A stretch of DNA of 64,000 nt, taken from positions 224,688,001 to 224,752,000 of the forward strand of contig OX597814.1 of the NCBI GenBank assembly GCA_951406725.2. The letters are read 5' to 3'. Origin of the DNA: Octopus vulgaris (taxonomy: Eukaryota). Below the pieces are notes generated by a model, which worked only from the letters and a program-made list of their open reading frames with translations, did not search any database and was not told the origin of the DNA. Below, piece after piece: positions 1 to 64,000 of the stretch. The position numbers and the translations under genes are program-made. How positions within the stretch are numbered: the stretch's first letter is position 1; each line of letters starts with the position of its first letter.

Positions 1-1808
1 TACAAATTTATTTTAATGAGGAGATAACCTGGTCATGTTTATTCAGTTTCAGCCCTGCCATGACCATCTCAACATGATTTTAGTCAGTGTGACAAGGACT
101 GCATAATTCCGTTTTTTTTGTTTTGTTTTTGGTAGGGGTAGATATGACCACAATATATAGCAGGTTGATAACCATGTAAAAGCCTCACCAATAGACTCAA
201 ATTTATGATAATTTAGCCTGATATCAAATGTAAGAATAGTGATGAGAGTAAAGACAGATGTTTTTCATTCTCTGAATACCATTCCATGCAACACTGCATG
301 TGGGTTAGTTTGTGCCTAACATGTTATATAGTGTCTTCAGACAGTTTTTATAACATGCTGCATGAGAGAAGCTTTCTAGTCTCTAGCTTAGGAAGAGGGT
401 GCTGTGAGCCATTCCCCATGACCTCATTTTAGTGCAGTGAATTTGATTCTGTGAGAGTTAAAAGGAAGAAGAATCAACTCTAAATTTTGTCTGGTATTTT
501 ATTTATAGATTCTGCAGGGATGAAAAGTAGGGTCGACATGTGCCGAATTTTAATACAGAATGCCAGGAACCAGAATAATTACTGCAAGGCTTTTGTTTGA
601 TGTTTTAACGAATAAGCCAAATTACTGCATTAAAGATAATAGTGCCCAAGACTAAATGTATCACAATGTTTAGTTTCAACTCTCTTAGTTACAATAGTGT
701 CAGAGCCATTTTTATTTTTCCTTCCTTGAGTCATAGCCCAAGGTCAGCTCTGAGATAAGCAGATTTATCATCATCATCTTCATTTAGCGTCCACTTTCCA
801 TGCTAGCATGGGTTGGATGGTTCAACTGGGGTCTGGGAAGCCAGAAGGCTGCACCAGGCCCAGTCTGATCTGGCAATGTTTCTATGGCTGGATGGCCTTC
901 CTAACGCCAACCACTCCGTGAATGTAGTGGGTACTTTTTACGTGACACCGACACAGGTGCCAGACGAGGCTGGCAAACGGCCACGATCGGATGGTGCTTT
1001 TTTCGTGCCATCAGCACGGAGGCTAATCGGGGCGGCGCTGGCAACAGCCACATTCGGATGGTTCTCTTACATGCCCCCGGCACTGGTATCACAGTTACAA
1101 TTTCCATTGATGTTGATCGATTTTGATTTTGATTTTGATTCTGATTAAAGATATTTCAGCCATAACCACCTTATTATTTATTCAGACTTGGTGTATCAGG
1201 ATCTGCATTATCCAACGAGTAGGGTTTTGTATGGAGATTTGATTTATATATCCAGCAGATTGATTGGCCTGAAAGGTGTGGTCTAATTTGTTTGAATGAT
1301 TTCAGTAATATGAAGGAATTGATTCAAAAGGTTATGTTCCTTCTCATGCAAAAACAATAACTTTTTGCCAAATGAAGAAACAAACATAGCAGTGTGGCCA
1401 ATCAATATTGGATTCCTTTACCATATTTAGTGCAATTATAGTTTCCAAAAGACATCCACTTTAGCATATCAATAATCAATTGAACTAGCTTCGAATAATA
1501 CACTATTTATACAAATCAGGTTTTCCAATTTAGTGAAGTCCCTAATTGAGACTACACACACTGTCTTTGTCAATAAATCACAGTTGGGTTTATAGTTCCT
1601 GATGAACATCCTACATAGTACTAAAGATGGCTGAACTGATTCCTTATTCTTTGCTCTAGAGATATTGTATATGTATGTTTACATTTGCACTGTATGTGCT
1701 GGCTAAACCTCGTACTTCTACAGTAGTGTTACATCATACATTTATTCACATATTTAGTTTTCTGTCTTTTGGTGACAACTTCAACTTCTAAGATCAATAA
1801 TAAAATCA

Positions 1809-2225
1809 CAGGAGTGGCTGTGTGGTAAGTAGCTTGCTAACCAACCACATGGTTCCGGGTTCAGTCTCACTGCATGGCATCTTGGGCAAGTGTCTTCTGC
1901 TATAGCCCCGGGCTGACCAATGCCTTGTGAGTGGATTTGGTAGACGGAAACTGAAAGAAGCCTGTCGTATATATGTGTATATATAATATAAGTATGTGTG
2001 TATATGTTTGTGTGTCTGTGTTTGTCCCCCTAGCATTGCTTGACAACCGATATTGGTGTGTTTACGTCCCCGTCACTTAGCGGTTCGGCAAAAACAGACC
2101 GATAGAATAAGTACTAGGCTTACAAAGAATAAGTCCCGGGGTCGATTTGGTCGACTAAAGGCGGTGCTCCAGCATGGCCGCAGTCAAATGACTGAAACAA
2201 GTAAAAGAGTAAAAGAGTAAGAGAG
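1809..2225 (+). mobile_element. SINE family A (tRNA head, CORE-like segment, internal TA/TG microsatellite, AAGAGTA tail); representative copy
   Basis: A-box TGGCTGTGTGG, B-box GGGTTCAGTC(C/T)C, CTTGGGCAAGTG; about 18 copies in the window. Confidence 0.9.
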
Positions 2226-2289
2226 AGAATAATACACTAGGACCTATTGTAATTAGCTGCATACTCCTTAATTAGAAAATGTAGTTTCA

Positions 2290-2655
2290 TGCTTTTATTC
2301 TTTTGTTTCAGTCATTTGACTGTGGCCATGCTGGAGCACTGCAACATGGTCAAACAAATCAACACCGGGACTTATTCTTTGTAAGCCTAGTATGTATTCT
2401 ATTGGTCACTTTTGCTGAACCGCTAAGTTACGGGGACGTAAACACACCATCAGTTGTCAAGCGATAGTAGGGGTACAAACACAGAAACACACACACACAC
2501 ACACACATGACTCTGTCTACCAAATCCACTCACAAGACTTTGTCAGCCCAAGGCTATAATAAAAGACACTTGCCTGAGGTACCATGCAGTGGGACTGAAT
2601 CCAGAACCATGTGGCTGGTAAGCTAACTACTTACCACACAGCCACTCCTGCACCT
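2290..2655 (-). mobile_element. SINE A
   Basis: Reverse-complement homology to 1809-2225. Confidence 0.9.
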
Positions 2656-3089
2656 ATATAAAAAAAAAAAGAAAAGAAAAGAAATTCCAGTTTTATGGTA
2701 ATCTGCGGGTCTTAGTCCCCCTGATAAATAACTGAATCATTACTATCTATCCATTCCTAGAGGAAGGGTTTCACTCTCCAGTTTGCTATTATCTATTATT
2801 ACCTAAACCTAGGGTCTTTCATCTTATGTAGAAGATCCTAATTTACCATTATCTCTTAATCTCCATGTTTCTATACAGGCCTGTGTTAGATATATTTGTA
2901 TTGAAATATATTGAAATTCGTCTCAATTCTGTATCATTTTGTCCACGAGGCCCAATATTCAGATTTATTCTTTGTTGTTGTCTGTTTTGCGAATGTTTGT
3001 GCATGGTATCAGGATTTTCACCTGTGTTAGTCAGTGTAGATTACAAAGACAGGACAAGGGCTCTCATAAACTGAGGAAAAGTTGCTACT

Positions 3090-3490
3090 AGGTGTAGGAG
3101 TGGCTGTGTGGTAAGTAGCTTGCTCACGAACCACATGGTTCCGGGTTCAGTCCCACTGCGTGGCACATTGGGCAAGTGTCTTCTGCTATAGCCTCAGGCC
3201 GACCAAAGCCATGTGAGTGGATTTGGCAGATGGAAACTGAAAGAAGCCCGTCGTATATATGTATGTATATATATGTTTGTGTGTCTGTGTTTGTTCTCCC
3301 AACATCGCTTGACAATCAATGCTGGTGTGTTTACGTCCCCGTAACTTAGCGGTTCGGCAAAAGGGACTGATAGAATAAGTACTAGGCTCACAAAGAATAA
3401 GTCCTGGTGTCGATTTGCTCGATTAAAGGTAGTGTTCCAGCATGGCCACAGTCACATGACTGAAACAAGTAAAAGAGAATAAAAGAGAAA
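3090..3490 (+). mobile_element. SINE A
   Basis: Full-length homology. Confidence 0.9.
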
Positions 3491-3554
3491 AATCATTTTC
3501 GATTTAGCTTCATCATAGAAAAAGGTGTGTTTTGGCCTTTTATAACCCACCACC

Positions 3555-3588
<34 letters not shown>

Positions 3589-4409
3589 TCATAATCAATT
3601 GCTTCCTTCTCACTAACCCCATCAACGGCAGAGGCAGCGACCTCAGCAGTATCATTAATGTTGCTATTGCTTTAGGTTCATAATGGTCATTGCTCAGATG
3701 CCGAATGGGTCAGTTAGGATTACTACAATATTAATCACTTGAAGGACAACTGGGCAATGTGGTTTTAGATATATAAAAAAGAAGGCCTAGTCACAGCTGG
3801 ACCTGCTTAGTTAATCAGGTTGTTATTATTATTTAGCCCTAAATCAGTCTTGGTTCAGTTGTGGCCATCCTTCCTTTATAAATCTAAAACAACATCATCA
3901 TCATCATCATCGTTTAACATCCAGGTTCCATGCTAGCATGGGTTGGACGGTTTGACTGAGGACTGGCGAACCAGATGGCTGCACCAGGCTCCAATCTTGA
4001 TCTGGCAGAGTTTCTACCACTGGATGCCCTTCCTAATGCCAACCACTCCGAGAGTGTAGTGGGTGCTTTTACGTGCCAGTCAGGCGGTACTGGCAACGGC
4101 CACGAAAATTTGCGTTGCTTTTTTAACGTGTCACCTGCACAAGTGCCAGTAAGGCGATGCTGGTGAAAATCATGCTCGAATGGTGCTTTTTACGTGCCAC
4201 CAGCACGAACGCCAGTTAGCCAACATTACCTAATATGTCCTTCCTTAGTTAGAGAGTAGGGTGTGGTTTGAGGCTGCTATTTCTAGCAGGTTGAGTGACT
4301 GTATAGTCTTTTATATTGTCTCATAATTAATGAGTTAGTTCAAGAAGCTGTTATCTATAGTGACTGGCACAACAGGATCAGCAATAATAAATACAGAAGT
4401 TAAGGGGAG

Positions 4410-4800
4410 AGGAGAATTGCAACTGCTTTAAATTGATGGATCAGATTATGAATGTAGTTAGGAAAGTCACTAAGAAATTAATACAAACATACTTGAGCTG
4501 AAAGTAATACAGTATAAGTTTGTGTTACGACTTGGAACCAAAGAGGTTAAATTTTTAGTAAAATCTCTACAAAAGAAGCTTTTAACCTGAAAGAAAAGAG
4601 CTCTAAATTACAGTTATTGATGGATAGAAAGCATTTGGCAAGGTGACAAAGTTCCATCTTTTGTCGTTTGGTGACTGAAAGCGCAGATGAATACCTTGTG
4701 AGAGATGTTGAAGCTATTTATAAAGATGTAAACAAGCAGTGATTTCATTGAGACACTTTATATATAGGTGAGAATATAATGGGTTAATGTGTATTTCTCT
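4410..4800 (+). mobile_element. Heavily decayed RTE-type RT fragment
   Basis: Remnant KLMDQIM..VV..QYKFV..LGT..FLVKSLQ.K..KAF..V resembles LINE RT domains 1-3. Confidence 0.5.
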
Positions 4801-5500
4801 GTTCTTTTCAAAGGCCCTGAGCAAATTTTCGTGGGTTTCTGACTTTGTTTTATAAGTTTTCCTATTCTGGGAGTTTAATCCTCATTGGAGGAATACAGCA
4901 GAGTTTGTGTTTACAAAAATGTGCTCTAGGATTTCTGGAGACTTGGGAGAGAATGGACATTCAAGTGCATAGAGTTGTTGACAGCCTTAATAAAAGGCAT
5001 CTGAAAATGTAGGGCTTCCCTAGAGAATTGAGTGAGCGAAGATTCAAAGGATCCAATATGTGCTGTTTTGCAAATTTATGTAGCTCATGCCAGTAGGGAA
5101 AATGATTCTCAAGTGTTCATGAGAATCATTTTCCATCTAAAGTCTTTTCATATTTTTAGTTCTTACTTGACTGGCTTCTGTGCCGGTGGCACATAAAAAG
5201 CACCAACAGATCGTGGCCGATGCTAGACCCCTCGGGCACCTGTGCAGGTGGCACGTAAAAAGCACCCACTACACTCGCAGAGTGGTTGGTGTTAGGAAGG
5301 GCATCCAGCTGTAGAAACACTGCCAGATCAGACTGGAGCCTGGGGCAGCCCCTGGCTCCCCAGATCCCGGTCGAACCGTCCAACCCGTGCTAGCGTGGAA
5401 AACGGATGTTAAACGATGATGATGACTTGGAAAAGTGTCCCTTATTATTGTTATATTTGGGGATGGCCATATTTTGCCAATTAAACACATGCACCATATA

Positions 5501-5540
<40 letters not shown>

Positions 5541-7020
5541 GTCATGATTTCAGCCACTCTTTATCCCACATGTTTCCTCTTGTTCTGCTTATTCCAAAAG
5601 TAGAATAAGTGGAACAAGAGAAGACACATGTGATAAAGAGTTGCTGAAGAGGGCACAGGAGGTGTGACAAAAGGGCTTTGAGAAAAAAGCTAAAATAATA
5701 ATAATAGTTTCAAATTTTGTGGGAGGGGATGTGTTGATTACATCAACCCCAGTGTTCATCTGGTACTTAATTTATTGGCCCCGAAAGGATGAAAGGCAAA
5801 GTCAACCCCAGTGGAATTTGAACTCAGAATGTAGTGAGGAGTGAAATACCACTAAGCATTTAGCTTGGTGTGCTAATGACTCTACCAGCTCACCACCTTT
5901 AAAATAAAATAATGATAATAAAAATGAAATGAAGGCTTAATATAAAGTGCTTGTGCTTAATTTGCAAAATATCGCCATCCCCCAAGTGTAGCAATATTTG
6001 TTTCAATACATGATTTCACATCAGAAATCCTGAAAGACAAATAGATAAAAGGTGTCCTTTATTTTCTGCCCATTTAATGTTTCTTTAAAAAACAAACCAT
6101 CTGCATCTACCTGATCCTGCACTATCCTAATCTCTTTTTAGGTTAATATTCTTAGGTTAGCACTACTTCTGTGAACCTGTCTTCCTTCATAGTAGCACCT
6201 ACTCTGGAAACCATTTATTGTCAGCCTATGGCATTGTTCCATCCAGCTTGCAATTCTCTGTTTGCATCACATTATCAAACAGCTAATTCATCTTCCCTGC
6301 ACACATGAACTGATACTTACAAAGCCCAAGCACTTTCTCAGGTTAAATACACTTTTGTTAACACTGCTTCATAGTCCATAGACATCTTTCATGGAATCCA
6401 CACTATCATTGCAAACATTCAGGCCAGGTCTCTGGTTTGAAAATAACTTTGTTCCACTAGTTTCGGAACTGATAAGGGGCATGAGTGCAGCCTGTCTTCC
6501 TTTGATTAAATAATTAAGAAAGTGAAACAAAACACAACCATGCTTCCAATGTCCATCCATTGGATCATTATCAGCTTGTACCTTACTGCTGTGATATTTT
6601 GCACATCCAGCTTAAGGCTTCTCTACAATATTGTATTTCTTACCTTTCTATGTAGGCTTCACATAGCATCCCTATTATTACCTCCTAATGTATGTTTTAC
6701 ACAGCATCACACTCTTAACCTCATTACTTGACACAGCTTGCTCTTTGCAATCATACAAAAAGCCTGAATTTCTTGTCGGAGTCCATGTGACTTAGTGATA
6801 ATATTACTTTGTTATTTCAACTTAAACCACTGAAAAAAAGCAAAGGCTTTGAATTGTAATATCCTGTTGTTGAGCCTCATCTGGGACAATCCTATGTTCT
6901 TTTAGGAATATCTAGGACCACATTTTCAAATGTTTCCCTTCTAGTATGTCCATATCTCTATAGGATGTGATTTGAAGGAGATGCAACTGCTATTTGTGTC
7001 AACTCAATCAAATTTGAATA

Positions 7021-7702
7021 TCTATTATATAAAATCCATTCTGTCTGTCTGTGTTTTTTAGGATCTTGGGCATCCTCCATCTGATTGCTCTCAAATTTGA
7101 TATGTAGATACCGATGGTATCAGGGCATGTATAAGTCTTAAAGAATTACAAAAATCAATTCTAGATGAGAATGCGATCAATAAAGCCGTGGGAACGTGCA
7201 TTTGTATGCACAAGTACATTAGCTGTTGCGATTGATACTACGCATACGTGAAAAGAATGCAAAGGCACGTTTCTTTCCTGCCAAGCTTACTGTTTAAACC
7301 ATGTTTGTGTTCTCCCAGTCAACAGCCTTATCATTACTGGTACTTTAAACTCTTCGGTTGCATATTTGTGTGAATAAAATCGTTTTTCTTTGGAATAGAA
7401 AAAACGTCTATCTTTATTTCTTCTTTTGCTGGTGTCTCAAATTTAGGTTAAATCAGTGTTTCTCAAAGGAGAGGACTATGGGACGGTCGGACAAGTTGTT
7501 TTGAGAAAATTTGGTTTAAATGTTTGACAACTCAGCACTGTCCATTGGAGAGGTGGGGGCGTTTTGCTCGTTTGTATATATTTTTAGTAGTTATTTTTAT
7601 AACTGGATGTTGTCCTAAGCACACCACTGTAATATATAGTGAAATGTGTTGGTAACCTTTGCAATAAGCCTGTCTTGCTTACAGGTATAACATAGTTACT
7701 AG
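7021..7702 (+). mobile_element. Non-autonomous Helitron
   Basis: A|TCTATTATATAAAA..TCTGTCTGTCTG start; CCTGT..ACAGG hairpin then CTAG|T. Confidence 0.7.
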
Positions 7703-8011
7703 TAAAATTGAAACTCAAGATCATGTCTGGGCAACAATTAAACACTGTAATACAGAGTATATCTATTATATTTGTTCCTTTAATTGTATGACATTACTTT
7801 TGAAATACTTATCGCCAAATTCTCTTCCATCAAGACTAATACTTTTAACCTTTTAGCATTTAAACCAGCCATATCCAGCCAAAATATACAACCAGTTTTA
7901 TTTCCAAACTGGTCTCTCAGATCCAGCCTCTCAGGCTTACTTTATGATTTTAGTCTAAAAATTAATAATCATGTCATTGAAATTTCAAAGCCGCAAAATA
8001 ATGCACGACAC

Positions 8012-8145
8012 ACTGTGTGGTAAGTAGCTTGCTTACTAACCACATGGTTCCGGGTTCAGTCCCACTGTGTGGCACCTTGGGCAAGTGTCTTCTACCAAAG
8101 CCTTGTGAGTGGATTTGGTAGATGGAAACTGAAAGAAGCCTGTTG

Positions 8146-8176
<31 letters not shown>

Positions 8177-8362
8177 ATATGTTTGTGTGTCTGTGTTTGT
8201 TTCCCCAACATTGCTTGACAACTGATGCTAGTGTGTTTACATCCCTTTAACTTAGCAGTTCAGCGAAAGAGACCGTTAGAATAAGTACTAGGCTTACAAA
8301 GAATAAGTCCTGGGGTCGATTTGTTCGACTGAAACAACTAAAAGAGTAAAAGGGTAAAGAGA
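8012..8362 (+). mobile_element. SINE A inserted in a TTAA MITE
   Basis: MITE halves at 7845-8010 and 8362-8430. Confidence 0.85.
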
Positions 8363-9164
8363 CTAATTCAAATCAATGTGAATAAAGAAACATTACATTT
8401 AACAGAGAAATCTGAATGCCAAAGGGTTACTCTAAACATTGCCCTGCATATTAGTAACGTAACAGCCTAGGCTAACCAAACTTTCCTTAGAAAAATGCCA
8501 GCAAATATTTTGTGCATTTTATGCTTATAGTTTTTAAGTTTGTTTTGATTCCTTTGTATGATTTCATCAGCCCCTTAAAATGTTATCATCTTAGAATATA
8601 CATCCTTTCTTATCCACATCACTACAACTCTCTTTTTCATTGGTCTGTGTAGTTGTATATTATTGTATTTAAAATAATACTAAAACTCTAGGGATGTTTG
8701 TGTACCTGAAATATCTCAGAAATAGTATATTTTATCTTAATTTTTTTATTTTGCTTATTTATTTTCATACTTTCCTTCAGCAGTGCAGTACAGATTTTTG
8801 TGACATTTGGACCGCTATTTATTAATGAAAATGAGTAAACACAATTTTTGTTTGTTTATTTCTTGACAAAAAAAAAAAACATGGCTTCTGTGACATAAAC
8901 ACATGTACAGAATACACACATATAATGTCATGGCATGTCAATCAGCACAAACACATGTCTGCTATCTGTGACATGCACACACATAGTCTTTGCACTCTTT
9001 AAGGAAAAAACTTTGACTTTTTGACATACACAATATTTTAATCATTTAGAAATATCTTTAACTGAATGTGATTTCAAAAATGAAAGTTGTTTGTACAGTA
9101 AGTATTTATATTTTAGCTTTCTTTAAACAGACATTATTTTAATGTTTTTTAAAAATTATTTTCA

Positions 9165-9398
9165 AGTTATTTTCCTTAAAAATTTTTTATCTATTTACTT
9201 TTGTGTTAAAATGAAAGAGAAGAGAAAGTGAAAGATGTATGTACGTGTTTATGAAATGGATGTGTGTGAGAGAGAGAGAGTGAAGGAGTGTGTTGTCGTA
9301 TATATACATGCATTAATACATATGCGTACATCTTTTTTGTATGTATGTGTGCTTGTGAAAGAGTGAGTGAACATGTGTTCTCATATATGTGTAAGTCC

Positions 9399-9433
<35 letters not shown>

Positions 9434-9530
9434 ATGTCCATTTCATATACAAGTTCATACATCTTTCACTTTCTTCTCTCTTTCACTTTAAAACAAAAGT
9501 AAATCAAGAAAAATTTTTTATGGAAATTAA
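9165..9530. repeat. Fold-back or MITE-like element with ~115-bp arms
   Basis: aaagtgaaagatgtatg / catacatctttcacttt and tttacttttgt / acaaaagtaaa. Confidence 0.8.
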
Positions 9531-9665
9531 CAAAAAAAACCCCAGCTGATCCAGATGACAGTTCTGAGAGTCAAAGCAACAGTTCTGAGAGTCAAAGTGA
9601 AAGATTGCCCCAAGAGAATACCATTACAAAAGTTTTTTTGAGTGCATTCAATGTATTTCAGCTCC

Positions 9666-9784
9666 AAAGATTTGGCTGCTATTTCTAGCATGCCCTCCTA
9701 CCACGTAACAGCTATTTGCAATAAAGGACCTGAAATACCTGTTACATGGTCGCAGGGCGTGCAAGAAATAGCAGCCAAATCTTT
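9666..9784. repeat. Compact palindrome (~55-bp stem) whose arm matches a dispersed motif
   Basis: aaagatttggctgctatttct / agaaatagcagccaaatcttt. Confidence 0.85.
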
Positions 9785-10143
9785 CCTTTTCCAGGGAAAG
9801 GAGCCATTTACACATGATTTCAATGTCACATTAGTTGAAAGCATGCAAAATAACCTGGAAAAGAAAAAACAAAACCGATAAAACAAAACTCTATTGCTGG
9901 GAAACTCAGATTTTCAAGGTAACCCAACAGGTCATGGGTAGTTTAGTTTTCTTCTAATTCAATTCAGATTTAAGTTGCCTTCATGTTTCATCATCTCAAA
10001 AAAAGATAGAATACACATGTCATATGACAGGTCAGTTTGAAGATGGCTTCATTCTTAAGGAGGAGCTACAAATATATATTTTTTAAGACTTAGTTCATAT
10101 AATCTGTTTCCTTAATTGAAGCATAATAACTTTGAGGTTAACT

Positions 10144-11209
10144 TGGGTTTTCATTGAAATTGTGGATGAAGACAACTAAATGTTGTAAAGCATTAGTCCA
10201 AGCCTTGACCATTTTGCCAACATCATAAAACAGAATCTATTGAAATGTCTGGCTTTAAAATATATCTTATTGATTCGGATAGACATGATCTTGGTTGTAG
10301 TAGAAAGGGCATCAGCAAGTAAAACAAACTCATTCGTGCTAACTTGCAAAACACGATGTAAAAATAGTTAGAGAGGACGTCAGACTTCCATTCTATAAGT
10401 GTTGAGCTCAAATCCATTATTTCAAGTGTTTTATGTATTTTGAGGTCTCTGTAATGGCTCAATTTGCTAGAAATAGCAGATAAATCTCTTTCAAACCACA
10501 CCCTACTGTCTTACAAAACAAAGGTATGATTGGTTAATTAATGTCTGACTGACAAAAAGAAAAAAAAAGATATGGTTTGAATGTTTTTGATTATAGATCT
10601 GCTTGATTGGGATTGATCTATGGGCTAAACAACAACATACCTCAGTTCACCTATTTTGAATAAATGCCAGATCATCTGGAAATCTCAACTGCAACCGACT
10701 GCCACACTAGCCAAAGGGAAAGTTATTTTATCTGCAAAGTGCTGTAAAACCAGAACCAGGCACCGACTCTTAGGGTCCTCTTGAGGGCTTTTGGACGCGC
10801 TAACTCTTATGTCTGTCATTGGCAACATCTTGCCAAATCTTGTGCTGGACAGAAATAAGAAAAAATGGAAGTAGCTCAGTGGTGGGTTAACATCAAGAAT
10901 TAGCTCACATCTTATTGGTTGACATTGCCCGAAATGAATGAATGATTAAACTACTGTAACAATCTCCTAGGCCGAGCTGCCAACAATAACTCTCTCAACC
11001 ACTTCAAACCCTACCATGATATTTTTTTTTTTTTTTACTTGTTTCAGTCATTTGACTGCGGCCATGCTGGAGCACCGCCTTTAGTCGAGCAACTCGACCC
11101 CGGGACTTATTCTATCGGTCTCTTTTTGCTGAACCGCTAAGTAACGGGGACGTAAACACACCAGCATCGGTTGTCAAGCAATGCTAGGGGGACAAACACA
11201 GACGCACAA

Positions 11210-11257
<48 letters not shown>

Positions 11258-11736
11258 GACAGGCTTCTTTCAGTTTCCGTCTACCAAATCCACTCACAAG
11301 GCATTGGTCGGCCCGGGGCTATAGCAGAAGACACTTGCCCAAGATGCCACGCAGTGGGACTGAACCCAGAACCATGTGGTTGGTTAGCAAGCTACTTACC
11401 ACACAGCCACTCCTGTGAACATTTGAAGGATGGGTGAGATAGTGTATGAGTGCTTTGTGTAAAACTTGCATTAAAATGATACTAATACATTGATAAATAA
11501 ATTAAATATTTTCTGTGTGGATTCTAACTGATATGAAATAATACTCAACATTCACATTGATCGTTGTTTTAGGTCTGGTTTTCAACCAAGATCATGTCTG
11601 TCCAAATCAATAAAGTATATTTTAAAGCCAGACATTTCAATAGATTCTGTTTTGGTATGTTGGCAAATTGGTCAAGGCTTGGACTAATGCTTTACAGCAT
11701 TTAGTTGTCTTCATCCACAATTTCAATGAAAACCCA
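10144..11736. repeat. ~154-bp inverted repeat pair (10144-10297 / 11583-11736)
   Basis: tgggttttcattgaaattgtggatgaagacaactaaatg.. is the reverse complement of ..catttagttgtcttcatccacaatttcaatgaaaaccca. Confidence 0.9.
11033..11415 (-). mobile_element. SINE A
   Basis: Homology. Confidence 0.9.
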
Positions 11737-13149
11737 TCTTGGACTGACTCTGTTTCATGTATCTGGAGTTAATATTCTGGGGGTTAATTCAATCAATTGT
11801 ATTTTAAACTAATAACTTGTGACCTTAGATCAGTGGAAACAAAACGAAAATCATCTAAATTTCTGCTAGGGTATTGCTATATCGATTTGAAGATATTGAA
11901 TTTGATGTAATGTGCAAATCATTCCTTCCCAAATGTTTTTAACTCCTTTCTCTTTTTAATTAGTATTTATTCAATGCCCCCTTGCTGTTATTTGGTGCCT
12001 TCCTTACCATTTTTAATGCATGCACGCACACACACATTCACACACACACTATTAGGCCTGAGAAATTTAGTTTTGGGTTCAGTCCCATGGACTGGCACTT
12101 TGGGCAAGTGTCCAAGGGCCATGAGTTATTTCAATAAGCTGATACTGAAAGAAGCTCATTGTGTGTGTGTGTGTGTGTGTGGCAGGGGGTGTTGGAGTGT
12201 ATCATTGTCTTGATATCATGTGATGGTTGTAAATGAGCATTTCCAATCTTTCATGAAAAATATTTTTGGATATGAGGGAAATATTGTCTTGCTTGGAAAT
12301 GTGTGAATTCTGGTAATAAATAGGATGGGCATTCAGCTGTAGAAAGACTTCCTAAAAGAATTCTGTCTAATCCATGTAAGCGTAGAATAGTGAAAATTAA
12401 AATGATGTTAATGTACAAGTTTGACCCAGACAACTAGTTACTAAAGCACCATCCTACTATAAGCATAGAATAGGTTTTTGTTTATTTACCTATTCAGTTT
12501 TGAATTCTTTTATTAATGTTGCAATTTTAACAAACAGGCTGCTGTTTATCATATTACATTTAAAAGTTAATATTTAAATAGGTCAACAAACAAATAGCAA
12601 AAATGCTGTACCGATGCATGTGTTGCTCTATACTCTTCCCTTTCTGCCCAGTACCCATATAAGATTATCCATGATGCCCCCCCCCCACCTCTGAATGATA
12701 TTGCCCGCTTTGATAAACACTAGTGTATAAAGATGAATTAGATATTAAATTGTACATGGCCTCTGCATCCTGGTAGTTGTGAGTATACTGTTCATTTAAA
12801 TCAGTGCTTCTCAACCATTTTTTTTCCCTTTGCCCCACCTTTGATTCCTATTTTACTCTAGCAGACCCTAATAAACATTCAATGTTTTAGAAAGTCCCAT
12901 TATATTTTTATGATTAAATATTCTATAAGAAAAATTGTTAGGGTGTTGTGTATTGTCAAAGGATAACCCGTTTATTGCATGCAATTTTTAATAACAAAAT
13001 CTTTTGCGGACCTGATTTAAATGATAAAATAAGTTCTACTAATGTTAGTGAAGAAGAGAAGCAAGAGCAGAAGTGCTCATTATTTCTTTAAGCTCTCTTT
13101 TACTGGAGAATAGGAATGAATGACTTTTTGAAGAGGCTTGAATGATTTA

Positions 13150-13370
13150 TGTAGAGTTTTGACTTGGAGGTTTAGAGTTTAAAGAGTTTTGACAGGAAGT
13201 GAGTTTGAAGAGCGCAGTTCTGCGAAAGAACAGCTGGACCAAAAGTGTATCAGATAGTGACTGGTCACAAAGACATTCTGTGAATGATGGAAAGTATGCA
13301 TCAAGGAGGCTTAGTTTGTTGCAAGTAGCAGTAAAAGAGAGAAAAGATGCAACTTCGAAGTGATCTAATC
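13150..13370 (-). mobile_element. Possible L2/CR1-group LINE 3' coding remnant
   Basis: Minus strand VAS..SF....FFRRTAL.NSL-like remnant. Confidence 0.35.
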
Positions 13371-14002
13371 AATTATTTCACATTTTCACAAAAACAAAGA
13401 AAAAAATCCTTTTATCCAATTAAAATAGAATAAATTTTTCTAAATCTATGCTCTCTTCAGACCTTTGCCAACCATTAAATGACACAAAACTAAAAAAATC
13501 ACTGATTGCTGGTGAAATGATTTCATTAGATTCGCAATAAAAAATTAATTTCAGATGAACAGATTCTAGCATTTAATTTGTTAACGAAAGGTGAAAGTTC
13601 CATAAGACTTTTGTTTGATTTAATTGATTCTTTTCAACTAAGTACAAGACTAAATTTTATTGGGCAGAGATATGGTTGATTGAATTGACCCTAATGTATT
13701 ATCGATACTTTGCTTTTATTAACTTTGGTGGGATGAAAGGCAATCTTGAAATGGTTTGTACTTGGAACATAAATAGATGAAATTGAAATTGCGTGAAGCT
13801 GTGTGAAATACCTCTGGCCAAATACTCTTCTCTATCATGTTGATGCTTTGATGCTGGTGATCTTTTCTATTGATTTGTTCATGAATGGATTTCTTGTTCT
13901 TTCCCCTCAACCCTGTACATGTGCTACACTTCCTTTAAACAGCATCTTACATCCATCCAATTTTCTATGCTTGCATGACTTGGATGATATTTGTTGAAAA
14001 AT

Positions 14003-14236
14003 AGGCGGCGAGCTGGCAGAAATGTTAGCACGCCGGGCGAAATGCGTAGCCGTATTTTGTGTCTGCCGTTACGTTCTGAGTTCGAATTCTGCCGAGGTCA
14101 ACTTTGCCTTTCATCCTTTCGGGGTCGATTAAATAAGTACCAGTTACGCACTGGGGTCGATATAATCGACTTAATCCGTTTGTCTGTCCTTGTTTGTCCT
14201 CTCTGTGTTTAACCCCTTGTGGGTAGTAAAGAAATA
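14003..14236 (+). mobile_element. SINE family C (tRNA-like head; central gtc.actttgcctttcatcctttcggggtcgat domain); also 40852-41059(+), 47755-47925(+), 56705-56936(-), 5735-5898(-) and older fragments
   Basis: GAGTTCGAATTC B-box-like element; multiple homologous copies; central domain recalls Meta/Sauria-type SINE domains (from memory, unverified). Confidence 0.8.
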
Positions 14237-14929
14237 TATATTTGTTGAAAAAATGATTTTCCTGCTGGATACGCTTTGTTACCCAGTAACCATTCTACTA
14301 TGGTGTAGGAGTGGACTCTGTTACCAGTTAGCCAAATTGGTGCAAGCCAAGATGTGTTCCTTGTACAAGAATGCTATAGTTGTAATATGATTTTATCTAG
14401 GCCCAAGTGTTAAGTATATATAAATCTCAATGCCATTTTACCTCATGTCTCACTTCTATTGCATAATAGGGTACTTTAAATACACAACATTATAGACTGC
14501 TTTACAAATTCTTCAGATCAAAGAGGATGCACATAAGACAAAATTTCATGTTTAAATGCAGATAATTTGTGACTTAGATTCTTTGTAATTATATATAAAA
14601 AAAAATCTTTGTTATTGTTTTGAAACACAGTCTAGCAGTTGAGACTTGAAACAAACTTCGTCTGACTGTTCAGTTAACATTTGCAATTCAATACGAGTGA
14701 CCTTTTAAGCAGATCTCTAAATTCATTTTGGTAAGCAAGATATAGTTGTTAATAGCAAAATCTAGGTGGACACATTGTAGATTTCAAGTTCAAGGGATAT
14801 CTTCTCTAACTGCTACTTTCTAGGAAAATACAGCTTTAGCTTACAGAGCTTCCAAACCCTTTAATGTGATCTTAGCAAAGCACTTGCTAACAAAGAAGCT
14901 TGTATGAAGTCAATTAACCTGCTTTTGGT

Positions 14930-15330
14930 TACTCTTACTCTTTTACTTGTTTCAGTCATTTGACTGCGGCCATGCTGGAGCACCGCCTTTAGTCGATCAA
15001 ATCGACCCCGGGACTTATTCTTTTGTAAGCCCAGTACTTATTCTATCGGTCGCTTTTTGCCGAACCGCTGAGTGACGGGGACGTAAACACACCAGCATCG
15101 GTTGTCAAGCAATGCTGGGGGAACAAACACAGAGACACAAACACACAAATATATATATACATATATACGACGGGCTTCTTTCAGTTTCCGTCTACCAAAT
15201 CCACTCACAAGGCATTGGTCGGCCCGGGGCTATAGCAGAAGACACTTGCCCATGATGCCACGCAGTGGGACTGAACCCGCAACCATATGGTTGGTTAGCA
15301 AGCTACTTACCACACAGCCACTCCTGCGCC
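14930..15330 (-). mobile_element. SINE A
   Basis: Homology. Confidence 0.9.
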
Positions 15331-16859
15331 TGCTTGCTCATTTTCTCTCAGAAACTCCCTACTGTTTTAAATGGAGTTACTCTGCATTGCCAAATATATA
15401 GTCACCATTTTTTACTTTTATTTTGTTACAAAAAGTTATGTTGTGATTTTGCATGTGTGTAGATAAGTGGAATGTTTTTTAAGCTTCTGTGTAGTGTAAA
15501 TCTTCCAAGACTGTGTTTATTGTTAATTTTAATTTCATGACTTTATAAAAGTACTCTCCTCCCCTCTTTTTTTAAAAAAAATTTGTTGCAATTCCAAATT
15601 GTTAAGTACCATATAAAACAGAATCAATTTTAACAGAAAAGTATTTTGCATGGCATGAGCTCTTAGGTAGACAAAATTTTTTGTTCAGCATTTGGTGTTT
15701 TGATAAAAGGTGGAAATTGAAAGAATGGTTTGATGTCTGTATGCAAAGAACAAAATTTGGTCCGTTAAATATGTAGGAACTGGGGAGGGGGGGTTATTTC
15801 TGTTAAACTTTAGTCATTTATAACAAATATTTATTGGTAATGGTTTGTTGGGAAATGATATTAAGAAAGAAATCCTATATATGATGAAGTTTTGAAACCA
15901 TAAAAATCTTAAGACTTTATATATTATTGTTTCCAGCTTAGGCACAAAGTTAGCAATTTCAAATGGAGGGGAATACTCCTTCCTATGAAATTACATATTA
16001 TATATATCAATTATATCAAAATGTAATTATGTATATATATATATTAACCCTTGTATTAAACTTGTGCTTTATTTTATCGACCTGGTGATGATGAAAGGCC
16101 AAGTTACCCTCAGCTGGAGTTGAACTTAGAACTTACAACTGGGAAAATACTGCAATTCTTTCTAGTTCTTACAACTTTGCCAACCTACTACTGTTTATAT
16201 GATGACATCTATCAATAGTTGATGTTGGTGTAGGGACAATCAGTTAACCTCAAAGGTACATCACTATATGTGTGTGTGTGATTGTGTCACTGGTGGAACT
16301 TGCACACAAAGAAATGTACAAATATTGCTCAGGGATATGGAGAAATTTCAACTCAAGATTTTCCCTTTATGCATTATTCTGGAATGAATTTTCGTTTGTG
16401 TAGATGTGGGTGTGTGGTTAAGAACTTTGCTTTGTAACCATTTGGTTCCAGATAAATTCCTACTGCATGGCACCTTTGGCAAGTGTCTTTTATAGTTCCA
16501 AGTTGAACAAATTTTGTGAATGGATTTGGTAGACAGCTCATCATACATATGTTCCTTTCTCTGAATTGATATTGATCTACAGTCGTTTGCTTCCATAACT
16601 CATTAGCATTCAGATTACTCTGTCAAATGTAATATTTATTCACATCATTTTGAATTAATCAGGTTTTGTCTTGTAGCTTTGCAGTTTCAATAATGTGCTC
16701 ACATTATTGGTTTATTTTTGGTATGAGATTGTGGGGTAGATGTGAGAAGCCAGATTTCGTCAATTTGAACATAGAACTGGTAGAATATTTGGGTCTGATA
16801 TGGCTGTTTTGAAAGCTAAAGGGTTAAAGCAAACCATATATGGTAACCTGTCAAATACA

Positions 16860-17050
16860 TTAACCCTTTTGTTACTGTATTTATTTTGAGATGTTCTGTG
16901 TTTCTTTTAATTACTTTAAATATGACAAAGAATTTAGTAAAATAACTTAGTATTATCATTCAGCTAGTGTTAGGAACAAATTGTGACTAAGGTTTGGTGG
17001 AAGAGTTTAATTCAATACTTATGAAAACAAGACATTTGTACTCAGAGCCA
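16860..17050. mobile_element. Second TTAA-CCCT MITE family (also 42835-42987 and ~45540-45720)
   Basis: TTAACCCTTTTGTTAC terminus and shared body aagaatttagtaaaataa. Confidence 0.55.
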
Positions 17051-17111
17051 GACACACACTTACACACTAATAAAAAGGTTGGCTTATGAGCAATTAGAAT
17101 CTAACGACAAA

Positions 17112-17330
17112 ATTAATAGAGGTCACAAAAGTGACGGGGGGGGGGGGGTGCTGGCCAGCACCATTTATGCTAAAATAAGAGTTAAATTAACTCCAAAGCC
17201 ACAAATCACAACTCAATGATTGACAATGGGAGGTAAAGCCCCTATTATATGAAGCAGAATTGTGATTTTGAATCTTGTTGACACCTTAATTCTAACCGGC
17301 GGCTTTTAATGCCCAGGGTTAAACTCAACT
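17112..17330. repeat. Unclassified family F with twin terminal hairpins (other copies 34759-34971 inverted, 34590-34720 partial)
   Basis: GTCAC-AAAA-GTGAC and GGTGCT-GGCC-AGCACC hairpins retained in both full copies. Confidence 0.7.
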
Positions 17331-17351
17331 TCCTTTATAAATCATATAAGA

Positions 17352-17389
<38 letters not shown>

Positions 17390-17849
17390 ATATATATATG
17401 TTGAGGCAAGTGAAATCGAAATCAAACTCTGTGACGGCATCCGTTGCTAGTGGAGCGCTAAGAGTACCATACGAGTGAGATCGTTCCCGGAGCAACAAGC
17501 TGGCCTCCATGCCAATGGCATGTTAAGAACAGCATTTGAGCGTGATCGTTACCTGCATCGCCTTACAAGCACGTGAAAAAAAAACATTTGAGCGATGTCG
17601 TTGCCAGTGTCGCTGGACTGGCTCCTGTGCAGGTGGCACATAAAAAGCACCATTTGACCGTGGCCATTGTCAGTACCACCAAACTGGCCCTCGTGCCAGT
17701 GGCGCATAAAAGCACCCACTACACTCTCAGAGTGGTTGTCGTTAGGAAGGGCATCCAGCTGTAGAAACTCTGCCAGATCAGATTGGAGTCTGGTGCAGCC
17801 ATCTGGTTCACCAGACCTCAGTCAAATCATCCAACCCATGCCAGCATGA

Positions 17850-17897
<48 letters not shown>

Positions 17898-17899
<2 letters not shown>

Positions 17900-18075
17900 G
17901 GAAAGTTTACGAAAATAAACAAAAGACGAAGGCAGGTGGAATACAAACAAACAAATTTATTAGTATAGCGCTCAGGAATAGAAAAGGTCTTTTATGTTTC
18001 GAGCCTATGCTCTTCGACGGAAAGATACACAGAAAAAAACAAGGAGAGAAAAAATGTGTGAAGGAGCTAACGATC
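17898..18075 (-). mobile_element. Family H: short (TA)n-adjacent element with a hammerhead-like motif (Penelope-like end)
   Basis: Homologous copies at 28420-28590(+), 28635-28822(-), 60961-61140(-) and 61279-61372(-, partial); all abut (TA)n. Confidence 0.6.
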
Positions 18076-19166
18076 TATGATGATAGTGTATGTGTGTGTG
18101 AATGTACATATATATTTATGTGTATATTTTATATACATGTGAAATTGGTGATGGAATGTTGGTGATAAGTTTTCAGATCTTTGCTGTGCCTGGTTCTGGA
18201 AATTACAGATTTTGTATCTGCATTGTAGATTGCACAAGCTTTCTAAACTAAGCAGCATATTGTGTTGTCTATCAAATTGCTTTGTATTTTGTTTCTGTGT
18301 GGTTTGTGACAAATGTAGTCAAACGATGTCAATGATACTTATGATGGCATCTGTAATAGCTTTGAGTGTTATAGCTGCCACATGTCCTTTGTGTAAGACT
18401 CTGTTATTATTGACTACAGAGGCTTGAATCCGTGTTTTGGAATTGAAATGGTAATGAGTTGCTAATATCATAAATGAACATCTCATTGGTTGGGATTGAC
18501 TTTACCGTTTTTCCTTATGGGGTTGATGTTGCCTTTCATTCAATAAAATAGACATCAGTTGAGGGGTCGATGTAATAGGCTTATACCCACACCCCTGAAA
18601 TTGATGGCCCTGTGCCAAAATTTGAAGCCAATATAATAAACAAGCATTTGTTTTCCTAAGAATTTTGAAGATAAATACTAGAATGTGAAATGTTAGTAAG
18701 ATAGAATTTTGTCTGATTTCCAGATTCTGGGAACTTTGCACTTTTGGTATAATTAAAGGAAGATATTGTTGTGTGTGTTAATTTCTTAATTCCCTAAATG
18801 TCATATGGGTGGTTTTGAGTTTGTGGGTCTCTCTTTTGCTTTTCTGATGGAAGTTGCATATCTTGCATGGCTGTGTGTGTGTGTGTCTCTCTCTACCCTT
18901 GTCAATAAGCTGAGACGGATGTCGGAAAATGACATGAGCATGAGATTTAGTGTTTTAATCATGTGATTATTCACACAACATAACCAAGCCTCTTGTATAA
19001 CATGGCAAAGTAAATTATATAAGTAAAAATTCAAATATTATTTAAACTTGACAGGAGAATTATCAAGGGAGCCATTCTGTTTATTTTAGACTCTCTTTCT
19101 CATCCCTACTTTATTTTTTTCTTCTGTCACTCTTCCTTCATTGGAACGGGTACACTGGTTTATTAA

Positions 19167-19560
19167 TCTTTATATATAAAAGTGAGGTTGTGTGCTGTCT
19201 GTCTCCTACGATTTAGATTCCTAACTACTCCCACATTTTGCGGTGCAGTGTAACCAAAACCGGGTATCTTACAGTCGTGATTCATATCGAGCCCTTCTGG
19301 GTATTAGCGCGTCTATGATGAGTCTACGATTTAAAAAAAAATTTATCATCAATTTTTCCCATTTTTAATGCATTTTTGGCATATATAAGGGAAGTAACTC
19401 TCTAAAATTTTTTTATTAAATCTCAGAACGTAAAAAGCTACAGTAACACCCTACCTTTGTGGTTAGTCATATTGAGATGGCTATTATACTTTACATCTCT
19501 AAAAATGCTTATATAGTTATTTCCCTTACAAACCCGAGCAACGCCGAGCAATACTGCTAG
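19167..19560 (+). mobile_element. Non-autonomous Helitron
   Basis: A|TC start (TCTTTATATATAAAAG..CTGTCTGTCT), subterminal GC-rich imperfect hairpin, CTAG|T end, no TSD. Confidence 0.8.
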
Positions 19561-20144
19561 TTGTAACTAAAAATAAGTAGAGACTGAAAATTTTCATATA
19601 GATATTATTACATCATTTGTACACATTATATATGTATGTATATATGTGTGTTTATATATAAAGCTTAAAATGTAATTTGATAAGAATATTTCATATAACA
19701 GAAACCAAGAAGTAAATTGATTTTTGTTTGGATCCTAATACCAAATATTTTGTTTACTCTAAATCTTATAAACTTCACACCAATTTGAATGTAGCCAGAA
19801 AATAATTCAATAACATAGCCAGAACCATATACATTTATTTGTATTTATCTTTATCAAACTCGTTTATTTTTAAAGTTTGCTTTTTTTAAAAATATTTTCA
19901 GCCATTTTCTTTAACTCATTTTTGTTAATTTGGTTGTAAATCACGTTTGGACACATTGTACAGAATATAAATATCTAAAACCATTCTGCTGAAGCTGGGA
20001 AAGTAAAATACATATCTATTTAAAAAGAAATTGGAATTAATTTATTTGGTGATTTATTTATTTATTTATTTATTTGTGATTATCTAGTTTCTTTGAATTT
20101 GCACTAAAAATCACCACAGCCTAAGGCACATGTATGGCTATATG

Positions 20145-20532
20145 GTTAAGAAGTTTGATTCACAGTCACATAGTCTTGGGTTCAGTCCCACTGGGTGACA
20201 CCTTGAGCAAATGTCTTTTTCTATAGCCTCGGGCCAACCAAAGCCTTGTGAGTGGATTTGGTAGATGGAAACTGAAAGAAACCTGTCATGTACATATGCA
20301 TATATGTTTGTGCCCTTGTCTTTGAACTTGTTAATTGTAAACAAATGTCAACATCACAAAAGCAGTCTGTTAGCAGTTTTCCATGAAAACAGGTCCAGAC
20401 TAGGGAAAATATCATCTTGCTTGGAAACAGATGGGAGTTGGTAAGAGAAAGGGCATCTGGCCATTAGAAAACCTGCCTCAACAGATCTGACACCTGCAAG
20501 CATGGGACAAATAGATGGGAAAACTATGATGA
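20145..20532 (+). mobile_element. SINE A2: A-type head with an RTE-type (family B-like) tail; also ~12050-12410, 23470-23775(-), 39680-39965(-), 49690-50025, 51330-51590(-)
   Basis: Head matches SINE A up to gaaactgaaagaa; tail ..cttggaaacag..aagggcatc.ggcc.tagaaaa..gcaagcatgg..gatgatga. Confidence 0.7.
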
Positions 20533-21249
20533 CTATGTTTGAATTAATTAATTAGATATATGTAACGAATTGTAAAACTTCAACATGTTGAAGTATATTT
20601 AAATGTTCCAGCAAATGTTGTCTTAGTGTGAATGACATGAGAGGACTAAGTTGTCAACAAATTGATACAGATGATGAAAAGATTGGTTTCATAATTACTA
20701 ATGTTCGTCGTTACTTTCTGTGTAGGTCTAAAAAAAATATAATTTAATTTACATAGGTTTAGGTTAATTTACTTTTTAATGATAATTAACAAGTGTTAAA
20801 AATTCTCTTTACACTAAAACACAGCATTAATGCTAATTGTGTTCATGTAGCGAATGTTAAACTACATTTCTTTATAAAATAAAAGTGGGTTAGGTTAGTT
20901 CCCAATTAACTATTAATTTTCCATGCAGAAGGCATGCCTAGCTGTACTCATTCATTCTAAGGCCTAACGAGTATAAGAATACTATAAGAAAGTATAAGAA
21001 TATGCTCTGCTGAGCAGATGTGATGAGACTGAAACATGTCCAGAGTTGTCTCTGTGTCTCCCAGAGATCAACCTCTCTACACACTGCACGTCTCTCTTTC
21101 TCATTCAGTTTTTAATCACTTTAAGTTTCAGGGTTATCTCCCTTACCATTCTGAGCAAAAATTATCATTGACCCTAAACATTTTTTTTCTTTTCATGATG
21201 GATGTATTCATTGTTGATTAAACTTAGTTTTTTTTATTCATTACATCAA

Positions 21250-21620
21250 ATATAGTAGATGGCTCTTAACTACATGAGAAGGCCTTGCTGAGACGTTCCC
21301 AATTATTTCTATCTAAAACACATTGTTATTTCTGACAAAAGAAGGGCTTCATAGAAATACCCCCAACATATCAATTATCTAAGAGCTGGTGACAAGATAT
21401 GGTTGTCACTGTTATCAAAGCACCGATGAATTATTGAGTGACCTTCTTTTTTAGATTTAAAACCGTGGGAAATTGCATGTCAGATGACCTAGAATGACAT
21501 ACATTGATCAGTTCTTATAATGTTGAGTTAGAAATAGAAAATCTGAAAAACATTATGGAAGACAGGAACGCTTGAAAAGAAAGAATGGCTTGGATCGAGG
21601 CAACCTGCTTCAGATGATAA
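21250..21620 (+). mobile_element. Decayed RTE-like LINE 3' coding remnant
   Basis: YGCHCYQSTDELLSDLL..MTYID..LKNIMEDRNA resembles the C-terminus of the 44428 ORF. Confidence 0.5.
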
Positions 21621-22719
21621 GAAACGCACTGTTGAGCTGTAGATCAAATTGTCTGTTATGAAGAGGAATTTTTAGTGTTTTTCAAACTATCATCAATGCA
21701 TGAAGTAACTAAACAGCATTTCTATATAGTTTTAAAATATTATTTTATTTGCCGAGCAGCAGGTTTAAGTAGAAACTTGATAAGCAGTGGTAAATGGAAA
21801 GAGGCAGAGATTGAATTTACTTTTTCTAATTACATATACTGTTTGTTGAGAACTTGAAATATACTCAGACTTGTTTGACACCAAGGACTGTATATATTTC
21901 AAACATAAATATGCTTTGGTATTATAATTTTTTAAAGTTAGAATATAGAGAAATAATAAATTTCTGTGTTAGTAAATCTAAGATTAGTAGCTCTTAGCAT
22001 TCAGATTACTCTGTCAAATGTAATGCTTGATTCACATTGATTTGGATTAATCATGCATTATCTCATATTTTTGAAATTTCAAAGATGTGAGTGTTATTTT
22101 TAGAATAACATTGTAGGATGGGTGTGAGAGGCCGAATCTGGCCAGTCCAAACATATAGCAAAATATTTGGGCTAGATATTGCCAGTTTAAATGTAAAAGG
22201 TTTAAACATTTGAGTCAAAAATAGATTATGTGGCAGACTAATTATTTCTTATTCTATTCCTTGGAATTCTCCTGATATTTCTGAGAATAACTCTACTACT
22301 TGTACTAAATTGAATGAATCTCAAAAGCTCCAATATAGAAAATATATAATTCAGCATTTTACAGTTTCCATGCTTTAGTTTTTGAATATCAATTTTCATT
22401 TAGAAAGAACTGCCAAAATGGTTAAAAAATTTATTTGCAATCCTTGATTCCTGGGTTCAGTTTCTACTGTGTGGCATCTTAAGCAAGCATGTACCTTCTG
22501 CCATAGCATTGGGCTACCCCAAGCCCTGTCAGTGAAATTTGGTAGATGGAAATTTTGTGGAAGCCTGTTGGATAAATTGTACTTGTAAGATTTAAGTTAC
22601 ATGTGTCTGTGGAGTGTTCAGCCGCTTGCATATTAAATTCAATGAGCAGCAGATAAACCAGAAGATCAAAGAATTGAATATTCATCATGGAAACCCATAA
22701 AGATTGATTGTTATTTATA

Positions 22720-23130
22720 TTACTCTTTTACTTGTTTCAGTCATTTGACTGCGGCCATGCTGGAGCACCGCCTTTAGTCGAGCCACTCGACACCAGGACT
22801 TATTCTTTGTAAACCCAGTACTTATTCTATCGGTCTGTTTTGCCGAACCGCTAAGTGACGGGGACGTAAACACACCAGCATCGGTTGTCAAGCAATGCTA
22901 GGGGGACAAACACAGACACACAAACATATACACACAAACACAAACACGCATATATATACATACATATATACGACTGGCTTCTTTCAGTTTTCGTCTACCA
23001 AATCCACTCACAAGGCATTGGTCGGCCCGGGGCTATAGCAGAAGACACTTGTCCAAGATGCCACGCAGTGGGACTGAACCCGGAACCATGTGGTTGGTTA
23101 GCAAGCTACTTACCACACAGCCACTCCTGT
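22720..23130 (-). mobile_element. SINE A
   Basis: Homology. Confidence 0.9.
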
Positions 23131-23937
23131 GGCATATCATAAGAAAATGTAACAGTTATTCACAGGTTTTGATGGACTCATTCAGACTGCTGTTTGAAAG
23201 GTTCAAGTTTCAGCTCACAAGAAGTGAAAGAATGGGAATGGCTAACTACTGCACATGCAGACTTTTAAATGGGTGCTAAGAGTGGTGGGTGAGGGAGGCA
23301 AAGAGGGAGAAGGATAGCAGAATAATTGAGAGAGGAAGTTTATAATTTGTTGAGAAAGCTGACTTAAAGCAAAAGAGGGCACTAAGGTTTTGGTGTGCTG
23401 TGTCTATGTGGGTTTTTTTTTTAATTGGTCAGCAAAGATGTGCTGGCTATTACTGGAAGTAAAGTTAAAATCATCATCCTCATCGTCTTAACATCCACTC
23501 TTCTATGCTTGCATGGGTTGGATGGAGTTTATTGAACTAGATTTTATATGGTTGAATGCTCTTCTTAAACCCCAGCCCTCAATGTTTTCTAAGCAAAGTA
23601 ATATTTCCCTATCATTAGATAATTCCTCATGGAACTCTAGAAACGAACAACATTGTTTAGTATGACTATTAATGTTTGTTTAAAATCAGCACACAGCCTC
23701 AAGACTAGGGTACACACACACACACGATGGGCTTCTTTCAGTTTCTCTCTACCAAATCCACTCTCAAAGCTTTGTGTGTAAATAGTTGTCAATTTCTTTC
23801 AACTTTTGCTGGTTAAATTATCCTAAGTATATTGTATACCTTTATACTTTCAGATAGTTGCCCTTATAAGGAAACCTCTTCATCATGGGCCCTCTTTTGG
23901 TTATAATTGTAATTTTCTTGTTTGTTTATAATTTTAG

Positions 23938-24012
23938 GATGCTTTGCATGTGGTATGGAAAGTGGTTTCAGGGTTTACAACACTGACCCTTTAAAAGAGA
24001 AAGAAAGGCAAG
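23938..24012 (+). CDS. WDR45B: WDR45B coding exon 2: (G)[24 protein letters not shown]
   Basis: ttttag acceptor, G|gtaagt donor; 75 nt; peptide matches the WIPI3 N-terminal blade. Confidence 0.95.
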
Positions 24013-24259
24013 GTAAGTGTAACAGTTATGTTTGTTTTGACTGAAGCATTATTGCATTATTAAAATGTTCAGCATACGTACAATGAAGTGTGTTGCCTGT
24101 CATAGGTATGTGAGTAACTTTATAATAGAAGATGTCTTATGGTATGTTAATATCCACATAGGTACCAGTGTGAAACACTGGCATGGATTTAATTATATTG
24201 TTACACCATGTCCCTACACTCACACCATATTTTAAATGGTTTCACTGCTAAAATACCTT

Positions 24260-24308
<49 letters not shown>

Positions 24309-24549
24309 TATTTAGAGTTATATTCACTCAATATAATTTCAATGTTAATGCATTGGTTCCACATCATTTGCTCATTTGCAACTGTTAACAAATAGGAGGG
24401 ACTACAGCTGGGAGTTAGGTTACTTAGTCCAGCAACATCACCACCAACAACAGCAACAACCACCACCACAAATAATAGTTGAAGAAGGGGAAGTTTCTGT
24501 CAGAACAATCCAACTGTTCATTGAAACATAGAAAGCTTACAACAATGGC

Positions 24550-24825
24550 CACTGGTGGACGGGGTCTAGAAATATTGGTTGCCAGGAGACTAAGGGGTCC
24601 ACCCACAACTACAATGCTATCATTTAATTATTTATTATTTTTTTTGTTAAAAGTATTCTTTTCAACTGTCTACAAACACAGCCAGGCTGAAATAATTAAT
24701 GCATTTTTCCAGGAGTGAATAAAAAATTCTCAAACTTATGGGGATGGGCCCCATATATGGATTCTAATGGCATAGGGGCCCCACTTGCTATCAGGCAAAC
24801 TGGCAACCTGGCCAGTCCACCACTG
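24550..24825. mobile_element. hAT-type MITE
   Basis: TIR CA(G/C)TGGTGGAC; 8-bp TSD ACAATGGC/ACAGTGGC. Confidence 0.8.
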
Positions 24826-25483
24826 ACAGTGGCTGTATCTAAAGTTACAATTGATTAAGACTAGAAGCTTAATCTCTTCCTACCATCGATACTAGTTTTG
24901 TCATGTATATCAATGCCTTTTAGACATCTTAGCTGATGCTGCCAGATGTGCTATCATAAACAAAGACAACAAACCGAAAGAGGGAGCCACTATGTGGCAG
25001 TTCGGCCTGCTAGAAATAGCAGCCAAATCTTTTTCAAATCACATCTTCCTCTCTTAAAAATATTTTTGACAATGGCTCTGCTCTATCATGTTTATTCTAG
25101 GATTAAGCAATACCAATGTCTGCAAACATGACTGTTGTTCATTAAAATGAACCTCACACTAATCAGTGGCTTAAGTATTTATGCAGACTGGTTTCAAATA
25201 GCGTCTGATTAACTCCTGGCAGATAACAGAAGATGTAAGGCAAAGTAAATTCTAATACAAGGACGAGTACAAACTTAACATCAAAATTTTAAAATTACGA
25301 TTACATAAAAAATGCCAATGCTTTGCCAAAACTGTATTTGATCATCCTGCCACTCCACACCCTGAAAAATGTATATTTATGGGTGTGTGTTTAGAATAAT
25401 CTCAGGGTTTTGTTTATGCATTACAAATATTTTAACAATTGCATGTAACACTGCTAAGACATTTTCTTCTATCTTCAAATATT

Positions 25484-26619
25484 TCAGGTCATCCCATAAG
25501 TTCTGTCCGAATTTTGAATAAAGAAAACAAGTGATCAAATGTTATATTTAATTGAAATTTAGTCATCAATGTACTTTCCCTGATTATCTGTGACTTTCTT
25601 CCATCTATTTACAAGCTTTTTAATCCTATCGGTGGATTAAAACTCTTTTGGTTTCAAAGCGAAGAACTCTGAAATGTCAGTTTCGGCCTCCTCCTGGCTT
25701 GCGAAAGTTGTCCCTCCAATGATTCTGTAAACTACGAAACAAATGGTAGTCTGAAGGAACAAGTTTGGGAGAATAAGGTGGATGATGAATTTTTTCCCAA
25801 CCAAGCTCTTCGATCTTCTGCGCTGTCCTTTGTGCATTGTCCTGATGAAACATCACTCCTTTTCGATTCACTAAAGCGGATCTTTTCTTCAATGCTTGGT
25901 TCAAACACTCTAATGGCTGACAGTAGACTTGAGCATTGACTGTTGCATTAGGTGGTAACAATTCAAAGTGAATTACTCCTTTGCAATCCCACCAGATAGA
26001 GAGAGGAACCTTTTTTCCATGAAGTTGCCTTCTGGGTTGTGGTTGAGCTTTTTCCCTTTTACCAAACCACTGTTTACGACATTTAACATTTCGATAGAAG
26101 ATCCATTTTTCGTCACCAGTCACAAGTCGATCTAAAAAGGGTGAAATGAGTTTGCAAGAATAGAGAGAAGAGCAAATGTCAACTCGGGATTTGTGGTTAC
26201 TTTCGAACAATTCATGAGGCACCCATTTTCTAAGTTTAGGAACCTTTCCAAGTTGTTGAAGATGACGATGAACAGTTGTATGGTTTGAACTAAGCTTTAT
26301 TGCTAATTCTTCAACTGATAATGCAGGATTTTCTTCAAGTAATGCCTCAAGGAGTTTATCATCAAACTCAACTGGACATTCTATTCGATCTTCATCTTCA
26401 AGGTTGAAATCTCCACATCTGAATTTTGCAAACCGTCTTCTGCAAGTTCTTTCATTCAAGCATTTAACTCTATTATTCTGTAAAATAATATTTAATTAGT
26501 TTAAATGTACACAAATGCATAAAATTAATTTTAAATTCCATTAGACATTCTAAAATACTATTAAATTTCACTCAATTTTAAAAAAGGTAAAATTGGGCAG
26601 AATTTATGGGATGACCTGA
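25484..26619 (-). mobile_element. mariner (DD34D-type) transposon, decayed
   Basis: TIRs TCAGGTCATCCCATAA(G/A)TTCTG at both ends, TA on the right. ORF 25677..26459 has WVPHEL, VTGDEKW, FHQDNA and YSPKLVPSDYHLF motifs. N-terminal deletion, a frameshift near LQNH and a premature stop. Confidence 0.95.
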
Positions 26620-26803
26620 TAATTTCAATGTTTTAGATGTATCGCTTCTATTTTATATGAAATAAAAATTATCATTTTTCCAGTGTCGTTAAAGTAAAAG
26701 TAAGACTTTTTTGTATTTGATAATGTTCTCTAATGTTTTTAAAATTCCACTTTCTTAATGTCTTTTCATTTTTCTGTTTTTTTTTTCTTTTTTTTCTTTT
26801 TAG

Positions 26804-26905
26804 ACTTCAATGATGGTGGAATAGGTCACATAGAAATGCTGTTTCGTTGTAATTATCTTGCTCTAGTGGGTGGTGGAAAAAATCCCAAATATCCACCAAA
26901 CAAAG
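26804..26905 (+). CDS. WDR45B: WDR45B exon 3: [34 protein letters not shown]
   Basis: Long polypyrimidine tract + tag, G|gtaaa donor; inside ORF 26758..27051. Confidence 0.96.
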
Positions 26906-27169
26906 GTAAAATTTATATCCCGTTTTATGAAATGGAATGTATTGGTGTTCTGAGAATTGAAATGTTTTGGGGTAGAAGTGTATATGGAATGATAATGGCA
27001 CACATGCTGTTACTGATATCAAAAGAAAGTTGTGGAAAAGCTATTACATGAGGTTATTGAAAAGGAAAGGCTTCATATGAATGGAGTAGATAATGGAATT
27101 TATTGAAAGAGTTATGGCATAAATGATTAGGAAGAATTTGGTATTGTACCAGTAAAAGGGAGACAACTG

Positions 27170-27410
27170 CAGAAGAACTTAGCTTGGTGTAATCCTCTAT
27201 AGCTAGTGTTCATTGATCTTAAAAACCTTTTGACAGAGTTCCACACTCTGTAATCTGGATGTAGCTAAGGAAACGAGGGGTAAATGAATGACTTGTGAAA
27301 TCCTTGCAAACCATGTAGAGTCGTGCAGTTAGTAAGGTGAGATTTAGTGATGAGTTCAGTGATGAATTTAGCTTGCTGGGATGATTCCATAGGCCTCATT
27401 TCTTAACCCT
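27170..27410 (+). mobile_element. Decayed RTE-type reverse transcriptase fragment
   Basis: Reads FIDLK..FDRVPHSVIW..LRKRGVNE.LVK.LQTM..AVSKVR with stops and frameshifts. Confidence 0.7.
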
Positions 27411-28419
27411 GCCTCCCTCTTGACAATCTTTTTTCTTCCCATTATGCTGCTCAAGTTGTTGGTTGTTTGTAAGAAGATTAAATAGAAAAAAACATGGCTA
27501 TCACTATCTCCCTTCCTTAATTCCCTTTTCTATTACTCTCTTACTCTAGACACCCTATTCCTCCATCATGATTTCACTTCCATCAACTCCTCACCCTGGT
27601 CCTCTATCCTTTATCACCCTCTCAGTTATTTTAGCCATTGCAAAAATCTGGACATGAGGTAGAAAAGAGATTTCCTTTAGTTTTGCTAGGGACAACGTAA
27701 TCTCTCAAATGCTGGTATGGATACAACATCAACCTTCCAGACACTGATGGTCCAGAACCTCTTATAACCTGCACTAATTTGTGAGAAGGAACTTCAGATT
27801 ACCACAACCATCGGACTAATTTACTGGGCGGCCCTGTTTTGCAGTACTTGACACTTTACAATATCAATAAACTTGTATAATTTACATAATGTACTGGTAG
27901 CTGTATTTTATTTAATTATTTAACATAAATTTAATATTTGTTTTAGAGGTGACCACCCCTGGTTCAGAAAAATCAGTATATAGGTGCAGATATGGCTGTG
28001 TGGTAAGAAGCTTGCTTCTCAACCACATGGTTATGGGTTCAATCCTACTGTGTTGCACCTTGGACAAGTGTCTTCTATCACACCGTGGGCTGATCAAAGC
28101 CTTGAGAATCCCTTACACCCCACTCCCACGTACCCCCACTCTTGCCTCCCCCACACCTCAACACCACCACATCACACACCACCATACCACACCACATCAC
28201 ACCACCTTGCACACACTTGCACTGACCACTTCCCAGCACCCACACCATCATCCATACACCTACACATGCATACACACACACACATCAAGGTCACCAGCCC
28301 CCATCCACACTCACATATGCACACGCACTTTCGTTTTGGGATCACCACTACTTTATTATCTCCCCTTCTTCCTAGCTCTCCTGTGTGACCCCTATGTCCG
28401 GCATTCACCATGATAGATC

Positions 28420-28587
28420 ACTAGCCATTAAACCTTTTTTATTTTCTCTCCCTGTTTATTTCTGTGTTCCTTTCTGTGGAAGAGTCTAGGCAAGAAACGT
28501 AAAAGCCTTTCTCACTTCCCGAGCATTAAACTAATACATCTGTTTGTTGTTTACACACCCGTCTCCGCCTTTTTTTTGTAAATTCTC

Positions 28588-28637
<50 letters not shown>

Positions 28638-28822
28638 ATCCAAACAAGAAAGCACAAAAAAACACAACACGTGGACGTGGAACAAATATAGTATTATCGG
28701 ACGCTCAGGAAAGAAGGAGGGTTTAACGTTTCGAGCGGAGCTCTTCGTTGGAAACAAAGGAGAAGGAAAGATCCAGAGAAGGGGAGACAGAGGAAAAAAA
28801 AATCGACACACGAGGTCACATT
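28420..28822. mobile_element. Two family H copies converging on one (TA)n tract
   Basis: + copy 28420-28590 and - copy 28635-28822 on either side of (TA)n 28590-28633. Confidence 0.6.
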
Positions 28823-28842
28823 TTGAATATATATATATATAT

Positions 28843-29560
28843 ATCATCATCATCATCATCATCGTTTAACATCCGTTCTCCATGCTAGCATGGGTTGGAC
28901 GGTTCGACCGGGGATCTGGGAAGCCAGAAGGCTGCACCAGGCTCCAGTCTTATCTGGCAATGTTTCTACAGCTGGATGCCCTTCCTAACGCCAACCACTC
29001 CGTGAGTGTAGTGGGTGCTTTTTACGTGCCACCTGCACAGGTGCCAGGCGAGGCTGGCAACGGCCACGGTCGGATTGGTGTATTTTATGTGCCACCGGCA
29101 CAGAAGTCAGTCGAGGCGGTGCTGGCATCGGCCACAAGTCGGATAGAGCTTTATACGTACCACCAGACCAGGGATCCTGGCTGGTTCAATTCGATTTCGA
29201 TTTCGCTTGCCCCAACATGTCTTCACAAGCAAAGGGGTTTGGCATGGGTGCCTGTCGTACGGTCGGATTGGAGTATTTTACGTGCCACCGGCACGGAAGC
29301 CAGTGGAGGCGGCGCTGGCATCGGCCACGAGTCGGATAGTGCTTTTTACGTACCACCAGACCAGGGATCCTGGCTGGTTCAATTCGGTTTCGATTTCGAT
29401 TTCACTTGCCCCTACATGTCTTCACAAGCAAAGGGGGTTGGCATGGGTGCCTGTCGTCGGATGAGGTTCTATATCGACTTCGCTTGCCTCAACAGGTCTT
29501 AGTGTCCAAGGGAGGAAAGGCATTCATAAGTGGGCTGGGCTCACTTGTCCTGCCTGGTCT
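28843..29560 (-). mobile_element. Family B ((GAT)n-tailed, probable RTE 3' UTR), longest copy; others at 768-1142(-), 3893-4220(-), 5168-5424(+), 17400-17851(+), 32655-33065(+), 34310-34550(-), 37150-37430(-), 37600-37767(+), 45200-45521(+), 49070-49380(+), 53085-53540(+), 57825-57987(-), 59830-60285(+), 60556-60915(-), 62335-62530(-)
   Basis: Shared 3' block ggagtggttggcgttaggaagggcatccagctgtagaaa..ccaacccatgctagcatggaaa.cggacgttaaacgatgatgat; variable 5' truncation; internal gtgcc.gtggcacgtaaaaagcacc subrepeats. Confidence 0.85.
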
Positions 29561-29934
29561 TATATATATATATATATATTTGTGTGTGTACATGTCTTGG
29601 TGTCTGTGTTTGTCCCTCTCCATGGCTTGAGAACTGCTGTTGGTGTGTGTTTACATCCCCGTAATTTAGCAGTTTGGCAAAAGAGACTGGTAGAATAAGC
29701 ACCAGGCTTAAAACATGAAAGATAAGTACTGGTGTCGATACATTTGACTGAAAATTCTTCAAGGTGGTGCCCTAGCATGGCCACAGTCAAATGACTGGAA
29801 CAGGTAAAAGATGAAAAAGACTGTAGAGAGGGTTTGAGACCAAAGGTTCCAGAAAATCAGTGTCGTACAGATATGACACTGATAAAATGTGCCCAGCATG
29901 TTCTGTAATGTGTTATTAGAAAAACGAAAAAAAA

Positions 29935-30079
29935 CGACGGGGGATCACTCGACTCATCTGTCGATGAAGAGCGCGGCTATCCACGTGAACTGATGCGAAT
30001 TGCAGGACTCAGTGAACATCGACGCCTCGAACGCACATTGCGGCCCCGGGATCCTATTGTCCCGGGGCCCTGTCCGGTT
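29935..30079 (+). pseudogene. Orphan 5.8S rRNA copy (ends slightly eroded; no 18S or 28S nearby)
   Basis: GGATCACTCG..GTCGATGAAGAGCGC..GAATTGCAGGAC..GAACATCGAC..GAACGCACATTGCGGCC are collinear 5.8S hallmarks; GC-rich 3' hairpin GGCCCCGGGA/TCCCGGGGCC at 30042-30069 is intact. Confidence 0.92.
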
Positions 30080-30084
30080 TCTAT

Positions 30085-30482
30085 GCGCAGGAGTGGCTGT
30101 GTGGTAAGTAGCTTGCTAACCAACCACATGGTTCCGGGTTCAGTTCCACTGCGTGGCATCTTGGGCAAGTGTCTTCTGCTATAGCTTCGGGCCGACCAAA
30201 GCCTTGTGAGTGGATTTGGTAGACGGAAGCTGAAAGAAGCCTGTCGTATATATGTATATATATATTTGTGTGTATGTTTGTGTGTCTGTGTTTGTCCCCC
30301 TAGCATTGCTGGTGTGTTTATCTCCCCGTCACTTAGCAGTTCGGCAAAAAAGACCGATAGAATAAGTGCTGGGCTTACAAAGAATAAGTCCCGGGGTCGA
30401 TTTGCTCGACTAAAGGCGGTGCTCCAGCATGGCCGCAGTCAAATGACTGAAACAAGTAAATTAGTAAAAGAGAGTAAAGAGT
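30085..30482 (+). mobile_element. SINE A directly downstream of the 5.8S copy
   Basis: Starts GCGCAGGAGTGGCTGTGTGG; full length apart from a small internal deletion. Confidence 0.9.
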
Positions 30483-30917
30483 ATAGAATCCATACCAAAG
30501 ATGAAATGTAAGGAGTAAAGTGTAGTCCTTGATTTATCAAAGAGGCTAGTAACACTAGTGAATTGGAGTGAATAGGGATGCACCACCCATCCTATGGAAA
30601 GTAGATGTAAAATAATGATTGTGAGAATGGCTTTTACATTATTTCTTCAATTTGAGCAAATTGTTGATGCAGCATTATAATCAGTATGCTCGTCAATCGT
30701 TCTCAGAGGATGTTCCTGAGCTAGGTCAGGGATTGAACTTGGACTTGTTGGTTATTTTGCCAATTGGATCTATCTACTAGATCATGATTTTATTTTTTTC
30801 TATGGGTTCCATGCATATAATTGGTAAAACACATCAACAGTTAGTACCTCATAAGGAAAATATACAGAGACAAAATGATAAGTCTATTGTCTCCTATGGA
30901 ACAATAAATGAACCAGT

Positions 30918-31057
30918 CATCATCTTCATCATTGTTCCACCGTGGTCGAGACAATGGAATTTACCATGCTACGCCAGACTTCACGGTCCATCATGGCATT
31001 ACGGAGGTGCTGTTGCTGGATGCCTGTATCCCTGGAGATTACATCAGGGTAGGAGAG
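30918..31057 (-). mobile_element. 3' end of the same RTE LINE family as 44413-44990
   Basis: Near-identical to 44425-44557 (SYPDVISRDT..DREVWRSMVNSIVSTTVEQ*). Confidence 0.9.
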
Positions 31058-33674
31058 TGGAGGTGTTTGTTTGGTTGGGAGCTGACTCTTCTCCATCAGG
31101 TGATACCTGTCTGTTAAGATTGAGGGCATCACCGTCAATGGATACCCTTGGAGGTGCAATGTGATCAGAGACAGGACCCGGCAAAGCAGGGGCTGGACCT
31201 ACATCCGCAGGTATACCATTAGGTCTGGTTCCCTGGGGAAGAGGAACCCTGGTGCAGTTAATTGCAAATTCCATAGTCTTTTCAAATGGCTAATAATGTG
31301 TGCGCGCGCCACTACTACACACAAATGAACACAAATGAACGAGTAGTTTGAACAGAACATTCCAAATTTTTCATATTGACAACACATTTTTTAGAAATAT
31401 GATTTTTTTGTTACATTAAGTTTTATTAGTGGCACCAAATTAATGAACTTAATAAACAACTAAATACCAGATGACATATGACCTGTCATGCATCTAAATG
31501 TTTAATCTCTTGGAATCTGTCTCACTGCTTGTCACGTTTTCTAATATAACCCCAGGCTGACTAATGCTTTATGAGTGAATTTGATAGATGGAAACTGTGT
31601 GGAAGCCTTATGTGTGTGACATTGATAAGGTACACCTTTCAGAGTGGTGCCCCAGCATGGTTGCACTTCACTGAGCATTACGAGAAAACAATAACCACCC
31701 CAGCACTCAAAGCAAAAACAATAATTAGGAACCCATTTGTTCAGTTATTATCATTTTGAAGACTTTTTAATGTCCAATATCAAGCTACATTTGTATATAG
31801 TCCTAATTCCGAGTGTTCAAACACGAACACACTTTTATTCATGAGGTCTGAGTGTTAACGTGTATATATATATAATGTATATATAATGTGTTATATTCTC
31901 CTGTTAAAAATGTATATCTAAAACTCTTGTCCTTAAGTACTAATCAAAAACTTGATTTGCTAAAATTGTGTGTGTGTGTGTGTGCACGTGTGGTGTGTAC
32001 TTGTTTCTCTGAATGTGTCCACTTGAAGAATTATCTTGAACTTTGGCTAGCTGATAGAACTGCATTAGTAAATTTCTCATTTAAATGTGAAAACTTGCTT
32101 CTTATGTTTATTTAGATAATGTTAATTGTTGAATTATTCAGTGTGGCTAATGAAGGCGGTTAATCAAGCCACTTAACATTCGATCAGTCACATTATTCCT
32201 CTGAAGTGAAAATTTAATGAAATTAGATTGGTTCTGTATTTCTAATTTTGATATCTTTTATCAACTGGGAACTTTCAACCACTGATAGAGGTTCACTTGA
32301 AACTCTTTAATTATCTTTCTGACCTTCCCATGTTAACTAATTTCATGAGAATGAATGCGTCTTATCAAAGAAATGGAATTTTATACTTTAATTACATCAA
32401 ATGTATGTATTTATTGCATCGCTATCAACTGAAGCTAATGTTAGTCTTAGTCTGCGTGGCAAAACCTGCCTCTCTATCAGCAATATGGATGGGAAGGTTT
32501 GAACTCAATTCAAGAATTTTATCAACTACTTATTACTATTGGCCTTTTAACTTTTAAACTGGCCATGTCCTGCCCAAATATTCTTCCTGCTTTATGTTCA
32601 AACGGATTAGATCCAGTCTCCCATTCCAATGTCATTCTAAAATAACACAATGTCAATCAAAATCAAATTCGATGACTGGCATCCGTGCTAGCGGGGTGCA
32701 GAGAGCACCATACAAGTGTGATCATTGACAGAGTGGCTAACCGGCTTCCATGCCAGTGGCTCATAAAAGGCACCATTCGAGTGTGATCGTTACCAGCGTT
32801 GCCTTAGTGGCATGTGTAAAAAGATTCGAGCGAGGTCATTGCCAGCACTGCCTGACTGGCCCCCATGCCGGTGGCACGTAAAAAGCACCCACTACACTCT
32901 CGGAGTGTTTGGCATTAGGAAGGGCATCCAGCTGTAGAAACTCTACCATAGTAGATTGGAGCCTGGTGCAGCCATCTGGTTTGCTAGCCCTCAGTCAAAA
33001 TCGTCCAACTCATGCTAGCATGGAAAGCGGACCTTAAACGACGATGATGATGATGATGATGATGATTCTAAAAATAAGCAATCACATTGTCAGAATCTCA
33101 AAGCTATGAGATAATTCATGATTAGTTCAAAGCAATGTGAATCAATAAGCCTTACTTTTGATAGAATAATGTGAAAACTAATAGGTTGAAGTTTTTGCTA
33201 CTTACAGTAGTAAACTATACTCAATCCTTTGCAGTTATTTTTATAACTACAGCACTGAAGTTGAAGTGTATCTTGATACATGTACAGGATATAAACTCTT
33301 GACACTTTAGTGGAGATCTGCTTGTGACCTTTTGTGTATGAATGTAGTGACTAAAGGCACTAAATATTCGGAAGTTGAGCCAATTTCCAAATATTTTCTC
33401 TTTGTTTTGTACGGATATTATGGAAATGCTTTATTCCATTCTGTACTCTTCAGCTTTACAGTCCATCATGAGTGCATCGTGCTGAAAGGGTTTCTTCAAT
33501 TGGAGCTGAGCTGGAGTCAAACAATAACAATATCATGCTATTGATTCCAGCACAATTGCTTGAGAGGTAGTCTTTGGTTCTTGAAGATTTCTTATAAATA
33601 ATAGTTATGTTGGTTTGTGATTTCCAAGAAATATATATTTCATCTCTGCCTTTTTTGAATGGGAAAGTTACTAT

Positions 33675-34090
33675 AGGCGCAAGAGTGGCTGTGTGGTAAG
33701 TAGCTTGCTTACCAACCACATGGTTCTGGGTTCAGTCCCACTGCGTGGCATCTTGGGCAAGTGTCTTCTGCTATAGCCTCGGGCCGACCAGTACCTTGTG
33801 AGTGGATTTGGCAGATGGAAACTGAAAGAAGCCTATCGAATGTATGTATATATATATATATGCGTGTGTGTGTTTGTGTGTCTGTGTTTGTCCCCCTAGT
33901 ATTGCTTGACAACCGATGCTTGTGTGTTTATGTCCCCGTCACTTAGCGGTTCGGGAAAAAGAGACCGATAGAATAAGTACTGGGCTTACAAAGAATAAGT
34001 CCCGAGGTCGAGTTGCTCGATTAAAGGCGGTGCTCCAGCATGGCCGCAGTCAATTGACTGAAACAAGTAAAAGAGAAAAAAAAGAGAGAT
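33675..34090 (+). mobile_element. SINE A
   Basis: Homology. Confidence 0.9.
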
Positions 34091-35933
34091 AGAATAAATT
34101 GTGACAGAAATCATAGATAGTTTCACTCCTCTAATATATGTAGCTATATTTTTCACGATAGTTGTTACCCTAATTTATAATTAAGTTTTATGCCCAGTCA
34201 ACAAGAGAGCTTCTGCACGGTCTGTTGAAGTGTGGAAAGAACAGCTAAATCTTTCTGAAACCACACTTGACTTTCTTAAAATTATGTAAGGATGCATTGA
34301 ACAATATCATTGTCATCATCATAATTTAATGTCCATTTTTCATGCTGGCATGGGTTGGATGCTTTGACAGGAACTGGTAAGGCCGGGGGCCACATCAGGT
34401 TCCATAGTCTCTTTTGGATTGGTTCCTATGGTTAGATGCCCTTCCTAGCACCAACTGCTCCACAGTGTACTGGGTACTTTTTATGTGGCACCAGCACCAG
34501 TGCTTTTTATGTGATACCAGCGCTCACATCAACACTTTTACATAGCACCTTGATTTTCAAAACAGTAAAAGTGTAAACAACAAGTTAAAAGGGTGGTTTA
34601 AACTCCAAAGCCACTAAAACACTATACTTAATGACCAACAAAGGAAGGTAAGCCCCTAGTGTACATACCCGTATTGTGATTTTAAATTTTGGTGTAGTCC
34701 ATCTTAATTCTCATCAGCATATGATTTCAACAGTTTTTCTTATAAGATTGACTAAGGCAGTTGGGTTTAACCCCAGGTGTTAAGAGCCGCTGATGAGAAT
34801 TGAAGTGGTCTACACCAAAATTCAAAATCGTGATATGGTTATCTATGCTAGGGACTTACCTCCCTTTGTCAGTCATTAAGTACTGTGCTTTAGTAGCTCT
34901 GGAGTTAACTCTTATCTTAGCATAAGTGGTGCTAGTCAGCACCCTCTGTCACTTTTGTGACCTTTATTAATATATATATAAGTATATAGATATATATGTG
35001 TGTGTGTGTATAACTGCTTCCAATAGTGGAGCTCTGGTTCAAGAATTTCAAGATTTTGAGGAATGTGGAATCACTTCTTACCCACTGTTGTCCCTATGTC
35101 TACTCTGACCCAGTGTAGTAGCACCTGTCAAGTCCCCAGCTCTGGGTTAATTAGCAGGTTATGGAACTAACTCTAAGCACTGCCTTGTGAGTGCCTTGAG
35201 AAAGGAAATGTTTAGGGGAGTTAGCTTCAACAACAAATCAAGTAGTGGAGTCCCTAAGGTAATCCAGTGTGCTCTTTGACACCCTTCCAGGAATTCCAGG
35301 GTAGGTGGCGCTCTCCAGCCCTTCAGGCAATTCAGCTAGGAGAAGGCCACTCCAATGTAAAACCTACAGCTTGCTGGTCACAGCAGCCACCTTAGCCTCC
35401 AAGTCTAAAGCATGGGATCAAATTGTCTGGACTGACGCTCACTTTAAAACCACTAAGTATGGGTGGGAAGAACTGGCTTGTAGCATCAAGGGTCACTTTA
35501 CATGACCACTCCAGGGCAAACTGCTCTTCCTCCTGATCTGCAATCACAAACAAACTGCTGTTATCATATAACACAAGTTGACATAGAGTAAATTTTGCAC
35601 GTCTTTATTATTAGTTATAATTGTTTTGGTACCATTCTGTTTCTAACACCAGTGGACCTAAACTAAATATGATACGTTTACACCTACCAACTTTATCTGT
35701 TCTTAGTAGGACACAGGTTGAAGAGGAGCTTGAGAAAACAGTTGAGAAATACTGGTCTAGGCATACGAGATCGTAGTTTTTGACCTATAATCAGTAGTCT
35801 ACTCCTTAGTATAATAGCTTTTGAAGTGGCTATAATATTTAGTGGCTATATGTGTGGAGTCACATGGCTTAGTGGCTAAAACATACTTGTGATTGTAAGA
35901 TTGTGGTTTCAATTCTTGAACTGGGCAATGCAT

Positions 35934-36298
35934 TACTCTTTACTCTTTTACTTGTTTCAGTCATTTGACTGCGGCCATGCTGGAGCACCACCTTTAATCG
36001 AGCAAATCGACCCCAGGACTTATTCTTTGTAAGCCCAGTACTTATTCTATCGGTCTCTTTTGCCGAACCGCTAAGTGACAGGGACATAAACACACCAGCA
36101 TCAGTTGTCAAGCAATGCTAGGGAGACAAACACACACACATACATATATATACATATATACGACAGGCTTCTTTCAGTTTCTTTGGTCGGCCCGGGGCTA
36201 TAGTGGAAGACACTTGCCCAAGGTGCCATGCAGTGGGACTGAACCCGGAACCATGTGGTTGGTAAGCAAGCTACTTACCACACAGCCACTCTTGCGCC
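35934..36298 (-). mobile_element. SINE A inserted in an old SINE D copy (35860-36440)
   Basis: SINE D head on the left; CORE-like and V-like body resumes on the right. Confidence 0.8.
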
Positions 36299-37734
36299 TA
36301 TTGTTTTTTTGTTTTTTTTGTGCAGTGCACTTCATTTCTTGTTGTTCCTGTCCACTCAGCTGGCCAGAATGAATAATCTTGTAATGGACCAGCATCCTGT
36401 CCAGTAGGATAGAAAATATATATGCCACAGAATCCAGAAAATTATCCTTATGTGTCTATGGGTTGGGAAGGACCTTATATCCATTTTGTGTGTGTGTGCA
36501 AGTGTATCTTAGAATGTTTATATTCTGCAGTCACATGAAAAATTGCTGAGCTATGAGTAGTTTTCTCTTGTCGTTTCTCTCTGCTTTTATGAAGGCAAGC
36601 AGAATAAAAACTGCCTTACTTGGAAAAATTGATTTAGTGGCTGGAAAGGCACTTGACATGAAAAATGCTTCAACAATATGTATTTATCTAGCTCATCTAG
36701 CTCATGTTGGCTTTGAAAAATGGATGGCAAACAAACAAATGAATGAACAAAATCTTTTCCATCCAAATAACCAAAGTAAAAAAAAATAAGGAAAAAGGAA
36801 GACTAGATTATATTTTAAGATGATCTGTTGAGCAGTTCCTACTGAACCAAATCAGTTTTATTGTCAGGTGTAGATTTATAGAGCACTTTGCTGAATCTTT
36901 CAATGTTATCAAGTAGCAGAACAATTGTCTGCTTATCATGGAATTTTTTTGGAGGAATACAAAATTGGTTTCTTTGGGGTATTTTTCACAAGACACCATC
37001 TTTGCTGGCTTGTTAGACAAATTCACCATACCTGCTGCAACTCTTAGAAGGTAAAGAGCTGGGACACATACGCAAAGCAATTTTATCAATTTCTGAGTTG
37101 TACTTGGCAGACAAGTGTTGAAACTAAAGCAATTGCAGTGTGGAAGACATCATCATCATTGTCATCATTTAATGCTTGCTCTCCATGTTGGCATGGGTTG
37201 GACAGTTTGACTACAGGAAGCTGTATAGACTCAGACTGTCTGCAGTTGCATTGTTTCTATGGCTGGATGCCCTTCCTAATGCCAACCACTTAACAGACTG
37301 CTTAGTGCTTTTTACATGTCACTGTCATGGGTGCATTTAAACAGCACTGGTCTGGGTGTGTTAACGCAACACCAGCACCTGAGAGGACAAGCCTGTATGT
37401 GTGGAAGACAAGAATTTTACTTAGCTTGATGTGTCTTAGACCCATGCTACCAAAAGCACAAAAAGACTATTAACTTCACTTGAACATCTCAAAATTTTCA
37501 TTATACAAACAGCAACCTAGTTGCTGCGTATCCTTGTCAGCACCCAAGTCATAGTTTGTGCGGTAAAAATGTTGAGAAATAATCACTCACTTCACTCTTG
37601 GACTGGTTGGCGTTAGGAAGGGCATCCAGCTGTAGAAACTCTGCCGGATCAGATTGGAGTCTGGTGCAGCCATCTGGTTCACCAAACCTCAGTCAAATCG
37701 TCCAACCCATGCTAGCATGGAAAACGGACGTTAA

Positions 37735-37769
<35 letters not shown>

Positions 37770-37984
37770 ATTCGAAGTGCTAAGCAGTGAGGTGTACAAA
37801 TATAAACCAGTTCAAATATGCTTGACGCATATTCAAACCTGTACAAATATAAACTTGGCTTGGTGTGTTTACACCTATTAGTCTACAGTGAGAATTTTTC
37901 TCCATGACAAAATGCAGTAATTGTTTTTCTTAGAGGCTCAGTTATGTCTCAAGCATATTTGGACCGGTAACAAGTTTATATTCT

Positions 37985-38178
37985 TTTACTCTTTTACTTG
38001 TTTCAGTCATTTGACTGTGGCCATGCTGGAGCACCGCCTTTTAGTCGAGCAAATCGACCCCAGGACTTATTCTTTGTAAGCCTAGTACTTATTCTATCGG
38101 TCTCTTTTGCTGAACCATTAAGTTACAGGGACTTAAACACACCAGCATCGGTTGTCAAGCAATGGGGGGGGGGGGCAA

Positions 38179-38209
<31 letters not shown>

Positions 38210-38889
38210 CACACATATATACATACATATATATATATATACATATATATATACTTATATACGACGGGCTTCTTTCAGTTAAGTCTTTGTGTGTTTTTGA
38301 ATGGCTAACGCATGTCTTTTGTGTTGTATCATTTCTACATATGCTCTACTAATTCTGCTAATTCACCGCCCTGGGCCCTGGATTGGTACTATATTTTATT
38401 GGCACTGGAAGATATGAAAGGAAAAGATAACCTTTGTAGGAATTGAACTCTGACTGTAAAGAGCTGAAATGTTCCGATAATTATGTCTGTTTGCAGTGTT
38501 TTGTTGGTATTCTTTTATTCTTTTACTTGCTTCAGTCATTTGACTATGGCCATGCTGGAGTACCACCTGAAAGGGTTTTAGTTGAACAAGTCAACCCCAG
38601 GACTTATTTTTCTATCAGTCTCCTTTTGCTGAACTGCTAAGTTACGGGGGACGTAAACACACCAACACCAGTTATCAAGTGGTGATGGGAGACAAACAGA
38701 CACACTCACGCATACACAATAGGCTTCTTTCAATTTCCGTCTACCAAATCCACTTACAAGGCTTTGGGGCTTTAGTCGACCTGAGGCTATAGTAGAAGAC
38801 ACTTGTCCAAGGTGCCATGCAGTGGAACTGAACCTGGAACCATGTGGTTGGTAAGCAAGCTTCTTACCACAACAGCCACACCTGTGCCT
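37985..38889 (-). mobile_element. Two SINE A copies (37985-38280 truncated; 38518-38889)
   Basis: Homology. Confidence 0.85.
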
Positions 38890-40064
38890 AAATATATGAT
38901 AAATAAATAAATAAATAAATTCTTAAAAATGTGTTGAAAGGAATACAATTGACTTTTGCCTTCTCATTTGTGATCTTAAGAATCTTCAGATCAGTGCTTC
39001 ATAGAATATGTTGACTAGAACTGTTAGCAATATAAGTTAGACAATCCTTTGTGCTTTTTTTTCCCCTTCTTAATGGAAAAGTAAACATTCTTGTTACAAA
39101 TGGGAATTCTTTTCCTGATGTGATAGCGATTATGATAGCAATACTTGCCTTAGATTAACAAACTGTTAAGTTGCATAATCTGTTTGTAAGGTCTTTGCAC
39201 ACTGGTTCAAAAGAAACCTGAAATGAATAGTATTGATTTCTTTTGACGAGGCAGAAAGAAGTATACTTAATTAAATTGCGTCTGCTTCTGTTAATTCACT
39301 ATCTACAGAGATAAATATTATTGATCTCTTTTGTATGAACACAGGTTTGCAAAATTTGTAGGTGTGGGATGTGATTAATTGTATTAATCACAGTCCATGA
39401 CCAATGTTTATTTTGATGTGTACCGCATAAAATGAAAAGCAAAGTAGATCCAAGTGAATCCTCTACTCATGATATAGGGAGGCAAATAATGACAGGCTTC
39501 TACTCCAGTGGGTCTCCATTAAAATGTTGAACTATACTGATGCCTTGGTCCCTTTAAAAAGAAAAAAATGAGATAAGAGGAAACATTACTTTTGGACTTC
39601 AAAATTGAATGAATTTATAAGCAGAAAATTTTGAAATCAGAACACTGGAAATTGTTTGATATTATTACATCGTCATCATTATCATCATCATCATCATCAG
39701 CATCTTCATCATTGTCGTTTTAATGTCTGCAGTCAGATGTCCTTTTCTTTGCCAATCATCACTTGTTTCCAAGCAAGGTGACATTACTTCGTGGTCAGAC
39801 ATGCTTTCACAAACAAATTACTAACAATCAACACCATGCTTGTTTACAACTATCATGCAATCTCAAAGCAAGGACACACTGACACACATACATACATATG
39901 ATATACATACACACATGATGGGCTTCTTTCAGCTTCCCGCCATCAAATTCATCCACATGGCTTTTCCCAGCATGGGTCTTTAGTGTAATCAATTTCCATA
40001 TGTATATTTCCTTTAGTAAAGGGATATGATGATCCATAACAAACTATTACATTTTCCCTTTTAG

Positions 40065-40152
40065 TTATGGTATGGGACGATCTGAAAAAAAAACATGTAA
40101 TTGAACTTGAATTTTCTGCTGAAGTTCGAAGTGTCAGACTACGGAGAGATCG
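40065..40152 (+). CDS. WDR45B: WDR45B exon 4: [30 protein letters not shown]
   Basis: ccttttag acceptor, CG|gtttgt donor; overlaps ORF 40067..40252. Confidence 0.95.
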
Positions 40153-40329
40153 GTTTGTATTTGTTTTTGTTTTTTTTTTACATTTTTTAACCACTTCTTA
40201 CATTTTTTGCATTTTTTTTTACATTAAAAAGAAATATTTTTTTCCATTTTGAATAACTAAAGATGCATAGCTTCCTATGCACCTTTAGTGATTCAGTTAT
40301 CTTCTATCTTTTACTTGTTTTAGTCTAAT

Positions 40330-40627
40330 TGGGATCCACATGGACTGCCAGGGGTCCACAAAAGCTTTAAGGGGGTCCACAATTAAAAAGTGGGTCCATA
40401 TATAAATTTTGCTTACTTGGAGAGGTACCTGTATTTATTGAAATTTTCAAGATTTGCATTTGAAATTTATATTATTAATATAACGAAATTGTTTCACTCA
40501 TTGTTAGATTTTACTAACCTACAAACAAATATTTTATTTCAAAAATTTACTTCTGCATATATGGGGTCCACAGATGATAAGATAGCTTTCAGGGGGTCCA
40601 CAAGCAAAATAAGGTTGGGAACCCCTG
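40330..40627. mobile_element. hAT/Charlie-type MITE lacking one end, inserted in a SINE A copy
   Basis: Ends GGTTGGGAACCCCTG; repeated GGGGTCCAC subterminal motifs. Confidence 0.65.
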
Positions 40628-41672
40628 GTTTAGTCGAGCACTTTGCACCCAGTACTGATTTTGTTAAGTTTGATACTTATCCCATCAGTCTCTTTTGCTG
40701 TTCTTCTGTGTTACAGGGATGTAAACAAAGCAACACTTTATTGTCAAGCAGTGGTGGAGACAAACATAAAGATGCACACACATGGTGGACTTCTTTGAGT
40801 TTCTGTCCACTAAATCCATTCACAAGGATTTCGTTGGCTTCGTATTACAGTAGAAACGTTAGCACACCGGGCGAAATGCTTAGCAGTATTTTGTCTGCTG
40901 TTACGTTCTGAGCTCAAATTCCGCCGAGGTCGACTTTGCATTTCCTCCTTTCGGGGTCGATAAATTAAGTACCAGTTACGCACTGGGGTTGATGTAATCC
41001 CTTTGTCTGTCCTTGTTTGTCCCCTCTATGTTTAGCCCCTTGTGGGCAATAAAGAAATAAGAAGACACTTAACCAAGGTGCCTTGCAGTGGGACTGAACC
41101 CGGAACCATGTGGTTGGGAAGCAAACTTCTTACCTCACAACTCTGCCTAGTAAAATGGCATTGAAAAATCAAATGATATTTCAACATCAACAGACCATCC
41201 TAAATATATCAAGTTTAATGTTAATTAAATCACTAATTTACCAGTTTTGTTTGTTCTGTTTCCATGATTATCAGTCACCATCCTCATAATTGGAGCTGGT
41301 TGATAAAATTAGCATTCTTTAGTAACGTTCTTTCCTCTCTTAATAGCTATTTCTCTTCCAGTTTCCTCTTTCTCTTTCTTTTTATATTCTAACTGGATTG
41401 CTTTGACCTACTCTACCCCACTTATTGTATTGTGAAGCTGCTTGACTCTTCTGTACTTTGCCCTGTATCTCTTAAACCTCTCCTTACTGACTATTTGACT
41501 GTCTGCTCTCCTTGTACTTTTGTCACTTTTAATCTATTTTTACAGGGAGCATACCTTATGTATGGGTTATATTTTGTTATTGGTGTAAAACCCGGTTTAG
41601 CTCTGATTAAAGGGACTACTTCTAAAAGCATTCCAACCATGAACAACCAATTCTATATTTAGAAAGAGTGTA

Positions 41673-42536
41673 CGAGGTACATTCAGAAAGTATCCAACTT
41701 TTTTTTTCCCCACCAAAACTAATACTGTGTGGGCAAAATCCTTTGGGTGAGAGGTTGTTGTCACCCTTCCTGTGCATACATGAACATTTTCATGCCAGCA
41801 GGCTGCATTAGTTCCTGGCTGTTATGCCAAGAGTACAGACGTTTTGTGCATGCTTGTCAGATTTTTGTTTTCATGCAAGATGACCGAATACATCAAGCAG
41901 AGACCATAAACCCATGTCTCAACACCAGTGATGATAGTCTTCATGACCGTCTGAATCGTAATTTGCACAGTCCGGCATGACCTGGGCAATTTCCACGTGG
42001 AGTTGCTTCTGCTGCTCCACCAGCAGCTTGGGGATAGATTTCGCTGATACTCTCTGCATGCACAAATCCTCCATTAAACCTGTGCTTATTCCCACTTTGT
42101 GAGCAACTTCCGGGATTGTTGTTATATGACTGTCTTACACAGCTGTTCACCAAACCTTCTCAGTCAGCTTGTGGATGGCCAGCTGAGTATACCTTGCTAT
42201 CCACTGAGGTGCAGCCTTGTTTGAAGTAGTTGTACTACTCCTTTATTAGAGTTTTGCCAAGGCATCACAGCAGAAGGCCTGCTGAATCTTCTGGGTGGTT
42301 TGATTTTGAATATTACCAAACTTTTGGCAAAACTTGCTGTAAGATCTCCTCTGTATTTGGTGAAAATGAAAATCTGATGAGTGCTCACTACATGTCTGTA
42401 CTCTAGGTATATCAGATGGGAACTGACATGGCCTACTGTGTGAAAATTTTCACGCATGTGTAGGAAGGGTTGTGTCACTTCTGACCCAAAGGATTTTGTC
42501 CATGAATAAAGTCGGATACTTTTTTAATGTACTTCA
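41673..42536. mobile_element. Highly decayed mariner-type element or MITE
   Basis: TA-flanked TIRs CGAGGTACATTCAGAAAGTATCCAACTT / AAGTCGGATACTTTTTTAATGTACTTCA; no intact ORF. Confidence 0.7.
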
Positions 42537-44412
42537 TATTAAGGATAACATTATGCTGTGTGAACCTGCTTTTTTGTGAAGAGGGCATGGTATGATTTTA
42601 GGGGGAATTTCAATGCTTATCCTTATAAATCAAATGACTACATAGTGACTCACCTTACTAACTCACTATTTGTTTTTTGTAAATTATTTGGCACTTTTGT
42701 TGTGTGCTTTTTGTTTCATAGGTAACCATGTTTATCAACATCCATAGAGCTTACTAATGAGCTTTCTTATAGAACTGTAGTTCTGCTTAGTTCCAGGAGC
42801 TTTTTTTTTTTACATCAATTTAAAGTGGTTTAAATTAAAACCTTTCCTCAAAATTTCATATTAATTTATATTCTAAACAGCACCTTAATAATAACAAAAT
42901 TATTTTACTAAACCCTTTATTATATTCAAAATTAATTGAAACAAAGATAGTGTATTTTAACAGAAATATGGTAACAAAAGGGTTAAAGAAATCTCTATAT
43001 GATTATTCAGTTTGCTAACAATAGCAGCTAAATTAATCTGTAATCAAACCTTAACAGGAGCTTTAAATTGAGTTAGAGAATATTGTGGAAATTCTGGAAG
43101 TGACAAGAGAGGGACTTTCTTTCCAAAACCTAAAATAATTTGTTTCTAGATATTTCTGTTGATACAAATTATTTGAAAATGTTCATCATCATCATTAACA
43201 TCTATTTTCCCTACTGGTATAGTATTTCTTATTAACCAAATGTCCACTGATATAAATTAGATCATTCTTTTTCTTGTAAAATAGATGACAGTGCTGATAT
43301 TAAAGATGATAACGACAAGTATGTTTAACTGATAGCTATTATGTTCTAGTTGATAATAATTTATTTGTTTTTCTAAGGAAAGCAGTGGCCATGATTCTTT
43401 TCAGGTTCTCGGAGACAAGTTCGAGGGATGGAGATGAGCCCAAATACTTATATCAGATTGGATTTCCCTAAATAAACGAAAGGTATTAGGTGGTGGTGGT
43501 GTTAAACTGGGCCATAGGCTAAGCATATCACTCACATAAGCCATGGTGGAATATACACTCAGGTTCAACCACTTACAGTTCTACTAGTTCATTGCCACAT
43601 AGAGCTACATTTTTATTAAACTCCAGAATGGATGAGAGGCAAATTTGACTGTGGTAGGATTTGAACTTAGAATGTCTTGTGATATTTGTCCCAACTGTCT
43701 GGGTTCTGTCTGATGCCCTAATAGTGCTGCCAATTCTTCCTTGTGTTACAGTGTTCTATATACCTAATAGACAGGCATTTTGTTTCTCTAAGGCAGAGAA
43801 AGGACTCCTAGATGCCACTTCTTTGCAACATACAGCAACCAATACTAATAGCTAAATAGTCAACTTTTGAGACAATATAATTTTGTAAGTCACTCTGACT
43901 CTCACATGGTTGCCATCAAGCAATACAAACAGAAATGGAAGAAATGAAGTACACCCTTTTCTTTGTTTTTTCTCACTTATCTTTGACTAAAGTTCTCTTC
44001 ACACTCTGTGATACGCAAGCCTTAGTAAATTTGTGAGCAACAATAGGCAAGGAGTTGTAGAAATAAAGTATATTGACCCTTTAGCATTCAGATTACTTCG
44101 TCAAATGTAATGCTTATTTATTCACATTGTTTATTTTTAGAATGACATTTATACAGTAAGAGTGAGAGGCTGGTCTAGCCAGTTTGAACATAAAACAGGT
44201 AGAAAATTTGGGCCGGATATAGCCAGTTTAAGTTTTAATGGGTTTAAAGGAAATGGTTGAAAGGGGAAATGGTTATAAGTATAGCTGGAGACAAAGCTCT
44301 TTTGTATCTTAGAACTCTTGAGATAAGTTTAGTTTTTTTTTTTTTTTTGTTTATTACAACATTCACATTTAATTGTAGGTTGTTATTGTATATCTCTACA
44401 TTATTCCTGACC

Positions 44413-44990
44413 TCATCATCATCATCATCATTGTTCGACCGTGGTCGAGACAATGGAATTTACCATGCTACGCCAGACTTCACGGTCCATCGTGGCATTA
44501 CGGAGGTCCTGTTGCTGGATGTCTGTATCCCTGGAGATTACATCAGGGTAGGAGAGTGTGCGCCCTCTGGTATTGCGAGTAGATGGCTTCCAGAGGAGAA
44601 GAGTAGAAATTGCCTCGTTTTCAGCTCTACAACAATGTCCAGCAAACTGGACTCTCCTACCTTTCACAAGAGGTGACACAGGTGGTAGCTTCCCATATAT
44701 TTGCATTTTGGTTGGATGACGCTTCCACAAGAGATTTTGAGCTCTCATAAGGAGGCGAGTGTAGGTTCCATCCAACCGCCTCTCAAGCTTCTTTGATAAC
44801 GTCCAGGTTTCTGAGCCATATAGTAGAATTGGTTTGACTGTGGCTTTGAAGATTTCAAGTTTGAAGTCTCTACTTAGGTTTGATGACCAGATCTTATGCA
44901 TGTCATTACAGGCTGACCAGGCCATACCCTTTCTAGTTAGAAAATCTTTTCCAGATGACCCAAGATATTTGTAATCAGAAACCATATTTA
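44413..44990 (-). mobile_element. 5'-truncated RTE-clade LINE (C-terminal end of the RT ORF plus TGA-repeat tail)
   Basis: ORF 44428..45054: YKYLGS..ILLYGSETWTL..RRVQFAGHCCR..DREVWR, followed directly by (TGA)n. Confidence 0.9.
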
Positions 44991-45739
44991 AGGGCGCATT
45001 TTTAAAGGTTAGACCTAGAAGAGGGATTATCAAATACATTCTACCCCTATCCATCCCATTTTTGTGATTTTTGCTTCAGAACAATATATCTAGGGTTACA
45101 TCATTCAGTATATTTTTCAGATGTTAAAGTTTGAGTTTTCAAGCAGTGGGGTTTAATTGCGAGAAATTTAGCTGCTATTTTTTTAACAAGTTGAATACAA
45201 AAAAAAGCATCCTTGCTGATGCCACATAAAAAGTATCTTTGCTGATGCCATGTAAAAAGCACCCATGCCAGTGTCACGTAAAAAAATGTGCCCATGCTGG
45301 TGTCATGTATAAGGCAATCATACAGGAACCACATAAAAAGCACCCAGTACTGTAAAGTGATTGGCATTAAGAAGGGCACCCAGCCATAGAATCCATGCTA
45401 AACTGACAATTGGAGCCTGGTGCAGCTCTCCTGCTGACCAATTCCTGTCAAACCATCCAACCCATGCCAGCATGGAAAAACGGATGTTAAATGAGATGAG
45501 ATGATGATGATGATGATGATGATTCTTTGCTGGTGTAGTTTATCCTTTTGTTACCATATTTTTAAAATTAATTTTGAAAATAATGAAGAATTTAGAATGA
45601 TAATTTTGTCATTATTAACCTGCTGCTTGGAACATAAATTAACATAAATTAACATAAATTAACATGGCATTTAAAATGGAAGATTTGAATTTAGATCACT
45701 TTAAAACAGGAAGTTCACATTATAGACAAAGGAGTATTC

Positions 45740-46030
45740 TGCGGTGGCACCAGCACCTATGAGCCCACAAGACTAGGGATGATCAGCTGGGAAGGGTTGC
45801 AGGGGATGAATCTGTATGCAAGGGCAGCCATGCTTTTACTCAACTTGACAAGTCCTTTCATATATCACAAACTGCCAGGGTGATTTGGTCCCTTGTTACC
45901 CTCTCTGTGAGTCCCAACATCCGTAGATCCTTTCTCACTACTTCGTCTCATGTCTTCTTGGGTCCACCCCTTCCATGTGTTCCCTCTGCAATTAGAGATC
46001 GGCACCACTTGATGCAACTGCCTTTATTTA
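45740..46030 (-). mobile_element. RTE/BovB-like LINE ORF end plus start of its 3' UTR
   Basis: Minus strand reads CRSLIAEGTHGRGGPKKT*DEVVRKDLRMLGLTE (RGRPxKTW-type C-terminus). Confidence 0.65.
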
Positions 46031-46144
46031 TTCTGTATTGTGGTGATCATCATTCTTTTCCACTCAGTCCCACCATGTCAGTTTTTCATAGAAGCTTTGT
46101 TGTTACTCCAGATTGATATTTTTAATTAGTTTACTAAATCCTAA

Positions 46145-46403
46145 GTGAAGGCACGTGGCCTAGTGGTTAGGGTGTCAGCATCATGATCATAAGATTGTGG
46201 TTTCGATTCCTGGACCGGGCGATGCGTTGTGTTCTTGAGCAAAACACTTAATTTCACGTTGCTCCAGTTCACTCAGCTGGCAAAAATGAGTAACGCTGCA
46301 ATGGACTGGCGTCCCGTCCAGCTGGGGAACACATACGCCATTGAAACCGGGAAACATGGCCCATGAACCTGGCCAGGCTTTAAAAGGGCGCATTTATTTA
46401 TTA
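46145..46403 (+). mobile_element. SINE family D (tRNA head, CORE-like, V-domain-like), young copy with a perfect 14-bp TSD
   Basis: TGGCCTAGTGG A-box, GTTTCGATTCC B-box, CTGCAATGGACTGGCGTCCCGTCCAG; TSD TTACTAAATCCTAA at 46131-46144 and 46404-46417. Confidence 0.9.
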
Positions 46404-46419
46404 TTACTAAATCCTAAAC

Positions 46420-46622
46420 CACTGTTTCTCAATTATTTTTTATCCATAGATTCCTTTCATTCCTATTTTACTCAGGTGATATTTTTTATTTTATTTAATA
46501 TTAGGAATTGTAAAATATTTTGTGTATTGTCGAAGTATAACCAATTTATTGCAGATGAATTTTAACATCAAAATCTTATGTGGACCCTCAATGTTCATAT
46601 GGACCCCTGTTGAGAACCACTG
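46420..46622. mobile_element. hAT/Charlie-type MITE (related partial copy at 12802-13012)
   Basis: TIR CACTGTTTCTCAA / TTGAGAACCACTG; TSD TCCTAAAC/CTCTAAAC. Confidence 0.75.
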
Positions 46623-47102
46623 CTCTAAACTAATTAACCTTAAATGAAAAGAACATTCAAAACTTATTTTAGTTTTTTACAAAATATATGGAATTTAGAT
46701 AATAAAAATCTTTTTTTCTTTGTTTTTCTTTTTAATTTATAATTTTTCTGTTTTCTTTTTTCATATTTGCATGATTTTCTGGAAAAGATAAAATTCATAT
46801 TTTGTTTTTGGTTTGCAAGATTCTTCATGTGAGTTCATGTATTGAAGCATATTTTCTTGTCTGGGGAGAGTCCTTCTCTTTTAGTGCCTTATTATTTAAC
46901 ACACTCACCGGTAAAGTTTCCACTCATTTACTTCTTTATTTTTAAAAAAGTTTTTGTTGCGTTTTGCAACCTTTCCAATAGTCATTGACTTTGTCTATTA
47001 TCCGAATATCAGCACTAAAAGGGACTGACTTCTCCCCAGACACAACAAACTAAAATTTATAATTTTTATACAATTTTTTTTTGTTTTGTTTTTGTTTTCT
47101 AG

Positions 47103-47197
47103 AATTGTTGTTGTTCTTGATTCCCTTATCAAAGTTTACACTTTCACTCAAAACCCACAGCAGCTACACGTATTTGAAACTTGTTCCAACCCTAAAG
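47103..47197 (+). CDS. WDR45B: WDR45B exon 5: [31 protein letters not shown]
   Basis: tttctag acceptor, G|gtaagt donor; read manually (this frame is not in the ORF track). Confidence 0.95.
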
Positions 47198-47519
47198 GTA
47201 AGTGTTAATTGTCCAACTGTTTTTCAGGTCACTTTAAGACATTTCATTTCCCCATTACTCTTAGTCATCTCCTGTTGGTAACTGTCGCTTCCATAGTCTC
47301 ATGCTTGTGTATGTTATTTGGCTTGATGCTGTTCCTACCACCAACCACTCTACAGAGTCTACTAGATGTATTTTATGTGGCTTTTCCTGATGCTCCAATG
47401 ATTCTCGTCAAACCACCATTCTTAGTCATTGACCAACATTATTGTCATTGATATTCTTTCCTCAGCACCTTACAAGTTTTTCTAGTTAACCTTTTCAATA
47501 ATTCCTGTATCAAATAATA

Positions 47520-47748
47520 TTAACCCTTTAGCCTTTAAACTGGCCATATCCGGCCAAAAGTATTCTGCTTGTTTTATGTTCAAACTAGCCAGATCTGGTC
47601 TCTCACACCAACCCTACAATATCGTCTTAAAAATTAACAGCTACCTCATCAAAATCTCATAGCTACAAGATAATGCATGATTAGTCCAAAACAATGTGGA
47701 TGAAAAAGCATTAGTTTTGACAGAATAATGTGAACACTAAAGGATTAA
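47520..47748. mobile_element. TTAA-flanked (piggyBac-type) MITE family; other copies at ~7845-8430 (split), 16597-16827, 21990-22204, 32545-33190 (split), 44075-44246, 53655-53898, 58100-58304
   Basis: TTAA-CCCTTTAGC...AAAGG(G/A)-TTAA termini; shared body cattcagattactctgtcaaatgtaatgc..gaacataaaac.ggtagaa. Confidence 0.75.
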
Positions 47749-48163
47749 ATTAGCAGTGAGCTTGCAGAATCTTTAGCATGGCAGGCAAAATGCTTAGTGG
47801 TGTCTTTCATCTGTCCTTACACTTTGAGTTCAAATTCTTCTGAGGTCAACTTTGCTTTTCATCTTTTCAGGGTGGATAAAATTAAGTACCAGTTGAGCAC
47901 TGGGGTCGATGTATTTGACTTACCCCTTGTCCTGCACTTGATGGCATTGTGCTAAAATTTGAAATCAATATTAACTTAACTATTTCCTTTTTATGTGGAA
48001 TTAAGATTTCTGAATGGTTTATTCTCTAAACAATTTTAGTTTTACTCTGTGAGAAATTATTATGTTGAAAGTATTTCTATATTCCTTGGATGTTTTTCCT
48101 TCGTAATTGAAATTAGTTTCTGTGATATTCTGAGTTTTCAACTAATTTTTTTAATATTTGTAG

Positions 48164-48354
48164 GACTGTGTGTCATGTGTCCGAACAGTAACAACTCTTT
48201 GTTAGCATTTCCTGGCCGTAAGACTGGACATGTCCAGTTGGTGGACCTTGCTAATACTGAGAAAACACCATTAGATATTCCAGCACATGAAGCAGCTCTC
48301 AGTTGCATTGCATTAAATTTACAAGGCACCCGCCTAGGAACAGCATCAGAGAAA
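48164..48354 (+). CDS. WDR45B: WDR45B exon 6: [18 protein letters not shown]...[14 protein letters not shown]
   Basis: ttgtag acceptor, AAA|gtaagt donor; inside ORF 48049..48393. Confidence 0.97.
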
Positions 48355-50264
48355 GTAAGTCAAAAATTGTTAAGTTACAAATTATTAAACTGATTTTGTA
48401 AAGATTGATTTGTAATTTTTTTTTTTTAAGAATTAAAAAAATAAATTTAATTTCCCTATATTTTCCATTTTATTTGTGCCTGTCACAAGGTAAAAGAAAA
48501 CTGAGCAAATTGAACTGTAGTGTGGTTTTGTTTCTCAGTTCAAAATCAATATCTCATCATTTTAGGTAATTAATGATATTGTGAAAGGCATAAAAATCAC
48601 AGCTTTGTATTTGCTTGTTTAGATATAAAACTGAAGTATCTTGTCCCTGTGACCACTCAGTATATTCAGATATTGTTAATTAGCATTTAGCTGCTCGTTT
48701 TGCATGTGTTTCTGTCAGTTGTGCATTTGGCAGTAAGAATACTAATGCTGTAGTTTTTGTAGCGTATATTGATTGATTGAAATAGCAATGACATGGTTTT
48801 AAATTATAAGCATCAATTAGACTAGTGACTCAGCCATTTTGACTTCATAGCACACAAGAGTTCACATAACAGTGGTGCTATGCTGAAAGTTAAATCAAAT
48901 TGTTTTAAAGTAAAAATACAGACAAAAAAAAAGGGGGAAACTATTTCTTACCTTGTTTTAGCGCGGAAAACGGACGTTAAACGATGATGATGATGAATGA
49001 AATGAGTAACAAATTTCATGGAAGACCTGCATTAAATGATGATATTGATGATTATTTTAAATACATTATTCGGTGGCACGTGAAAAAACATTCGCGCGAT
49101 GTCGTTGCCAGTGCCACTGGACTGGCTCCTGTGCAGGTGGCACGTAAAAAGCACCATTTGAACGTGGCCATTGCCAGTACCACCTGACTGGCCCTCGTTC
49201 CGGTGGCACCTAAAAGCACCCGCTACACTCTCGGAGTGGTTGGTGTTAGGAAGGGCATCCAGCAGTAGAAACTCTGCCAGATCAGATTGGAGCCTGGTGC
49301 AGCCATCTGGTTCGCCAGTCCTCAGTCAAATCGTCCAACCCATGCCAGTATGGAAAGCGGATGTCAAACAATGATGATGACTATGGATTTTCTAATGCTT
49401 TAAATTATCACCATCATCCTTATTTAATTACATTTTTTTGCTAATGCAAAGCACACCCAAATACCCCTAAGAACCATTAATTTTTCCATTGATGGGAGTG
49501 GAGTAACATATATTGCTTGCTGGGCAACTACATTCTTGATTACACTCCTGGGCATTTGCCATGCTACCATCTCAAGATAAATACTTCCATCTGCAGTGTT
49601 ATTGGTAAGACAGTCACATTGACTGGAGTCACTTCATTTCCTCTTTACTCTTTCTCCAATTGATGCGCTTAGAAGATGTTTACTTCTCAGGTTTGTGGTT
49701 TTAGGTTCAGTCCCACTGCGTAACACCTCAGGCATGTCCTCTTCTTTAACCCTGAGCTGGCCGAAGCCCTGTGAATGGATTTTGTTAGATGGAAACTAAA
49801 AGGAACTTGTCATGAGTATGCATGCATCTTCTTGCCTTGACATTGATGGTTTTGAAGAGCATCATTGCGATATAAGCAGTCTTCCATGAAAATGTATCTG
49901 GCCATGGGGAAATATTACCCTACTTGGAAACGGGTGAGGGCTGGTAACGGGAAAGGCATTTGGCCTTAGAAAATCTGCCTCAGCAAATTCTGTCTGACCC
50001 ATACAAGCAGAGAGTAGGATGATTCTACTAAAATTTCAGTTCTGCAGTTCACTTGGCTATTATCAGTTATATCACCGTCATTGATGGGTGCTAGGGTTTT
50101 ATTAGCTTGTAGTGATAAACTACTATGTGCACTGAAAAGTAAAAAGATACCAACGATAGGATTATAAACAAGTCCTATGTGATGATTGTAAGTTTCCAGC
50201 AGGTCAGCTAAGGTTTCAGTTTCCTATTTTACCTACATAACATCATTGCTATTAATACCTATAG

Positions 50265-50602
50265 AATGAAGACCCACTTCGGTCATGAATGACCATGGGA
50301 TTGCACCAAGAAAGATACCCTCCGAAGCACAAGTTCAGACAAGGTTGTTTATGGAAGACCAGCTGTCACCCATGCATACCAACCTCCCCTCTTCATACCA
50401 CCCATGTTGTGTGAGGGAAAGGGAAAAGCTGACACAGCTTGGCACCAATGATGTTGCAACTCATTTCTGTAGCTGAGTGAACTTGAGCAGCATGAAATAA
50501 AGTATCTTGCTCAAAAGTACAACCAACAGCCTGGTACTGGAATCGAACTCACTACCTCGTGATTGTGAGCCTGATGCTCTAACCATTGAGTCATGTGCCA
50601 TC
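50265..50602 (-). mobile_element. SINE family E (D-like tRNA/CORE head, different 3' half)
   Basis: Minus strand GGCACATGACTCAATGGTTAGAGC..GAGTTCGATTCC..CTTTTGAGCAAGATACTT. Confidence 0.7.
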
Positions 50603-51657
50603 ACCTATAGAATAGGAATAACCAAGTAGTTATATGACTCCGCCTCACTTCTGTATTCCCACATGTGTGATGACATGAGTCAATTTAAGATCCAGTGACC
50701 TAAGAAGGCATGCAAAAGCACTACAGGCTCAGTCCCTTTCTCCAGACCAAATCAAAGCAATTCGTAAAATAATCTAATAGTTTTAATATTTCAATAATGT
50801 AATTTAAAAAACAAAAATGTTTATATAGTTATGTAAATAAATAGCCTGGATGGGAAAGAGTACACTCTTTCTTTAGTGTATAATTAAGCATTTCCAAAGC
50901 TTGTGCTATCCTCGGAAGTGTCCGAGTTAAAAAATGAGGAATCACTTCCCATTCTATGTCCCATCCCAAAACAATGAATAGTTTTGTAATGACATAATGA
51001 ATCATATCATTACTAAAGGAGTGTGTAATATTTCCTAATTTAGACTTTAAAGACCTCTATTTTTCCTTCATAGAACGTGTTAATTAAGCATATCTTTTTA
51101 AGAGCTCTTAAAACTTAGAAACAGCCTAAAACAAACAGAGGAAATGCTTTGCATACAGTCGACATGGATCTAGAGTAGTGTCCCTTGTGAGAAAATAGAT
51201 TAGTTCATCATTGAGTAAAGCTGGTGGCATAAGGACTTCTTGGAGTCCCAGATTTAGTGCTTGGACACATCTTTTGGACATACACACACAGGTGTGTATG
51301 TGTTTGTGATTTAACATCCATCTGTATAATCGTCATCATTTTAATGTGCACTTTTCCATTCTTGCACGGGATGGACAGAGTTTATTGAGGCAGATTTACT
51401 GTAGCTGGATGCCCTTCCTGTCCCCAACCTTTACCTATTTCCAAGCAAAGTAATACTACCTAATGGCCAGACCTGTTCTCAAAGAATATTGAAAATGAAT
51501 GACACTGCTTGTATGACAGTGGCACTCATCTACATTTATCAAGTGATGTCAAGACAAGAACACACAAATATTCAGACACACACACACACACACACACGAA
51601 TAAAGAGCATTGTAGTTCACTTGAAGCATTGCAGTACAGAAATAGAATAATAAATGA

Positions 51658-51937
51658 AATGGAAATGAGGGAGCTTCTAACAATAGAGATGAAAGCTGAA
51701 AAACTTTTATATATTTTGGGTGCAGTGGCCCATCTTCAGAAGAGTACAGTCAAAGAAATGTGTGCCAATGTAGATCCTGCCATTTGAGTGCCTGCCCATC
51801 TGGCTATCCAAAAGGCAGGATCTATGTAGACATCCTTTCCTTTGACTGTACTTTTCTGAGGATCGGCTTTTGTGCCTGAAATATAGAAAGGCTTTTCAAC
51901 TTTAAATTCTGCATTGTTAGAAGATTTTGTCATTTCC
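51658..51937. repeat. Fold-back element with ~130-bp diverged arms and a short loop
   Basis: gtacagtcaaag / ctttgactgtac and tagatcctgcc / ggcaggatcta; the opposite-strand ORF translations mirror each other. Confidence 0.85.
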
Positions 51938-52844
51938 TGTTTCTCTCTCTTTCTCTCTCTCTCACACACACACTGATAGTTTGTGTGTGTATGTTCCAAT
52001 GTGTATGTTTTATGTATATGCATATGTATGCCTCAGTCAGTATTTCTTAGGTAAAGATACTAGGCTACTGACAATATGGTTATGTCTGTTATAAACTAAC
52101 TGGCAGTGCTCATAAATCTGATTTGTTTTAGTTTGCCTGGAAAGCAAGTCATTCCACTCATGTATTTCTATAATGATAAGTGTGAAATTCTGTCTGCCTG
52201 TCCATCTGGGACCCCTGTCTCTCAGTCTATATTTATTCTACATAGACATAGTATACCTTTTTGGAATCAGGATGATCCCAGGATTGACAATCTGTCCTTC
52301 ATTTGGTTCTTGAACATCCATCATTGGGATCAGGTTTGGATGAGGATTTGTTAAATGCTAACAGTTGAGAATTCAAATTTTAAAAGAACTCTAAAACCTT
52401 TGTGAACTTACAAGCTTTTCATTTAAACTGAATTTAAAGTAATACCATATTAGTAGGGTACCAATAAATGCTTTGTTATTGTTGCACTCTTTAGTTTTGG
52501 GCCATAGGCCGAATTAGCCCCTAGTGCAGCTTTTAAGCTAGTATTTATATATTTTTATTGATATTTGAATGATTGATTAAAAAAAAAAGAGAGAGAGAGA
52601 AAATATGCAACAACAAGTTGCAGCTATTTCACTCTGCAGTTGACTGAAAGCAACATAGTGTACCTAGGTGAAGCATGCGACTTAACACCTGGTGAAATGG
52701 AGATTGAAATGAAGACCTTCTTGGCCCGAAATCACATTAATATCTCTGCATTCTTATTAAATTTTTTTATTAATTTTTATATTGTTTTCTTTTTCTTGTT
52801 TTGAATCTATTTCTTATCCAGCTGCCCCTACTTCTTTATTGTAG

Positions 52845-52930
52845 GGAACGTTAATTCGAGTATTTGATACGTCAGACTGTACACTGTTGCATGAACTGCG
52901 ACGTGGAGCCAACAGTGCACATATATACTG
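52845..52930 (+). CDS. WDR45B: WDR45B exon 7: [29 protein letters not shown] (LRRG motif)
   Basis: ttgtag acceptor, TG|gttagt donor; PROPPIN phosphoinositide-binding motif. Confidence 0.96.
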
Positions 52931-53771
52931 GTTAGTGTCATCTCACAAACTTTTATTCTTTTATTTATGTCTTAATTCTATTTAATTTTTTTAACATCTG
53001 ATTTGTTTTTTTTTTCTTTGAGATGTTGCACAGTTATTCAAATTTGTGTGTTTGCAAAAATAGGAATACTATTTATTTTTCAAGTTGATGTGGCCGATGC
53101 CAATGCCGCCTTGACTGGCTTCTGTGCCAGTGGCACATGACCTGCTGTGCTTGAGGAGAGCTATTGAGTCAAGTGCATCAACATCAAAATAAAGATCAAA
53201 TGGAAATTGTAGTTGTGATACCTGTGCCGGTGGCACGTAAAAAGCACCATCCAAACGTGGCCAATCCCAGCGCCGCCGTGACCGGCTTCTGTGCCAGTGG
53301 CACGTAAAAGGCACCAATTGATCATGGCCACTGCCAGCCTCCCCTGGCACCTGTGCCAGTGGCATGTAAAAAGCACCCACTACACTCACGGAGTGGTTGG
53401 TGTTAGGAAGGGCATCCAGCTGTAGAAACACTGCCAGATCAGACTGGAGCCTGGTGCAGCCTCCTGGCTTCCCAGACCCTGGTCGAACCGTCCAACCCGT
53501 GCTAGCACAGAAAATGAACGTTAAACGATGATGATGATGGTGAGAAGCTAGTAAAATGACTTATTTTAGAGCTACATAACAATACTTTAATTGGTAATGT
53601 AATTTTTTCTAGAGATGCAAAGTAGAGTAAAACGTAGTCCATTTGCCAATGGGTTTAACCCTTAGCATTCAGATTACTTTGTCAGATCAAAGCTTATTCA
53701 TTCACATTAATTTGAATTAATCATGTATTATCTTGTAGCCGTGAGATTTCAATGATGTTGTGAGATAGTTT

Positions 53772-53857
53772 GAACATAAAACTGGTAGAACATAAAACTG
53801 GAAGAACATAAAACTGGTAGAACATAAAACTGGTAGAACATAAAACTGGTAGAACAT
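53772..53857. repeat. 16-bp minisatellite (GAACATAAAACTGGTA x5 plus partial) inside a TTAA MITE
   Basis: Direct reading; no spacers. Confidence 0.95.
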
Positions 53858-54078
53858 TTTGGGCTTGATATGACCTGTTTGAATGCTTACAGGGTTAATA
53901 CATAAAACTTTCAAACTCATAGAGAAATTAATGATGATTAAAATAAACTGTAGAGATATGCTAACTCAAACCCTGTAAATCTATAGAAACTTCAAAACCT
54001 GGTATGCAGTCCGTGAAGATGAGCAGAGTGATTTTTTATCATGAATATTATCTTACGTATTTTAAATTTTTATTTCAG

Positions 54079-54180
54079 TTTAAACTTTAATCAGGATTCA
54101 ACATTATTATGTGTTTCAAGTGACCACGGTACTGTACACATCTTTTCATGTGAAGATCCAAAGAAGAACAAGCAATCAAG
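54079..54180 (+). CDS. WDR45B: WDR45B exon 8: [33 protein letters not shown]
   Basis: tttcag acceptor, AG|gtattt donor. Confidence 0.96.
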
Positions 54181-55291
54181 GTATTTTAATTAACAGCCGC
54201 ATAGTTATGCTTATGCAATTATCCCTTGTGCGTTATTGTTATTTCCACTTGTAAAAAAAAAAAAGACATTGTTCTAACAAAAATCACTTAAATCACGCAT
54301 GTCCGGTTTAACATTATAACTGACCCCTAAGTGTCGTTAGTAGAGTCAAATCTCAGCTGTTCTGTATAATTTTTCCCTTTTCCTCCAGTCACAGTGGCAC
54401 TGTCGAAAATGGTCTTTTTCACACTAACCAGTTTTTTGGGCAAAGTAAGAGAAAAAAAATCTTGTAAAAGGTTGAAACTTCTTGGAAAATTTACTTCCCA
54501 ACCTCATAGTTCCAAGTTCAGTCCTACTGCATGGCACTTTGGGAAAGCATCTTCTGCTACAGCCCAAGGCTGATCAAAGCCCTGTGAGTGGATTTGGTAG
54601 ACATACTGAAAGAAACCTATTGTGTAAATATGTGTGTGTATGTGTCTGTGTCCATCCTCCACCACTGCTTGATAACCAGTGTTTGTGTGTTTACATCCTC
54701 ATAACTTAGCAATTTGGCCAGAGACTGATAGAATAGATACCAGGCTTGAAAAAAATAAGTACAGAGATCAATTCGTTTGACTAAAATTGAGGCAGTACCC
54801 CAGCTTGACCATAGTCTAACAACTGAAACAAGTAACATGTAAAAAAGGTTTCATGTACAAATTTTTTGTTTGGCAGATAAAACAGCTTCAGTTTCTGATA
54901 GATTTTTGTAATGTGCGATACTTCTTTATTTGAAAAAATACATTCACACACACATGCATGCTTGCACGCACACCAGTGGTGTATGGTGGTGGTGATCATT
55001 GGGTGTGCTGCTACACTGATCATACTACGATTAACGTTAGTATTATTCAGAATTCGAGCTGACTTAAGTTTTGTTTCTGACTTCTAAAAGTGTATTGTTA
55101 GTTTTGAAAACAAATTAAGATCAAAGTTATATCAAGATATTGTAAGAAAAAAAAAATTATTGTAAAGAAAAAATAGATTTAGTTTAGGAATTTTAAATTA
55201 ATTTGAACCACAAAAACGAACATGTGACCATGCTGTCAAAGCAGTCACACACCCTTAGCCATTAATTTTTTGCCATTCTCCCATTATCCTA

Positions 55292-55330
55292 TGAGTGGAT
55301 TTGGTAGACGGAAACTGAAAGAAGCCTGTC

Positions 55331-55382
<52 letters not shown>

Positions 55383-55588
55383 GTGTGTCTGTGTTTGTTC
55401 CCCTAGCATTGCTTGACAACCGATGCTGGTGTGTTTACGTCCCCGTCACTTAGCGGTTCGGCAAAAGAGACCGATAGAATAAGTACTGGGCTTACAAAGA
55501 ATAAGTCCTGGGGTCGATTTGCTCGACTAAAGACGGTGCTCCAGCATGGCTGCAGTCAAATGACTGAAACAAGTAAAAGAGTAAGAGT
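55292..55588 (+). mobile_element. 5'-truncated SINE A with an 88-bp flanking direct repeat
   Basis: Repeat 55207-55294 / 55599-55686. Confidence 0.9.
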
Positions 55589-55868
55589 ATATAACTTCAC
55601 CACAAAAACGAACATGTGACCATGCTGTCAAAGCAGTCGCACACCCTTAGCCATTAATTTTTTGCCATTCTCCCATTATCCTATGATACACCTGCCACCA
55701 AATTTCAAGTAGGGGTATAACAAAAGTTTTCCATTATAATTTGTGATCAAATTAATGAATAAGGTTAATATTTATAATGAATTTGCCATTTTCAATGGTG
55801 CGCAGTGCACACCCAAGATATACACCCCTGATATATATACACACACACACACATACATCTTGTGTCCA

Positions 55869-56402
55869 CAGGGTGTCCTAAAAGTCACTGACGGGTTTCA
55901 ATTTTTAATAACTTCCTTAACTTTACAAATAAATGCATGAAATTTTGATACAATATAAAGGACATAATGGAAATTAATATGCACAAGTCAAATTTTGCTA
56001 CACCACTACATCACATATGAAAAATACATCACTTAAATGGCAACCATTTTTGGCTTCACATGCCTGTGCTCTTTCCAAAACTTGCACCATTACACTCTCA
56101 AGAGTTTCAGACCCCACTTCCCTAATTTCTCTATTGATGTTCTCCTTCAGTTGCATCAGGGTCTCCAGCTTGTTGATGTAAACTCTGTCTTTTAGGTATC
56201 CCCACAAGAAAAAATTCGAGCTAGTGAAGGCCAGTTGACATTGCCGTAGTGGGAGATTATTCTCTCCAAAGCATTGCCATAGCAACTGCATTGTTTCTCT
56301 TTCAGTATGAGCAGTTGCTCCATCAAAATTTCATGCATTTATTTGTAAAGTTAAGAAAGTTATTAAAAATTGACACCCATCTGTGACTTTTGGGACACCC
56401 TA
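55869..56402 (-). mobile_element. Internally deleted IS630-Tc1-mariner element with ~80-bp TIRs
   Basis: TIR CAGGGTGTCC..AAAGTCAC..TTTACAAATAAATGCATGAAATTTTGAT; remnant peptide DGATAHT...FFLWGYLKDRVY...RAQACEAKNGCHL (ORF 55998..56291). Confidence 0.85.
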
Positions 56403-56476
56403 TAGTAACATTCCGTTTCTCAAAGTTTGTTTGTTTTTGTTCACAAAGTTGTTTTGCTTTCTTTATTTCTTTCCAG

Positions 56477-56601
56477 TTTAGCGTCAGCGAGTTTCTTGCC
56501 AAAATATTTTAGTTCAAAATGGAGTTTTTCTAAATTCCAAGTCCCTGGAGGTGCCACACATTGCATTTGTGCCTTTGGCTCTGACAATAATTCTGTGATA
56601 G
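56477..56601 (+). CDS. WDR45B: WDR45B exon 9: [42 protein letters not shown]
   Basis: ttccag acceptor, G|gtaagc donor; inside ORF 56427..56663. Confidence 0.96.
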
Positions 56602-56954
56602 GTAAGCGCTTTTGTTTTGTTTTGAATTTTAGTTTCCTTCTCAAACCATTTGGCTCTCACTGATAGAGAAAGATTCTCATAAAACCTTTCTATATATTAA
56701 TACTTATTTCTTTATTACCCACAAGGGGCTAAACATAGAGGGGACAAACAAGAACAGATATAGGTATTAAGTCGATTACATCGACCCCAGTGCGTAACTG
56801 GTACTTATTTAATCAACCCCGAAAGGATGAAAGGCAAAGTCGACCTCGGTGGAATTTGAACTCACAAGGTAACAGCAGACAAAATACAGCTAAGCATTTT
56901 GCCCGGCGTGCTAACGTTTCTGCCAGCTCGCCACCTTATATTAATATATTAATA

Positions 56955-57502
56955 CTAGCAAATGCACCTTTCCTTTGAATAAAAAAAATGTGAAAACTAA
57001 AAAATATTCTGTAATGCAAATATACGATCATATAGACAAAAAAAGTATGGAGAACAGTTGAAATAAATAGACAAAATCCTTTCACTTTTATATTCTCTAA
57101 CCAAAACCCTCAAACAATATATACCAAGGCACACTTAAAAAAATATAGAAAGTCATAATACACAATTACAACATATAAATAAATAATAACTAAAATAAAA
57201 TGTGAAAACCCCTAAAAATATTCTAATGCCAATATATGACCATATAGATTTAAAAAGTATGGAAGACCCTACATACAAAAAAAACTATGTACATACAATG
57301 AATTAGAGAAAACCCCATGTAAACCACCATTTTTCCAGGTTTGTCCATTTACACGGGAGCTTTGAGCAAAATGTTATAATACATAACCATCCTTGGCTCA
57401 TAAGTAATGTGCATGTAAAGTTTGGTGAAAATCGGTTGAGAATTGTGGAAATGTATGCATCAGTCAATATACACATACATACTGTGATTTATATATACGA
57501 GA
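56955..57502 (-). mobile_element. Non-autonomous Helitron-like element
   Basis: Minus strand A|TCTCGTATATATAAA..GTATGTATGT start and CTAG|T end; internal ~80-bp diverged repeat. Confidence 0.55.
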
Positions 57503-58366
57503 TGACTTACATTTCCCTTGTTTATTATATCTCTTATATTGGATGTGTAAGCAGTTGAGAAGATTGTTTCATAGCCATGTAGTTCTTACCTTGAGCTGAT
57601 TGTGAGGTACCGTAAATAGGTGTCTTCTATCACTGCTTTAGTTTGTGGATAAAATTTGGCAGACAGAAACTGTCCAGAAGCCTGTTACATGTAGGCCTTC
57701 GTGTATTCTGCCATAGATTATCTGGATTATTAACTTTCTGAGGGGAGATAACTCTCTAAAGAAATGTAACTCGATAGGTAGACTTAGTCATTTGAATGAA
57801 TCAATCAACTGAGTACCAAGTTAATCATCATCATCATCATCATCATTTAACGTCCGCTTTCCATGCTAGCATGGGTTGGACGATTTGACTGAGTTCTGGC
57901 GAACCAGATGTCTGCACCAGACTCCAATCTGATCTGGCAGAGTTTCTACAGCTGGATGCCCTTCCTAATGCCAACCACTCCGTGAGTATAGATTTAAAAA
58001 GTATGGAAGACCCTACATACAAAAAAGGTATGTACATACAAGTTTGATATTATTGACTAAGAACCTTCTGTAGGAAGTGCCTCATCATGAAGACAGTTTT
58101 ACCCTTTAGTACTTCAACCAGCCATATATGGTTAATATATTCCTGCTTGTTTTTTGTTTAAACTGGCTCAATCAGGAATACCTACCCTACAATGTCATTT
58201 TAAAAATAAACTACTTTTTCAAAATTTTGGAATTTCAGGATAATTCAATAATGTGAATAAATAAGGATTACATTTGACAGAGTAATCTGAATGCGAAAGG
58301 GTTAGGAGTCTGAAGCAGTCTGAAAAGAATTGAAAAAGTATATTCAAATAGATATGTATTTAAATA

Positions 58367-58757
58367 GGTGCAGGAGTGGTTGTGTGGTAAGTAGCTTGCT
58401 TATCAACCACATGGTTCTGGGTTCATTCCCACTGCGTGGCACGTTGGGCAAGTGTCTTCTACTATAGCCTCAGGCCGACCAAAGCCTTGTGAGTGGATTT
58501 GATAGACGGAAACTGAAAGAAGCTCATCATATGTATGTGTGTGTATATGTTCGTGTGTCTGTGTTTGTCCTCCCCAGCATCACTTGACAACCGATGTTGG
58601 CGTGTCTATGTCCCCGTCACTTAGCGGTTCAGCAAAACAGACCGATAGAAAAAGCACTAGGTTTACAAAGAATAAGTCCTGGGGTCGATTTGCTCGACTA
58701 AAGGCGGTGCTCCAGCATGGCCGCAGTCAAATGACTGAAACAAGTAAAAGAGTAAAT
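58367..58757 (+). mobile_element. SINE A, about 75 nt upstream of the last WDR45B exon
   Basis: Homology. Confidence 0.9.
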
Positions 58758-58830
58758 AGATGTGTGAATGTCTTTCGTAAAAACTTCACTACAAAAGTTC
58801 TTCAACTCTTGTCATTTTATCTTATTTCAG

Positions 58831-58937
58831 TTGTATGTGCTGATGGCAGTTATTACAAGTTCTCGTTCAACACTAAAGGAGACTGCACCAGGGAAGTCTA
58901 TGCACAGTTCCTGGAAATGACAGACGATCGCTCATAG
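58831..58937 (+). CDS. WDR45B: WDR45B last coding exon: [35 protein letters not shown]
   Basis: tttcag acceptor, TAG stop at 58935-58937. Confidence 0.96.
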
Positions 58938-59265
58938 TATCTGCCGTCTTTGTTATCTTGTTTCCTTCTCTTTTATCTCTATCTGTCTATCCCTGCCTAA
59001 CTCTGTCTCTCTCTCTCTCTCTCTCCCTCTCACATCCATTCTTTCTCTTCTACCATGTACATTTCTTGCTGAGGAATACTTGAAGAGAATGTCATATCAA
59101 AAGACACACATATGATGGTGCTTTAATTACTGATAACAATTATGGTTATACAAACCAAAAGCAAAATTCCATATGGAAAATGAAAGACAAAAAACACACA
59201 AAAACAACTTACCTAAAGAAGAAATGCAGCTAATATATTTCCAGACATACTTGTGTACCCATGTA

Positions 59266-59286
59266 AATAAATAATGGATAAATAAA
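59266..59286 (+). promoter_or_regulatory. Candidate polyadenylation signals (two AATAAA) for WDR45B
   Basis: AATAAA at 59266 and 59281, about 330 nt after the stop; AT-rich context makes chance hits likely. Confidence 0.35.
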
Positions 59287-60367
59287 TCATAATACATTTA
59301 TGCTAGATTTCACACATTTAAATATATTATATATATTCTATATTATCATTATATATATATTATATACAAATTATTTATATGTAGAATTTGTTACTCTATA
59401 TATATATATATATATATATATCTTTTGTATAATATTCTCACTTCATGAAATCATCATCATCATTTAACATCCACTATTCCATGATGTGTGTGTGTGTAAA
59501 ATTGGTTTTGGAGTGGTGAAACTTGAAGCATATGAAGCTAATAGCATGTAATTTTGCACTGAAAAATTCTTTGGATAGAGAAAGTCAGAGGCTGCCAGTG
59601 GAATTCAAACGAACATCTTCTGTAAACATTACAGGCATTCTGCCATTGAACCAAAGATCTTTGGATTTTTTTTTCTATCCAAAGAGATTTTTATTCCAAT
59701 ATTTGCATGTTATTGTTTGTAGCTTTATTTGCTTTGAGTTCCTCCACAAAAAAAAAAAGAAAAGAAAAGAAAATTATTTTGCATTCTCTTGAAGTTTATA
59801 AATTCTGATATTATCATTATATGATATACAATCAAAATGAAACTTAAATTCGATGACTGGCATCTGCGCTAGGGGAGCGCTAAGAGCACCATCCAAGAGT
59901 GATCGTGCCAGAGCAGCTGACTGGCTTCCATGCCTGTGGTATGAAAAAAGCACCATTCAAGCGTGATCGTTACCAGCGTCGATGTGAAAAAATATTCGAG
60001 CAAGGTCATTGCCCATGCCGTTGGACTGGCTCCTGTGCAGGTAGCATGTAAAAAACACCATATGAACATGGCTGTTGCCAGTACTGCCTGACTGGCCCTC
60101 ATGCCAGTGGCACGTAAAAGCACCCACTACACTCTTGGAGTGGTTGGCGTTAAGAAGGGCATCCAGCTGTAGAAACTCTACCAGATCAGATTGAAGCCTG
60201 GTGCAGCCATCTGGTTCGCCAGTCCTCAGTCAAAATCGTCCAACCCATGCCAGCATGGAAAGCAGACATTAAATGATGATGATGATATACACACACACAC
60301 ACACCAGAGTAAGCACATAAAAGTGATACAAGATGGAGAAAAATAGTATTCAAATACCAGAGGCAGA

Positions 60368-60555
60368 GTAATATGCTTTATTATTAAAGCTGTAAAAGCA
60401 TCACAAAAGAACTGTTGCTCAGAGTTCCATGTCCCCATTCGTTGGACAGTTTTGGTTTTCTCAATCAAAATTTGTCTGATGAACAGGAATGTGAAACTCT
60501 GAGTAACAGTTTTTTTTGTGTGTGATGTTTTTGCAGCCTTAATAATAAAGTATGT
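60368..60555. mobile_element. Palindromic element made of two inverted hammerhead-bearing (Penelope-like) ends
   Basis: Arms of about 80 bp (atatgctttattattaaagctgtaaaagcatcaca... / ...tgtgatgtttttgcagccttaataataaagtatgt), each containing a hammerhead-type motif. Confidence 0.6.
60473..60508 (+). ncRNA. Type I minimal hammerhead ribozyme motif with canonical core
   Basis: TGT-CTGATGA-ACA(GGAA)TGT-GAAA-CTCTGAG-TA-ACA; predicted cleavage after GUA at 60505. Confidence 0.75.
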
Positions 60556-60917
60556 CATCATCATCATCATCATCATCATACGTCCATTTTCCATGCTGGC
60601 ATGGGTTGGACGGTTCGACTGGGGTCTGGAAAGTCAGGAGGCTGCACCAGGCTCCAGTCTGATCTGGCAGTGTTTCTACAGCTGGATGCCCTTCCTAACG
60701 CCAACCACTCTGAGAGTGTAGTAGGTGCTATTTTACATGCTACCGGCACTGGCTAGTGGGGGCTGGCATCGACCTCGATCTGATGGTGCTTTTTACATGA
60801 TGCTGGCATGGAAGCCAGTCAAGGCAGCGCTGGCATCGGCCACATTCGGATGGTGCTTTTTTTGTGCCACTGGCACAGGGATCACAACTACAATTTCGAT
60901 TTGATTGTGATTTAATT

Positions 60918-60960
<43 letters not shown>

Positions 60961-60964
<4 letters not shown>

Positions 60965-61243
60965 GAGAATTCACGAAAAAACAAAAGACGAAGACAGGTG
61001 GTGTAGAAAACAAACAGATGTATTAGTATAACGCTCAGGAAGTGAAAAAGTCTTTAACGTTTTGAGCCGACGCTCTTCCACAGAAAGGAACACAGAAAAA
61101 AACAAGGAGAGAAAAAAATGTGTAGTGGCTACCGATCCATCATGGTGACTGTGTTTGATACATATGTATCAAACCAACATCTTCTGTAAACATTACAAAC
61201 ATTCTGCCATATTTATATATGGGGTGTGTATATATATATATAA

Positions 61244-61280
<37 letters not shown>

Positions 61281-61372
61281 GGGAGAATTCTCAAAAAAAC
61301 AAAAGACGAAGACAAGTGGTGTAGGCAAAAAACAGATGTATTAGTTTAATGCTCAGGAAGTGAAAAAGTCTG
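60961..61372 (-). mobile_element. Two family H copies, each starting at a (TA)n tract
   Basis: gggagaattc..aaaaaacaaaagacgaagaca..gatgtattagt..gctcaggaagtgaaaaagtct repeated at about 60963 and 61281. Confidence 0.65.
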
Positions 61373-61483
61373 GTTATTTTTTTTTTTTATTACCAATATT
61401 AGGCAAGAAAAAATAATATGATCATCCCGAAATATCTGCTTCAACACACATCAGGAATCTTGCAACACAAATTCATAAACGTC

Positions 61484-61825
61484 GGTCCCACTGCACGACA
61501 CCTTGGGCAAGTGTCTTCTACTATAGACTTGGGCCGGCCAAAGCTTTGTGAGTGGATTTGGTAGTTGGAAACTGAAAGAAGCCCATTGTATATGTATATA
61601 TATATGTATGTGTGTGTATGTTTGTGTGTCTGTGTTTGTTCCCCCAACATTGCCTGACAACCGATCCTGGTGCATTTATGTCTCTATAACTTAGCAGTTT
61701 GCCAAAAGAGACTGATTGAATAAGTACTAGGCTTACAAAGAGTAAGTCCTGGGGTTGATTTGCTTGACTAAATGTGGTGCACCAGCATGGCTCTGCACTC
61801 AGATGGCTGTAACAAGTAAAAGAAT
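61484..61825 (+). mobile_element. SINE A (5'-truncated)
   Basis: Homology. Confidence 0.85.
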
Positions 61826-61837
61826 AACAGAATATAT

Positions 61838-62296
61838 ATCAGAAATAGAACGTGTGTCGTTAGCCAGCTGGAGGAGAAGTCTTCCTGGTGCTATAAACAC
61901 CAGTAGTACTGTCCCACATGGGATGCCACTCTTGGTTAGCAATTATATGTCCCAATTCCATATTGTTACTGTTTACATCTTGCTCAGAGCTTTAATTGAG
62001 CTTATTTCTCCTTTTTTGAGATCAGCGACGGTTCGTCGCTGGAAAAAGCATACAGTATTTTGTGAGTGGGGTGAGTTTTTATTACTAGCTGGTGATTAAC
62101 ACACACTGAGGATGGGTAACCACCCAGAAACTCGAGTTCATGTGTATTATGTAAGGCTAAGGATGGGGTGTTGACCTCCCCTTACAAATGCTAATCAGAC
62201 ACACAATGTGTGTTGTTTGCTAGCTGGAGATGTCTTCCTGGGGCTATAAATGCCAGTAACACTGTCTTGTATGGGAAGCCACTCTTGGTTGGCAGT

Positions 62297-62301
<5 letters not shown>
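61838..62301 (+). mobile_element. Retrozyme-like or Penelope pseudo-LTR element: ~355-bp unit plus ~110-bp terminal redundancy
   Basis: Diverged direct repeats 61838-61948 and 62194-62301, an internal hammerhead motif, and flanking TA runs. Confidence 0.6.
62097..62149 (+). ncRNA. Hammerhead ribozyme motif within a retrozyme/Penelope-like element
   Basis: TAACACACA-CTGAGGA-TGGGT(AACC)ACCCA-GAAAC-TCGA-GTT-CA-TGTGTATTA; two extra nucleotides at the cleavage junction. Confidence 0.65.
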
Positions 62302-62327
<26 letters not shown>

Positions 62328-63399
62328 CATCATGATATTATTTAATATCCATGTGCCATGCTGGTATGGGTTGGACAGTTTGACAGGATTTGATAAGCCC
62401 AAGGATTGCATGGTGATTCAGTTTTTTCTGGTATGGTTTCAACTGCTGAATGCACTTCTAAAGGGCCAACTACTTTATGGCAGGTCCTGGGTGCTTTTTT
62501 TTTTTTTTTTCTCATGCCACCAGCACCAGTGAGTTTTTGGTTATGCAGTCTTTGTTCCCAAAGAAACAGAACTACCCTAGTGAATTTTGGACTCTGTAGG
62601 TAGGTCTTGTAACTGATGTGTGTGTGTGTATTTAATTTATTTTCCCTACTTCTGTGTTGGGAAGAATGCAACCAGCTTTTTTTTCAGTTTTGAATTGTTT
62701 TCTCAGGATTTTTTTTCCAGAATTCTGCTTTAATCATAGGAGATCATGATTCTAAATTAAAAAAAAAAATGGTTAGGTTTTAGGGTCAGCAGTTATGAAT
62801 TAGTATTTTCGAGCAGGGCTAAGTTTCAGAGTTTAGATTTTAGAATTAAGATTTAAAGTTTAGGATTAAATAGAAGAAATGGTATTTAAAACATTCAATT
62901 AGCAAATTCTTTTCTTTTAATTTTTTACAAAATCATAATCTGGTGTTTAAAATGGAAATCCAAAGAAACTTTCTAGAATTTAAAAAGAAATTTATGCGGA
63001 TTATTTAGTCTGATATCCTGCATATGGTTTGTGTAGAGACTTTGCTATAATTTTAGTAAATTACATTGTGACATTAACTACAATACCTTCTTCCCCCCAG
63101 TATTTTTCCTGGTGTGTGTGTATGGATAAATAGTAATTGACCCAATGAAGGCAACCAGTATTCTGAGTCTCTGCTTCACAAATTGTCTGGGACTTGTCCA
63201 CTATGTAAAAGTGATACTGATTTTAACCTCAAATCAATATATATAGTAGAGCTGCCGATGTATGGGGCAAAGGAAGCTGTAGGTGTGCAGCTTATAAGGA
63301 AGCATCCAGACACTCCGCAAACTGGAAATACAGAAATAGATCCTCTAATAGAATTGGTATAAATGTTTTTCCATACCTGAAATTGATATGTACCTAATT

Positions 63400-64000
63400 C
63401 ATATCACGAATGTAAGTCATGAGATAAAAAACAAAGTTTACAAACCACTTAAATAAACAGCAGAAAAGGACATTGCTAGGAATTCTGAAAAAATTGCATT
63501 ATTCCTATGAAAGAGAAGGAAGCCAGGTTTATAGGAAATAGAAAACCAAGCTCTCTGTTTTTTTAATTTGCTGAGGAAATAGTCTTGGAGCATCGCATAC
63601 TTGGGTCATTCTTTGAAGAAAATAACTCTCTTGCTGCAACTTTGCAAAGGATAAGTGAAATACTGAATGAACAATTCAAAAGTGTTTTCACCTTTCCTCT
63701 GGAACTCATGCAGGTAAACAAACCAGATGAATCTTTGCCACCCCAGCTGTGTATACAGAGGCAGCAATGATCGATTACATTGACATGAAAGATGTGATAT
63801 TGGCCATAAATGAAATAAGCCTAAATTTATTTACTGTCCCTAATGCCTTCACAACAATTCTAAAACATGTAAATGAGCCCTAACAAAAGTACTGCAGTTT
63901 CTTTTGGAGCTTCCTTGCAAGTTGAAAGGAGACATGTGTCCCGTTTATAAAAGTGAAAGCAGGTCAAATGCTAAAAAGTAAAGGCTTGTCTCTCTGACCT
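63400..64000 (+). mobile_element. Decayed CR1/L2-group LINE ORF2 remnant, running off the window
   Basis: SEILNEQFKSVFT (ORF 63585..63770), then DVILAINEI and degenerate pre-RT motifs. Confidence 0.6.

Follow-up and report, generated by a model that had tools for sequence, protein, structure and literature searches.

How did a 5.8S rRNA sequence come to stand directly in front of a SINE, inside an intron? This question is raised by a locus in the 64-kb window, by which we mean the whole stretch of cephalopod DNA that was analysed. The original prediction had described the locus as a 5.8S rRNA-SINE chimera in intron 3 of a gene, and had explained it by a one-off template switch of a LINE reverse transcriptase or, if multicopy, by a 5.8S-headed composite SINE. 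The features that bear on the question are collected in Table 1.

Table 1. Coordinates of the locus and its surroundings in the window
Feature	Position	Strand	Basis and remarks
Host intron of the WIPI3/WDR45B (PROPPIN) gene, ~13 kb	26906..40064	+	E 3.9e-32 to WIPI3; PF21032
Left flank	29764..29924		X18 record 1 letters 497-655: 7 substitutions, 2 gaps; ancestral intron DNA, older SINE tail
A-rich 10 nt	29925..29934		Between the last base common to organism E and the 5.8S copy
Decayed host 5.8S rRNA copy	29935..30076	+	Rfam RF00002 and high-depth contigs
GC-rich 5.8S hairpin	30042..30069	+	Arms 30042-30051 and 30060-30069, perfect 10-bp reverse complements
Junction spacer	30077..30084	+	5-8 nt; last three bases TAT recur directly after the SINE tail
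Full-length high-copy SINE ('SINE A')	30085..30481	+	Repeat comparison in the window
Right flank	30482..30799		X18 record 1 letters 152-483: 28 substitutions, 14 gap letters

The 5.8S copy, the SINE and their host intron

The Rfam model of 5.8S rRNA, RF00002, matched positions 29929-30082 of the forward strand with 95.5 bits (E 1.1e-22; model positions 1-154 of 154), and the copy clears the gathering score of 42 bits. The alignment was solid from about 29935 to 30076 and poor over the first 6 and the last ~11 positions of the model, and the copy likely lacks a few nt from its 5' end as well as ~11 nt from its 3' end. Since human 5.8S rRNA exists in a long form, a short form and one cropped by 10 nt (PMC8691633), raggedness at an end does not have to imply breakage. 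As predicted, the 5.8S sequence is nearly complete and its 10-bp GC hairpin is intact; the stem is also paired in the predicted fold. Folding of 29925-30160 gave z = -1.38, with 17 of 200 shuffles as good, and no special 5.8S-SINE structure was detected. The absence of 18S or 28S nearby also agreed with the prediction, the 5.8S copy being the sole gathering-level match among 4227 Rfam families across the 64 kb. At low stringency only two further matches appeared, MIR827 and SNORA65, both at chance level, and no second match to the 5.8S part was found within the window. With neither 18S nor 28S in the 64 kb and with flanks of intron DNA, the copy lies outside the 18S-ITS1-5.8S-ITS2-28S array of a functional rDNA unit.

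The original prediction had called for a comparison with the host's own 5.8S. Very high-depth contigs cover the 5.8S part in all three contig runs (X4, X8 and X18) and match it closely, from which we conclude that the sequence derives from the rRNA of the host. On the same grounds we rejected a contaminant 5.8S of foreign origin. Depth was at the single-copy level in the bin 29887-29927 (67, 5.5 and 123 in the three runs) and three orders of magnitude higher in the next bin, 29928-29968 (244,892, 8,094 and 172,601), although such summed contig depths do not equal copy numbers. Relative to the high-depth rDNA, the copy has at least four differences among those listed, at 29983, 30024, 30058 and 30071 (~3%), a count that is a floor, as mismatched contig ends may be clipped. 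The rDNA letter at each of these sites accounts for >99% of the depth in two runs or more; in X18 its share at 30071 is 94.8%. Three of the four sites read as CpG decay. The host 5.8S with ITS flanks was also sought among metagenome contigs by two exact-pattern scans, with 0 matches.

The SINE follows in the same orientation as the 5.8S. Counted from the 5.8S end (30076), the gap is 5 nt with a SINE start at 30082 and 8 nt with one at 30085; the predicted spacing was about 5 nt. No A-tail lies between the two. Our literature search found no family name for this SINE, which we call SINE A and take to be Octopus-like. It is present at high copy number, with 11 head-and-tail copies in the window including the one at 30085-30481. 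That copy carries a TA/GT microsatellite, a 14-nt private deletion and a short-repeat tail. Visual comparison with the Pol III consensus suggested an A-box-like motif at 30094-30104 and a B-box-like motif at 30137-30147 in this putative tRNA-type SINE; neither ARAGORN nor Rfam calls a tRNA in the element. All six other 5'-intact copies (3092, 15329, 33677, 36297, 58368 and 2653) are preceded by AG, five of them by TAG, and three of the six repeat a 4-7 nt motif ending in AG after the tail. The AG may stem from microhomology with the 5' end of the SINE or from a preference for certain targets. Elsewhere in the window, the copies at 1806-2217 (+) and 2303-2653 (-) lie tail to tail, ~85 nt apart, and form a long imperfect inverted repeat.

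Both parts lie in the sense orientation between the WIPI3/WDR45B exons at 26804-26905 and from 40065 onwards, which confirms the predicted intron. Its number, 3, would fit the human WIPI3/WDR45B exon numbering; a motif search did not find exon 1. Several other repeats occur in the region. An older, 5'-truncated relative of SINE A (29552-29830, +), ~72-75% identical to the young copies, ends ~95 nt upstream of the insert, and its last 67 nt are common to organism E (see below). A tandem duplication with a 193-nt unit (29066-29457; 2.0 copies, 90% matches) lies within a second abundant repeat family. The preceding intron contains a 272-amino-acid open stretch (25677-26495, -) that matches Pfam Transposase_1 (E 3.3e-24) and that we take to be the remnant of a mariner-type transposase. 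Further downstream, a 215-amino-acid open stretch (44428-45075, -) has a weak DUF6451 match below the cut-off and presumably resembles the C-terminal end of a LINE protein.

The insert in related organisms and the ages of its parts

Four of the 24 listed runs were aligned to 29600-30800 at 80% likeness, three as contigs (X4, X8 and X18, from organisms B, D and E) and one as raw reads (X22). In organism E, a 655-nt contig at depth 64 aligned to 29764-29924 and then to 30482-30799, with 13 unaligned letters where the window has 557 bases. Because this one contig joins 29924 to 30482, we conclude that organism E is without both the 5.8S and the SINE at this site, and the empty site that the original prediction had suggested looking for in a relative was thereby found. 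The flanks of the window and of organism E differ at 35 of 477 positions (7.3%). The original prediction would have been contradicted by a flank matching ITS; the sequence upstream of 29925 proved to be host intron, not ITS1.

In organism B, a contig over 30445-30800 with 2 substitutions (X4 record 15) joins the right flank to the SINE tail. In organism D, the depth of contigs without the rDNA letter was 6.0 at 30024 and 7.1 at 30058, compared with a single-copy depth of ~6.5. The evidence for the 5.8S at the site in organisms B and D is indirect. Among the matches listed (24 of 552,565 pieces, 15 of 2,364 joints and 23 of 2,722 loose ends), no contig piece crosses the 5.8S/SINE or the flank/5.8S junction. 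An orthologue with one part only, which would likewise have told against the prediction, is also absent from the listed pieces, and the co-absence of 5.8S and SINE is observed in one outgroup with an empty site, organism E. The raw-read run X22, whose species label is that of the best holder, had 51 of 12.9 million reads aligned and no rDNA depth; none of the 51 covered the 5.8S/SINE junction, the flanks or the greater part of the 5.8S copy, and the run is uninformative for the locus.

The two parts have diverged to a similar degree. The SINE differs from the majority of eight other aligned copies at 10 of 333 columns (2.4-3%), of which two are read as artefacts at the edge of the 14-nt deletion, leaving 8 of 333. 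Because the 5.8S differs by ~3% from the host rDNA and the SINE by 2.4-3% from its family, the ages suggested by these letters would be compatible with one event (at least 4 of ~137 vs 8 of 333 differences; Fisher p = 0.75), in a comparison that has few sites, little power and a 5.8S count that is a floor. A harsher guess of 7 of 140 for the 5.8S gave p = 0.16. Both divergences are below or near half of the distance to organism E, as expected for an insertion after the split from E.

A probable template jump and its alternatives

We consider the insert to be probably a single chimeric retrocopy that arose through an end-to-end template jump. The insert holds at most ~10 nt beyond each mature 5.8S end (ITS1 could account for up to 10 nt and ITS2 for 5-8 nt), and therefore an RNA, not an rDNA fragment, is likely to have been the template. 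The one-off chimera of the original prediction is thus favoured by the joint absence in organism E, by ends within ~10 nt of the mature 5.8S and by the roughly equal divergence, with the qualification that co-arrival of the parts is seen through one outgroup.

In the mechanism that we propose, the partner LINE of the SINE would nick the intron at ~30482 and prime on the SINE tail. Its reverse transcriptase would copy the SINE RNA to the first base and add a few untemplated bases, which would form the spacer. It would then jump to 5.8S rRNA, an abundant molecule, entering at the 3' end or close by and copying almost as far as the 5' end. In the repair step the cDNA would be connected with the left flank and no duplication made; a little target DNA was likely lost or replaced. 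The R2 reverse transcriptase does add up to 5 untemplated bases in vitro and jumps at the template end (PMC4117753). The A-rich bases at 29925-29934 could be host DNA, the end of ITS1 or an addition by the reverse transcriptase. The resulting 5.8S-SINE copy is likely dead as a unit, because Pol III transcription would begin with the first base of the SINE itself, so that the 5.8S would not be included.

In agreement with the original prediction, we found no convincing target-site duplication (TSD) around the whole block. The longest flank match was a 5-mer (29917-21 and 30484-88), which we rejected as a TSD because both copies are present in the organism E contig and the 5-mer is therefore ancestral. 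Eight of the 11 SINE copies in the window have no flank match longer than 4 nt, so the absence of a TSD is ordinary for SINE A and weighs little. The other three show flank repeats of 6-7 nt, compared with 9 of 110 crossed pairs, and we conclude from them that SINE A can leave TSDs.

That SINE A can leave TSDs of 6-7 nt, yet none encloses the whole block, also speaks for the chief alternative, two sequential insertions on the same branch. Under this explanation, which we regard as unlikely, a tailless 5.8S retrocopy and an ordinary SINE with a TSD of 3 nt (or an eroded one of 5 nt) would have arrived separately. The original prediction had left room for two insertions, and that room persists: organism E is the one outgroup with an empty site, so sequential arrival on a single branch would fit the same pattern, and there is a direct repeat of 3 nt around the SINE alone. 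This repeat, TAT, sits exactly on the two edges of the SINE (30082-84 and 30482-84), and the right flank begins with TATAG, a motif found just upstream of two other SINE copies. The AG that precedes the other 5'-intact copies and the AG-ending motif that three of them repeat fit the same explanation, and the 13 unplaced letters in organism E could include the spacer. Against these points, flank matches of at least 3 nt occur in 104 of the 110 crossed pairs, counted anywhere in the tested flanks and not at one exact position, and a single change in TAG, which is usual in this family, could have given the upstream TAT. The chance that a same-strand SINE head would fall within 10 nt of the 5.8S is ~9e-4 at the SINE density of the window if there is no site preference. 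The similar divergence of the two parts also argues against separate arrivals, as does the lack of an A-tail between them that could have primed a separate retrocopy, and tailless copies of Pol I rRNA are under-represented in human (PMC5322556).

A multicopy composite SINE, mobile as one element and headed by a 5' module from 5.8S, seems very improbable. The geometry of the locus is the same as that thought to yield new SINE heads (PMC5786205; PMC4758252), and the total contig depth at 30071 leaves room for many copies, with upper bounds, rDNA included, of ~490 single-copy equivalents in X4, ~420 in X8 and ~29 in X18. A family is not supported by these data, yet could be accommodated by them, since copies with the host's letters would hide under the rDNA depth. 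Against a family, none of the 10 other head-and-tail SINE copies in the window has a 5.8S upstream, and the loose ends that precede 30085, found in 929-1328 contigs of each run, consist of AT-rich DNA of mixed sequence (agreement 0.45-0.49). Depth lacking the rDNA letter stayed near single copy in X8, with 0.9, 1.1 and 2.5 equivalents at 30024, 30058 and 30071 by this rough measure. The same rough measure gave 5.4, 15 and 2.0 in X4 and 3.8, 26 and 1.5 in X18, and at the CpG site 29983 it gave 15, 22 and 7.7 in X8, X4 and X18. These residual depths suggest a few scattered 5.8S pseudogenes and no large family. 5.8S rRNA is not known to have an internal promoter, which also counts against movement as a unit. 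We therefore hold it highly doubtful that the locus represents a composite SINE family of recent origin whose head came from 5.8S, a Pol I rRNA, or the founding event of one. Separately, the residual depth in X4 and X18, from several to ~26 single-copy equivalents, hints at other dispersed 5.8S pseudogenes in these organisms.

Equally remote is the capture of an rDNA fragment at a DNA break, at or near the SINE insertion. The 10 A-rich nucleotides upstream and the 5-8 nt spacer could be the ends of ITS1 and ITS2, but both ends lie within ~10 nt of the mature 5.8S ends, which would be rare for a random fragment, rDNA-level depth is absent at and before 29927, and neither 18S nor 28S occurs in the window. 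Finally, an assembly artefact, in which an rRNA read or a contaminant was spliced into the assembly, is barely conceivable: although no listed piece (24 of 552,565) crosses either junction of the 5.8S, the copy is decayed relative to the high-depth rDNA at four sites, mostly CpG, the depth without the rDNA letter in X8 (6.0 and 7.1 at 30024 and 30058) equals the single-copy depth of 6.5, and the SINE 3' junction is present at the site in organism B.

Comparison with known chimeras and rRNA-derived SINEs

At the locus, a cellular RNA has a copy immediately 5' of a retroelement, in the same orientation and with a spacer of 5-8 nt, whereas no single TSD surrounds the whole block. Given the order, the strand and the RNA boundary on one side and, on the other, the missing TSD and a co-arrival that is seen through one outgroup, we regard its membership among the chimeric retrogenes as probable, not proven. 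A SINE RNA that is complete to its first base, as a Pol III transcript, should carry a 5' triphosphate. Ligation by RtcB, a route described for U6/L1 that would yield the same order and strand as here, depends on a 2',3'-cyclic phosphate and, for the downstream RNA, on a 5'-OH (PMC6789731). We rank this route below the template jump because full-length SINE RNA should lack the 5'-OH, and because ligation leaves the spacer unexplained.

The nearest relatives of the locus are the chimeric retrogenes of mammals (U6/L1, U3/L1, 5S/L1 and 28S/L1, among others), in which, as here, a cellular RNA lies 5' of a retroelement on the same strand (bioRxiv 10.1101/2025.02.02.635956). In that report, comparative alignment indicates that the parts arrive together, as one-offs without propagation, and the 28S/L1 chimeras (n = 18, 83% sense) establish that a Pol I rRNA can be the 5' partner. 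The present case differs in its 5' partner, 5.8S rRNA, a term that does not occur in the main text of the same report, and in its 3' partner, a full-length SINE where the mammalian cases have a 5'-truncated L1. The mammalian chimeras also have TSDs of 7-19 bp and a poly(A), neither of which is found here, and the host here is not a mammal. A non-mammal case attributed to LINE template switching is that of the WEIRD/Mg-SINE and WEIRD/Mg-SINE/MGL chimeras of Magnaporthe grisea, where a non-coding RNA likewise lies 5' of a SINE (PMC2104539). The non-coding RNA there is highly expressed, and the chimeras show a SINE truncated at its 5' end and direct repeats of 12-14 bp, in contrast to the full-length SINE without a TSD described here.

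Ribosomal RNA also serves as a SINE-like module in SINE3, which has a 5S head, and in SINE28 (PMC5786205, PMC10946416, PMC4994717). Both are high-copy families of near-identical structure, whereas one copy was seen here (PMC5786205, PMC10946416), and high copy number is the test for an rRNA-headed SINE family (PMC5786205). Rows of the table of rDNA-derived elements in PMC10946416 include 5S, 28S and intergenic spacer, and none of the nine passages of that paper that mention 5.8S describes a 5.8S-derived element. The main text of PMC4476161 contains none of the terms 'rRNA', 'U6-Alu' and 'U6-SINE'. In our searches of the open-access literature we found neither a 5.8S-SINE chimera nor a 5.8S-headed SINE; subscription papers, repeat databases and supplements may hold one. 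The event is of a known kind, with an unusual partner, 5.8S rRNA, that we have not found in print.

A single dead copy changes little. If the junction were multicopy, it would represent a new SINE class. As it stands, the locus offers a clean, datable example of the kind of event thought to give SINEs new heads, and the presence/absence pattern of the insert is usable as a phylogenetic marker. When a SINE is copied to its first base and a short spacer adjoins it, this is the trace that end-to-end template jumping, known from R2 in vitro, would be expected to leave. Such genomes, where SINE copies number >10 per 64 kb, could be screened for the RNAs to which their resident LINE jumps. Compared with the chimeras described in mammals, the locus would extend chimeric retrogenes to 5.8S rRNA and a full-length SINE, in what we take to be a cephalopod.

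What the first reader, a model, noticed from the sequence alone, without database searches (positions are those of the whole stretch)
60368..60555. Canonical-core hammerhead ribozyme paired with an inverted defective twin, 1.5 kb downstream of the WDR45B stop
Seen, + strand: helix I TGT/ACA (extendable), CTGATGA (60476-60482), helix II ACA-GGAA-TGT, GAAA (60493-60496), near-palindromic helix III ACTC-T-GAGT, GUA cleavage triplet (60503-60505), then AATAAA downstream. The left arm on the - strand reads CTGT-CCAACGA-ATG(GGGA)CAT-GGAAC-TCTGA-GCA-ACAG: the same scaffold with helix II still paired but a broken core. Established: minimal type I hammerheads mark Penelope-like pseudo-LTRs and retrozymes, and often need dimerisation. 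Inference: an inverted PLE-end insertion. The intact motif is sense to the gene and could cut read-through RNA, while the upstream antisense arm could sequester it as a natural off-switch. The helix II differences may simply reflect CpG decay.
Basis: partly seen in the sequence, partly recalled or inferred. Interest (0 to 1): 0.85.

Follow-up and report, generated by a model that had tools for sequence, protein, structure and literature searches.

The report
Decayed jumping-gene end with hammerhead
This is one of more than a thousand scattered copies of the folded-back tail end of a Penelope-type jumping gene; its textbook-looking self-cutting RNA core most likely arose by ordinary mutational decay of a non-standard ancestral core, and it is probably not a control switch for the neighbouring WDR45B gene.

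Summary
The motif is real and at the stated coordinates (1 hit in 64 kb; 4 hits in 300 shuffles). It is not locus-specific. The palindrome is a dispersed repeat, really spans 60304-60550 with a ~70-nt tail on one arm only, and longer copies run upstream into RT and GIY-YIG frames of a Hydra-like Penelope element.

The family's usual core is CCGACGA (U4C). Of 1,226 genome-wide matches, 224 read TG and 210 read CA at that CpG (p=0.53 for 1:1). So the 'canonical' arm and the 'broken' arm are two decay products of one non-canonical ancestor; 7 of the 8 CpGs here have decayed, and at least 98 other arms look as intact.

An off-switch is unlikely. Two AATAAA signals lie 1.2 kb upstream. The two arms form a -97 kcal/mol hairpin that leaves the hammerhead fold a predicted probability near 1e-31, and near 1e-4 or less even alone. 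Transcription and cleavage were not tested. Mild interest: a family that spread with a U4C core, plus a young intact sister family.

The parts
60304..60550 (.). Whole insertion: fold-back pair of 5'-truncated 3' ends of a Penelope-like retroelement, set in a (CA)n/(TA)n-type microsatellite
   Evidence: Ends match those of other copies; 2,289 candidates genome-wide, 40 scored, 70-84% identical
   Evidence: 82% identical over 60 nt to the tail of copy L013; one-sided tail seen in most copies
60412..60449 (-). Left-arm hammerhead, core CCAACGA; departs from the canonical core at U4C (ancestral), G5A (CpG decay), A13G and U16.1C; very likely dead
   Evidence: Sequence; column counts
60459..60462 (.). 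Fold-back centre (5'-truncation and inversion point)
   Evidence: arms 60405-60458 and 60463-60516; spacers differ between copies, -8 to 1,451 nt
60472..60509 (+). Right-arm minimal type I hammerhead: core CTGATGA, 3-bp helix II with GGAA loop, palindromic helix III ACTCTGAGT, predicted cut after 60505; helix I cut to 4 bp by a C-to-T change and a 1-nt insertion
   Evidence: all four CpGs decayed
60544..60549 (+). AATAAA that belongs to the element (present at both arm ends across the family), not a locus-specific signal
58831..58937 (+). Last coding exon of WDR45B (WIPI3), stop at 58935-58937
   Evidence: the splice acceptor is read from the sequence
59266..59286 (+). Two AATAAA hexamers, likely the WDR45B poly(A) signals, about 1.2 kb upstream of the hammerhead
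   Evidence: use not shown
60116..60286 (+). Copy of an unrelated repeat, inverted partner of 60563-60732; lengthens the hairpin in any read-through RNA
   Evidence: 85% complementary
60563..60732 (-). Second copy of that unrelated repeat

Best explanation
This is a decayed, folded-back pair of 3' ends of a Penelope-like retrotransposon family with over a thousand genomic copies, and its canonical hammerhead core likely arose by neutral CpG decay of a U4C ancestral core. Shown: dispersed family, one-sided tail, microsatellite target, collinear link to RT and GIY-YIG frames, commonest core CCGACGA, equal TG and CA decay. Inferred: during insertion into a TA/CA microsatellite the copy was cut short just 5' of the hammerhead and an inverted second copy was joined, giving two equal arms; methyl-CpG deamination then turned CCGACGA into CTGATGA on one arm and CCAACGA on the other. 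In the parent element the hammerhead would have cut tandem transcripts as a dimer through the palindromic helix III. Here it most likely does nothing: the main WDR45B mRNA probably ends upstream, and any read-through RNA is predicted to zip the two arms into one long duplex.
For: Family. Core CpG pattern over 54 arms of 27 insertions: position 4 C30/T22/A2, position 5 G40/A14. Whole genome: 1,226 matches, reversed-pattern control 0; TG 224, CA 210, p=0.53; the other 792 are CG or TA, and by hand count of the first 100 rows, 57 are CG, 3 TA, and 32 have all four CpGs intact. The two arms of one insertion agree at non-CpG diagnostic columns (25 of 26, 23 of 27, 22 of 26, 18 of 26; chance 17, 15, 12, 10) but not at the position-4 CpG (7 of 27; chance 13): same template, later independent decay. 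The exact 30-mer of this arm recurs at 4 other places among the first 100 of 224 rows. 98 arms carry canonical core, paired helix II and GTA. Parent: ORF fragments, 3' body and arm in order on one strand in L081 and L083, with a partial arm in L082, of 8 regions fetched. Layout (inverted truncated copy, one-sided tail, (TA)n target) is as described in PMC8557442. Folding.
Against: Both arms have a compensated helix II (A-U on the right, U-A on the left); by hand count such double changes are 15 of 22 against an expected 54%, p=0.12, a slight excess that I cannot call significant. A young sister family has a canonical CTGATGA core in 27 of 30 loci, so U4 exists in the lineage; but this copy has the old family's diagnostic letters (GGAA loop, T before GAAA, T at the helix III centre). 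Position 7 is partly a subfamily difference, not only decay. The 27 insertions were picked by likeness to this window. Pfam found no family in the intact 727-aa frame. No RNA data and no orthologous locus were examined. Methylation is inferred from CpG depletion (window o/e 0.38).
Confidence: 0.88

Rival explanations
1. Co-opted regulator: the right arm cuts WDR45B read-through or long-3'-UTR RNA and the left arm switches it off.
For: All 13 core positions are canonical and the three closing pairs form; sense to the gene; an AATAAA follows at 60544; helix III can form a trans duplex of -7.9 kcal/mol.
Against: Orientation is a coin toss. AATAAA at 59266 and 59281 come first. The left arm is transcribed first and the hairpin is -97 kcal/mol; predicted hammerhead fold 3.6e-31 with both arms, 2e-4 to 9e-7 alone; in the homodimer fold of this arm only helix III survives, whereas an unmutated copy keeps helices I and III. 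7 of 8 CpGs decayed, helix I shortened. Minimal PLE hammerheads showed no monomer cleavage and low dimer cleavage (PMC4209133). The nearest other family copy is 22 kb downstream.
Confidence: 0.04
2. No cleavage, but the long duplex matters: read-through RNA forms a hairpin of several hundred base pairs (with the flanking inverted repeats) that is edited by ADAR or aids termination or retention.
For: Nested inverted repeats; -395 kcal/mol fold for 60100-60750. Heavy A-to-I editing in cephalopods is recalled, not from a call, and the host being an octopus is my inference.
Against: Needs read-through, which is untested; such pairs arise often where several families share microsatellite targets (e.g. 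L024); no sign of selection.
Confidence: 0.05
3. The palindrome is a MITE or other fixed-length non-autonomous unit that spread as one piece.
For: Many copies are 165-195 nt palindromes; 43 of 52 inverted pairs have spacers under 25 nt.
Against: Those copies were largely selected by the palindromic query. Centres differ in length and sequence (-8 to 1,451 nt), the tail is one-sided, 15 of 27 unselected copies have no inverted partner, and arms continue into an RT/GIY-YIG element.
Confidence: 0.03

Closest known systems
Hydra-clade Penelope-like elements (Craig et al. 2021, PMC8557442), especially the Hydra-2_aMil hammerhead
   Same: Hydra-2_aMil has the same helix I (ctgt/acag), helix III (actc-n-gagt) and GTA cut site. 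The young sister ORF has RWK, DKT, YRDD, a C-terminal GIY-YIG-like motif, CxxC and CxH. (TA)n target; an inverted 5'-truncated copy is noted for Penelope-13_HM.
   Different: All Hydra cores listed in File S2 have U4 (the table lists canonical motifs); this family's usual core has C4. Helix II is 3 bp. The linker reads CNF-x5-C, not CxC-x5-C. Neither family here is Hydra-1_Obim: hammerhead and N-terminus differ, and two motif look-ups in the supplement gave 0 hits.
Minimal PLE hammerheads (Cervera and de la Pena 2014, PMC4209133)
   Same: Type I, short helix I, small palindromic helix III suited to dimers; mostly single motifs from truncated copies; pairs on opposite strands 100-700 bp apart already reported in Schistosoma.
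   Different: No long helix II, no G10.1-C11.1 pair; the core variant they report is U3-A8, not U4C.
Natural U4C hammerhead variant of a viroid (as cited in Perreault et al. 2011, PMC3088659)
   Same: The same core change; said to lower activity considerably in vitro yet allow infectivity.
   Different: There a rare variant in a full hammerhead; here the majority state of a retrotransposon family.
Non-LTR retrozymes (PMC7229834; bioRxiv 10.64898/2026.07.22.740005)
   Same: Type I hammerhead in an animal repeat with PLE ties.
   Different: Retrozymes are head-to-tail tandem monomers without an ORF; this is an inverted fragment of an ORF-bearing element.

Membership tests
Type I hammerhead ribozyme (right arm) | Core C3 U4 G5 A6 N7 G8 A9 G12 A13 A14 A15 U16 H17 | tested here: met
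   criteria as in PMC3088659. The left arm fails at 4 positions.
Type I hammerhead ribozyme (right arm) | Helices I-III close on the core | tested here: met
   Pairing is possible: 4, 3 and 3-4 bp
Type I hammerhead ribozyme (right arm) | Fold is populated in its context | tested here: not met
   predicted probability 2e-4 to 9e-7 alone, 3.6e-31 with the left arm (secondary-structure model only)
Type I hammerhead ribozyme (right arm) | Match to an Rfam hammerhead model | tested here: not met
   none among 19 matches at E<=10; minimal variants may fall outside the models
Type I hammerhead ribozyme (right arm) | Self-cleavage after H17 | not testable with these tools
   Needs in vitro transcription
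Penelope-like element (EN+, C-terminal GIY-YIG) | Single ORF with RT then GIY-YIG upstream of the hammerhead end | tested here: met
   Old family: broken frames collinear with the arm. Young sister: 727-aa frame. Named by motifs, by homologues with PF01541/PF26215 and Atlas clusters; direct Pfam scans were blank
Penelope-like element (EN+, C-terminal GIY-YIG) | 5'-truncated, tandem or inverted insertions with a one-sided tail | tested here: met
   young copies L132, L142 and L146 carry the end at both sides of the ORF. The tail is ~70 nt, longer than the 30-40 bp in PMC8557442
Hydra clade of PLEs | RWK and DKT motifs; CxxC and CxH in the endonuclease | tested here: met
   on the young sister ORF (43-71% identical to old-family fragments)
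Hydra clade of PLEs | CxCX5C linker | tested here: not met
   CNFKNESSC in the young ORF; most old fragments also have Phe or Tyr, one (L087) has Cys. Hence filed as Hydra-like, not as a member
Hydra clade of PLEs | Insertion into (TA)n | tested here: met
   Flanks
Hydra clade of PLEs | Canonical hammerhead | tested here: inconclusive
   Met in the young family; the old family's usual core is U4C
Hydra clade of PLEs | Placement in an RT tree with named Hydra elements | not tested
   The reference proteins were seen only as text in a supplement
Non-LTR retrozyme | Head-to-tail tandem monomers of a few hundred nt, no ORF | tested here: not met
MITE | Uniform length, symmetric terminal repeats | tested here: not met

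The most novel reading that the evidence does not exclude
A retrotransposon family spread to over a thousand copies with a weakened U4C hammerhead, and methyl-CpG decay has since written the canonical core into about a fifth of them (224 of 1,226), so the genome holds a hundred or more ribozymes potentially more active than their ancestor; some, perhaps this one, cut host transcripts in vivo.
Probability: 0.07. Interest if true: 0.6.

Novelty: new member of a known kind. Interest (0 to 1): 0.2.

Why it matters
For this locus, little: it is an ordinary retrotransposon remnant. Two by-products have modest value. A PLE family that multiplied with a U4C core bears on the open question of whether PLE hammerheads are needed for transposition (raised in PMC8557442), and gives a natural C4/U4 series to assay beside a young intact sister family. 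It is also a warning for genome scans: a perfect hammerhead core in a methylated genome can be made by CpG decay and is no sign of selection.

Tried and rejected
Rfam: no hammerhead match. RNA evidence: one search gave 'no RNA holder listed' on record; 14 probable RNA runs held 0.26-0.33 of the words of 58800-60700, but no reads were laid (one search gave no result), so this is no evidence either way on the 3' end or on read-through. For the same reason the locus was not seen in other species. Pfam on four old-family fragments, on the short WDR45B exon and on the intact ORF: nothing significant. PDB search with the ORF: nothing significant. Homologue search with an old-family fragment: 0 hits among 296 candidates. 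A GIY-YIG-like remnant in L057 is separated from the arm by other repeats and was dropped. My first guess of the Neptune clade (notebook) was replaced by Hydra-like. One measurement (arm spacing) returned nothing because of my pattern and was redone. Earlier findings of this scan: none. Lunse et al. 2016 on dimeric PLE hammerhead variants is not held.

Full report
Observation. A minimal type I descriptor gave 1 hit on both strands of the window, this one; 300 dinucleotide shuffles gave 4 hits in all. The palindrome folds at -98.6 kcal/mol, z -13.8. Rfam gave no hammerhead family among 19 matches at E<=10. The upstream exon is WDR45B/WIPI3, stop 58935-58937; AATAAA occurs at 59266, 59281 and 60544. 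The host looks like an octopus; that is my inference from recalled repeats and from likeness to Hydra-1_Obim, not a tool result.

It is a repeat family. The 188-nt query found 2,289 candidates in the 2.8-Gb genome; the 40 scored are 70-84% identical, most over the whole palindrome. In 27 distinct insertions (30 loci less 3 duplicates) one arm usually stops at AATAAAG and runs into (TA)n or (TG)n, while the other carries a ~70-nt tail. Among 27 copies picked only by the hammerhead pattern (30 loci less 3 partner arms), 12 have an inverted arm within 1.5 kb, one of them doubtful. Across 90 loci, some overlapping, 52 inverted pairs had spacers from -8 to 1,451 nt. Each inversion therefore has its own breakpoint; this is not a fixed MITE.

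Parent. Longer copies share an upstream body that leads to broken RT, linker and GIY-YIG frames. Of 8 regions fetched, L081 and L083 show frame, body and arm in order on one strand, L082 with a partial arm, L088 in inverted layout; four had no arm hit. A protein search then found a young sister family: 150 scored matches without stops, many in 727-aa frames, 99.5-99.7% identical among 10 copies. Its ORF has RWK, DKT, YRDD, GVVY..YTG, CxxC and CxH, the Hydra-clade marks in PMC8557442 (section 11), but the linker lacks the second Cys. Pfam was blank; homologues carry PF26215 and, in one case, PF01541. Hydra-2_aMil has the same helix I, helix III and cut site as this hammerhead. I file it as a Hydra-like PLE; no tree was built. 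No intact old-family ORF was seen among the 150 scored.

The canonical core is most likely derived. Over 54 arms the core and helix II show the CG/TG/CA pattern at four CpGs. A pattern allowing only those changes matches 1,226 places, control 0. At positions 4-5, 224 read TG (canonical U4 G5) and 210 read CA (core-breaking) (p=0.53); the other 792 are CG or TA. By my hand count of the first 100 rows: 57 CG, 22 TG, 18 CA, 3 TA, and 32 with all four CpGs intact. Selection for U4, or a U4 subfamily, would make TG exceed CA. The two arms of one insertion agree at non-CpG diagnostic sites far above chance but at the position-4 column in only 7 of 27; 9 of 27 show this window's TG/CA split, though that set was chosen by likeness to the window. 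One ancestor must explain both CTGATGA and CCAACGA here; CCGACGA does so with three CpG transitions. The right arm has lost 4 of 4 CpGs and the left 3 of 4. 98 other arms have canonical core, paired helix II and GTA (the pattern leaves out compensated forms such as this one). The pattern counts favour copies with no non-CpG change, so they are lower bounds biased to younger copies.

Against my reading: the young family has U4 (27 of 30 loci), as do all Hydra cores in File S2, so U4 is the clade norm and C4 a change in the old family; this copy still carries old-family letters. Both arms have compensated helix II pairs; the excess of such pairs is weak (15 of 22 by hand count, p=0.12).

Mechanism. 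In the parent the palindromic helix III would pair between two tandem copies (-7.9 kcal/mol; predicted dimers of an unmutated old copy and a young copy keep it plus helix I), matching the dimer model in PMC4209133 and PMC6765202. U4C is said to lower activity considerably in vitro (PMC3088659). At this locus decay shortened helix I to 4 bp and weakened helix II; the predicted share of the hammerhead fold is 2e-4 to 9e-7 for the arm alone and 3.6e-31 with the left arm, which is transcribed first. That is a permanent lock, not a switch, and I found no trigger to open it. These are secondary-structure predictions and ignore tertiary contacts and proteins. Whether RNA reaches the element is untested.

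Literature seen. PMC8557442: passages, section 11, supplement part 2 of 59 and search passages. PMC4209133: parts 1-2 of 4 of the text. PMC3088659: passages and section 8. PMC7229834, PMC6765202 and bioRxiv 10.64898/2026.07.22.740005: passages only; the preprint's supplements were not seen. Lunse et al. 2016: title in a reference list only. Searches found no report of a U4C core in a PLE family, but the library is partial, and Lunse 2016, supplementary figures of PMC4209133, Repbase and Dfam could hold one.

Verdict. A real hammerhead-shaped motif and a correct PLE call, but an ordinary decayed copy among many, with no sign of a role at WDR45B. New member of a known kind; interest 0.2, mostly for the U4C family and its intact sister.

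Noticed in passing
L120-L148, e.g. L139:211-2391 (G000:C2:164023311-164026907): A young, apparently intact Hydra-like PLE family: 727-aa frames, 99.5-99.7% identical, often in inverted pairs, hammerhead with canonical core and an A.A mismatch at the base of a 2-bp helix II. Not Hydra-1_Obim. Possibly recently active.
   Followed up: partly
L150, about 22 kb downstream of the finding (G000:C1:224770680-224771545): A second inverted insertion of the family with ~670 nt between arms; one arm reads CTGATGA, the other CCGATGA, the same decay pattern.
   Followed up: partly
window 60960-61150 and 61280-61371: Two copies (91% alike over 134 nt) of another repeat end beside (TA)n; the first has a hammerhead-like stretch on the minus strand near 61050-61083, resembling an intact CTGACGA motif ~21 kb downstream. 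Probably a different PLE family.
   Followed up: no
window 60116-60286 and 60563-60732: Two tail-to-tail copies of another common repeat flank the element, 85% complementary; with it they would form a very long duplex in read-through RNA, a possible editing substrate.
   Followed up: partly
L032, L040, L057, L060 and many palindromic copies: 5' truncation and inversion points cluster 5-15 nt upstream of helix I. Partly a query bias, but 43 of 52 inverted pairs have spacers under 25 nt; the hammerhead structure may stall reverse transcription. Unexplained.
   Followed up: partly
window 59605-59646 and 61169-61210: A 42-nt direct repeat, 93% alike, 1,564 nt apart, bracketing the repeat cluster.
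   Followed up: no
L149, G000:C1 about 224756000-224764000: CpG observed/expected rises to 0.84-1.34 against about 0.35 in the window: a possible unmethylated promoter region or young insertion.
   Followed up: no
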